Assembly: GCA_964304625.1 (NCBI GenBank)
Contig: OZ199840.1
Span: 2,148,532 to 2,212,531 of the forward strand
Origin: Kudoa neothunni
Taxonomy: Eukaryota; Animalia; Cnidaria
DNA length: 64,000 bases
Direction: 5' to 3'
Shown here: positions 1-64,000 of the stretch, piece after piece
Layout: each line of letters starts with the position of its first letter
How positions within the stretch are numbered: the stretch's first letter is position 1
Position numbers and translations under genes: made by a program
Notes under the pieces: model-generated
Seen by the model: the letters and a program-made list of their open reading frames with translations, nothing else
Databases searched by the model: none
Told to the model about the DNA's origin: nothing

Positions 1-1007
1 TATTAAAAAAGCAATAATTATTGTATTTGTAATCATTGCGTCAATCAAATATATATATATATATATATAGAAAGTTCAATTCTTAACTGATAAAGATATA
101 ATGAGCTTTCATAGCATTAGAAACGCTTAACTCAGAGTAATCTAATCACTAAATCAGTTTTACACATAAATTGGAAGTAAGATACCAAAAAAAATTAATC
201 AATCACTTATTTACAAATAAATTTTGTATTATAGTTTATGATAAGAATAAATATTAATCTCTTGAAAACCAAATTCAAATCAGATATGTAAAATAGTGAA
301 AAATGTAAGTCTCAAGTTTAAATTCTTAATGTCAAAGAAATAACATTATATATTACACCGTGGGAGGGGGATACACAAGATCTATGATATCGATCTGTTG
401 TAATAGAAGGTGAATCCATGGTTAAACCTCTTATGCGTCCACCATGAAGGTTTATTAAGCTCACTGCTAAATAAAAAATAATATACAATTTTCAACTCAT
501 TCATCCAAGTAATAATTTTTAGAGGATTAGATATGAGGTTTTATTTATTCGTTACTTCATCTAATAATTAATAGAGAAGGTATTATATTCAACATTAGAT
601 CAATTTTTTATATAATAATCTCTAAAAAATGCCCTAAGAGATTCTTTGATTTTAATTATTGTGAATGTAAGAGAGAGACACCACAAAGCAACAATAACAA
701 CAACAATAATAATTGCGCCCCCTCAGCTAATGATTTGTTAATCTCCTGTACTAATCTACCAACATAACAGTAATTACAGGAGAATTTGATTTAATAAGTT
801 ATTAATTAAAATGCACATTTTGTCTATGTGTCGTTCCTGTCTCAAGATTGCGTGATTTTATCTTCAATGTGTTGAGCACTCAGTGTGATGTTATTAAGAT
901 ATTAGAATTATTGCATAGTACATAAATTTAATTAAAACATTACAAAATGTCAAAAAATAATCATTGTAAAACATAAACGTAGTGTTATAGTTTTTTTATT
1001 CTATATA

Positions 1008-1720
1008 CAGTCGGACCTGGATATAGCGAGATTTTGATTGCAACGTTTATTTTAAGACATAGGGAATAGTTTGAATTCTTTTTCTGTATTAAGCGGTATT
1101 CATAATTTAAACTAAAGAATTTGGTTGAATAAATTTTTTTCTAGCTATGCAATATCTCGTTATAGCAAGCTTCCTTCATATAGCGAAGTTTCTAGATAAT
1201 TCGAAAGCATTTATGGTTTAAAAACCCATTATTATAGAATTTTCATGATCAAATAAGGGAATTAGAGGAATAGAGGCCGAAACAATAAATAATTTCATCT
1301 ACATGATAATTGCGTCAGTTTTAAAATTCGTGTGAGAATTTTTAGATCGATCATCGTTGGGCACAACACCCCTGTAAAATGAGCACAATATTATTAATTC
1401 CGATATTTCTTAAAATAGAAAAAGATTGTCATCTGGAAAATTTATGCTGCCTCTCGCCAATATAATTTTTATTTTTCCCAAAAGATACCATTAGCTGTAT
1501 GCAGCTAATGGATGTTGGAATAATACACCACTTAGAATTCCGTTATCAAAGTACCCCTTGTCGAGACATTCCACCATATGAAGAGAGCTGCGGACCAAAA
1601 TTTACATTATTAGACCATATCAGAACCCCTGAAAAATCTGTGGATAAAGTTTCTTCCTCAACCATCATTAATTGTTTAATTAAGTCAAAAATATTTAACA
1701 AGGATATTCATGCTATTTAA
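1008..1720 (+). mobile_element. Degenerate pogo/Tigger DNA transposon remnant
   Basis: Tigger-like left end TA|CAGTCGGACCTGGATATAGCGAG at 1008. The DDE_1-like peptide FPKDTISCMQLMDVGIIHHLEFRY (cf. FLPPNTTSxLQPMDxGII) lies at ~1470-1550. Right end not found. Confidence 0.6.
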
Positions 1721-2508
1721 ATTTTCCTTAAAATCATTTAGAACAAAAACCCCATTTCGAAAATGTTGCACACGACGAAGGTAACATTCAAGGAATATTT
1801 TATATTTACTTTAAAATTTAGTTGAAAACGACATCTTTAAGATAAATATACTCGAACATTACATTTTAATGTGATGAAGAAGAATGTTTAGCATTGCCTA
1901 AAAAAGTGTATTAAGGAATGAGGAAGAAGTAACTAAAGCACTGACTATTAATGATATTGAGATGAAACTTATGCGCGGAGAATAGGATTTATGCAAAGCG
2001 ATCCAGCTGGTTTATTTTATTTACATCCAATAATGGACTAAAGCTCTCATATGGCAATAAAACGTTTCGCTCAAACATACAATACAAATAATTTTAAAAA
2101 TGATCAAAATTAATATACATTTTTTATCATAAATTTATTTCTTTCATACTTAATTTATTATTTTTATGCAGTTTAATTAAGCTGACTATCTAATGCACAC
2201 AATTTTTTCCACCTGAATTAATGCTTTGAAGAGTAAATTTTGAGAAAATACGTCATTTTTTGATGGTAATGATTAATATGAATATAAAATGACATTGCTT
2301 TTTACTAAAACCATCTATAAAAGTGGACATTAATATATTTTGCATAAAATTAATTCTTGTCAATAGAAATCAAATTTTTTAAGATTTTGTTATACCTTAA
2401 AAGCGAATACAGTAATTAACCGATAATACGTGCTAAAAATGAGTGCAAATTTATATTTTTTTGTGTTTTCTTCATTTTTCAGCATAGGTATTACACCTTT
2501 TATTTAAA

Positions 2509-3486
2509 CTAGCGAGAACTGCCCATCGTTGCTTGGGGAAGATTTTGCGTAGATACGTTTCTTAACAATATTCAAAAAATATACTGAAGTTTCAAATTGG
2601 TTTATAGAAACAGTCTAACTAAATTATTTGAGCATCATACTTGGCGATTTTGATGTCGAAATTTAAATTATGATCATTTCTGTGCAGGAGTGTATCAATC
2701 CCGGCGTTCATTTAAACCTCGTTAAAATGTTTCCCTAAACGTTATTTTTTACTGGCTCACAAATTTTGTGAACCACTGTTTACGGGAGACAAATAAAGAG
2801 AAAAAGATATAGAGATAGAAGAAGATAAAACTTTATTACTCAAATTAATACCCCCCCCCCCCCCGCCAAGAGCTTAACGCACATTTCCCCACAAACAGTC
2901 ACAAAACATGTCAACTTCAACATAAACAATTTAAATAATTGGGTGAAATAAAAGTACAACCATATACATTAAATTTAATCACGGGAAGTTAAACTTAGCG
3001 GACGATTTCAATAAAATCTAGGGACGCAGTGTATCCATTATAAAGCTTCAATCTATCTGATTACATAATTCCATACCAAATCGTTATTAATGAAGCAAAC
3101 ATAGACTTTCCCACATATTTTAAACCATTAATATATCTTTTAAAACATACTTATCAAATCGTATACGTTAAACTCCCGACAAAAGAAGTGTATCCGCGCC
3201 AACATTATATAAAAAGACAGTTGCTATCGCTTAATTTAAGTTTGATAACGCATATAGGGAGGAAAGTTAACTCCTACCGACCTTCAGCAGGTCATAAGCA
3301 TGTGTTAATCCTTTTGTTGAACTCAGGTAATTCGTTAAACGAACCTTGAATCGACAAAATTACCATTTTCTAAACACTTTTTGGAACATTTGATAGAGTG
3401 AAACTGATTTAAAAATTTGTTATGCACATGCTTACTTGCTGACACAAACCTAGGGACACTTCAGCTTTATATATATAGTAAATAGA
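2509..3486 (-). mobile_element. Non-autonomous Helitron, family A
   Basis: On the minus strand it starts A|TCTATTTACTATATATATAAAGC and ends with a CCCAAGCAACGATGGG hairpin followed by GCTAG|T. Internal blocks match 42720-42950, 50856-51100 and 57040-57868. Confidence 0.7.
2777..2897. mobile_element. Possible short solo LTR inside the Helitron
   Basis: 121 bp with inverted TG..CA termini (TGTTTACGGGAG...TTCCCCACAAACA). The 5-bp flanks ACCAC/GTCAC match only 3/5. Confidence 0.35.
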
Positions 3487-3639
3487 TAGTAGACAGAAGA
3501 TTTTTCGTTGTTTTCAAGCTTAAAAAGCTTCAAATAAGTATTCTAATCAATAGAAAAAATGTTTAAAAGCGTGGCGTTATTGATAAAATAGTACGATTAA
3601 TCCTATATTTGACCCCAACAAAATAATGTTAGGACAATC

Positions 3640-4290
3640 TTAGAGAAGCGTAGAAGAAAAAAATTCAAATAATTAAATATTATTACTCGATTAAAACGAT
3701 ATCTGGTGCAAAAATGATGACTAGATTTTAGCTTTCGGTAAATCAGGATAGGTAGTTCCTCTCTCGATAGAATATTATCAAAAAAAGATGAACTTATTAG
3801 TTCAAACATTTCAATTAACCAAATACGAATTTCACGGGGAAAATACACTCAGATTGAGAGTGAGTTGTATAATTGGATAGTTAGCATGCGAGAAAAAAAG
3901 AAAAACATCTCAAAATTTATAATTAAAGAAAAGGCGATGATTATAGAAAATGATCTTCAAGTCAAAGATTTTCATTCCAGTAATGGGTGGTTTTGTAATT
4001 TCAAGAAACAATTCAGTTTGAAAAATCAAAAGCTTCACGGCGCGGCAGGTAATGCGGATGTGATGGCAGCTAATGAATGGATTGGACAATAAATTTTTTA
4101 GAGAAAGTAGGAACGTTCTTATGTTATTAGATCAATGCCATTCTCATTCTAAATCAATTAATTCATTTACAAACATCAAATTATTATTTCTCCCAAAAAG
4201 TACCACCAGTATCGCGTGACGAATCGATCTCAGTGTTATTAATAGTCTTAAGGCAAACTATAAAAAAACTTAATAAAAACTCTAGTGTGC
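3640..4290 (+). mobile_element. pogo/Tigger (CENP-B-like) transposase pseudogene, internally deleted
   Basis: ORF 3865-4092 encodes a CENP-B HTH (LYNWIVSMRE...IIKEKA...FHSSNGWFCNFKKQF...LHG). It is followed by NIKLLFLPKSTTSI..IDLSVINSLKANYKK (DDE_1) at ~4170-4265. Confidence 0.75.
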
Positions 4291-4727
4291 TCGGCCGGCG
4301 GTTTTTTACTCAAATATTATCTGAGGATAGAAAAAGTGTTAATGGTTATGCTAATGCTATCAACTCTCCTATGCAAAAATACGATAAAAATATTATTATT
4401 ATTATTATTAAAGGTCTGTAGGGATCTTATTTCGAAGCGAAAGTGTTAAAATCCGAATTTCTAAATAAGAACTTCTTTTTAATCCTTTTTAAATGATTCA
4501 GAAATGTGAGAGTAACATTTCTCTAAGAATCATTAATTCTCATTTCTATTTTTGTAGATTATCGTATTCACCCTCATTAATAAAAACGTATTTTAGCTAT
4601 GCTGAACAACATTTACAATATAAAGTTTATAACTAGGGATCGTAGTCTACGATTTTTTAAAAAAGTTTCAACGTTTATTGTCCAGAAATATTAGAAATCT
4701 TCTGAAATACATGAAATGGGTAGTAAC

Positions 4728-5748
4728 TAGGGCTTCAAAAATCGAGGGTTGAGTGTATATGGATTATTCTCTAATTCGAAGAGATTAAGTCAATGTATTA
4801 ACAACATTGTGTGATTCGGTCACAATGGATTCTTATAATCAATGTTAGGAGAAATTTCCTTATCAAAATTCAGCATTGCATTATTTTTTGGAATATACTT
4901 TTTTATTTTTTTTAAAACATCAGCTAAACTACAGTACTACGTATCTGTGCAAAGCTTCGGGTGGTGTCGCATGCAAAATCGGAAGTAAAGTCGTTTCCTA
5001 CAATTAATTGAGTGTTAATTCACTCCTTTTTAGGAAGTTTTTCATTTTTGTTCTTATCACAAAAAATTACATTACATATTTAATTTCAGATCAAAAAGAA
5101 TTAACCTATAAACTGGAAGTAAATCTTAAGTCGAACACATTCGGATTCACGTGGAATCTCTATGTTGTTGATAAATACATAAAAAAATTATTATTTTTTT
5201 ATAATTTTAACAAATTTGCAGTCGGTAATTGTTCACTTTTATTTTTTCTTTGTATCTGTTAGTAATAAGTTTGTAAATGGTCTATCTTGAGTTTGTATTT
5301 TAAAAGCAGACCTTTCTTATTTCTTCTATTAAAAATAAGAATATTGATGTTTCAATTTAACCGTGGCATTCCTTAATGTGGTTTGTAGTTTATAATTTTT
5401 TTTGCATAAGTAATTCATGATTAAAAAAATGTTATAACAATATTTGTTCCAAAATTGAAACATGAAAATTTTTAATTGATTTTATTAAGTTATCTTTTTA
5501 TTTATATCCATTAAGTAAATAAAAACAAAAATAGTAAATAATTATTTTTTAATTTAAATTAACCGTAAAGTAGCACAATCGTCACAAATCGAAATATATG
5601 ATTTTTAAGCTTTTCAAATAAAATCAATTATGGATGTTAATAAGTACAAAATATTTTTTCAGTACTTATCTCAACAATATAAAAATGATCGAAAACCTTA
5701 ATAATCCTCACTTCAACACACAATCGCTCTCGATTTTTTAAAGGCCTA
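4728..5748. mobile_element. hAT non-autonomous element nested in 4634-6925
   Basis: TIRs TAGGGCTTCAAAAATCGAG / CTCGATTTTTTAAAGGCCTA; 8-bp TSD GTAGTAAC/ATAGTAAC (7/8). Confidence 0.8.
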
Positions 5749-5892
5749 ATAGTAACCGGAAAGAAATTGATAGATTTCTTGTTGAATGGATCAGCATAGA
5801 GATGGTAGAAAATGAATTAACCTGTAAATATTGCAAAGTGAAATTATCTTCAAAACAAAACAAAACATACTTCATTAAAAAAGCGTTTCAAG

Positions 5893-6719
5893 CATGGCGT
5901 CCAAACCTTGGGTTCTTGGGGTTTTTCTCATTTCAAACCATATACTTGGTTTTTTGATTATTTACAAAACTTGTAAATTATTGAATTCTCATTGAGATCA
6001 ATTTATTAGTGGAAAGAATTAAAATTATTCTAAATTTCAAAAAGATATCACGATCGTTGGCAAAGCACTGTTTTCCGACCTTTGGATAATTGTTATTCAA
6101 TCAATTGTTCTTATTATTCTGTGATTGAACTTGAGTATTTCAATGCTTTCTTAAAATTTCCTAATTTTGTTAATAACATATTTTGAAGTTATTGACGTAT
6201 ATTATTTAAAGTATGCGTGAAAATTCAAATAGAGCTCAAAAAAGAGCATGGGATAATGTGCACTTCTACTAAGATTGGTTAAAGTGGAAGATTTTAAAGA
6301 TTGGATTGATCAAGATGCAAAGGACATATATTCCAGCTAATGCAAATGTTTAACGAATTTATTCATTTATGAACACAGTAAAAACTAAATAAACCAACTC
6401 ATTAAAGGCTGAAACTGTGAAATGTAAACATCTCGCAAAGCAGTTGACCAGAACAAATAATAATACGTTTTGGACGTCGCATCCAACAAATAAACTAGGA
6501 CATGACGTAAACAATGGTGTTGTGAACTAACGATACCTTGGTTGTTTGAAAAATGGATCAAACTTCTTAACTGGGGGTTGTGAAGATGTTGAAGATGATT
6601 CGATTGACGGCAATAATGAGAAAAACGCGATTAAATAAAAAAAAATTTGTTATTTTAATAATATTATTGTGTTTTCTTTGCGATCTTGGGATTTTTCCGA
6701 TAGTCTCATTGGACGCCTG
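5893..6719. mobile_element. hAT non-autonomous element nested in 4634-6925
   Basis: TIRs CATGGCGTCCAA / TTGGACGCCTG; perfect 8-bp TSD GTTTCAAG on both sides. Confidence 0.8.
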
Positions 6720-7063
6720 GTTTCAAGACACTTCTCGGCCCGGCCAGTTATTTTTTTGGAGATAGAGAAAATGGCGAAAATAATAAAAATTTTGATCCTA
6801 TAATTTCTCTCGACGTTTTTTCGCGGGGATTTTTGTGCCAATTATGTTTAATTTTAGGTTTTCAAACATTCGCGCAAGCGCACCAATGGGCTAGCCTAAA
6901 TAAACGTCGAAAATTACGATCCCTATTTTAACCGATTTTTGGCATAGACATTCATCTTGATGGAGATTACAATCTCCCATCAGAATATCGATAACAATTT
7001 TGAACCTTTTAAAGATTCGCGGTAAAATTTTTAAAGATAATGAAATAACGATTTTCATATTAA

Positions 7064-8102
7064 CCCTCCCCGGACGGATGGCGGGGGGGGGTCTCTCGGG
7101 GCCCCACCTCAGGTTATTTTTATTGTTACTCTATAAATGAAAATGTGATAACGTTTAAGGATTCAGATAATCTTTAATTGTAAGATTTATAATTGATTTA
7201 TAATATTAGTTAAAATTTTTAACACTCGAATGTTTTAGAAAATGCATTTTTTAGTAGGATGCAAAATACAAATTGTTTAGAATCCATCCAATTGAGTAAG
7301 ATGGAATGAATACTCGTGAATTTGAATAAATATATGTAATATATTTCCAAATTTTTTGTAGTTTTTAAATTTCACCGAGTGATCACAAAGCCTAATAGGA
7401 TCAGTGTTAACATCAAATGGTTTTGCTCCATAGTAACATAAAAAGTATTTATATTACGGTAATTTAAGTAATATAAATTAAGTTATGAGTCGTAAGGATA
7501 AATCGGATAATTTTACGACCGACATTAACGAAAGTGAAGTGGTGGGATTTTTGTGATAAAGTCAGGATACGAACCAAATCATTCAATTTTGTTACTACTA
7601 AGGTAAGCCTTTTAGTAGATTCTTCTTAATTGAAGCAATCAATGAAAATTTATTATTCAGATTTAAGTAATGAGGACGACAACAGTATACAATAGGCGCT
7701 AGGTACATTTTTGGGATTGCTGAAACTTTCCGAACATGTGGACTCAGAGGGGCTAATGTCTGGTGCTTGTATAAACTAATCTATACATATAGTTTAAAAA
7801 TTTTTCGTGCCATTTTCTAACTTAATGTTTAATGGAAACAAGATTTTTCGGTTTCCGCTTAGAAGAACACACGTTGAATGATATGTATTAGCGGTGTAAT
7901 TTCAGTGGATTTTTTAGATTTTTCTCGAAAAATTTACGTTTAAATTAAATTTTAAATGTTTCAATAAGATACTTATAAACTTTTATTTGTTGTAATTTTC
8001 ATTACATTGCGAAACCAATTTATTATAATAGAGAACTTGTGGGGCCCCGCGGGACTCCACACGGGGACGCGTGTGATTTTATCGTGCACTATCACAGGAG
8101 GG
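7064..8102. mobile_element. Non-autonomous piggyBac element
   Basis: TTAA|CCCTCC...GGAGGG|TTTA. The subterminal repeat GGGGTCTCTCGGGGCCCCAC / GTGGGGCCCCGCGGGACTCC has a short spacer on the left and a long spacer on the right, the typical piggyBac asymmetry. Confidence 0.8.
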
Positions 8103-8250
8103 TTTAGAATCAAGATATTAAAATATTAAATAACGTATTCAATGTCTAAAGGAACTTTTTTTTGGATGATAATATAAAAACTTGACAAGGAATAAGGCCA
8201 TTTAAAAAAGCATCAATGATAGTAATACTCCATTAAGATAATAAATACCA

Positions 8251-9741
8251 TTATTCTTTGTTTTCATTAAGTTTATTAATGTATGTTTCCAGTAGTTTTA
8301 AAATTTCATCGCTTTGAAGAATATTTGTGTGTCCAAGGCCCTTGATAATGGTAACAGCATTAGGATAACCCTTGTTTTTATTAGCAATAATTTTGCAGGA
8401 CGCTAATTCATTATCAGTGAGTGTACCATCCCCACTGACATATTTAAATTGGTCGTAAGTTAATTTATTATATTTATTAACTGTAAATATGTCAATGGTT
8501 GGTTTTCCAGTGCTGAGAATGCAGTGAAAGGGAACGTTGATCGTTTCACTTACCCATACATCTGGTATACTCATATTTTGAAAAATCTTAGCCATTATTC
8601 TATGTTTTTCATCATATATGTCCGTAATATTATTAATCGTATAAATATTGGATCCTTTTTCTAAGAGAACCTATATTATAAGATAGAGATGAAATAAAAT
8701 TAAAAATCATACTCGATTTGGACCAAAATAGGATAGGCTAGGTTGCAAAAAATATATTGACGGATATGTCATGAACATGCCTGGATTAAACATCTTTTTT
8801 GCTTGATTAAAAATTGATTTAGGGCCAGTGTAAAAATAAGTCCATGTGGCGAATGCTTTGACTGATCCAGCAAGGGCGCCATTGACTGATATCCATGAGG
8901 CAACGTGTTGGTCTTTCCAGGTTTGATTTTGTTCAGAAAGAAATAAATGGGTTAAAGCACTTCCCATACTGTGTGAAATAAGGACAACTTTTTTATTTGT
9001 TGCATTAACTATGTGATTGATTTTGTTCTTTAGTTCGGAAAAATAATAATCTTTGTGTGGTTGTGCTATATGTATTTAGTTTGGTAATTACTTCATAAGA
9101 TTACATGGCAGTTTTCGGAAATCATAGGGCGCTCCCAAAAGGTCATCCCGGTTTTTGTATCCCTTTTTTTCAAAAAAAGAAACCATATTGTTATACATTT
9201 TCATTAGATGATATTTCTTCGGGCCCATGCTCATAATACCGTGCATATCTCCGAACAGAACTGTTCCGATTGATATTCCCGGCACATCATCCATCATATT
9301 ATATTTTTGTTTATATTTCAATCTTCATCAACAGTAAATAACATTAAAAAGTTTTATATTTAGAATATACCTTAAATATTCACCTATACATGTAGGGTCA
9401 AATATTTGAGTAATGTCTAACCACATCAAATGCATAGAACTTTTTTTTTTACACCATTCCGTCACCTCAGCCTTATTCTCTATTGTACCATATAATTTAC
9501 TTGAAAGCAATCCAGGAACTAAATTAATTAGTAAGATTTGTATGTATTTGATAATAACTATTTACCAATAATTATAGGATTTCTATCAGTTAACATTTTA
9601 AAACGAGGAGTATTTTTAGTTTCTGTACTTCCTTCGAAAAGATTTAAATGCCCTTCTTTCACAACTATTTAATATAAGCGTAATATAAATTTTTCCAATT
9701 TTACGTAAAACCAAAAGGATTAGTTTATAAAATAGTATCAT
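8251..9741 (-). CDS. PLA2G15: LCAT / lysosomal phospholipase A2 (group XV) family lipase, 424 aa, 6 exons: 9741-9705, 9664-9566, 9518-9371, 9322-9105, 9065-8713, 8670-8251
   Basis: Five GT-AG introns (40, 47, 48, 39, 42 nt) splice to a 1275-nt open frame. Motifs: signal peptide MILFYKLILLVLLV, PIIIVPGLLSSKL, lid Cys pair, GAPYDFRK, nucleophile VVLISHSMG, catalytic Asp in GDGT and His in GHTNIL. PLA2G15 versus LCAT orthology cannot be resolved from sequence alone. Confidence 0.92.
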
Positions 9742-10275
9742 CGAAATTTTAACTAAAATATCACAATTGAAATGAAGTAATTCGAATTGATAACACTGTT
9801 TGCTGTAATCAAAATAACTGCTTTATTTACTACTGATCTATAGATAAATAGTAAATATAGTAGCTTCTATTTTTATGTTTTGATTATTGTATTTGCGACA
9901 AGGAATTCATTCATGCAGTTAAACAACAAATATTAAATAATATTGTTAATATAACACATAACAGTCTTAGTTATAATTCCAACTACAAAAGTGGAAGCAA
10001 AAACGATATTGTTGATTGTAGTTTATTGGTGCTTAATACCTGTAATGGGCGTAGAATTTTAGTTCATATAAAGTGTTCATTCAGATACATCATGGGAATT
10101 CTGTTTGAAATTCAATTAGTACTGTCAATAACAAGGGGGATTCGTTAATTTTTGTTAGTATCAAAAACATAACAAATTATTTTTGTTCGAAAATTTGCAG
10201 GAAATAGTCCAAGGAAAAAAATTCGAACAGCAGATTAATTTTTCGACATGAGAATATGTTAACTGACATTCCTAT

Positions 10276-10392
10276 TGTAACGCGGCAGCGACAAGCTATA
10301 GAAAACACGGTTCAACAAAACTAACCACGCCGCCGACGACGAACATCGACCATAACATAAAGGTGATGATTAATTATATTAGGTTCACTACA
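10276..10392. mobile_element. Solo LTR, 117 bp
   Basis: TGTAACG...CACTACA termini with a perfect 5-bp TSD CCTAT/CCTAT. Confidence 0.7.
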
Positions 10393-10489
10393 CCTATTTA
10401 GTAGGGTAATACAAAAATAACAATATTAATGGTCAATAAATTGTATCATCCATCTGATACCGTTATGGGGAGTTTTTAAGAATATTTCG

Positions 10490-10570
10490 ATTCTTTTTGT
10501 TTAAAAAATAAAACCCCTGGTGTTACTTATTACGTTGTGGAGTTATGGCTAGTTAGACCATCCCTATTAA
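10490..10570 (-). mobile_element. 3' fragment of the SINE seen at 38922-39372
   Basis: TTTTGTTTA..TAAAACCCCTGG...GTTGTGGA...AGACC..C.ATTAA matches 38925-39001. It is truncated at the TTAA where the piggyBac begins. Confidence 0.6.
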
Positions 10571-13385
10571 CCCTCGGAAGTCGGAACTCAAAAAACTTAC
10601 GCGAGTGCCGGTGGGGGTAGTTCACTTACCCCAGAGATTCCCAATGTTGCTGCGCTTATTTGATAGAATTTATTATTTCAAATGGTTAACAATCAGTTAA
10701 ACTTGAATAAAATGATATTGGATGTCAAAATAATTAAACCACTTAGAAGAAAAATACAAGTGATTAATAATGGGTATTTCCATAAAAAAAGGCACGGCAA
10801 AACATTATACCAACCAGAAATGTAGACTACGTGATAAAATGGACATCTATAAATTTATAGAGAACTTAATGCTAATTTTTAGTGAGTTTCTATCATTTTC
10901 ACGAAACGGCCAGCGGCAGCATCGTGATAAGATTATCCGACGATATTCGTTAATCTTATAATTATGCCGAGGATTAAACTGACCGGGAAGCGATTTGAAG
11001 CAACAAATCTTAATAAACTAACTTCAAATTTGTGTTATCCCGGTATAAATAAATTTGAATATCAAAAATAAACCTAAACTGATTATAAATTTACAGGTTA
11101 ACAGCCATTATATGTTATTTTTTCTAAGTAAATTTTCAACAAAATTCCTAAAGTAATGTTTATAATATAAGCTGTGAGAAACTAATTGTTGTTCATAGAT
11201 ACGACCAATATCTAAATGTAACAAAATATGTTGTATTATACGATATAATAATTTATCAATTCGGATTTAAATTGCAATGTGAGCACTGCACAACACTTTT
11301 TTGAACACGATGTGACTGACATACAGGTTTTTTTGCATACACTACAAAAAATTCTAGTCTTCCGATCAATAGTTCTGGGACAGTGGACAATTCATTATTT
11401 CCTACGTGGTTATTAAATATATCGAATCCAGATTTGAGATGTGCATGTTAAACATTGTTTAACGTTTGTCGAAGCAAAACGTTGGGTTTGATGAGTTCCG
11501 TCGCTAATTCACGAAGAAAATACTGCCTGCGACTTCGATCAGTTGATCGCCAATCTGGATTATTTGACAACCCAATTATGTAAGCATTCAACACCAACAT
11601 GTCAATCAGGTCCATAAACATTACGATTCTTCTTTGGAACATACGACACAATTGTCAAGTCGCCAGAGAAACAAAAAGTTGAGAAGAGTTCATCACGATT
11701 AGCGTTGTTTCGGAGGATTTTATGAATATATCTGTTATTTTTTCTTAGCGTCCCAGCCAAAGTTATATTTCTCTCCAACAAAAATAACGCCAAAGGAATG
11801 GAGGTGAAAAAGTTGTCGGTGGTCAATCCTCGCCCACTATCATAAAACGGACTCATGAGATACTTGACAACTCTTTAACATCTTGCTTACTTTTTTTGAT
11901 GTTTCTGATTTTTCCGATGTATGGCTGAACGTTCAGCAAATATGACGTATTCACGTCAGCGGCAAACCACAATTTGATGCCAAACCGGATAGGCTTACTT
12001 TTTTACACACTCGAAAGGGACATCTGCCACGGAAACCTACCATTCGCTCATCAATCGTTATATGCGTACCAGGCGAATAGTTTTTTGAATGCTTTGTTAA
12101 TTTGTTCAAATTTATCTCGAGAAGTGTAAAACCTTGATGCTCTTGTTGACCTGTCATCGAAACGAATGGTTCAGCAAATAAGACTTGTCACAATCCGAGA
12201 ATCACGATCCCTCACAATAAAGAGGAAAGTCGTTCCCGGGTGGGCGACCGGGTGGAGACCGAGGCGGGGCCCACGCTACACGGAGATACATAGACACGAC
12301 TAAACTGGGAGGAATACCATCACTACCTTTAGTCTATTTTATTCCAGTTCTCTTTCTTTTGCGCGGCCTTAATCCCAAACTATAACAAGACTGAACCTAT
12401 CTCTCGAAATAGCGGCTAAGAAGAATGCTTGCTTAAATAACGGATACATTTCCCAAATGTTTCTCAGTGATACTCTAGATCCATTACCACGTCCAGCTGC
12501 AATCAAACACCCAGAAAAGCCATCAATTCCTCCATTGTTATTGCATTTATGCTGTTATAGCGATCGATGGATTGCTGAAACTTATTCGTGTAGAATAATA
12601 TTTTTTCGAATACAAAATTAGAAAAAAATAGCATGAACGTTGACGAAATATCCGAGATATTGCTTGCGTCACCGATAGGGCCAGAATTAACATTAACAAA
12701 ATTGTGGAAACTGGTGCGTGTTTTGGATTTTAGACGTCGATATTTCAATTAGGTTTCCCTCATTGTCGTTATCACTCATTTTTTGATTCTCCGAGTCCTC
12801 AGGATATTCCACACAATCCTCATAAAATGATTCATCTGATAAATGACCTTCAAAATCTGCGTCACTATCAACATATGTTTCTTCACCGACAAAATCGCTG
12901 ATGAGATCATCTGAATTATCTTCGTATGACATTTTTTCCATAGAAATATAGGTTTTTGCAAAATCTTTCATAATACACCTACAGACCTGGATGATTAAAA
13001 CGTGATTCGCACTACTTTTGCATAATCTCATATTAATACGATAACCCATCGGTGACAATTAAGGACTAACTGTTATTGGGCTCATTCGCCTTTTATTTAT
13101 ATTCTTAAATCTTTTTGGATATTTGTTACTATTTTTTTTATAATAACAATATTATTTAAAAGAATTAGCAAGTATTATTAACGCGAAAATAAATAACTCC
13201 AAATCTAAAGATGTCTTATCTACGTTTAATTTAAAGGATATAAAAAACATTTTCTAATATATACGAAACATTAATTATTTCGGAGGATTGCGCAAAGCCA
13301 AATAAGGTTCTTTAATATTTAAGGGGGAAAATTTCAACAAATACATACATTGGGGTGCAAGGACTAATCCCCCTTCCTGGAAGGA
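10571..13385 (-). mobile_element. piggyBac (PGBD4-like) element with a pseudogenised transposase
   Basis: TTAA-bounded ends with GGGG..CCCC subterminal repeats. Fragments include ITIDERMVGFRGRCPF, GRGLTTDNFFTSIPLA, VGTLRKN-like AGTLRKN, FMDLIDMLVLNAYII and a C-terminal Cys-rich region at ~11280-11390. Many stops and frameshifts. Confidence 0.9.
12186..12387. mobile_element. Solo LTR, 202 bp, inserted in the piggyBac transposase
   Basis: TGTCACA...TATAACA with a perfect 5-bp TSD AGACT. Removing it rejoins the transposase frame (AAISRDRF-SLICxTIRFDD). Confidence 0.85.
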
Positions 13386-13433
13386 TTAAGTGTGTGTCTT
13401 ATTCAAGCGCAGTTTAAAAAATACAATAATTTA

Positions 13434-14448
13434 CCCTCAAACCCACGGTGAGGGTTAAAATGACACCTCCAATTTTTTTAAACCGCCTTGAATAGTACTT
13501 AAGCAATTGACATTGTATTTTTTAAAAGGAACGTTTATTATAATAGAATAACTACTTTTATTAAAATATACTCAAAAAATATTAAGAAATTACTCCCCTA
13601 TACAAACGATTGACTTAGAACGGAACTCATAAAAAATATGCTTCTTTTGATGACAAAAAATTTACTAAACAACCGTTTTAAATATTAAGTATTTTGTATA
13701 TGAATGAGGAATGTTTTAAATTTGCTATTACAACCGGACTATCCATACTGTTATGATGAGATTGATTTTAGCAATAAGGTCTTTTACACGGTTGTACCAT
13801 AAGATCTGCCAACATTCAGCTCGCATTCGGAGGTTACCTTATTTAGTAATCATTTAAAAAATTATATACGTATCTATAAATTCACTCAACTCGAGATTGT
13901 AAACATTAGTAATTGTGTACATCAATATTTTTCTTCTCCATTATTCTTATAAGTGAACAACAACCAACATACTTCATTTAGTCATGCTTCATGTAGTTAT
14001 TTACGTATTTTTTAAATGGGGGTTTCATGTTTAAAAATGCTCTCTGCGTCAGTTTATCTTCGAATACGTGTCGGTTGCTCGGACCATTTTTCTCCCTCCC
14101 CAAATGTCACTGAGTATATTTATTCGTCGGGGAGAATAATTTCAATCTCCGAATCATAGGAATCGCGCATGGGGTTCTCAGTTATACAATTACTAAATTT
14201 AAAAATAGTTTTTTCAAATTTGGCATAGTATTTAGTGAATTCAGAAACCATTGGGTCACATATACGACTATATTTAACGACATCCATATTGTGTTATGCG
14301 TGGTTTAAAAAATTTAATAGGTTTTCTATTACACTAAATGAATATTTATTATATCCATAATCTATTTATAAAAAACTAAAACTTTCACGAATAGACTGAG
14401 GATTAAGATTATCCCCAGCGTGGGGAACGTGATTTTTTAGCGTGTGGG
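13434..14448. mobile_element. Degenerate non-autonomous piggyBac
   Basis: Left end TTTA|CCCTCAAACCCACGGTGAGGGTTAAAATGACACCTC; right end CCCCAGCGTGGGGAACGTGATTTTTTAGCGTGTGGG|TTAA. Confidence 0.5.
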
Positions 14449-14851
14449 TTAAGGAAAATTTATGATGAGGCGAATTTCACCCAAAAATCTTTGGAGGATG
14501 TTTTCTAATTTTTAATAACTTCCTGTGTTTTTTTAGCAACGTACACTTAATAATTTATTCAAAATAAATTCATAAGTATAGCAATAATTTCATACGCATT
14601 AGAAATCAATGAAAGAATATTGATAGGATTCAAAATTGTTTAAGATGAATTTCACCCAAAAGTTCTTCGAGAGTAAAAATAATTAATTGTTTGAGTATTG
14701 TTTAAAATTATTTTAAAATTTTATAACGAAAATGTCATCATAGCACATTTAAAAAAAATCATACAGAACACACTAATACTACTAATAAATAAATAAATAT
14801 GTTTAAACTAATAAATAAATTAGTTCTGTACGACAAATAATCTCATCACTA

Positions 14852-17800
14852 TTAGACTTTAACATAAATGTCTTCACATTCATTGCAAACTTCATTTTTT
14901 TGTGATGTCTCTGTATCGTATTACAGCGCCAGCCACCACAATCATCTTGAAATAATCTTTTGATGATATATTTTTAGATTCTCCTACTGCACTAGCATAT
15001 TCAGATGAAACCATAGATTCACTGGCGTAATCAATAGTATCCTCAGACTCTCCGGTTTCATCTTCCGCTTCTTTGAATGTCTCAATTGTTTTAGCGGATG
15101 ATGCATTGATACTTGAATCATTAACATATTTTTGATCATTTTTATAGCTTCATAAAGTGTTTTCTTGAATTTTCCTTTTTCCATGGGAATAGTATTTTTC
15201 ATTTGATCATTACATTCTATAATTTGAATAGGATTTATATTTTGAGTGAGTAAACTATCAATTGCTGAAATAAGTGTAGTGTATATTACATGCAAGTTGT
15301 CAAACCGTTTATCATTAGTTTCCGAACCAATTTTCTTTAATAATGATTTGATTCGGTCTAATAAGTCAGCGGTTTTAGATGTTAATTCGGAATATTTATT
15401 TTCAAGGTCATTCATTTCACTTGCATAATGCGAATTTGCTTCGGTGATGGCTGATGAAATTATTTCCATATTCTGTTCAAAAATGTTGATCAGACGTTGT
15501 TCTTCAGCTTTCATTTGAATAGATTTCGACAGCAAATCCTTGGGAATATCACTTGATAATTCGTTAGCTTTAGCTACAGCTCCTTTGCGAGCTAGATTGT
15601 ACTCTTCGTATTTTGCTAAAGTTTCAGATTCTTCCTTTTTTAATAAATCAGCCTGGGATTGACTAAGGTTCGAAATTTCAGTTTCTATTTTCCTCAACAA
15701 GTCAATGTTTTTTTCGTATAGCGCTTCGGTAGATTTCAAGAAGCTCTCAAGCTTTTTCTTCTTTTCGGTGATTTTCTTGGTAACTTTGTTAATTGTAAAG
15801 GCGGTTTCTTTGAGTGAATTCAGTTCCTTAAAGGATGACTTGTGATTAATTTTTTCATTGGAAACGCTTTTGGAGTGCTCTTCAATCATTCATACTCCAT
15901 CAGCAATCTCACTAGTTAAGTTGTTTTCGATAGTGGACAATTGTTTCAGTCGGATTTCCATAATGTCAGTTGTGATTTTAAAAAAAACAAACTGTGCTTT
16001 CAAAGCAGCGTTAACGTTTACAATTTTATTCGCATTCTCGGTGTTTATGAACGCAAAATTCTCATTTTAAAGTTCATTATAGCTTTTAAGCAGACTCGAA
16101 ATTGCACTCTTGATGGTTTCAAAAGTTGCGCTACTCCTGTCATAGCCGGTAGAAATTGAAGAATATTCACTTTAAATTTAGTCTCTTTTTGAGTCACATA
16201 TTTATCATTCGCAACATTCAAGTTATTGAAAGTCAAAAAATTATTATTTACCGAAAATTTTCCTTCCAGAAGTTGCGCAATTATTTGACTAACGCTAATT
16301 CTTTTGATTTCATCCACGTTATCGCTAGATTTTTTGATGGAGTTTGTATAATAATCCTTATCTATTTTATAATTGTCTTTTTTTGTATGACTTCCTTGTA
16401 TTTTTTAAATAAATTGTTGAGTTCGTTTCTGAAATTTGCGATGAGAGTTTGCTCCTTGATTTCAACTGTTCTCAGCCCATAGCCAAGTAATTCCATCATA
16501 CTGAAATGAAAACTTTTAAAATTCTTAACTTCTGTTTCATAACTATCTACCAATAATTTCACTTTGTTAATCCCGTCAACTATCATCGAAATATCGTGCC
16601 CAATGTTTTCACAGGATTCTTCGTGGTTTTTCATATCTTCTAATAGTTGGTTAGTGTCTCTATCGAGATTGAAACTTAAACTTACAGTTTATTTTGAGAT
16701 CAATGTTTCAAATTGATCAGGCGGTGTATTTATCTCAGCTGATATTCGCTTTTTTGCTTGTCCTATACTGACATTATCTTGGGTTAATTTCTGAGGTCGT
16801 CTGTTGATATCATTTAGAAATATTTTATTTTCATATATTTGGGATTTAATAACAACAAATTTGGATTTTAAACCCCCAATGTTCGGTATAATTTCGGCCA
16901 ATTTACTTTCGGTTACATTATCCAAGTTAGAAAACAAGTTGGATAATTCATTAGCTTTTGTTTTGAGGAATAGGGGTTTATTTTTGGAGACTGACAATTT
17001 GTAATTATTATTATCGGTCCTTACTTCTTGTAAGCTTCTATATGCTGCGGTCAAATTATCCTCCATTGTTGTTAATTGATTAGAATCAATGATGGATTCA
17101 TGAGAATCTATATTGCTTAACAATTTCTCCTTTCGAATATAAATATCATTCAATACGTTGGTTGGATTTTTCACGGCGAATCTTGCATCTAATTTTTCTT
17201 GATTATGTTGCTTTAGATATTCAGGAATTTGCATTGTTGTTAGGGTTTCGATGTCGGATTTTAAAGGTTTCTAGGTGTGTAAAGTATTTTTATTATCATT
17301 CTTCAGCTTACTGTAAGTTGTTTGCAATTGTCCAACCTTTTCAGTAACGTTACGATTCAAATTTATCACTTGTTCAAACTTTAAATTTAACGTTCTCTCA
17401 AATAGAGATTTTGTGTTATCCAAAAATTTTATGATTTTGTCGTTTAATCTTTTACCGTCAAACACATGACGTCTCAGGTCGTCTATTGATTTGAGTTGTT
17501 CGATTCGTGCTATAAAATCATCAACTGTGTTTTTGTAGGTTTTATGCAATTATGACATCGGAAGTGGCTTGGGATAATTCTTTTATATTTTTCCTAATTA
17601 TCGAACGGTTCCTTTCAACTTTTTAGATTTCAGATCTTTGATTTTTATACGAATAGAGCACTTTTTTTAGTTCAACGATTTTGTTTGTCATTTTAGCCGA
17701 CAAATCTGTTGAGATATAAGAATTCGTTGATGATAAAAAACTTTGGATTTCATCTATTTTGTTGACTGACACATTATCAATATCAATGTCATTGACCATT

Positions 17801-18676
17801 GTGGTGAAATTTCGAGATTTATTTGAATAATTCTCGAACAATTCTGGATTATACGGTGTGATAAAAGCTCGTAGCTCAGGTTTAATTTTTTTGAAATATG
17901 GACCCATTGCATTTATCATTTTATTCTAGTAAGGAGTAAATTTTTTTATATCTATCCTCAAGAGATGTCGTTAGCTCCTTAGAAAGATCTAATCCGCAGT
18001 AGTGTGTATTTGTTTGATATGATTGTAGTTTAGATATAAAATCATTAAATTGTTGTAAGGAATCTCGTCCATGTTAAAGTTGCGTTTTCAGATTATAGCT
18101 TAATTTATGTAAATGACAATTGTCAATTGTATAACAAGTTATATCTTCTTTAACGTGAAATTCTACTTTTAACAATTCTTGACTTTCCTTATTCTCGCTT
18201 TCAAATTTATCGAGGAAATGGACCGTTTTGCTGTAGTTTATTGTAACATGCGTAAGCGATTTGGCAACGGTTTATAGCTGTATTATAAAATTCAGACTTA
18301 AGGAGTTCGAGACCAATTTGTTTAAATGGTTCTATATCATAGATTTTGAAACTTCCGTACATCATTATTAAGATCCTCCGAATTTAGTTGACCTGATTTT
18401 CGTTTGTATAAAGGTGTTTTTGAGATTCGTAATTCTTCTTTATTGATAGAAGTTCAGCCACTCGTGTATATTTAATTTTAGTTAGTGATTCCAGTTCTGT
18501 GAATGCTTCCAAATAGTCATGCCTTAGTTGACCATATTGCTGGTACATATCATTTATATTATTATGGTTTCTTTTAGCTGTGGAATATGATGAAAATGTT
18601 ATCAATAATACGGAATCTAATAACTCATCAGTCAATCAAGGTAATAATGATTTTTACATGTTAATTGATTGAACAT
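14852..18676 (-). pseudogene. Pseudogene paralog of the 27883-31758 coiled-coil membrane protein
   Basis: It has the same exon 1 (MFNQLT, 18676-18658) and a 41-nt intron (18657-18617). ORF fragments align colinearly to the intact gene through the tail (ECEDIYVKV*). Lesions include nonsense substitutions (TAG at ~17272 where the intact copy has TAC; TAA at ~17624), several frameshifts and an 11-codon deletion in the TM helix. Confidence 0.9.
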
Positions 18677-19529
18677 AGTTGAAAATTTTGGTATGACCTC
18701 TGTCTCTTCTTATCAGCAGATCAGCGGATCGTCAGATTAGTTTGTTAGGTTACTGTGAAATCGTAAACGTATACCACTTGAAAAATTTTAATCAGCTTTA
18801 CATTTTATATTTATATTCCAAATCTATGCAAATAATTTCTATTTATTCTTCCATAAAGGTACTGAATACATTAAATAATAAATATAATACATGATAATTA
18901 ATTGTGATTAATAATATGTATTCAATTACGTATGTTTACATGTATTTTGTTTAAATTTATTTACTTTTTTTATTTCAAATATAATTTTAACAAGGTTGTT
19001 CTCTTAAAGCAATGTGAGGTTAATATTTCATGATGTGGTCAGGAATTATGAATTAATAAACTTTGTTTTCGAGCCACCGAAATCGCGTTTATTTTTTAAT
19101 AAATGAAGATTTTTAAGGAATTAATTTAATGCGCTTAAAAATAATTACTTTATAATAGAACGTTAGTCCTCTTTTACGTTCGAATAACACAGGAGTAAAT
19201 GATGAACTAATGTTTAAATGAAATAATCCATAATTATGTAATAAATGGATCAATATTGAGATGGGAACCAACAATGAAAATGGTCGTGACATCATCAAAC
19301 CATCGTGAATTCGTCATAAATTTCTATTACCAATTATTCTGTATGAAAAATAAATAGATAAAAATGTATACATAAAAGGAAAAAGCGGCGTGGATGTACC
19401 ATGACTTGATATAATGTGGTGTTAATACAAACGCCGTTATTATTAATTTTCTTATTATTTAAATTCGTCTTCAATTTTATTCTATTTTACAAGAATAAAT
19501 ATGTAGTAACATTTTTCAAAATTTTCAAG

Positions 19530-20330
19530 ACCTAACAAAACTTTCCCACTACGAAGTTACTTCCTATGGGGGTTTTTTGAGGTTGATGACTGGATACAGC
19601 GAGATTTCAGAATGGTCACATAACAGTTCAGTATTGGCGAAAAATATGCGACAATAAATTTTTTGTAAATTTATAAATAACATAACATGAGAAAAATCAC
19701 AAACAACAACAAAAATTTGAACCTGCGCTGTATAGTTTTACTCGCACGCGTTTATAAGAATTTAAAGTTTATTTGCTGTTGGATCCTATGGATGTAAACT
19801 AATCGAGTATTTCGAATTGTGGTTTGTAACAATAAAAAACGGTTTTAAATGGAAAATTTAAATTTGTTGACGCTTAAATGTATGATTGGGTTTCCAAAGC
19901 TACATGTTTAGGTAAATCAGCTCCTGATTATGCCATTACAGAAAAAGTTTCCCATGTCACAGAAGAATGTGTATTAAATAATTTTTCCCCAAATTGAGAT
20001 TTATTTTGTTATTTAGAAGAAAGATCAGGACTCCGATACACAGGTTTTCACCGAGAAGCTAAGGGCGTCGAAATTTTAATGATTGAAAAAAACCATTTAA
20101 ACATAAACAATTATAAGGATGAAAATATTTTTAATTCCGACGAAGGTTTCTATTTATAATCAAAAAACCATCATTCTTTAGTTTAAACAACCAAAAAGAT
20201 GTTCGTTAACAAACTCCGAACGAATAGGATTACATTGTCATCACCAAATTCATCGGGCGAGGAATAAATTCCTCTGATTGTGATTTGGAATTTATAACGC
20301 CGTATTATTTTAAACGATTCATGATATTTG
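19530..20330 (+). mobile_element. Highly decayed pogo/Tigger remnant, co-duplicated at ~32600-33400
   Basis: NYKDENIFNSDE (cf. NIFNxDETGLF) followed by RIT..SSGEE.IPLIVI (cf. GEKLPLLVIG). Confidence 0.55.
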
Positions 20331-20369
20331 TTATGAACAGATAAGAGCGGACATAAAAGTTTGTCGTAT

Positions 20370-21432
20370 TTATCCTTTTTCTCCGATTTTTACTCTTGTT
20401 CTTCGAAAGGCTGAATAATCCCAAAATAGAATTTCGAAGATACGGAATTTTTACAGATTCACAGAAAATGGAATTTAATCGTTGCTGATCTTACTACGAG
20501 AAATCTTCGAATAGAAAATTTTATACTTGGAACAATGCTTTATTTCAAATTAAAATATCTGCAATAGAAGTTCACCAAAAATAAGATACAATTTGGAATT
20601 TTAATAATTCTTAAAGCCCACGTAATACAAAAATTGAGCTTAGAAAAACATGCCCAAAATTCATCTAAATGAACACATTTTTAAATTTTATTCTCCTTCT
20701 AAGATCAATACTTTGAATTTTTTACCATTATTAGCAGCAATACACAGTTTTATCATGACCATGAACTATTTGGAATTATTTCGAAGAGATTATTGTTTGA
20801 ATTTAAAAAAAGAATCTGACGCTGATGATATCCAATGCTAAGTTATCATATACAAGTGTTTGTTTCTAATTTTAGGTATTACCTAAACAAATTAAAATTT
20901 AGCAAAATATTATCTTCTTGACTAATTTTCCTTAATTTTAATGAATGAATGGCCACACATAAAAATAAAACCTCATCTAGGTATAGTATAGTTGTTACGT
21001 GAAATTCAAAAGTCGAACGATACACTGTAAGAGAATTGTTTGAAATTAAAGGGATTGAAGAGACAAAAAAATGTTTTTTCGACTAAATTATTAACAATCT
21101 CCTTTTCGGCCATTGTTTATCTGCAAATAAATTTTAATTCTAACGGAAAATACTGCACATCATTACTTCCTCTAGCTCTGGTTAACGCTTCTCTGGATAA
21201 AGCATTATATCATCTGAAATTGTCGAAAAAATAAGAAGAAATAGAATGTTATGCTTTTACATTAGATAATCTTGTTCTATTGTGGAATTTTTCCAACACA
21301 TTGAAAGAATGATATCATAAATTTGAAGTTTCTGAGTTAATTATAAATTAACATATATTTACACATATAATTAAATATTAGTTCCGTTTTTACAAAAAAT
21401 TCTGGTTTGTCCGATTTGGGTTGGCAGCGCTG
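20370..21432 (+). mobile_element. 5'-truncated hAT transposon remnant
   Basis: Dimerisation-domain-like LLPLALVNASLDKALYHLKLSKK*RNR at 21160-21250 and right terminus GGGTTGGCAGCGCTG. Absent from duplication unit 2. Confidence 0.55.
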
Positions 21433-21599
21433 GTTGTAATTGTGTACATTTATCGCGTGATTCGTACATCACAAATGGTGATAGGGGATGGAGTTATGTT
21501 ATCTAACACTAGTCACAATAATTTATTATAACTACGAGGTGGACTCCTATCGGGTGATAACTTATGCTTACTTTATGAGCTACACAACGAAGCAGCTCC

Positions 21600-24220
21600 T
21601 GTAACTATTCATCAAGTGTCTGGATGGTAAACTGCATTAACATTATTCTTCTCTCCACCCAAGAGTAAGGGATGATTATTTCAAAATTCAATATCCTATG
21701 GAAAGGCGTCTTTCTTATTATAGGGATAAAATGTTGGCACGCTGCGGTGTAATTGATGCGACATCTGGGCGTATAAGATGCTGGACGAATCACAGTTAAG
21801 AATTTCGCAAAGTTCTGTGAAGCATTGATGGATAACAGGCCATCTATAATCATTATTCGAATGTCACTAGTCGCCAACGACATTATTATTCCAATGAAGT
21901 ATTCTTTGATAATGGCTAATAATTCACGCTTAGTGGTGCAGTAATCTCTTTCGGAGTTGGAAAGCCCCTTGCTAGCGAAGGCTACGAGATGTTCAATCCC
22001 ATTAATTTCCTGAGAAAGTACTACACCATGCCCGACACCACTTGCGTCTGTATCCAGAAAAAATTTTGTGTTCCAATCTGGAGGAAGTAGTGTTGGAGCA
22101 TTTACAATGCTTTTTTGATTGTAGAAAATGAGGTATCATGTGTGTTCGTCCATGAAAATTTAATATTCTTTTTTAGTAAGTTTATAAGGGGGCTGCCAAT
22201 TCCGCAAAATTTTTAATAAATCTTCTATAATAGGACACAAAACCAACGAATCGTTGTACATCCTTTGTAGTTTTGGGGCGGGAAAATTTTCTATTAAGTT
22301 TTCTCTTTGTCTGTGGTGATTCCATTTTTAGACACGACGTATCCTAAAAATTTTACTTCAGGGCAAAAGAAATGTGATTTGTTTGGTTTGATTATCAAGT
22401 TAACCCCTTTATTGCCTCAATAACTTGTTCCAAATAGATTTTATGGTCTTGTCGCGATTCACTAAATACGATTATTCGCCAAGATATACCAGTGCGAACG
22501 ATTTGAACGGACGGAGTAGATTGTTCATCAGATTTTGAAAAGTAGCCGGGGCATTCGCAAGACCAAAAGGCATAACGCGAAATTGATATAAACCATTTGT
22601 AGTAGCGAGCGCAGTCTTAATGCGATCCTTCATTGCTACTGGAATTTGGTGATAACCACTAGCTAGATCAATGATTGAGAAATATGAAGCTCCATGTAGG
22701 TTGTCCAAAATATCAACGGTCAACGGGAGAGGGAAAGAATTTTTTATGCTCTTCTCGTTCAATTTTCTGTAATCAATACATAGTCTATATTCGTTTCCGT
22801 TCTTTTCGTTCACTAATACAACATTGGCTGCCCACGGACTAACAGAAGGTTCCACAATTCTGTCGACTAACCATTGATTCACTATTTTATTAATTTCATC
22901 GTTCATTGATTTAGAGTGGCGATACAGTTTACATTTAACCGGAATATCATCAAACGTAGGAATATGACGTTCGATGAGCGACGTTTTCGATGCACTCTTT
23001 CCAGGGGAAAGAAATGCACCTTCGAACTTCCTCAGTAATTTCTCATTATGTCATGATGTTGCGAATCATAAGATATCAAACGTTTTTTGTTTAGGCTAAC
23101 CTCTAACGTATTTAATTCCATGACATTTTTCCGGAAATCCAACAGACAGCCATGTTCGTTCATGAATTTGTTTCCAAGTATACCGTCGTATTTGATGTCT
23201 GCTATCCAAAACTCAGTCCTGAGGGATTTTCCCGGTATTGATAATGTTAGAATTATCTTTCCAAATACTCGGCAGTCACTTCCGTCCGCATTTCTCAGCT
23301 TAATTGGATTATTTATGTTAACATCGTTTAAACAAACAATAGATTGTTAAATTATGTCTACACTAGACCCCGAATCAAGCAAAAAACTGCGGAGGCCTCC
23401 ATTAATACTTAGTTCGATTTTAGGCATATTGCGAGAAAAACTCAAGTAAAACGTTTCGCTGTATGTCCAAATTTATCACATATTTGGCAATTCACTGGCT
23501 CTTTTCTGTTATCATTAGTGTTTTCTTTCTTCTTTGGCCAGTTATTTATATGTTTCGCCTTTTGGATAAGGTTTAAATCTTCATGTTCTGCTTCCATGAT
23601 TCCAGACTGTGCAATACACAATCTATTAGCAGTAGTAACCGTTCCCTCAATTGAAACAGGTATATTTGACAGTAAGGGACGCTTAGCCGCTGCATTTTCA
23701 ACACCAGCCACGAATCAGTTTATGACCAACTTATCAATACCCATAGTATTCGTTTGCAGGACTGCTTTTTTAGCAATATATTGTAAGCAGTCCATATACA
23801 CTTCGTAGGTCTCTCCTGAGAGTTGATTTCGGGTGCGGAACTTTTCCTGTCCTAGGTACGTATCCGTCGGTTTTTCATAAGGAACTCCAAGGAACCTTTT
23901 ATCTCATTGTAATCCGACGACGTCGAAAGCCCATCTTCTTTCATCGTATAGTATACGGATTCTCCAACTCTCAAAAGTAACTGGGCCACATGCCGTGTGG
24001 GGTCAGTGCCAGTTGTAGTCATTAGTAACTCGAAGCTTTCAAGCCAGTTATTCACATCCATACCTTCGCTGAAGTTAACGAACTTCAATGGTATTTCCAC
24101 TGGGCCAATGTCACTACTAGCTGAGTGCGCCATAGACTTTGAAGACATTTAACGAGCAACTACACGTAATTATAATCTCCAATATGTTAAGTTAATAGGT
24201 GGACTATCCGCCACAATTAT
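21600..24220 (-). mobile_element. Ty3/gypsy LTR retrotransposon internal region, degenerate
   Basis: gag at 24148-23442 with knuckle CQICDKFGH; protease LLDSGSSVDI at ~23380; RT SPWAANVVLV..YRLCIDYRKLN..DLASGYHQI..MPFGLANAPATFQ; RNase H FLDTDASG..VAFASKGLS..ERDYCTTKRELLAI; truncated integrase; PBS-like TGGCG at ~24213. Confidence 0.92.
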
Positions 24221-24519
24221 AAACAAATTTTGGAGTAATTAATGTAAATAATTATGTTTAACACATAAAGTAAAAGAATTTGAACCTTTTTCTAAATAAA
24301 GTGGAAATTACACGGGAATCCGACTATGCTCGATTTAGGATTTTAAAGTTGATTTTTATGATATAAAGAAGTATGGGCAAATTTTGAAAGGGAAATCAAT
24401 TAATAGAACAAATTGTAGGAAACGACTTTGTTCAGATTGTATTAAGGTGCCGCACTAAGTTCTTATATAGTTACTGTGGTTAGTCCTAAATTGTATTTTA
24501 ATTACCTTAAATAATTAGA

Positions 24520-25056
24520 CGCATAAACCTTATTTAATATTTTCAAAAGTGAATAAACACTACTGAGAGTTTAAAATTTCCTCTTTATAGCTCCTACAAA
24601 ATCAATTGTCTCATGTTGTTCACAGTAATCTCTAAATCATACCATATTGATAGCACTAATCTTGTTAAACATCAACAAATGAGTTTCATATTAATGTTTG
24701 ACAACATAACTTAATATTGCCTTCCTTATTTTAATTAATTCAATTACTAAACTACTTTTCAATAATTTTAAAGTAAAGTAAACACTACCGTACGTATAAA
24801 ATTAACTTTTTAAAACTTTAACGAAATGATCTATATGTTTGCAAAAATCCTCAAATCAAACCAATCATATCACGTGAAAATGTTTTTAGTCATTTTGCAA
24901 GATGCAAACCTTTTATAATTTTTTACATATTTTTCTGCGTTAAAATAGTTTTACCTTTCCATATGTGTGCTCATATGGAGTGATATGTCTCTCTATAAAG
25001 AATGAAAAATGAGTACACACACACACACACGGATTTCCGGTTTGCTTTATATAATG
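24520..25056 (-). repeat. Non-autonomous Helitron, family B (inverted copy of 60085-60570)
   Basis: The reverse complement matches 60085-60570 colinearly (AAAGCAAACCGGAAATCCGTG...CATATGGAAAG...TTTGATTTGAGGATTT...GATGTTTAACAAGATTAG). Confidence 0.75.
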
Positions 25057-25149
25057 GAAGAAAATAATAGATGAGCTACCATTTGAATGGAAGACATTGG
25101 GAAATTCTTTGGTGGAGTCGATTTTGTCCAATAAATAACATTGATGTAT

Positions 25150-26080
25150 TTAGATTTTAAGTAGTTTGATAGCATCCCGTCCAAAGAGAGGTTTATGATT
25201 GGCATCAACGATCATACGATTAACACGAGCCGCCTTCCTCTGGTGTTCTAATGTGGTGAGATGTGTTCCAATATTTTTTATAGTATTGCCACCATAACCC
25301 CTAAGAATAAGGTTAGTATCTCTTTCTAACTTTTGAGTAACCAAGCGATGTTTAATTAGATTGATCGGAATGAGAGTTCGACCAGAAACAGTATTGATTT
25401 CGAATGTAATATTGCCAAAATTAGTCAACACTTCTGCCAATAGTGGTTTGATATATTCGCCATCATTCACGTTCAAAATTTCGTATTCACATGAATCAAC
25501 AAAGTTATCTATCAGTGGACAGACCCATTGCATCGACTTTAAATTTCTTAGTTTTCATGAGACACACAGCCTCTATGTGGTCTTTCTTTTCGCAATAGTT
25601 GCGTTTGGCCGACTTGAATTTCCAGTATTTCCTCCAATGGCCACCAAGGCCGCAGGAATTGCATTTTCCTTTGAACTGCTTAGGTTTGTTTATGGGTTCG
25701 AATTTTTTAGCAATCGATGCCAGTTTTGAGCCCGATCCAGCGGTTTCTCTAACCATGAGGAAAGAGACGGTAGATTCCCATGTTGGATTTAAAATCACAG
25801 AGAAGAACCATTTTTTTCAATTCTCAGATATATTCCACAATAGACTGTCCATCAAGTTGCTCTTTGCGTAAAAACATACCTCTCAAGGCTATGAAATCCA
25901 CAGAAGGTGCAAAACAAGACATAAAGATACTTTTTATCTCCTTAAGTGTTGCATCATTAATTGTTTTTGACTACAATTCGGTTTTTAGTTCATTGTATTC
26001 TTCCGTATTAATACTCATCCAAAGGGATGACTTTTGCTTCTTAGAGTCCGTAATACCATTAATTTTTCGAAGACTTTGGG
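25150..26080 (-). mobile_element. Ty3/gypsy (Mag-like) gag-protease remnant
   Basis: Double knuckle CNSCGLGGH...YCEKKDHIEAVC; protease FEINTVSGRTLI..LRGYGG..PLFGRDAIKLL. Confidence 0.75.
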
Positions 26081-27882
26081 GTCAAATTGCCCCCAAAGTA
26101 TAATTAAAACCAACATTACTGTTTGTGTACTCTTTAAAATTTCTCTAGTTTTTGTCTATTTTCCTAAATTTTCGTACAGTATATAATAATAAAATTAGGG
26201 GGAAAATGATTATAATAATAGTATGAACAAATTTTTATTTTGCGATTATACTTTAAAAACTTTTTAAAAAGGAAAGAAATGATGTTTTATGAATTCTATC
26301 AATTTATTATTTGGTAAAATGGTGGTTGTTGTTTGTATCATTTAGTCTGTGTTAACACCTTACTAATAATCTCGGATCCTGTTCGCAAATCATCGTACGA
26401 AGAATGATACTTCGTGTTCATTGTTTCAGTTGGTATGTTGAAAATAATATATATTTCTCACGCAACAAAAAAATTATATAAATTTTCAAAAATTTGATCC
26501 TAATTATATATAATTATTTGAACAATTTTTACATTTCCTCGATGAATGAACCGAGTAATAATGTTTATTGCTATATGAGGATGTGGTTTGAGTTTTTTTA
26601 TCAGTTCCTTGAGGACCATATTCACATCGATGTCTTTCGGCTATTCGGAAACTGTTAGTCTGGGTCCTAGATAGGGTGATTATATTTTGACAATTTCCCC
26701 CTTTTGTAGATTTCGGCCTATGAGAGGTTGATGGTTGATAGAGAATTTGTGCGATTTGCTGTAAAAATATTTTAGTTTCATCCCTTCGATGGATTAACTG
26801 AGAGTATAAGTGTATTTTTTAATTGATTTTAAAGGGATCCTTCAACCCAAAATATTTGCGTAATCCGACGAAGGCGGGGTTTCGCGCTAGATTAGTATAA
26901 ATAACGAAACTGAAAAAGTATTATGATCTACGTGAAAATAAATAATAATTGTTATGTTCGGTTATGTATTAAATTATTGTTTATAGAAATTAGAAATAAA
27001 AATATTTTTCCGAAAAATACCCCAAATTATTATTTTAAACAGTAAATAAACTATTAAACAGTGGCTTATATTTTACGATTGTTCCCTAACAGCTTACGAA
27101 TAATTACGTAAAAGATTTAACAGGATTAATTGTTAAATTTCACACTTCTTTACTGAAAAACTAGTCGATAGAAATCGAAAATACCAGAAAATTAAATAAC
27201 AATTTTTAGAATTAGTTTATCGAATAATATTTTTTTAGCGACTTTAGAAGTTTTAGGATAAAGTATTCGTCCAGCCGATTAATCTAACAATTCATATCAT
27301 GAGATCTATCGAATTTGATGAACTTCATTTTATCTCGTCCTCGTCGACAAGTTGTTGTGTTTGCACGAAGAAACTATCAATGCTTGTAATAATATATGTA
27401 GAAGTTTTGTAGCAGTAATTGTATTAGTAAAAGCAGTAGTAGCGATAACGAAACAATGATAGTCGTAATGGTTTTAGGATTTCCGCTCAACAATGTAATG
27501 GGTTAGATCGGGGCTTCGCCTCTGTTCATTTGGGGATTACTACAAAGGTACGTTTAATTTTTAGTATGAACTAAAATATATGTAAAAATTTATTATAAAG
27601 TTCATTTTATTTAAAAAGTGGCGTTAAAATGATCATTAATTAACAGTTTAATACCAGCTATACCAATTATTATCCCAATAATTCATATATAATTTTAAAT
27701 GAACAATAATTGGTTTTTGAAATATTATTTACAATTATGTAGCCGGAATTTTTTACAATGATAATGTCATAATAAGCCGTAGAAACACATGTTTTAACGG
27801 AACACACTAATATTACTATGGAAATAAACCTGAATAATCATCTAAATAATTTAGTTCCGTGTACAACGTAATCATAGTAATA

Positions 27883-30800
27883 TCATGCTTTGACATAAAC
27901 ATTTTCGCATTTATTATAAATTTCATTCTTTTTGTTGCTTCTGTATCGCATTACAGCACCAGCGATTGCCATAGCAACCAAGACCACAGCAGCAGCTGCC
28001 ATAATAATTCTGAAATAATCATTGGATGATACAGTGTTAGACTCTCCTAGGGCTGCGGATTGAGATGGTGAATCCGAGTAATCATTTTCAACTTCGGCAA
28101 CTTCCTTAGAATCTCCGGTTGCATCATTCGTTTCGGTGGAAGTCTCAGTTGTTTTAGTTGATGATGAATTTTCTAAATCATTAACATACTTTTTATCCAT
28201 ATTTATAGCAGTTTCGAGATCTTTCATAAACTCTCCAACTTCGATTGGAGTAATGGTTTCGATTTGGACATTGTATTCGCTCATTTGAACAGGATTACTA
28301 TTTTGATCCAGGAAACTATCGATTCCTGAGATTAGCGTGGTGGATTCATTGTACAGAGTAACAAACCCACTCTCTTTAGTTTCCGAAACAATATTCCTTA
28401 ATAATGCTTCGACTCGTTTTTTAAAGTCGGTGGCTGAAGATTTTTTTTTGGAATATTCCTTTTCAAGCCTATTTTTTTCATTAGCGTAGTGCGAATATGC
28501 TGCCGAAATAGATGCGGTAATTGAGTTTATATTCTCTTCAAATTTATTCCTCAAACTTTGTTCCTCAGCTTTAATTTCAGAAAATTTCGCTTCCATCTCC
28601 TTAGTAATATCATCTTGTGAACTGTTGGCATTATCCACAATTGTCTCATGTGCGGTTTTGTATTCTTGGTACTTTTTTAAAGTTGTTTCTTTTTCTTTGT
28701 TTAATAACTCAATCTGTGATTGATAAAATGTTGAAATTTCGGTTTCTTTTTCCGTCAACAAATCATCGGTTGCTTTTTGTTGAGCATTGGAAGTTTCCAT
28801 GAAGCTGTCAAGTTTTTCCTTCTTTTCAGTGAGTTGTTCGTTAACTTTTTTTATCATAGATGCTGTTTCCTTGAGTGAATCCAGATCCTGAATGAACGAT
28901 CGAAGTTTATTTTTTTCACTCGAAACACTTTGTGAATTCTCTTCAGCGATTCGATTTTCATCAGTAACCTCATTAGTTAAGGTGTTTTTCATAGTTAACA
29001 ATTGTTTCAAATAATTTTCCATAGTTCCGGTTGTAGTTTTGAATAATTCGAACTTTGTTTTCAATTCGGAGTTGTCGGCCACAATTTTATTCACAGTCTC
29101 AGTCTTTATTAACCCAGAATTATCATTATTAAGTTCATTATAGGTTTTGAGCAGTCTCAGAATTTCACGTTTGGTGACTTCCAAGGTTGCGCTATTCTCG
29201 TCATAACTGGTCGAAATTGGAGAATAATCGTTGTAAAGACCAGTCACTTTAGTGTCTTTCTGACTCAAAGATTCAGTATACTCATTTAGCAAGGTATTGA
29301 AATTCGAAAAATTATTGTCAATCGAGTATTTTCCTTCCAGGAGCCGCGTAATTATTTGACTACGGCTAATTGTTTTAATTTCTTCTATCTTTTCATTAGC
29401 TTCGTTGAGGGATTTTGTATAGTACTCCTTATTTTGTTCAAGATCATTTTTATGCGTTTTGAGAGCCTCCTTGTATTTATTAAATAAGTTCGTAAAGTCA
29501 TCTTTGGGATTGATGAAACGAGATTGATCCATGATTTCGACTTTTTGCAGACCATAACCAAGAGATTCCACCATACTGGCATGCGAACGTTGAATATTCT
29601 CAATTTCTGTTTCTAAACTATCTTTAGTTGATTTTGATGCGCTAATTTCACCAATAATCTCAGTAATAGTATGTTCAATAGTTTCATAGTTGTTGATATC
29701 TTGTGATAGTTTATCAATGTCATTATCGAGATTTAAATTTAAACTTGATGTTTCATTTTCCATCAACGATTTAAATTGAGTAGGCGTTGTATTTACTTTA
29801 GTTAATAGATGTTTCTTTGTTTTTTCTAAATTGGCGTAGTCCGAGGCTAATTTTTGGGAACGTTCGTTGATTTTATTCAAGAGTGCTTTGTTATTTTGTA
29901 TTTTTGATTGAGTTTCTTCATATTTAGATTTTAAATCCTTAATTTTTTGTAACATTTGGCTTACTTTTCTTTCGGTACCATCAATCAAATTAGAAAACAC
30001 TTTGGATATTTTATCAGCTTCAGTTTTGAGAAATGAGGACATAATTCTTGTGAGTGACCATTTGAAACCATCATTATTATCCCTCACTTGTTTTAGAGTT
30101 TCATTTACTTTTCTCAAACTACTTTCTATTTCTGTTAGTTGCGCAATATCAATCTTTGATTCATGGGAAACCAAAGTTTCTAACAAGTTCTCTTTTTTAC
30201 TATTAATATCATTCAATGCGTTGGTTGGATTTTTCACGGCGAATTTTGCTTCTAATTTTTCTTGATTATGTTTCTTTAAATATTCAGGAATTTGCTCTGT
30301 TGTTAGAGTTTCGATGTAGGATTTCAAAGGTTTGTAAGTGTCTAAAGTATTTTGATTATCATTTTTCAGCTTACTGTAAGTTGTTTGCAATTGTCCAACC
30401 TTTTCAGTAATGGTATGATTCAAATTTGTCATTTGTTTAAACTTTAAATTTAAAGTTCTCTCAAATAATTCGGTTGTTCTATCAAAAAAATCTTGGATAT
30501 TTCCTTTTATTTTTATACCATTTTCCACACGTTTAATCGGGTTTTTTATTGAATTGAGTTGTCCGATTCGTGCTATAAAAGCACCAACTTGGGTTTCTAT
30601 AGATGTTATATGGTTATTGGCATCGGTAGTAACTTGGGATAATTCTTGCATATTTTGCCTAATTATCGAACGGTTGTTTTCAACTTGTTTAATTTGGGAT
30701 TTTTGATTTTTCAACGAATCGAACACATTTTTTAGTTCATTAATTTTTTGTGTCAATTGAACCGCTAAATCATTTGAGATATAAGATCTCGTTGATGACA

Positions 30801-31758
30801 AAACTTCTTCTGCGCCTGCTAGCAAACTTTGAATTTCATTTTCTTTGTCGACCGACACACTTTCAATATTCATATTGTTTAGAATTGTAGTGAAATTTGG
30901 AGAATTTCTCGAATAACTTTTGAAGAATTCAGGATCGTACGGTGTGATAAAAGCTTGCAGCCGAGATTTAATATCGTCGAAATATGGAACCAATTCTGTT
31001 ATCATTTGATTACTGTAAAGAGTATGTTGTTCCAAAACGTTATTAATTGATCCCACTATCCCCTGAATATTGTCAAATTTGCATCGTTTTTCGTCTGGAA
31101 ATCTTTTTATTTCTGACATATGCTTGTTAAATTTATTTATGGTTTCTTGGAATTTATCAAGATTCGGTAGCAGCGTCAATTTTGCATTAGTATGTTTACA
31201 TTTGTAAACGTTAGTATCAAGTATATACTTTTTCATTGGACTGGTTTCATTTAAATATTGAAGACTCTTCTCAATTTCTACTTCAACGTCATTTATCAAT
31301 TGGAATGAATTAATCCAATATGAGTGACATATCTTATCAACAGCGCAACTTGTCTGAGCCCCAGGATAAAGAGCAGAATTAGGGAGATGGCGGCCAATTG
31401 CTTGAAATTCTTTTATTGCATCGTATTTATGGTATTTATACTTATTTTGTTCGTCCATATCAATTAATTTGGATAGATTTTCTTCTGTACAAAGGTGCTT
31501 ATGGGATTCATAACTCTTCTTCATTGATTGAATATTAGCCACTTTTGGAGCTGTCTCATCAATTAGCGTTTCCAGTTTTATGAATGCACCCAAATAGTCT
31601 TTCCTTAGTTGACCATATCGACCGCACTCCTTCATTATTCCTTTAGAGGTTGTTTTATCAATGGAATAAGATAACACTGTTACTAATAACACGGAGTCTA
31701 CGCAACTAATTAGTCAATCTAACAAATAATGTTTTTTACGTATTAATTGATTGAACAT
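27883..31758 (-). CDS. Uncharacterised ~1277-aa type I membrane protein with a long coiled-coil ectodomain; exons 31758-31740 and 31697-27883
   Basis: A 3.8-kb uninterrupted ORF in AT-rich DNA. The ATG at 31758 plus a 42-nt intron (GTAAAA..TGACTAAT..TAG) gives the signal peptide MFNQLIHSVLLVTVLSYS, and the paralog has the same structure. There are 6 Cys in the first ~215 aa and none in the stalk, followed by a Ser/Thr-rich linker, TM IIMAAAAVVLVAMAIAGAVM, basic stop-transfer RYRSNKK and a tail ending CENVYVKA. Confidence 0.92.
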
Positions 31759-33676
31759 GGTTGAAAATTTTTTCTATGTCCTCCGGCCTTACTTACCAGT
31801 TGGTTAGATTCGTTTATTAAATTATTATGATATCGGAATTATATACACGAAAAACATCATTCAACCTATTCAAGTTTTATTTATAATTGGAATCTATTTA
31901 TTAAATAATCTCAATCTATTCTTTCATACAAATCCTGTATATGTTAAATAATAAATGTAATTCATGATTTTCAATTGTGATTAATAATATGTATTCTATT
32001 ACGTATATATGTGTATCTTGCTTCCGATATTTAATTTTTATTTATTTATTTATTTGTGAAATTTTAATTTACTTTTAACGTTATTTTTCTTTTAAATCGG
32101 TGATGAATAAATATTTTGTGATTAGATACGGAATTACGAATGAATTAACTTGTGTGTTCAATTTATGAAAATTGTGGGTTTTAGGTAATTAATTTCACAC
32201 GCTTAATAATAAATGCATTATAATAGAAAATTCATCATTATTTCCGTTATAACTGTATAGGAGTAAGTAGTCAATTAACGTTAAATGTAATAATCCATAA
32301 TTACGTAATAACTGGATTTATATTGAGATAGATCCACTCAATGAAAATAATCTTCACCTCATCATATAATCCGCTAATTCATCACATATTTCCATCAACA
32401 ATTCTTATTGTATGAATAATTAATAGATACAAATGCATAGACACATAGACAAAAGCATGTGGACGTATTATGACTTAATATAGTGTGGTTGTAATACAAA
32501 CGTAGTTATTATTAATGTTATCATTATTTATGTTCGAATTCAAATTTATTTTATTTTACAAGAATAACTACCTGGTAACATTTTTAAAAATTTGTAAAAC
32601 CTAACAATGCTCTCTTATAACGATGTCACTTCATTCAGGGGGACTTTTATGATTGATGTCTGGATAGAGCGAGGTTTCAGAATGACCGCAAAACAGTTCA
32701 GTATTGACAAAAAATGTGTTATAATAGTTTTTTGTATAATTATAAATAACTTACTGTTAGAAAAATCACAACCGATAAACAATTTAACCTCAGTTGTATA
32801 GTTTTTCTCGTATGTGTTTATGAGAATTTACTATTTATTTGCTGTTGGATCCTATGTATGCAAACGAACTGAAATTGAAGAATTGTGGTTTGCAACAACA
32901 CAAAAAGGGTTTCATCTGGAAAACCTAAATTATTTGATGCCTAAATGTATGATTGGGCTTCCGAAGCTATATCTTTAGGAAAATCAGTTCCCATTATGCC
33001 ATTATATAAAAAGTTTCCCATGTCACAGAAGAATGTGTATTAAATAATTTTTCCCCAAATTGAGATTTATTTTGTTATTTAGAAGAAAGATCAGGACTCC
33101 GATACACAGGTTTTCACCGAGAAGCTAAGGGCGTCGAAATTTTAATGATTGAAAAAAACCATTTAAACATAAACAATTATAAGGATGAAAATATTTTTAA
33201 TTCCGACGAACAGCTATTTTTATAATCAAAAGGCCATCATTCTTTTGTTGAAAAAATGAAAAAGATCTTTGTTAACAAACTACAAAAGAATATGGTTACA
33301 TTGTCAGTATCGACTTCTTTAGGCGAAGAAAATCTTCTTCTGGTTGTGATTGGGGACTTTATAAATCCACATAATTTTAAAGGTATTATGGTTGTTGTTA
33401 TGAACAGATAAGCGCCGCCGATACGCGAACATAAAAGCTAGTCTTATTCTTGTGTTTTAGTTGTGTACGTTTATCGCGTGATTCATATCTCGCCGTATGA
33501 CCTTTAAGTATTACTCTCGCAATAAGTCCTGTATGTCAGCAGGAGTTTTCCATTAAATAAGAAATTTTTTAAATTATTATTAACCTTTTTTCAACAAAAT
33601 AAAATTTTCTCAAGGAATCCTTATTATTTTAATACCTTTATTAACATATCGTGATATGCACAATAATTTTCTATAG

Positions 33677-34298
33677 CAGTGGTTTTCAACTGAGGATCCG
33701 CGGCAGGAATATCTATGAAATTTTATTTGGCAACCAAATTTTAATAAATTTTGCCGATATTTATGGCGATGTCAAATATGAACAATTTTGTTCATTTTAA
33801 TAAATTATTATTCTCCATAACACGTACATAAATTTAGAATAATTCTAATAATAAAGGTTTTAAACCTTTTAATTTGTTAAAATAACACTGAATGATGGTG
33901 GCTATGCGTTAAGAATCTGAGTTCGTTTTTGAATGCAAGAGCCCGAATTTCATCAGATTTTGTTATCGTTTCGTCTTTTTTCCTTTAAAAATATTCTGCG
34001 TAGCAAGCATTCTGTGATACCAGAAATCGTGTTGTTCTGTCGCAAATGAAACAACAGAAGATGAATGACCCATGCTTGCCTTCATTTATGAACAATATTC
34101 AAAAAGTTATCACTTTTGAGTCAACGCTTTAACATGGAGACCAAAAATATCCAAATATTGTTGATGTTATCCAGCGCAATTTGAAATATAGTTTTCAGTA
34201 AGATTATAAACGTACATATTTTAAAACTTGTATTTTCTTCATTTGGGTTTAATTTTATAAGTGGGGCTCCGCGGTTCCAAAAAGAATGAGAACCACTG
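33677..34298. mobile_element. hAT (Charlie/Buster-type) non-autonomous element
   Basis: TIRs CAGTGGTTTTCAA / TGAGAACCACTG; 8-bp TSD TTCTATAG/GTCTATAG (7/8). Confidence 0.85.
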
Positions 34299-34326
34299 GT
34301 CTATAGAAATCTGTTACGGGGTTTTA

Positions 34327-35553
34327 CATCCAAGTTGGGATGCGTCGACGATTAAATTGGGATTCTGCAATTTACGTTTTGACGAGATTGAGATTAGATT
34401 TAAATTTTCAAGTTAGTTTCTCATGAAAACATGGTCAAATACAATAAAATAACCGACCATGAAAGATAGAAAATCCGTTGCCTTGTCGTTGACGACGGCA
34501 GGTCGCATGTTGAAGTGGCAGAATAATTTAAACTGAGCACTTCGACTGTTAACAATACTGTAAAAATATATAATGAATCCGATAATACCATAATCGAACT
34601 AAAAAGAGGAGGAGCGAGACGTGTCGTTGTGAATGATGAAATTAAAAGGCAACTTATTAAACTCGTTGACGATGACTGCACAATTTCTGTTTCTATGATA
34701 ATAGAGAAATTAGATCTTAGAGTGTCTGAAACAACCGTGTGGAGATGGCTAAAGTCATTTCATCTCATTTTTAAGACGACGAGAAGTGTTCCATTAAGCC
34801 GAAATTCTGACAGAACCAAGCTCAAAGAAAAGAATGTGTAGAATGATATGGAAATCTTCCAATTCATGTCAGGTATGAAAAATTAAGTCTAGTGGATGAA
34901 AGTCCCTTCAATTTACATATGCTGCGAATTCATGGCCGTGCGTTGAGAGGTGTCACTCCGAATTCTGTTGTTCAAAATAGTCGAGGAAAGAATATAACTC
35001 TGATCTTTGCTGTTTCTGCCAAAGGAGTCGTTCATTGTGAGGCAAATTTTCAAAGCGTAAATATTGAAATTTTTCAGACGTTTCTGAAAAAAAATGAAGA
35101 AACTGTGGGGCACGATGATTTTATTATCGTAATGGATAACGTGAGATTTCATCACGCGAATCAAGAATTCTCTGATAATGATACTCCAAAAGTTCATTAT
35201 TTACCCATGTTACTCATCATTTTTGAGCCCATGTGAGGAGGTATTTTTATTGATAAAGTCACGCATTAGATGTCATGTGTTATTGAATGGAAGAATGATG
35301 AATGCTTGTAACTCCGTTACAGAGGAGGAAACTATTAAAATTTTCTATCATTTTGAATCGAATCATTCATCGGAAAATGCCATCGCTTGGAAAACATCGG
35401 TAGAGACTACTCACTATTATATTATACCATAATATGCTATATTTATTTGATTATGTTTTTTTATGCTTAAATCATTAATGTTTTGTGGATATTTCAGAAA
35501 TAAATATTGCGCAATCCCAATTTTATTTTCGACGCATCCCACCAACTTGGATG
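34327..35553 (+). mobile_element. Full-length IS630-Tc1-mariner element with a pseudogenised DDE transposase
   Basis: TA TSD and ~45-bp TIRs (CATCCAAGTTGGGATGCGTCGA...TCGACGCATCCCACCAACTTGGATG). The transposase starts at ATG 34431 and has an HTH, VDESPFNL, MDNVRFHH and YSSFLSPCEEVF. Confidence 0.92.
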
Positions 35554-35565
35554 TAACAACCGGTA

Positions 35566-35838
35566 TCTATATAAAGCTAAGTTGTCCATATGTGCGCCAA
35601 TGTGTATGCATGCGCAAAATTACCATAACTCTATAAATTATTTTTATAGCGCAAAATATTCCAACAAATGTTTAGAAAATGGTGATTCTGCTGATCTAAA
35701 GTTTGTTAAGCGGATCACATTGGTTCAGCAACAGGATTAACAATTGGTTATGTTATAGTGATGGGTGGTTAAAATTAACTTTCACGCTTATACACTATTA
35801 AATCTTAACGAAAAGTAACGGCTCGTAGTTTAAACTAG
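35566..35838 (+). mobile_element. Short non-autonomous Helitron
   Basis: A|TCTATATAAAGCTAAGTTGTCC ... CTAG|T. The 5' end resembles that of the 2509-3486 copy. Confidence 0.5.
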
Positions 35839-36629
35839 TGGATGCATTGCAATGCATCAGGAAAGTTTTGTAAAAGTTGTTTAAAATTGAATAATTTTCT
35901 GGAGAGGAAACAATCCATTCACTTATAAACCGATTGTAATTTGTTAAAAGCACTAAAAGGGGAAATAAACCGACATGTTATAGATTAAAACACAACTTAA
36001 ATCAGCTGGCATTGTCAATCGCGCAGTCCCTCCACGCCGTAGATTATTCTACGTGGCGCTATGACATACACGCGCGCATTACGATAAAATGCCCCTTTGG
36101 CGGAATTGTGTGGCCCAACTGTTCCGTTCATGTATTTTTGCGCTTTCACGAGGAGAGTGGAAGGTTTATTAACGTTAAACATAATAATTATGAATTTTAA
36201 ATGTTTACACAGATAATTAAATTGAAAGAACTCCTTATATTTCATTATATCAATAGAATGGCAATAATCAATAATGGTTCGGCTTTGCGCATCTATGTTT
36301 TGTGAATTATTAACACGCTTTTAAATTTGAATTATACATGAAATAAATCAGGAAAACCTTGAATTCTCGAATCCAAAGTATAGACGTATTTACTTAGCAA
36401 AAAAATCGTAATTATTTTTCTTTTCTCTAAAACGGAGTACGCATTAATTAGATTGAATGATACAGAATTTTAAGACCTAAATGCAACGGTGTCGGATCAA
36501 GATTAAACCGATTCGAGAAATTACAAATAATCATGTCGGAGTATAACTCATCACAGCTTAACGTCATAAATAGAAAATATGTTTCTTTAGACGACACGAA
36601 GGAAGAAATTATCATTAGGTTATATATAG

Positions 36630-38415
36630 CAGTGTTTCCCAACCTGGAGTCATGAAGGATTTTGTGTGGGTCTTAAAATTTTCTGACTAATTTGGACGGC
36701 GCAGGAAAACGCGGACCCATCCATTCTGTGTAGGATACGGATACCTTTGAAATGGAGAATATTCTTTAACTATGGACTTAAGATATATTGATACAATATA
36801 AATATTAACTTGATTTAAGTTGCATGTTGTTTCATGAGTAACAGAGCATATATCAAGCTGGGGAACAATAAAAAAGCTTACCTCATCATGCGACCTGAAA
36901 CGGTCAACACGTTTCCTAAGCAGACAATACTCATTCTCTCGTCCGTTTGTTTGTTTTTGGTACAAATGAAAATTCATTCAAATACAAATCAAACAAATAT
37001 GCGAGTTAATTTTTCTATTCATTAAATTTTAGACACGTAACTATTTACCTATTTCTTGGAACTATTTGATTTCATACGTTTTTCAATTTTTAGTTATTTA
37101 ATACTTACATGAAATCTTTCAAAATATGTTTACAAGGAGCGAACATTTTAAGAGAATATACTGAACATTAAAATTAGCTATTAAAATTGAAACCATTTAC
37201 AACACTTCAGTTTCCTCCCGGAATTAAAAATCCCAACCTAAAAAGTATAAGCGTTATCCATCTAAAATTCTTCTGTTGAAAGAATTTTGTTAGTTCATAA
37301 CATTAGCTTAGATGAAATTTCGCACGTCCAAAGAATATTTTTTTACAGTCCTTTTATATGCCAGTCATTATTTATGATCAACGAAATAAATTTTTAAGTA
37401 TTTTTTAACAGAAACTATTATAGAACTAGAGTTAACTTATAAAGGATTCAACTTTTATAAATACTGTGCTCATACTTAAAAAACAAGAAAGTATTCGAAT
37501 ATGTACTAATTTTAATTAACAAAAAAAAATTGAATGAATTATTTTAAAACAATTTAAATTGCATATATATTTTTCTCATATATTTTTGACTCAATAATGA
37601 CTTTAACTAATGGATTCAATAAAGAAATTTAATTCGTCAAGACTATTGATGGGAATAATGAACTTATATTTTCGCTTTAACTACAAAATTAATTTTAACA
37701 AATGAGAAACTATGTAATTTGTTTGAAACAAAATAATGATATTGATTATGTATTATATGTAGAACAAAAACGTATTTTACATCAAGAACCAATATATTAT
37801 GAATGAAGCATTCGCATTCGCATTCACATGAAATAAATTGATTATATTTATATTTCATTGAATTCAAAAGAAAACATGCCATATATGAAACTAAATATTT
37901 TTATATGGATAGAGAGAAATTATAAATAAAAACATTTTGTGTTAATTGCACTGAATATTGAATGTGGAGGAAAAAAGTTAGCAAATACTAATAATTTTTT
38001 AATTTTTATTTATATCATTGAGCCCGACAACTAATTTAGAAAAAATAACTAATAATAAATATTAAAAATAGAAAAATTATATATAAAATAATTAAAATTC
38101 GGGAATATCACGTAAATCATTAAAAACCACATGATAAGTGAATATGGGAGTAGCTTTATGGTTGAATAATATTGGGTTCAAGTAAAAAATTACTACTTCA
38201 AAAGTTCAGTAAAATTAATGGTAAATAATATTTTTAGATTAACAGTTAAAAAATAATTATGATAAAGTATACAATTTAAATTATATGTAATATTGGATAA
38301 AAATATAATTAAAAGAATAACTTTTAATTCTAGCAAACATTTTAAAATTTACGTGGGTCACCGGATATTTGTTTGAAAAATATGGGTCACGCCCGAAAAA
38401 GGTTGGGAAGCACTG
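36630..38415. mobile_element. hAT (Charlie/Buster-type) degenerate element
   Basis: TIRs CAGTGTTTCCCAACCT / AGGTTGGGAAGCACTG with GGGTCAC subterminal repeats. TSD is not preserved. Confidence 0.7.
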
Positions 38416-38439
38416 ATCTCAACTATATAGCGTTAGTTA

Positions 38440-40007
38440 AACTGTTTTTGAGAGATGTTAAGGAAAATTGTACCTATGACCGAAGTTTCACAACTATTGG
38501 CCTTCATAAATCCACAATTTTATGGTTCTTAAAAAAAGGAATTCGAAGATAATGATGATGAGACCGATGAAGAATGCATTCTTTAGAAAAGAGATGGGAC
38601 GGGGAGGTCAAAATTAACAACCGCCCATAAATCATATATCCCAAGTTTAGTGAAGGATTACGCAATTACATTAGATTCAATCGCCAAGAAACTACAAGAA
38701 GAACATAATATCGGTGTTTCTAGGTAGATAGTTGCTAATTGTTTAAACGAGTTCCCATTATATCCTCAAAAAATTTCAGTTGTACCGATTGCGACACATT
38801 CTCATGGTTGCATTTCAAAATGCAAATGTGTTTTTATTAATTATCAGCAATGTTATTTATTAGTTATTTTTTAGAATATCTGCAATGTAAACCACTCGAT
38901 TTTCCTGTAATTTGCATTGATTTTATTTTGTTTACAAGGTAAAACCCCTGGCACAACTCATTAGGTTGTGGAACTCTGGTTGGTCAGACCTCTTCCATTA
39001 ACGCTGTAGGCACCACAAGACGTAACATGAAACCCCACCACTTATCCTTATGCGGTAATGTGGGACTTTAACCCACTAAACATCTCCGTCTCAGGGCGAC
39101 CACCACCCCAAACCCTATCCCTTTAAGGACGTTGGCTCTATGAGGCCTGCAAATTACTTGCCTTACGATGTGAATAGGAGATCCCAACTCCTATTCACGC
39201 GAATTGGCTGCTAGCGCACCCACCTCACAGCGAGCGTACATTGTAACCACAGCTCCCAAATATGGGATAGAGATCCACCAACATGGTGGCAGTAGTTTGA
39301 CCACCGGTGGATTAGATCTCATTACCACAAGGTTCTGAACCCGAGTGTCACACCGATGTGCTATCTGTCCTCATTTACATTGATGAGTCTGACTCCTCGT
39401 TCTCTATGAGACAAACATTTGGAAGGTCATTTTAAGGTTTACGAGCGAACCTTAAAGTAAAAAGTATTCGATCCAAAAACATCACACTGGTAGTTGCTAT
39501 TAGCTCTGAAAAGTTTGGATTTTTCAGCTGGAAAGTGGAACAATGAATCAGCAAGTTTTCTATGTTTTCATAGTAAAAACTTCTTGTTGATTTATCGAGC
39601 GACAGAATTCAAAATGCGACGTCAATTATGGACCAATGTAAGATTTCATAAAACCGATCTTATTCGTCCAAAAATTGATTCAAATGGCCATAAGCTTTTG
39701 TTTTTGGCTCCATATTCACTATTCCTCAATCCTATAGAGGAATTCTTCCACCAAGTAAAATCGATCATCCAAAGAAAAACGTCCACAAATACAGTTGAAT
39801 TAATGAAAGCTATCTTGGATCATCCCGATGAAATAACACCTGCCCATCTTCAAAATTATTCTAGTAACGCAGGTTCGTATTTCTCAAGATGTTTAGATAT
39901 GGAATAAATAGAAAACTAATACTTATATGCTATTCATTATTAATCTATTTGACACACTCACTGTTGCATTTGAACCGACATCGTCGCATAAAAGTCCTCA
40001 AATACCG
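38440..40007 (+). mobile_element. IS630-Tc1 DD34E element, pseudogenised and interrupted by a SINE
   Basis: HTH region at 38476-38760; ICID|ES split by the SINE; NVRFHK..LLFLAPYSLFLNPIEEFF; right end AAATACCG|TA. Confidence 0.85.
38922..39372 (-). mobile_element. tRNA-derived SINE, 451 bp
   Basis: 12-bp TSD ATTTGCATTGAT/ATTTACATTGAT. The minus-strand 5' head has an A-box-like TAGCACATCGG and a B-box-like GAGATCTAATCC, and there is an A-rich tail. It is GC-richer than its flanks, and a second partial copy lies at 10490-10570. Confidence 0.8.
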
Positions 40008-40986
40008 TATATTGATTATTTATTATAAGTTTCCAGGTTTTAGTGAAGTTATTTTTCATAATTCGTCTTCTGACTTAATAAAAATATCAACAAATATTTA
40101 TTACAAAATTATAAAATGAAGCAACAATTAGGATGTGAAAATATTTATAAGTATAAAGGATCACCATTTGCTACGATATATGCGTATTTCAATACTCTAA
40201 GGAAACATCCAAATTAAAGTTTGTAATGATTCAAGGGCTTTTGTGGAGAAACATTAATTTTTCCTATTATTTTTAAGAATCAAATAATGTAATCCTATAA
40301 GACTTATTATAATAAATGAAAAATCGTGTTTTATAGTTTTCTGATATACAATAATTTTTACTCCACGAATATTGCAAGCATTATTTTAATAAATTCAACC
40401 GATAAAGGAATAATTATTTACACGTATGTACTAACGGATATGCAGTTAGGAGAATAGTTTTATATGAATACGGATGAGACCGGGGGTGTTGCAGTTCTAC
40501 ACTTCCATACACGAATCTCAACTGTTAACCGAATTATATAATTCATCTTTATGTATAGGGTTAATGCGTCTACGTTGATATTTATGTGAATACCCTCCTT
40601 ATTTCTGGAGTTTTAAAGTAATTGATTCTATAAGCATACTTTGAGGTATGTATGAATGGATTTAGATATGAAATAAGTTTGTTTTCATCATTAATAGCGA
40701 AAGAGACTAGGAGAAGCATGAGATAATCAAACAGATTGAGTCTTCATTATATAGGGTTTGTTGAGCGTTATCACCAACTTTTCAAGTAATTGTGTCGATT
40801 TGTCAAGCATTGGTTCCGTAGATTTCGATGAAATCGTCCGCTCTGTTGAACCATTAGTGATTAAATCCAATGTAGGTGTTTGTGTTCTTATTTCATCTAA
40901 TAAATAAATTATTTGTGTTGACATTGAAGCAATTTGTAGCTGTTTTTGGGAGAAATGCGCTAAAATTTATGCCAAGCCAAGAGATA

Positions 40987-42190
40987 CGGTATTTCTCGAT
41001 CAAGTTGCAAGCCACGCGTGTATCATAGTATCATGGCGGGTGAACGATCACAAATTTCAGAGAAAGAATCGATTAGTTCAACTCAAGTGAAAAAAAATAA
41101 TTCTATGATTAGCGCAGAGACTTGGGGGTCGATTGTAATAAACCATAAAGTATGTCTACTTATATAAACTTCACTTTATAATTATTAAGACTGGGAAAAC
41201 AAATCGACAAATAGCGAGTGACTAACTTCCATGAATCGTCAGTTGGTCGCATCGTAAAAAAATATAATGAAACAGGGTCGTTTTGAGAAAAATCACTGGA
41301 GGAGAGAATCGCTCCATTTTAAATGAAGAGCACAAAATTTTTATTATTTCTGAAGTCGACAATAATTGCACGTTTTCGTTGTATCAGTCGTGCGAAAAAC
41401 TTTCTGATCAATTCGAGATCAAAGCTTTGAGACACAATCCAACAGGCCCTAAACGAATTTCATTACACACTCAAAAAGATCTCGCCGTTCCAATTGATAA
41501 TAACTCACCTCGCACGATTTCAGTAAAATATGAGTATGTTATTTTCCCCATAATTTTTTTAAATTAACAAATTTAGGTATGTGAATGATTATATCAGACT
41601 GGAACCAAATTATATCGACATGATCTTTATAGGTGAGTGGGGATTTTCATTGGAGACTCGTAGATCTCAAGGAGGATCTGCTTCCGCCTTAAGAGCTAAT
41701 TTGAAAGCGAAAACCATAAAATCGCAAAATATTTTCTTAATTGCCGCAATGAGCTAAACCAAAATTTGTGGATTTAAGCATCATAAGAGCGTGTAAATTA
41801 GGCAGCTTTTTTCACAGCCTAATTTACGAGAGGAACTATTCAAAACTTTGTCACAAGATGTAAATAAAAAATGCGTGTTAATAATGGACAATGTTGTTTT
41901 CCCCAAAACCGAAAGTGTGAGAAGGCTCATTGAAAATAATGTGCATAAATTACTATTGCTACCTCCATATTCATCTTTGTTGAATCCAATTGAAAAGGTT
42001 TTCGCTCAATTTAAATCGATTGTAAAAAGGAGGTCACCAAAAACTCATGAAGAATTAATAGAATCCATTGAGAAATAACGAGGAGATTTCATCGGTATGT
42101 TGCCAAAATTATGTGAGACATTCCAAGTCTTACTTCGTTGCTACTCTTCAAAAAGAGCGAATTAACAATTAGAATTATTTTAGAGCATAC
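40987..42190 (+). mobile_element. IS630-Tc1 DD34E element, pseudogenised, with a putative 43-nt intron (41534-41576)
   Basis: Left end TA|CGGTATTT. Transposase motifs GGENRSIL, MIFIGEWGFSL, NIFLIAAMS and MDNVVFPK..LLPPYSSLLNPIEKVF. Confidence 0.85.
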
Positions 42191-42950
42191 TGTTGGATTA
42201 TCCAGGACCTGCTACCGCTCCACTTTGAGAGTATAATACTAGGAGAATGAAATCTCTAATAAGTCACCCGCTCTCGCAGCTTGCACATTTATAAACTTTA
42301 TATTATTATTAAAATCGCGTGGTTGTTAGTTTAGTAAAACGTGTTTCTATGGCCGCATTTAATTTAACACACACAACACTAATTTTTTTTTCGTGTAGCT
42401 TGGAGATAGTATTTAATTTTGAGAGAGAGACTTTCATGTTGTTTGAACACACTTGTAACTTAATTGAGCATAATGGTGGGATACGCGAGTAGCTTGTAAC
42501 TTGATCGAAGAAATACTGTATTTTTAATTTGAGTAATAAAAATCTATTTTCGTTAATTATTTTCATAGAAAGTTAATGGTGCGCACATTTTCATATCCAG
42601 TTCAAAATTTGACATTAAAAATTCACCGGGCCAAAAAAAAAAACGTTTTAGATGACACTTTAACGGGATTTACTAATTCGGGAATGAAAAAAATACGACG
42701 CTGGTCTTAACTTATTTAACGTTGATGCTGAGCCACGAAATTTTTAAATGAACGCCCGGACTGGAACACTCCTTCAAGGAAATGATCATAATTTAAATTT
42801 CATAATCCAAATCGTTTAAGTATGATGATGAAAAATTTTTAGTTATTTTGATTCTATGGGTTAATTCGAAACTTCAATATATTTTTTGAATGGTATTAAA
42901 AACGTCTCTAGGCAAAATCTTCCCCAAGCAATGCCGGTAGTTCGCGCTAT
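42190..42950 (+). mobile_element. Non-autonomous Helitron family A, 3' part
   Basis: Colinear with 57226-57868; ends CCCAAGCAATGCCGG..GCGCTAT. A related upstream piece lies at ~40790-40920. Confidence 0.75.
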
Positions 42951-43129
42951 TATATGATAAAAGCGCAAAGTCTTGTTTTCTCTGGAAACCCAGAAGACCA
43001 CAAATTAGGGGAAGTCAAAATGTTGGCATACCTTAATACGAAAGGCCTGAGGAGAACGGTCCTTGAATTAACGGATGAGAATTACCACGAAAAGTTTCAG
43101 TACAGAAATCAGCTGACATACTCCTAAAT

Positions 43130-43700
43130 TATTCAATTATTGGATGACAGATCCATCCAATTGATTATGTACGATGCCAACCAAAATGGCATTATGATTC
43201 TAAAGACTCCGTGAATATCACACGTATACAAAATATCACGGATTTCTAATCTATACATTAAACTCTCAAATCTTATATTACACGAGGGTGAGGCCATAAT
43301 GGATTTCCAAATACGAGCGGAATCAATATACAGATATCTAATAGTAACGGGAGAGTCTATATCCGGGAACATGGTGATTGCAATGATATTTAACGGATTG
43401 CCATATAATTATACTTCATTCGTCATTGTGAGTACACAGAACAACAATTAACACAATGCGGCCGAATTCAAATCTATGTTGACGGAATACAACGTTACGG
43501 TTGCAAACAAATACTACCGTTATGATACAACTGCCACAATGAAACATAAAACATATAAGAAACCCCACGCTAAACTCGACAAACAAACTAATTCGTGTCA
43601 TGCTTATGGAACTAAGATCACAAAGCACATCAATGCAGAAACAAAGATTCACTATATTACAAACATTGTAAGATATCTGGTCATTGTATCAATGCACGCT
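43130..43700 (+). mobile_element. Highly decayed retroviral-type integrase core remnant
   Basis: RYLIVTGESISG.. and NAAEFKSMLTEYNV..HKTYKKPHAK weakly resemble the rve core. Confidence 0.4.
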
Positions 43701-44289
43701 TTAGGAAGATTCGTAGTTACGTGTTGTAACTAAGTTTGGAATGCGAGCACCAGAAGACGAAAACAGTTTGAGAGTGAAACAATAAAAGGAATTAGCTTGA
43801 TGATAAATTTCTGCAGTGTTTAAATACTACATTTTGTATTGACGCAACCCGCATTGTGGCGTGAACTCGTGGAATAGGTGATGTTTGATGTGTAGAGGAA
43901 AGGGTGGCGTTTGGGGATATTATTCATTTGCCATCTACTTGTAGGATAAGGTTATGAAATGGATATTAAGGGATGAGTATTTCTATTTGGTGAATATTGG
44001 GGAGAATCATTTACGATGATTATGAATCACATTAGTCGTTTGCTGGGAAAAAGTTGAGTGTTGTAATTTTGAGCTGGAAGGAGATTATAATACTTAACAT
44101 TGTTATAAGAAAAGATTATTTTCATGACATCACGGAAATCTGCAATGATTAATCCTAAAAAAATAAACCGAAATCGGGAAATTGGTGAAATAGTAAGACT
44201 AAAAATGACAAGAATGATGGTAAAGAATGTATTTTCTCTAGTAATTGCTATCATTCCATTGGTAACGACGATTCTACCGTCAATGAGAG

Positions 44290-47197
44290 GAGATTAATAG
44301 ACTGTGGAGCGAAGACGAATCACATACTGATCAATAAAGTATTGTTTATTAAATTTCCAAGCGATTTCGTCCCATGCAATCAATTCATTGAATTAACTAA
44401 TGAAACTAAGACGAACAAACTGATACGGAAATTATCACAAAAACAAAAACCAAAGGTAAATTCAACCAATAACCTAATAAAACCATTACAACTATTATAG
44501 ACGAATGTCTGTGGGCCTATTAACCCAGAAATAAGAGATGACAACATAAATATTGAATTTTGTGGATTGTTTTTCGAGTCATATGCCTACATATTTCCTT
44601 CGAAAAAGGGGGATGCCTATCTTTGTCTAAAACAATTTCTGCCTAATATTTCTCCAATTGATGTAATTAAGCAAATACACTACGAAAATGAAGGTGAGTT
44701 TAAATCCAAAATATTTACGGGTATGAGTAGAAACAACATGATCAAAATGACGTTTACTTGTGCTTATTATCTTCATCAAAATGGAAAGGTGATAAGAAAT
44801 GGGCGAACCTAAAGGGATGGGACCAGATGCTTATCACAAGATAGATGAGTAAAGAATTTTGGAACTATGCTCTAAGCTGCATGGTATACATCCGAAAAAG
44901 TATAATAAGGAAATACAATGATAAAACTCCTTACGAACCGTTCACAGGAAAATACCTAATTTGGATAAATGTCATTCGTTTGGAATTGGATATTATGTAA
45001 GGAGGGTCACCTAAGAAAGCTAGAACCTTAGTGCGCTGGATGGTCAATTTAGGAGAATTGACGAAAATTCAAACGGATGATACATCATGTTGGTAAACAA
45101 CAAGATACATATCTCATGGAATGTTTCATTCGTAAGCATTGACAACGTTGAAATCCCAATAAACATGTACGAAAATATTCTTTACTTATTCTCTACAAAT
45201 TGTACAAGCAACACCGAAAAATTTAAAGACAAAAGTCTACATCAACAACCAACATTGTAAAACAGTACAAACAACCAAGGCAGAGCTATACCAAACGAAT
45301 GACCTAAGAGAGAAGCCAGAAAATGAAGTTATTTGTTGTATTACGTTAGCGATGTCAAATATCAAGAAATTTAATTTCATGCATCCTACAATGAAGCTAT
45401 TAATTCCAACGAAGCCTCCAAATGGATATCCGCAATGGACGATGGAATAAATTAATTGGTAGCGAACAATACATTTATCTTAACTCATCTACCAGATACA
45501 ACCAGAGAAATATAAGGAAAATGGGTATTTAATTCAAAGAATAATGACGATAATAAATCGTGATACAACGCCCCTTATGTTGCATGCGGTTCTCGCAAAA
45601 ATACGGAATTGACTACACAAATATTTTTCCTCTACAACTAGCACAAATACAGTTCGAACACTAGTTCAATTGCCCGCTGTCTAATCTAGACATACGCATC
45701 AAATTGATTTCAAAACGACATATTTAATGCAGATATTGATACTGAGATATTTGTCAAACAATTAAAAAGTTATTCTAGAACTGATTCAAATGGTAATTAT
45801 TTGACATGGAGATTTAACAAATCATTATATGGGCTCAAACAAAGTGACCTAAAGTGGAACGAGACTATAACAAAATATTTATTATCATTGGAATGTCAGC
45901 AGTACAAAACGGATAACTGTTTATTTACCTAGAACTTTGAAAAATATAAATGTGATGTCATAATCGTAATATAGGTTGATGATATGCTATATTCGATTAA
46001 AGTATAGACGCAATCGAAAGTATAAAAGAAGATTTGAAAAACAATTTCAAATTTGATGATAGAGGCACGCTAAGCTATTTCTTAGGTACACATTTCCGAA
46101 GAATGAGTGATGGTTCATGGACAATGAACCAGTATCACTTTGTCAATTCAACAATTAGATTCGATATGTATGATGGATATGCACTGAATTATATTCCAAA
46201 TGAAACATTTCATTTCGATGAAAATGATCCGTATGTATGAGATGAACCCACTGACTTTCCTTACAGGGAAACTATTTGGCATTTGATTTATATAGCTGGA
46301 AATACACGACATGATATATGTTATATTACAATTAGCTTGTCTCAATATTCCAACAATACCACCAAGTTACACGTTAGAATCCTCAAATATCTCAAGTCTT
46401 AGATCAACTATAAGCTAGTATACAAACCATATAACAATATAACCCTATTTGGATAATCAGATGCAGATTGGACAAACGAGGAACTCAATTAGGGGCTACG
46501 AAATTAAACTTTACGATAATTCAAGTACAATTACATGGAAAACTAGAAAACTGCAATCAGTTGTTGTTATGTACATAATCTCTTCCCAGCCCTGTACACA
46601 AACCTGGTAATTAGTTGAGTAATCCATTTAATTCATTTTTCACATTCATTGTATTTTTGTGTCAACGTGTTTTCCCTTGCTAACGTTTTGCTAAACTTGG
46701 ACACAACAGTTATTTTTGCAATTTGTGAAGCCGAATTCATGACGTTTACTGAAGTAAATAAAAAGACTCAATACCTACTCCATCTACTAGAAGATCTCAA
46801 CTTGAAAATCATTACGCGTATTATTATTAATTGTGATAATACTGTCTCAATCCCCTTGGCCGATGTAAAAACCACCTACAAATCCAAACATATCGACCTT
46901 AAGTCCATTATCTACGAGATTAAACTAATGTAACATATGTCGTAACTGAGCTAAACTATTTGGATCTATTCATTAAAGTACCGAACCAAGTAGGGCAATG
47001 TGTAAATATTGATTGGTTATTTCCAAAGATCAAAGAGAAGGGGTGTTAATCCTATACACTCCATCTTAAGTAAAAACCAGCAAGAAAGCATACGAACGAT
47101 TGTTGTCGGGATTTTCAAGTGTTAATGTGATATACGAAAACATGTTATGCGTTGTACATTGTTTCTTTTGACGCCATAACTGAATACCACCTCAACA
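44290..47197 (+). mobile_element. Ty1/copia LTR retrotransposon, degenerate, with its 3' LTR (47044-47197)
   Basis: Copia domain order: protease LIDCGA, integrase (NVCGPI, ENEGEF, HQNG), RT (HQIDFKT, LNKSLYGLKQS, xVDDML), RNase H (SDADW, ITWKTRK, CEAEF, CDN, KHIDL). The PPT AAAGAGAAGGGG is followed by TGTTAA...TCAACA. Confidence 0.9.
46565..46708. mobile_element. Solo LTR, 144 bp, inserted in the copia RNase H
   Basis: TGTTATG...CACAACA with TSD GTTGT/GTTAT. Removing it restores QSVVFAICEAEF. Confidence 0.75.
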
Positions 47198-47269
47198 CCT
47201 GGCCGTGGTTGGTATTTCCTTCCCAAGAAAATTATCTTTATTAGAATTTCGCCAATTACAATCGTTAAA

Positions 47270-47402
47270 AGTATGGTGCTTCAAAGAAATGTTAATTTGG
47301 TTGTTCCTGTGTGTTAATTAAAAACATTAATATTTTTTGAATGTTATTAAGAAAGTGCTCAATGATTAATATTCCCAAGCAAGGTCGGGCCATTCGCTCT
47401 AG
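47270..47402 (+). repeat. Helitron family A 3' end fragment
   Basis: AATATTTTTTGAATG..CCCAAGCAAGGTCGGG..CTCTAG|T. Confidence 0.55.
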
Positions 47403-47799
47403 TCTTTTTATAAAGCCATAAACCAATTAGTATATCCTGGTATTTTGCGAGGCATCATGAGTAATTTTTCATCTTTACTGAGGGGAACTTATTGAGAATC
47501 CTCTATTTATTTGTTTTCATCAATTCCATCACCCTTTCGTTTGTAGATCAATATCTACATTTTCTCCATTCGAGTATTCTTCTTAATTTGGAATAGAACG
47601 GTCGTTATAATGTTAAAACAACTAATCTTTATGTTTAAAACAATATTCAAGGCATATCTTGCTTTTACTTCAATAGTCATTATTTCAAGTTTAGCAGTTG
47701 ATTTACTTGTTACTTTTTGATAATATTTCTTTAATTCGATTTTTGGAATAGAGTTAAAATGTTTCTACCGTCTTTTATAGTGCGAGCTATAATCTCCAT

Positions 47800-49830
47800 A
47801 GTTATGAAAAAAAATCATAACACACGGGCCATAATCTCCTTTATTATGGAGAAAATTCATTACGCACGACGTATGAAATGCATGAAAACAATTGATAATT
47901 GCAAATAATTGCATATTTACGCTGAGAAAGAGACACACGTTAACTCAAATACGACCACAACAACTAGAATATAATGCATAATCCGTCAAAATGAGCGGCC
48001 GATTAATTATACTGTTTGTTTATTCTCTAGGGATATAACATCTCCCCTCTGTTGAGAAATTGATTCCTGGTATTTTTGGAACAATTTTCTTTCTTGTTGG
48101 TCTTCGATTCTGTTGATGACCTGTAGTCAATGAGGTAGGACTTAACGAATTTTGTGATGAATTGGAAGTATGGAAGGAATCTTCAGTTGATGATCTGATT
48201 TCGGGGCTTAGCTCTAGATTGTGTGTTGTACATTTTTTCCATGGTATTATATCATCATTATGAACAGTCTTATGTTTATCATTAATTTGAACAGTGTATG
48301 TAACACTACCAAGTCGTCTCACTATTCTAGCACTTTCAAATGTATTTGTTAAATAATTCTTTACGTTCTCGATTTCTCCATCAAAAAATGGCCTGAAATT
48401 ATTAAAGGACTTTGGAACAATATCTTTTTCAGCTGGGGTTAGACACGAAAACTCGAGCCTTGATGGTTGTTTTAAAAACCTTTTAGCTGGTATTCCATTT
48501 GTGATGGAATGAGGAGTATTTCGATACCAAAATAGGAACTTGGTTATATCGATTGCAGAAATTATTTCAACGTTTGTACATATCTCTCTGTCATGCCATT
48601 CGATTGCGGATGATAAGGTGGAATCGTCTTATGCTTTATTTGGTAAAATTCGCAAAAGTCACGAAATGTGTGACTAATGAATTAGGGGCCGTTATCACTT
48701 ACTATTAGTTTAGGCAAATTAAACCTACTGAAGAAATCATTAAATCTTTGAATTATGCTATTGGTTACCATATCGTTCACATTGTAAACTTCAAGCCATC
48801 GCGAATAAGCATCTACGATTATCGGAAAGTAGCATGATTTGAATTCCGAATAATCTATATATATATATATATATATATATTCTATCCATCGGAGAAAGAG
48901 CTAGTTCTCATGACAAGAACAAGGTTTTTGGTGGTGATTTCGAATATTTCCTTCAGTTCTCAAAGGCATCACACATGCTTGGAATGCCATTGTCCGTTTC
49001 TGGAGATTACATATATGTTCTAGACAATGATTCCAACTGCTGTAAAACGAGATGACTCCGATGTAATCCATCCAAAATATATTTTCTTAGTTTTATTGAG
49101 ATTACCACTTTGTTTCCACATATTAAACTCCCATTTGAAATCGTTGGTTCATCTTTTCGTTTGAAATATGGCATCAATTTTGGATTCGTTTGAGTGTTTG
49201 ACCAACCATTGATAATAGAATTTTTTAGTAGCCTTAAAATATTATCATTATCAGTTTTGGTTTGGACCGTTTCAGCAGATAAGTGCAAGGAATTTAAATA
49301 GGAGATTTGGAAACAATCAGATTCAATTTTGAATTCGGGATTATTAGCCAATGGAAGTCTCGAGAGTACATCAGCGTTGGCATTGTTTTTTCCGGAGCGA
49401 AAGGTCAGTTGGTAGTCATAATTTGATAAAAATATACGCCATCTTTGAAGTCTAGATGTAGAACTGGAACGAATTCCCGTATTTCGTTTAAGCAATATCG
49501 ATACTGGATTATTGTCAGTAAGTATAGTAAATTTCCGTCCATACGCATAACGTTGAAATTTCTTTACTGCGAATACAACAGAAAGAGCTTCTTTTTCAAG
49601 TTGGCTGTAATTTTTTCAGCATTATTCAAGGATTTCGAGGCAAACATTTGCTAGAAAGTAGGGCCTTTTTGGTATTAATAAACGCATTATCGCATTGCTG
49701 GGTCCAAATGAATGTTGAATTTACCGTAGTAGTTGATCAATCCCAACCGTAATCTCAACTCATCTACGTTGGTAGGTGATGGACATTCAGTAATGGCCTT
49801 AGTTTTATCAAGCATCGGGTTTATTCCTTC
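47800..49830 (-). mobile_element. Ty3/gypsy (Mag-like) pol 3' half with 3' LTR
   Basis: AEKNYSQLEKEALSVVFAVKKF, RLQRWRIFLSNYDY..NADVLSRLP and integrase (VDAYSRWLEV, LIVSDNGP, PPYHPQS). The PPT AGAGGGGAGA is followed by TGTTATA at 48040. The LTR's far boundary is approximate. Confidence 0.9.
48857..48880. repeat. (TA)n microsatellite
   Basis: About 12 TA units inside the gypsy integrase remnant. Confidence 0.9.
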
Positions 49831-50855
49831 ATGAGTAATAGGATGTTCCAAATATATAAAATCAAAGCTTTTATTGAGACCAACTCAGAAGCCCACAGCT
49901 ACGATGCATTTGCACAAAAAAAGGGGCGTCATCCGATAAATAATACGATTCTCGAAAACAGAGTGGGAGAAATCGTTGGTCGAGATAACAGCCTAACACA
50001 AGTCGGCATAAAAAAATACTCGCGAGGGAGGATGTAAACCTGTCCAACAATACTGTTTGCTGACTGATAAAATCCGCTGGACTAACGAGAACACGTCTTA
50101 AACTAAAGGCCTCCGTTATTTTGACGGATTCTCACAAAAGAACGGTAGCAGAATATACTTCCAAGATTATAGGTCTGAGGAGAAAGAACATTGTTTTTTT
50201 GGACGAATGCTGATTCAATCTCCACGTATCGAATAATTATGGTTACTCGGAACCCAAAAAAGACGCAATCGACATGGTACGCCCTTTTAGGGACGAAATA
50301 TATCGTTATGCGCTATTTTTTCCATTCGAGAAATAATTGGCCATAAAATTCTGGGTGGTGAATTTGATAGGACCCAATTTCTTGAATTTCTCGAAGAAAT
50401 GATTTTAGAACGAAATATCTCTTCTGAACTTGTTCTTGTCATGGATAACGTTAGGTTTCATTACGTACAAGAGGTAAAAAGTCTGATGAGTACTAACTTA
50501 ATTGAATGCCTATACTTGCCATCGTATTCTCCTCAGCTAAATCCTATTGAGAACGTGTTTTCTGTCTTAAAGGCAAAAGTCTCAAGTTACCGCCCAAAGT
50601 AGAGATGTTTTGGTTGATTACATCTTAAAATCCATGGATGAATTTAACCAAAACAACTCTCAATTTTTTAGAACTTTTTCAGAAAAATATGGAACAATGT
50701 ATATGGAGGGTTGAACAATTAAATAGAACAATATTAGCTATTTTCCCTAATTTCGAGTTTATAAATATAACCAGTATTTTTGCTTGATTTCAAATTATGT
50801 CTAACGCGCTTTTGATTAATTTTGAAGTGTTTCCGATTTATTATGAAATACCCTG
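49830..50855 (+). mobile_element. IS630-Tc1 DD34E element, 5'-truncated pseudogene
   Basis: IVFLDEC*FNL and VMDNVRFHY..YLPSYSPQLNPIENVFS; right end ATGAAATACCCTG|TA. Confidence 0.85.
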
Positions 50856-51300
50856 TAATCGGATGAAGTAAATGTGCAACCATCTGCATTGAATTGAATC
50901 ATTGAAACTTAAACATAACGGACGATTTCAATGAAATCTACAGACACAGTACTTGTGTTATAATGCTTCAATCTATCTGATTATAACGCATATCAACTCA
51001 ATAATAATGCAAATATTGACATTTTTTCATACTTAAGCCCATTAATAGATTCTGTACAATTACATTAAAACTCCAGACATTAGGAGTTTACTCAAACTGA
51101 CACGCCAATCTTACACCTAAAGGGCTAAAGTACGTTTTAATGGATAACCTTTGGCATTTTTCGCTAGCGCGCCAGAAACAAGAAAAACAAAATTAAAAAA
51201 CGATAATAATAAATTCTAATATTGGTAATTTGGTTGATAGTTTCTATATAGGGAGAAAAACGATTTTTAAAAATAATTTTTAAGTTTGTAGACTTCCAAG
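50856..51300 (-). repeat. Helitron family A internal fragment
   Basis: Reverse complement of 57045-57222; same orientation as 2990-3270. Confidence 0.7.
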
Positions 51301-51841
51301 TAAGAACCTACTAATTCAGATTTCTTATTAGCTATACCGTAATGAATCGGTCGTACATAATCCCCTTGGGGATGAGGAATTGTACCTACTACCGGTCCCG
51401 GCCGGAGAGTACGTACTTTTTTGCGCACAAATATATTAAAACACAGAACTAGCTATAACGTAATGATTAATGAAAAGAAATTTTTTTTTGTTTAACAGTA
51501 CGATTTAAAAATTAATAAACATCTGGAATATAATAACACGTTAACTCCCATTTTTTGAGCCATGATATTTAAAATAGTTGCCAAGCCCTTCTAAATAAAA
51601 TAAGGCCATCTCTGAATTGTTGGGGAGGGACTGTCATTGCGCCATTAATATTTCTATGAATTGGAGAGTACATCGTTATAAACCATACTACTACGTATCA
51701 ACAACATGTGTCTATGTTTATCCTTCATTTTTCAACTATCACATTGATGTATTTATAAAACTTATTACCCGTTTAATCGTAATAAAAAAAGAAAGAAAAC
51801 GCTTAATTTAATCACGCGATCAGAGCTAAAAGGTACGTAAC

Positions 51842-53187
51842 CAGGGTTGCCCCACGATTTTTGTAAATCGTACCAAAAACAGAAAAAATAATTCATAGGA
51901 TTTATTTATATATTAAAATGTTAATTCATTATCACTGTCCCCTCATCAAATAGGTTTATTTTTGCCCATCATTTTAGTTAATTAGTCATATGGATTCCAT
52001 CTCATGCGACTTGCGTCTCTCAGTAAACATTCAGTATACAGTAGAGAATTTATTGTTTCATCTTCCAATATAAATCTGTTTTTTAACTTAGTTTTATTTA
52101 CCAAGGAAAATAATCTCTCAGAAGATCCAGGCGAAAGAGGCAAAGCAAGTAGACAGCATTAATTTTGACAGTAATCGATACTTAAATGTTTCTCTTTTTC
52201 TTTCATTTGTAACCACATATCAATATTCCTTTTGGTCTTTTTCAATGGAATGAGCGTTATTGTACTATCTAAGTTCTATATATTCATTATCCAAATTTAA
52301 GTACTCATCTTCCGCAATTATATTTGGAAATCCCTTTAAGAGAGTTGTAATGTAATGGGGTCTTTCTTCATTGACATTTTCAGAATGCATATCTCCAAAT
52401 ATTCGCAAACACATAAATCTTGCGATGTTTAGAAACCTTTGAAATATCTGCATCGTCAGTAATAAATGGAAATCCAGAATTTTGTTAAGAAAGTAAATAT
52501 GATCTCGGGTGTTTATTCCAGTAATATTTTTATTCTAAATTGATTCTACTATTGTCCCATAATAAAACTTATCCGGAAGAATATAATTTAAGAAGTATTT
52601 AAAATTATATCCTTCAGAAGGTGTTATTGTTTGACCAGACTACAAAAAAATCATTAATTTTTGTTTTAATATTATCAAAAGAATTCCTTTGTTTAAGAAC
52701 TCTAAACTCTCAGCTTGTAATTCAACGCTGAGTTTTTTGGTCATGGGTAAGAAAAAAGTTAAAAAAGCATAATGTTTAATTTATGGGTTTAAATTAGGTG
52801 AAAATATTTTAGGTGCGGGTTTAGTCTTGTTTTCTTATTGTCCAACCTTGAGGAACGTTGTGAGAACTGTCCATTCTGCCAATATTTTTTAATAATTTTC
52901 TCAAGAGACAGCCATCTTGTGCAGCAGAGATACAATACTATCTGATGTTCGATGCTGAATAAATATCATAATTCGTTGTTTATTTTGACATTTTGAGCTA
53001 TTTGAGATATATATTAGCGGATACTCTGCGACAAGTCTTCTAATTCATTTTCTCCCCATGTGGCATGTACTTTTAATAATTCTATCTCGAAATTCATTGA
53101 CCTTAAAACGTACCAACTTGCGCCGAAGTCATCCAAAAGTACCAAAACATTTATTAGGGCGAAAATGTACCAACTCAGGCAACCATG
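51842..53187 (-). mobile_element. hAT (Tip100-like) internally deleted element
   Basis: TIRs CAGGGTTGCC / GGCAACCATG and 8-bp TSD TACGTAAC/TGCGTAAC. The minus strand encodes a dimerisation domain, LLALPLSPGSSERLFSLVNKTKLKNR. Confidence 0.85.
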
Positions 53188-53199
53188 TGCGTAACGTAC

Positions 53200-54100
53200 A
53201 ACCGATCCTCACGTGACTTTTTATTTTTCGTTTTTTCTTACTAATTAGGCTTATAAATTATTTAAAGCGAATTATAATAATAACAACATTAAATCATTTT
53301 TAATACGAGAAAACCTTTTAATATGTAAAATAAATAAGGTACCTACGAGTGGTCCATTATTTTATGCCGAAATTTGCGTTTAATTACGCCCCAAATGGCT
53401 TCGATTTTATTAGTATGGACTCCATCTCTAATTTTAAATTGAACGCTGTGGTTTACAGATTCGTGTTTATAACCAAGAGATTCAAGCGAATTATAACCAC
53501 GCCATTTATCTCTCGACATTATGGAACTGCGGACCACAAAAGTGCTACTAATATTTTCAAGAGTTGACTGATCTCTCACTTCAGTAAAAACTTGGAAAAT
53601 GTTATTATTCTCATCAACCCCGCCAACAATCCAGACGTTTTGGTTAAGAAAAATCCTTCCCTGATAGTATTTTCTTTTACAGATGTTGGATTCATCGATC
53701 TGCACAATGACATCCATTCCTCCAATTCAAATCCTGTACAAATTGAAATATTCCACATAGATTTCTCTAATGTAGTTTTTCCAATTAACTATTGTTTCTC
53801 TAGAACCAATTTGTAGCTGCCTCATTAGCATATTATATGACATTGGAGCAGTTTGAAACCTTAGAAAAAGTTCCTCTACGTAGGCTTATTCTTCCCCCGC
53901 ATATATCACATCGGAACCTATAACCATCAGCTACAGTATCTTTTTTCAGGCGCATCACTAAATTGCATTTTTCGCAAGTTTTCTATTTTTGGAGCAATCC
54001 TAAGACTCGCTTACAAGAAATAAATTTTTTCATTTTCTCTTTTGAGAATATAAAAATCTTCTAAATTCTTTAAAGCAATTATTGAAAGTGAAAAATCCCC
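53200..54100 (-). mobile_element. Merlin (IS1595/ISXO2-like) transposase pseudogene
   Basis: ORF 53343-53717: VQIDES..KRKYYQGR..WIVGG..RDQSTL..DKWRGYNSL..HESVNHS..F..GVHTNKIEAIW. TIRs not resolved. Confidence 0.9.
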
Positions 54101-54154
54101 TTCTATAGCGCACAACTAAAATGTTCGAAAAGTGCCGAAGGCTACCCACTAAAC

Positions 54155-56300
54155 CAGGGGTGGGCAAACCTTTTTGGTACGCGGGTCGCACCTACAAAAA
54201 ATAGCTTTTTGTACTGATAAAAGATAGAAAATGTTTTAATCTCATTCTCTATCGATTAAAGGATAACCTTCAGTTCCATGCGCCCATCTTTATATTATTT
54301 TGTTTATAAATTTTGTTGTTATGCATGCTACATTTTTTAAAAAAGCATTACCTACCGACCGACATAATAAAATAAGTTAATGGTTTGACGAAATTACACA
54401 AATTGTAGCAGGTTTTACAACAAAATAATAGGGAGGTGGACGCGCGAATCCAATGGTTAGCCGTTAAGGGTTAAAATAAAATTTAATATTTTCCTAAATA
54501 TTTTTACTTACTACAACCCTAAGTATTACTTACACAGGAAGAAATTTCTAAGTCGTATCAGCTATTAAAATGGCCCTTATTCCAAAAATTTGAAATAATT
54601 CGTCTTCTTAAAAACAACATAAAGTATTCTAATTATAAAATTTTCCATAATAGTTTAATTTAATAAGGAGATTTTTCATTCGCGAGTGAATAAAAACAAA
54701 CATCATAAAAAATATAACACTAAATAAAAAGAACTAATGTGATTTATGGAACAGGCAGTTATCATTAATGATTTTTTCAAAATCAGGTTTTAATGAGCTT
54801 CTACTTATTCTCAAAATCGAGTGATGATTGGAGTCTGTCTTTATCGCACTATTATGAGACTTGTTTATTTTCATTACAGAGAACATTTTCTCACATATGT
54901 ATGTTGATGCAAAAATAACAAACATTCTTTTAACAAACCTCAAATTATGGAACTTATCACTGTTGAGAGCAGAGTATGAGCTAATCAAACTTTTTGTATT
55001 GAAGATTTTTTTAAGGGAAATATCGTCTTGCAAGCCTATTGATTCTAACTGTAGTTCTTCTGGGATGGTTCAATGTCACTGTCGATTAACCTAAAATCGG
55101 AAAATCTTCTGGTTAACTCTTCTTTAACCCTATTAGCTGGGAACTATAATTATCACATAATGTTTTATGGGGATTTTAACCCTTCAATGTTGGAAAATGG
55201 ACAAAGTTTTGATTTTTAAATTGATTGGAAAATAATTGAAATTTTATTTGGAACTTAAATCCTTTCAAATATAACTCGTGAGAAAATAAACCATTTCCTT
55301 GTAATTTTGCATAATAGTCATTCGTCTTTTCCATTATATCTACGGCGAATGCGAAATCACACAACCATGCATGATTTTTGATTTTATCAACAAAATCGCA
55401 ACCAGTGTCCGTTATGTTTAAAAAAGAGGGAATTTTCCGTTTTCAGGGCCTATACTCTACTTAGGACTTTACCTATACTTAACCATCGTACATTAGTGTA
55501 ATAGAGTACATCGGTAAAAATCAGATTCAATGTCCTCTAAAAAGCTCCTAAATTGTCTATGTAGTAGAGTTCTTTATCTTATCACATTAGCAGCACACAT
55601 TACAGGGTCCAAAACATTCTTAAATTTCAATGAAGATGTACACAAGCTTTCTTGCTGTATAATATAATCAAATGACGAAATTTTTTATGATGGAAAATCT
55701 TCGTTGATTTTATCATTCATCAATTTTATTGGCCCAGAGCGTTTTTCCCACGAATGAAGGCGCACCATTAGTAGGGGCATTGGTGAGTTTGTCCAAGTTT
55801 AAAACCAGAATTATTCAAACTATTTATAAAATTATCCGATAAATCTTGTCCAGTTGTATGTAGTATTCTTCAAGGAATTCGGGTGCTAAGAGTTCCTAAG
55901 TAATTTCGAAATTATGATCTATTCCTTTTCCATAAATGAGTAATTGAGCGGTATCGGTAGCATCTGCACTTTCGTCCAAAGCAATAGAATAATACAATAA
56001 TACTCAAAGTCGGCGACTTTTTCGAACAAGATTTCTTGTGCATTTTGAGAAACATTTTCAATTCTTCCTGTGATATATTACAGTCAAATTTGAATGTTTG
56101 GTTTGATAATGGCGTTATAAGTTGTATTCTTTGTACACAACGATTGTATCCCGGAAAATCAAACACAGCTTTATTATTGATGTTGGTAAAAAAAGCACTT
56201 TTCAGTCCACTCGTGATTGAAACTTCGACATTCGTCTTCAATTTTTCTTTTTTTTGATAGATTGAAACTAGCCATCTCAACCAACGTTGTATACTAGAGA
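54155..56300 (-). mobile_element. hAT Buster/SPIN-type (GTF2IRD2-like) transposase pseudogene
   Basis: Terminus CAGGGGTGGGCAAACCTTTTT. Fragments KRKIEDECRSFNHEWT, KEYNLxRHYQTKH, NVRWLSIG, WLCDFAFAVDI, FASTYICEKMFSVMKINKS, ending HKSH. Confidence 0.9.
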
Positions 56301-56682
56301 GTTTCGGCCCAGATTTTTAAAAACAAAGGTTTCAGCATAAGTATAAAAGGAGTAACCGCTTTTTGCAATGTCATCTTTCGGCATATTTTTCACCTTTTTC
56401 TGAGAGCGGTATGTTTTGTTAGTTTACGTCACTTAATAATGGTAAAAAAATTTATCTCCATGTATATAAAATGTGAAATAATTTGAATAAAAAAATGTTC
56501 ATCGATCAGTAGAGCCATGATTACCGGATAAACGAAGTCTCCATTACGATATTAAAAGTTGGTAGAAAATAATTTATAGTGAGCTAATTATCTCACAATG
56601 AATTAACTTCTAAGGACAAATAAGGATAGATTTTTTAATTTTTATGACTGATGTTATGTATTAGATATTTGAGATCATCCTT

Positions 56683-57868
56683 TCTATATATATAAAGTAG
56701 TAGTGTGTGTGTATGCCCTAAATACGCACGTGCGGAGAATTTTTTCCTTATATAGAGCCATATGAAAAATTTTTATAAATTTGTAATATTTAAAAAAATC
56801 GTTTAATTGTTTTCGGACTACTAAAGTTTCCAAAAGGTATTTATGAAATAGTGATGGTCGGTTTAAGTTAACTATCTCCCTTATGTACTCTATCATATGT
56901 TAATTGAACGATACCATCTGTCTTTATGTATAAGATTTGTGCGTTTATTTTATTGGTTGCTCAAATAAATTCCTTATATCGAGAGTTTTAATGTAACTGA
57001 CTTCATAAACACATTTTGAAGGCTCTATTAGTGGATTTATACACGAAAAAATGTCAATATTTGCATTATTATTGATTTGGTTATGCGTATTATAATCAGA
57101 TAGATTGAAGCACTACAACGCAAGTACTGTGTCCGTAGATTTCATTGAAACCGTCCGTTATGTTGAACTTTCAGTGATTCAATTCAGTGCAGGTGGTTGT
57201 ATGGTTACTTCATCCGATTATTTATGTTGGATTGTCTAGGACCGGCTACCGCTCCACTTTCGGAACATATATTAGGAAAATGAAATCTCCAATATGTCAC
57301 CCGCTAGCGCGGCTTCCACATGTATTAACTTTACATTATTATTTTAGTCGCGTGGTAGTTTAGTTTAGTAGAACGTGTTTCTATGGCCGCATTTAATTTA
57401 ACAATTAAAATTATTTGTTAGAAATAGCACATTAGAGTTTTTGCGGACCAAAGGATATTACTTTCTCCATTTTTTTATCTCTTAAAAAGTTAGTGGTACA
57501 CACAGTTATCGAGCGAGGCCAAAATTCGACTTTTAAAAATCCTCCGGGCCAAAAAATAACGTTTTAGATAACACTTTAACGTGATTTAAATAATTCGGGA
57601 GTGAAAAAAATACGATGCTGACCTTAACTTATTTAGCGTTGGTGCCGAGCCACGAAATTTTAAATGAACGCTAGGATTGGAAAACACCTTCAAAGAAATG
57701 AACACAATTTAAACTTCATAATCCAAATCGTTAAAGTATATTGCTTAAAAATTTCTAGTTATTTTGCATCCATGGGTTAATTTTATGCTTAAATATATTT
57801 TTCGAATATTGTTAAGAAATGTATCTATGCGAAATCTTCCCCAAGCAACGCTGGGCAGTTCCCGCTAG
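56683..57868 (+). mobile_element. Non-autonomous Helitron family A, apparently complete (~1.2 kb)
   Basis: 5' end TCTATATATATAAAGTAG; 3' hairpin CCCAAGCAACGCTGGG followed by CCGCTAG|T. Multiple homologous copies occur in the window. Confidence 0.75.
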
Positions 57869-59116
57869 TTTATTATAAATATGATTTTCACTCATCAAAA
57901 TCAAAATTTTTGATCCAAACAACACTGCGAACCGTGAAAAACGATATTTATTTTTTAATGTAATCCACAATAGACTAACGATAATTAATCCAATTAATTA
58001 TTCCATTTGTTTTCGCTTTTGCCTATGGGGGTAACAATATTACTTATAAATTTTTTGCATTTCCTGGATTTTAATATGATTCCTAACAATAATTTAATTG
58101 TTGGTATAAGAGTTGTAACAAAAGTCAACTAATGCGTGATCAACAACACAGCGGTATGGCGCCACCGCTTTTTAAACTATGGCCCATAGGGTTTAACCCC
58201 GTCCGCAACCACTCATTGCATCTGTCTTAAGATAAATTTCATAATGAAATATTATATGCCATTTCGTATCATAGAATATTGATTCACTTGATAGTAACAC
58301 TAATCCTAAATTTTATTACATTACCGAGAAAATGTCTACACACTAACGAATGTATCTGGAGTTTACTGCTTAAATATAAATTCATACTAATTTTTCGTTC
58401 CATTTGATGATGAAAATCAACATTATTGATTTTTTAAGGAGTGTAAAATTTACCTATGTTGTTTTAGTTTAACATTATACCAATAATGTTGCTGACAAAT
58501 AAATTCATGTAAATAACTCCAGAAACAACTATCAGCAATATATTTTCTACGGAATTGTTAAACTAGGTGTATTGATTACAATACATAATATTGAGACAAA
58601 TTGAATAAGCTTAAAACATATTTCATCTGAGGTCAAGAATTATCCCAGTAAGGCACACGCGTTTTGTTCCGGAAGTTGGCACAGGGGAGGTTAAATTCTC
58701 AACAACATCCACTAATAAATTTAGGGTTATGAAGAATAAATCATTAAAATTATTCGTCCAACATAATAAAAATTAATCAATTCGTTAGCACAATAAAAAT
58801 TTCTCCTCTACATTTATGATTTGTGTTGCCTTCGTTCATCAAACGCAAATAACAAACCATGATGAAGTAACTAACCAACATTAGATCATTAATCTAATCT
58901 AATAGGTCGGCTCCTCCCCAAGTGATGCCGCTATCTTAATCGCATATAACAGGGTTAACGACACCGCTGATAATTATCACAATTTGAAGAATAATTTGAG
59001 GTAATACTTTACCCACAATAGTTTAGCGCCTAATAATCTATGCTAATTTTAAGCTAAACACAACATGTGTTTAACTTATTATAAATAGGTAAAATCAAGA
59101 GCTGTTTATTTATTAA

Positions 59117-61471
59117 CCCTCGAAGGAGCGTGCTTAAAACACTTCCGCGTGTAACATGGAGGATACCCCAGGTATCTCAGATGTTTTCTATGATAGCGAT
59201 TGTATTTTCTCTTAATTTTTTACATTTACAAAGGGTGGTATATTTATGACTAATATAAAAAATAATTAACTAATAAGTGAATCAATATAAAATTTCGAGG
59301 GTAATAAGGTAGGATGTGGCACCTAAAAAACACCCTTTTGTGCATCGTTTTTTTGCCGATTCTTCTGCGATTTTTTATATTAAAATAGAAGAATACCGAG
59401 AGGAAATTTACAGCTAATTATGATGGCATCTAATTTTGGCACAAAATCCCGAACCCTACATTGTCGGCACATGTGAAATCATCGTTAAATTTCCAATAAC
59501 CATTAAAAACCCATTTTATTGTTTTAACATTAACTTCTAGGTTTATTAATGTCTTAATAACATTTTTTGGGAATTGATCGTCTCAAAATTATACGCCTCA
59601 GCCGTTTAATTAAGCCTTACGCATCTTATTTTAAATTATTTTCTCTATTTTTTGATGTATGTCGACTATGAATCTATTAAGATAACAATACAATTAATCA
59701 TCACTTATTTTAGTTTATAAATTTTTTTGGCTAATTTATTTGAATTATAAAAAAAGTTATAATCATTTTATCATAAAACTTTTATCATGAAATTTTTATA
59801 GCGGCAATACAATAAATCTTCAATCTTCATTCCATTCGATATCTTTCCAAAAAAATCTTGTTATAATAAATTTTTAAAGAACACTGTTAACGAAAGTTAA
59901 TTATACAAAATAAGAGAAGCAACGTAAATAGGAATTTAGTAATATAGTATTAAATATATGTAACATTCTGCACATTTTTTTTTAGATATATTTGGTGTTC
60001 AATTTTTGCTAATTTTTATAAATATAACGATTATATTTTAAACTTTTCATGTTATAATGTATCAAATTTTTGAAGAAAATCTACTATATAAATAAAGCAA
60101 ACCGGAAATCCGTGCGTGTACGCATTTTTCGTTATTTATAGAGGGACATATCGCTCCATTTGAGCTCACATATGGAAAGAAAAATTTCATTTTAACACAG
60201 AAAATACGTAAAAAATTATAAATGGTTTGATTTGAGGATTTATGCAAACATATAGATCATTTTGTTAAAATTTTAAAAGTTAATTTTAAGCGTACCATAG
60301 TGTTTATTTTGCTTTAAAATTATTAAAAAGTAATTTAATAATTGAAATAGTTCGAATAAGGAAGGTAATATTACGTTATGTAGCCAATAATTAATATGAA
60401 ATTTCTTTGTTGATGTTTAACAAGATTAGTCTTTTTCATATGGTATGGTTTAGAGATTACTGCAAACAACAAGGAGAAAATCGATACTTTAGGAGCTCTA
60501 AATAGGAAATTCAAACGCGCAGTAGTGTTTATTCGTTTTTAAAAATATTAAGTAAGGTTCATGCGCTTAATGAGTTAAATAAATCATCAGTTAATTGGGT
60601 AATCTTTGTAGTATTTATTTAAATACTCTTAATTTTCTTTTAACTTCAAATAACCTTGGTCTACTCAGGGTTTTAATCTACTTGGCGGGGCTTTTGCGCT
60701 AGTTACCTATATTGTTGATAACGTGACTGCTTTTTTTAATTTGACCATTGCGATAATTGAGATGAATTTCACCGATAATAATGAAAATGATGAATAAAAT
60801 AATTTTAGGGGATTATGAAGACTTTGATAATTCGGATTAATCTACAGTCAGTAATGACGGCATATGGTGGTGTTTTTCCATTTAATGGATTTATTATTTA
60901 TAAATGCGTTTGCCTTATACAAAAAACTTGTGAGATAATATGCTATGAGAAAGTTTTTAAAAATATGGAAGTTACTATATCTTTCCATTAATAGAAAGAA
61001 ACATCCTTGAAGTCCAAAATCCTAAGAGCTCAAACTTATCTATTCCGCTATAACTCAGTATATCGAATAAATGAACAGTATTTTGAAGGTTTAAACGTTT
61101 TTTAAGGAAAATTGATGAGAACCCCACTACTGTATGTTTCAGACGTATGAAACTGTTGCCACATTCTTCTGAATGTTCGCGTATCTTATTCCCATCAAAT
61201 GTTCTATTTTATTGCGCAAATGATAGTTAAAATATTTATTACATGATATAAATGTGAAATCTACTCAAACATTAAACTCTAATCGAAAATTGTCATTGCA
61301 GATTTTAACAATACAGTTTTCGTAGGATTATTAGGTTTACTACACGGATATTAGTTGTTTTACAGCTGAATCTAACTATGAGATTACACCTATTTTTATT
61401 TTATTAAATTAAATATTTTTTATGGTTAGAATGGAGTATTAAGAATTTTTAGTACATTAGAGGTTTAAGGG
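59117..61471. mobile_element. Degenerate piggyBac element containing a nested Helitron
   Basis: TTAA|CCCTCGAAGG...AAGGG|TTAA. A plus-strand transposase C-terminal remnant, RHMVVFFHLMDLLFINAFALYKK, lies at ~60858-60930. Confidence 0.6.
60080..60702 (+). mobile_element. Non-autonomous Helitron family B
   Basis: A|TCTACTATATAAATAAAGC...GGCGGGGCTTTTGCGCTAG|T. An inverted copy lies at 24520-25056 and a similar 3' end at ~26865-26890. Confidence 0.7.
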
Positions 61472-62499
61472 TTAATATTAAAATTATTTAAATTCGTAAT
61501 CAGTTTTATTCTATTTTAAAAGGATAATGAAACAACTTTTTAATATCATTCTCGGAATTATTCCTGTATATTAGCAGGAGTTTTCCATAAAGTAATGAAA
61601 CGTATAATCATTAATTTATTTAAAAATTTACATTAACATTTTATCACGGATTTTATATTGTTGTCATGGCTTTTATTCCTATATCGTGATCATACGTGAT
61701 AATTATTTACGGAAAAATAAAATCGACGTACACACCTTAATTTTTACAATAACTTCCTGTAATCTCGTTATGTGGGACATCTAGAATACATTTAACAAAA
61801 AATAAGGAAATATGACGTTTTTTCTTATTGTATAATAAATAATGATTTCTTATTGCTCACGCTACTTTTATTTCAAGTCTAAAATTGAGTCAAAAAAGGT
61901 TAAAAACTATTAATATGAAACAGATGGACAAAAGTTTAATTATATTTATTCACTTTAAAGCAAATATTTTTGCATTTAATTACAAAATGATCACAAATTT
62001 TAACATATAAATAAACCATAGTGTCTTGATTACTATTCCAATAAAATATTATTATTTTCCATGAAATTAAAAATTCAAAATCTTCAACATAGGGTGGCTG
62101 GTAAATAAATTTGTAAATCTTATCTAATATATTTTTAAATAATTCAAGTTCAACGAGTCCATTGTAACTATTAGACTTGAGAACTATCCATAATCTCAAA
62201 TCTCATTATAGATATATTTTGTGTAGACATTTACTCTCTCATTCTGAATGCCCTCATGAATCCAAATTCACGTTGCTGAAATGCATGCTTTTTATAAAGA
62301 TAACCCGATAAGATCTTTCATTGGATACAATAATAAAATGTTTTAGTCATCGTGAATATGATTTTTTTAATAGAGCGTGAGAATTTGAATACACCCGATT
62401 GAAGTAATTATAATGATAAAGATAAAGTTGTATTCTAAATAAGCAAAGAAATAATAATTTTGATTAGGGTCATAATGTCATTAATTTAACGAATGATTT

Positions 62500-63130
62500 G
62501 GAAGATAATGGGGTAACAAGTGACCATTTAAAAATTAAAAACTAGAATGTGATACATTGTTCCAAACCTCACAAAATATAGTTAACATGAAATTTAGGCG
62601 AAACTAATAAAAGTATTATTTAAATGTTGGAAAACTGAGAATTACTTTATCTGAAATTCATCAAGATGTTTACTATGTATATCCATCGGATTTGGAGAAA
62701 TTACATCTTGCATGAGCATAATTTCAGATATCATTCAATTAAATGATAAAACATTTTAATAACTGTCTATTTCAAAAAGAGATATTTTAAAAATATGTCA
62801 AAATGTTTTGTTTTGTACAAGTGCACATGGGATATACGTTTAATTACACCATTTTTCCTATCTTCCAAAAAGTGCGTAATAACCAATTGTGACTTCACAA
62901 TGAGTTCGAAGATAATATATTGGAATAATTTATTTATCACAGTCTTATTGTCACGAAAACTCTATTGATAAATAAATTATTTAACATTGATTTTTTCCTC
63001 CTGTAATATTGTAAATAAATGATTTTGAAATCCATAATAGAAAGCATTGTAGCACTTAAATTAAGGCGAAGAAGAATTTTATTCAATAGAAAACAAAAGT
63101 TTTGGTCATAATCACCACAGGTCTCATTAT
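62500..63130 (+). mobile_element. Possible decayed pogo-like remnant
   Basis: Weak inverted ends (GGGGTAACAAGTGACC / GGTCATAATCACCAC) and a VLFCTSAHG-like peptide at ~62805-62835. Confidence 0.3.
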
Positions 63131-64000
63131 TTTAAGATATTGTCAATAAGAATTAATTATGTTATAAAACAAAAATAATCGTGTAGATTTTTATCATGCC
63201 GACTCTTTCAAAATGAATTTAAGTACTTTAACGATAGTTTACAGTATTTATAATAAAGAACGCACTTTTTTATTGCTTGTAATATTAGTAAAAAAAATTT
63301 TTATTGAATTTAGTAAATACCTAAGTTTATATATTATAAATATTTTCTAAATATATATCGATCGAATAGTAAAAAAATATAGCTAAAAGTTGTACATAAA
63401 AAATTAAACATCAACTGACTCGATCAATAAATACACGTTGTAACGATGAATAGGGTTAAATAATAATTTTATATATGCGCCGTAAAGAGAGCTGCTACAG
63501 TCTACAAATTATCAATGGTTTATTTAAGATGCATAACTAAGGTAATATATTGTTATAATTAACCTCAAAAATGATGTTGAATAAATCATAAAATATATAT
63601 TGATAATATAAATAAAGTTAATTTAAATTTTTGATTCCATCCATATTGAAAATTCTGAAAATGTAAATTTTTAAAACAACATAATATGAAACAAATGTTG
63701 CTTTAAAGAGTCGTCCGTTAGTTAAACGATAAATTTATAATTTATATCCAAATCGAACTGTATTTGGATTCCACTATAAAAATTTTACATATAATGATTT
63801 AATTTTATAATGCAATTAAGATTTCTTGTTTATAAATAACCATAAAGAATAAAATCTAATTTATAAAACGAATGTATCGGTTTATCTAAATTTCACTAAG
63901 GCCAAAATCACTCTAAAAATTTATTGTAAATATGTCCGGTTTAATGTAAAAATATTACAGTACAACGATCAAGCATCCAAACAGCGAGAGTAAAACAATC

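What the first reader, a model, noticed from the sequence alone, without database searches (positions are those of the whole stretch)
27883..31758. Orphan stalked surface protein: candidate variable surface antigen or adhesin family
Seen: signal peptide, ~215-aa head holding all six ectodomain Cys, ~950-aa Cys-free heptad-rich stalk, Ser/Thr linker, one TM helix and a ~21-aa tail. It is intact although the TEs around it are decayed. It has a tandem paralog whose head region (~17950-18400) is barely alignable while the stalk and tail align well. Established: a variable head on a long helical stalk is the layout of many parasite surface ligands and antigens. Inference: this is a lineage-specific, diversifying host-interaction family. 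I recognise no domain in it.
Basis: partly seen in the sequence, partly recalled or inferred. Interest (0 to 1): 0.8.

Follow-up and report, generated by a model that had tools for sequence, protein, structure and literature searches.

The report
Variable-headed coiled-coil membrane protein family, Kudoa
The gene is a real, intact member of an undescribed family of about 23 membrane-protein genes in a tuna-muscle parasite (Kudoa neothunni); each has a fast-changing helical head on a long rod, and the copies cluster at chromosome ends and swap pieces, as parasite surface-variation genes do, but nothing yet shows that it is expressed or lies on the surface.

Summary
The signal peptide exists only after a conserved 42-nt intron (31698-31739) is removed.

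The gene (minus strand, ATG 31758, stop 27883-27885) encodes about 1277 aa:
- a signal peptide;
- a roughly 220-aa all-helical head with six Cys;
- a roughly 925-aa Cys-free heptad rod;
- an acidic Ser/Thr linker, one TM helix and a 21-aa tail.

The genome matches Kudoa neothunni. The family has about 23 loci:
- five intact standard copies;
- two or three longer open frames that I could not read in full;
- four copies with only frameshifts;
- the rest decayed, including the tandem copy in this window.

Eleven of the 23 lie within 261 kb of contig ends. Heads share 16-17% identity where rods share 42-49% and TM plus tail 71-76%. Copies are mosaics, and one recent pair has head dN/dS of 2-3. Chance cannot keep these frames open.

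No Pfam, PDB or fold match was found. The only outside relative among 1.84 billion proteins is one metagenome fragment.

Surface location, host contact and expression are untested. First readers flagged similar coiled-coil proteins elsewhere in this genome. The notes I saw show no follow-up.

The parts
31740..31758 (-). Exon 1: ATG plus 16 nt, the first six codons of the signal peptide (phase-1 end)
   Evidence: Sequence read. The ATG and exon are conserved in paralogs L003, L004, L005 and L008.
31698..31739 (-). 42-nt GT..AG spliceosomal intron containing the in-frame TGA
   Evidence: Its size fits the genome's median intron of 49 bp (PMC12239612). Splicing is inferred from conservation and frame, not seen in RNA.
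27883..31697 (-). Exon 2: the rest of the coding sequence, including the stop codon at 27883-27885
   Evidence: Open frame. It is 100% self-matched in the genome search.
30994..31662 (-). Head, open-frame residues 18-240: all-helical bundle with six Cys, the hypervariable part
   Evidence: AlphaFold2 model, all alpha, pLDDT 70.8. It shares 16-17% identity with L003-L005 where the stalk shares 42-49%. Its DNA does not align with the other subgroup. Residues 108-198 are the most variable.
28219..30993 (-). Cys-free heptad-repeat rod (stalk), open-frame residues 241-1165
   Evidence: Heptad score above shuffles. Family-wide hydrophobic columns have period 3.5 and lag-7 autocorrelation +0.33. The model shows helices of 45-161 aa with pLDDT about 80. 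No internal repeats.
28039..28218 (-). Acidic Ser/Thr-rich linker, predicted disordered
   Evidence: Composition, translation, pLDDT below 50.
27949..28008 (-). Single transmembrane helix, 20 residues
   Evidence: Translation; helix in the model.
27886..27948 (-). Conserved 21-aa basic cytoplasmic tail with a conserved Cys and two Tyr
   Evidence: Translation. 71-94% identity among paralogs and dN/dS of 0.2-0.6. Found at 22 places in the genome.
31759..33676 (-). 1.9-kb non-coding 5' flank that is duplicated together with the gene
   Evidence: 78-87% identical upstream of L043, L044 and L048. No conserved reading frame. No Rfam match.
27543..27882 (-). 3' flank belonging to the duplication unit
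   Evidence: The alignment with L043 and L044 ends at 27543.
14675..20348 (-). Tandem paralog with its 5' flank: a decayed pseudogene with an unalignable head
30200..30450 (-). Tract about 90% identical to the pseudogene inside 60-70% surroundings: a likely gene-conversion patch

Best explanation
This is a working gene for a secreted, single-pass (type I) membrane glycoprotein of the myxozoan Kudoa neothunni.

How I think it works:
- A short signal peptide, split by a 42-nt intron, sends the chain into the ER.
- The mature protein carries a roughly 220-aa head at its N-terminus. The head is an up-and-down bundle of long helices, probably held by two family-wide disulfides plus one specific to this subgroup.
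- The head sits on a roughly 925-aa heptad-repeat rod. The rod is either an oligomeric coiled coil or a chain of long helical bundles.
- An acidic Ser/Thr spacer (probably glycosylated), a membrane helix and a conserved 21-aa cytoplasmic tail follow. The tail most likely serves sorting or anchoring.

The gene belongs to a family of about 23 loci that evolves by birth and death. Copies pile up near chromosome ends and exchange segments between ends. The conserved 5' flank and the rod and tail stay alignable while the head is replaced or changes fast.

Most likely the protein is displayed on a parasite cell surface, where the head binds or is seen by an outside partner (host molecule or cell).

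Shown here: the gene model, the architecture, the family, its placement, the mosaicism, the excess head divergence and selection keeping the frames open.

Inferred: topology, disulfides, oligomeric state, surface location and the partner.
For: - Gene model and signal peptide are conserved across paralogs.
- Topology: the basic cluster lies after the TM, the Ser/Thr acidic spacer before it, and the Cys lie only in the head, in an even number.
- The head is all helical. Four Cys are conserved family-wide.
- The rod is heptad-based and helical at pLDDT about 80.
- The family has about 23 loci. Eleven lie within 261 kb of contig ends: P = 2.7e-10 by locus, 1.2e-3 by cluster.
- Head identity is 16-17% against stalk 42-49% and TM plus tail 71-76%. 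Head DNA is unalignable between subgroups while both flanks align.
- Mosaics: L003 resembles L005 in the 5' flank, head and first rod third (dS 0.04-0.13). It resembles L004 in the rest. The window gene and L044 share a younger 5' part.
- Head dN/dS is 2.2-3.3 for L003 against L005 (61 nonsynonymous, 5 synonymous differences; Fisher p = 0.012). For TM plus tail it is 0.2-0.6.
- Random placement of half the observed divergence gives 18-33 stops. None of 2000 replicates stayed open.
- No relation to housekeeping coiled-coil proteins was found.
Against: - There is no expression, splicing or localisation evidence. The runs that hold the gene look like genomic DNA runs, and the RNA runs tried held no parasite reads.
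- dN/dS above 1 rests on one pair and one region with a modest p value. Elsewhere the ectodomain sits near 1, which fits weak constraint on a rod as well as it fits diversifying selection.
- The window gene itself is 2.2 Mb from a contig end.
- No SignalP or TM predictor was available.
- The fold models are of middling confidence (pLDDT 71-72, pTM 0.33-0.56).
- As far as I know, Kudoa plasmodia grow inside muscle fibres, where antibody pressure may be low.
Confidence: 0.6

Rival explanations
1. The family serves recognition between parasite cells rather than host contact. Candidates are self/non-self recognition between co-infecting strains, gamete or cell-in-cell adhesion, or plasmodial fusion control. 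This would resemble the hypervariable allorecognition genes of the cnidarian Hydractinia (from my own knowledge).
For: The same data fit: a variable distal head, paralogs with pseudogenes, recombination mosaics and dN/dS above 1. A minor variant contig in the source sample differs at 11 of 246 bases, 9 of them nonsynonymous. It is not the neighbouring pseudogene, so it could be a second allele in the parasite population.
Against: There is no homology to known allorecognition proteins and no population data. The variant contig has depth 2 and may be an unassembled paralog.
Confidence: 0.17
2. It is a protein of an internal secretory-pathway compartment, with the rod in the lumen acting as a spacer or scaffold rather than a surface ligand. 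Possible compartments are the polar-capsule primordium, the sporoplasm vesicles or the ER lumen.
For: A signal peptide plus a TM only place the ectodomain in the lumen or outside, not on the plasma membrane. The conserved tail could be a retention or sorting signal.
Against: Structural organelle proteins rarely show hypervariable heads, many pseudogenes, enrichment at chromosome ends and mosaicism. The tail has no C-terminal KKXX-type motif (read by eye).
Confidence: 0.13
3. It is a tail-anchored cytosolic coiled-coil protein of the golgin or tether type, with the rod in the cytoplasm.
For: The rod is long, and a single TM lies 21 residues from the C-terminus.
Against: The conserved N-terminal signal peptide has its own conserved intron. 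The basic residues lie after the TM, not before it. The Cys lie only in the head, and a Ser/Thr acidic spacer precedes the TM. No match to any golgin or other conserved family was found. A multi-copy, decaying family is not what a housekeeping tether looks like.
Confidence: 0.03
4. It is a passenger or envelope-like gene of a mobile element or virus, or a decaying copy whose frame is open by chance.
For: It is multi-copy, sits among TE debris, and has a 3.8-kb exon in a genome with 112-bp median exons.
Against: The 6.1-kb duplication unit holds no other reading frame and has no terminal repeats. The gene has a host-type intron. Open frames cannot survive the observed divergence by chance. TM plus tail are under purifying selection.
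Confidence: 0.05

Closest known systems
Streptococcal M proteins (from my own knowledge; analogy only)
   Same: A hypervariable N-terminal tip on a long heptad-repeat rod, anchored at the C-terminus, with variation concentrated at the tip.
   Different: M proteins are bacterial, anchored to the cell wall by LPXTG, much shorter, and have no disulfide-stapled head. There is no sequence relation.
Trypanosome helical-bundle surface proteins (haptoglobin-haemoglobin receptor, ISG65, factor H receptor, VSG)
   Same: An elongated bundle of long helices as the outward-facing ligand-binding part. These were the top weak Foldseek rows for both models, and ISG65 reached Z 6.8-7.0.
   Different: The scores are in the range expected for any helical bundle (E 0.04 or worse, TM 0.16-0.43, Z below 8-13). 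Most of those proteins are GPI-anchored and lack a 900-aa rod. No homology is shown.
Subtelomeric contingency gene families of parasites (Plasmodium var/rif/stevor, Giardia VSP); VSP-like and RIFIN/STEVOR-like families are claimed in the myxozoan Sphaerospora molnari (bioRxiv 10.64898/2026.02.11.705288)
   Same: A multi-copy family with many pseudogenes, enrichment at chromosome ends, exchange between ends, a variable ectodomain, and a conserved TM and tail.
   Different: The fold and sequence are unrelated and the protein is Cys-poor. There are only about 7-11 possibly working copies. Nothing is known about exclusive expression or switching.
Plasmodium MSP3 family
   Same: A multigene family of coiled-coil-containing, rapidly diverging parasite surface proteins (PMC3662707, listed).
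   Different: As far as I know, MSP3 proteins have no membrane anchor and a shorter alanine-rich coiled coil. No Pfam hit to any Plasmodium family was found.
Golgins and other tail-anchored coiled-coil tethers
   Same: A very long rod with a TM close to the C-terminus.
   Different: This protein has a signal peptide, the opposite charge orientation at the TM, Cys only in the head, and no conservation outside the lineage.

Membership tests
Golgin / tail-anchored coiled-coil tether | No N-terminal signal peptide; the rod faces the cytosol | tested here: not met
   A conserved signal peptide is split by a conserved intron. The basic cluster lies on the C-terminal side of the TM.
Golgin / tail-anchored coiled-coil tether | TM within about 30 residues of the C-terminus | tested here: met
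   The TM is at 27949-28008 and is followed by 21 residues.
Golgin / tail-anchored coiled-coil tether | Recognisable orthologs across eukaryotes or a family profile match | tested here: not met
   No Pfam hit passes its cut-off. The word search found no hits. The profile search of 1.84 billion proteins found only one fragment.
Trypanosome helical-bundle surface receptor fold | Significant structural match of the head to a solved member | tested here: inconclusive
   Best Foldseek E 0.04, TM 0.16-0.28. VIA Z is 6.8-7.0 for ISG65, below the level that is meaningful for helical bundles.
Streptococcal M protein | LPXTG cell-wall anchor and bacterial origin | tested here: not met
   The gene is eukaryotic, has a spliceosomal intron, and has a TM plus a cytoplasmic tail.
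Giardia-type VSP | More than 10% Cys with CXXC motifs, and a conserved C-terminal CRGKA tail | tested here: not met
   There are seven Cys in the mature protein and no CXXC. The tail is conserved but different.
Variant surface (contingency) gene system, as a functional class | Multi-copy family with pseudogene archive | tested here: met
   About 23 loci: five intact, two or three longer open frames, four with frameshifts only, the rest decayed.
Variant surface (contingency) gene system, as a functional class | Enrichment near chromosome ends | tested here: met
   Eleven of 23 loci lie within 261 kb of contig ends, at four of six ends. Only one end carries a telomere array, so the ends are contig ends.
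Variant surface (contingency) gene system, as a functional class | Segmental exchange between copies that produces mosaics | tested here: met
   Sliding identity and dS change partner along L003, L004 and L005, which lie on three chromosome ends. The window gene against L044 behaves the same way. There is a gene/pseudogene conversion patch.
Variant surface (contingency) gene system, as a functional class | Surface display, and exclusive or switching expression | not testable with these tools
   No RNA run holds the parasite. The genome paper also reports very few parasite RNA reads.

The most novel reading that the evidence does not exclude
Kudoa, a cnidarian, runs a true contingency-gene system. 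On this reading, a chromosome-end archive of head-coding segments is copied by gene conversion into a few expressed genes. The conserved 5' flank and the rod would serve as homology arms. The parasite could then change what its membrane displays during chronic infection of fish muscle. This would be an animal counterpart of protozoan antigenic variation, built on a fold family of its own.
Probability: 0.15. Interest if true: 0.85.

Novelty: new variant of a known kind. Interest (0 to 1): 0.62.

Why it matters
Myxozoans are animals reduced to parasites. They cause fish disease and spoil fish flesh, and how they deal with the host at the molecular level is largely unknown. Antigenic variation has been suspected in several species without a known basis.

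This family is a concrete, testable candidate. It has a defined architecture, a short list of intact genes, clear variable and constant parts, and evidence of exchange between chromosome ends. The papers I could search do not describe it, including the paper that published this genome.

The conserved tail and the rod-to-head junction could serve as handles for antibodies, probes or PCR across the whole family.

Tried and rejected
- Pfam on the window protein, four paralogs and a long relative gave only sub-threshold coiled-coil noise.
- The word-index search of 5.8 billion protein clusters found nothing. ESM Atlas features gave no usable hit.
- The first profile job failed because the profile exceeded 1200 positions. 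I shortened the alignment and ran it again.
- A PDB sequence search with the head profile found nothing below E 0.05.
- Foldseek PDB on both models, VIA-align wide and atlas on the head gave only generic helical-bundle similarity.
- A BLASTP self-comparison of the protein found no internal repeats in the rod.
- I looked for terminal repeats around the duplication unit and found none.
- I looked for a conserved reading frame or RNA in the 1.9-kb 5' flank. There was none: the one shared open stretch is read in different frames in different copies.
- RNA evidence: the holders of the gene look like genomic DNA runs from one sample. Three metatranscriptome runs under the same species label held no reads.
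- I found no paper that names the metagenome sample holding the outside fragment.
- The joined exon 1 plus exon 2 protein was never built or searched. All searches used exon 2 by reference, and exon 1 (six codons) is too short to search alone.
Full report
**What is at the coordinates**

The window is AT-rich (about 31% GC) and poor in long reading frames. Only four ORFs of 150 aa or more occur in 64 kb. One of them is a 1269-1276-codon open frame on the minus strand, ending at the stop codon 27883-27885.

Read straight through, that frame meets a TGA at 31716-31714. The sequence between is a 42-nt GT..AG intron (31739..31698). Removing it joins the 19-nt exon 1 (31758..31740) in frame to exon 2 (31697..27883). 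The result is a short hydrophobic N-terminus with a small-x-small site before the mature end.

The same ATG, donor and acceptor are conserved in paralogs on other chromosomes (L003, L004, L005, L008). L013 has an intronless Met plus signal peptide, and L012 has an intron of its own.

All searches used exon 2 by reference. Residue numbers below are those of the exon-2 open frame, which are the spliced protein's numbers minus one.

**Which genome**

The window is C3:2,148,532-2,212,531 of a 40.26-Mb assembly. It has three large contigs of 17.15, 12.04 and 11.05 Mb, plus an 18.2-kb contig that I take to be the mitochondrial genome. A (TAAACC)n array sits at one end only.

This matches the published Kudoa neothunni assembly recovered from yellowfin tuna data:
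- 40.2 Mb with N50 12.0 Mb;
- three chromosomes and one TAAACC telomere;
- 30.4% GC;
- median intron 49 bp and median exon 112 bp (PMC12239612).

Earlier notes of this scan gave me that lead. I checked it against the paper. A 3.8-kb exon is unusual in this genome.

**Architecture**

- Cys occur at residues 30, 75, 123, 129, 172 and 211, then not again until residue 1269 in the tail.
- The AlphaFold2 model of residues 18-300 used 12 family rows. It is all alpha, with long helices of 42-48 residues. Mean pLDDT is 70.8 and pTM 0.56.
- Four Cys are conserved across the whole family (columns of C30, C129, C172, C211). C75 and C123 are specific to the window gene's subgroup.
- In an up-and-down bundle these Cys would pair at the two ends of the bundle. 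This is my inference, because I could not measure distances in the model.
- Residues 241-1165 are Cys-free, with 1.4% Pro. The heptad score exceeds the 95th percentile of shuffles in 50-80% of windows between residues 300 and 1100.
- Across the family, the fraction of hydrophobic residues per column has a lag-7 autocorrelation of +0.33, against a maximum of 0.11 in 500 shuffles. The spectral peak is at 3.5 residues.
- The model of residues 120-1276 is nearly all helix, with helices of 45-161 residues separated by short breaks and pLDDT about 80. It also shows a disordered linker and a TM helix.
- Whether the rod is one long oligomeric coiled coil (up to about 135 nm, by my arithmetic) or a chain of antiparallel bundles is not settled.
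- There are no internal repeats.
- The linker is 30% Ser/Thr and 23% Asp/Glu.
- The TM has 20 residues. The 21-residue tail starts with a basic cluster.

The basic cluster after the TM, the Ser/Thr spacer before it and the Cys pattern all favour an outside-facing N-terminus.

**Relatives outside the genome**

- No Pfam family passes its cut-off, for this protein or for five paralogs.
- The word-index search found no hits.
- The ESM Atlas feature search gave no usable hit.
- A family profile searched against 1.84 billion representative proteins found one true hit. It is a 105-aa fragment (E = 3.5e-20) from a 526-bp contig of 30% GC in an ENA metagenome assembly.
- That fragment is 36% identical to the head-rod junction, and its contig has an in-frame stop. 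It probably comes from another myxozoan.
- The other 11 hits are weak coiled-coil matches.
- The head profile has no PDB relative by sequence.
- Fold searches give only generic helical-bundle similarity. Foldseek's best is E 0.04, for trypanosome haptoglobin-haemoglobin receptors. VIA's best is Z 9.2, below the level that the tool itself calls meaningful for helical bundles. Atlas TM is at most 0.42.

**The family inside the genome**

Protein, profile and TM-tail searches give about 23 loci.

| Class | Loci |
|---|---|
| Intact in one frame | window gene; L003 (C3, 18 kb); L004 (C1, 17.015 Mb); L005 (C1, 33 kb); L013 (C3, 5.82 Mb) |
| Longer relatives with the same TM and tail | open frames of 2061-2062 aa at C2:1.83 and 1.95 Mb; one of 1001 aa at C1:5.36 Mb |
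| Frameshifts only (one or two) | L036, L040, L044, L045 |
| Heavily decayed | the rest, including the tandem copy in this window |

I could read only part of one longer relative. Some of the frameshifts in the third group sit in homopolymer runs and could be assembly errors.

Eleven of the 23 loci lie within 261 kb of contig ends, at four of six ends. The binomial P is 2.7e-10 by locus and 1.2e-3 by cluster. The window gene itself is internal.

**Head versus the rest**

| Pair | Head | Rod | TM plus tail |
|---|---|---|---|
| Window gene vs L003, L004, L005 | 16-17% | 42-49% | 71-76% |
| L003 vs L004 | 37% | 66-73% | 94% |

All values are amino-acid identities.

At DNA level, the other subgroup aligns to 32078-31662 (proximal promoter and signal peptide) and to 30992-27597 (rod to tail). 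It does not align to the head-coding DNA in between. The same gap appears against the in-window pseudogene. Residues 108-198 are the least conserved.

The gene's own subgroup (L043, L044, L048) shares a 6.1-kb unit, 33676..27543. This includes 1.9 kb of non-coding 5' flank. The unit has no terminal repeats.

**Mosaicism and selection**

- L003, L004 and L005 sit on three different chromosome ends, yet their 1.4-kb 5' flanks are mostly 92-100% identical.
- L003 follows L005 through the head and the first rod third (dS 0.04-0.13). It then follows L004 (dS about 0.12, against about 0.5 to L005).
- The window gene and L044 share a younger 5' flank and first 125 codons (dS 0.11) than the rest (dS 0.38-0.44).
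- A 250-bp patch (30200-30450) is about 90% identical to the neighbouring pseudogene inside 60-70% surroundings.
- For the one young head pair (L003 vs L005) there are 61 nonsynonymous and 5 synonymous differences. dN/dS is 2.2-3.3 by three methods, with Fisher p = 0.012.
- The ectodomain as a whole is near 1.0-1.5. TM plus tail is 0.2-0.6.
- Placing half of the observed divergence at random gives 18-33 stop codons. No open frame remained in 2000 trials. Selection therefore keeps the intact copies open.

**What is not known**

The runs that hold the gene all come from one sample. From the size of their contigs I take them to be genomic DNA runs. Three metatranscriptomes under the same species label had no reads on the gene. 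The genome paper also says that very few RNA reads mapped to the parasite. Expression, splicing, topology, oligomeric state, localisation and partner are therefore all untested.

**Reading**

The best-supported account is a secreted type I membrane protein family with a diversifying distal head. The head is held away from the membrane by a long helical rod. The family is diversified by duplication, decay and exchange among chromosome ends.

Surface display with an outside partner is the most likely use (about 0.6). Recognition between parasite cells and an internal luminal role remain open. A golgin-like tether, a mobile-element gene and a chance frame are disfavoured by tested features.

The papers I could search describe no such family. 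This includes the genome paper and a 2026 preprint that claims other variant-surface families in Sphaerospora molnari.

Noticed in passing
window 30443-30688: In the run from the source sample, a second contig (depth 2, against 6.4 for the main one) differs from the gene at 11 of 246 bases. Nine differences are nonsynonymous and two synonymous, with no stop. Only 2 of the 11 bases match the in-window pseudogene. It may be a second allele in the parasite population or an unassembled close paralog.
   Followed up: partly
window 30200-30450 against 17140-17390 (approximate): A tract about 90% identical between the gene and the tandem pseudogene lies inside 60-70% surroundings, which suggests a gene-conversion patch. 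It agrees with the scan note s1-687538.
   Followed up: yes
window 22472-22906, 34892-35236, 39494-39907, 53343-53717: Short open fragments of a reverse transcriptase (RVT_1), two DDE_3 transposases and an IS1595-like transposase. All are far shorter than working genes.
   Followed up: partly
G000:C2:1833494-1835128, C2:1947006-1948805, C1:5364041-5364199: Longer or shorter relatives that carry the same TM and tail module, in open frames of 2062, 2061 and 1001 aa. Only the last 1209 aa of the first could be read. That part is helical-looking and ends in the family tail.
   Followed up: partly
L049 (ENA ERZ28624939, 526-bp scaffold): The only outside relative. The contig is 30% GC and encodes the head-rod junction, with an in-frame stop just upstream of the called ORF. 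It probably comes from another myxozoan in a metagenome whose sample I could not identify.
   Followed up: partly
G000:C2:12039536-12040069: The only (TAAACC)n telomere array in the assembly is at the right end of contig 2. The other five contig ends may stop short of the telomere, so distances to 'ends' are to contig ends.
   Followed up: yes
L003, L004, L005: about 1.4 kb upstream of the ATG: The 5' flanks of three intact copies on three chromosome ends are mostly 92-100% identical. This is more alike than their coding regions, while their 3' flanks are unrelated. It could be a shared promoter type or a recombination arm.
   Followed up: partly
L036, L040, L045 frameshift sites: Several of the single frameshifts in otherwise open copies lie in A or G homopolymer runs. 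Some 'broken' copies may therefore be intact in the organism.
   Followed up: partly
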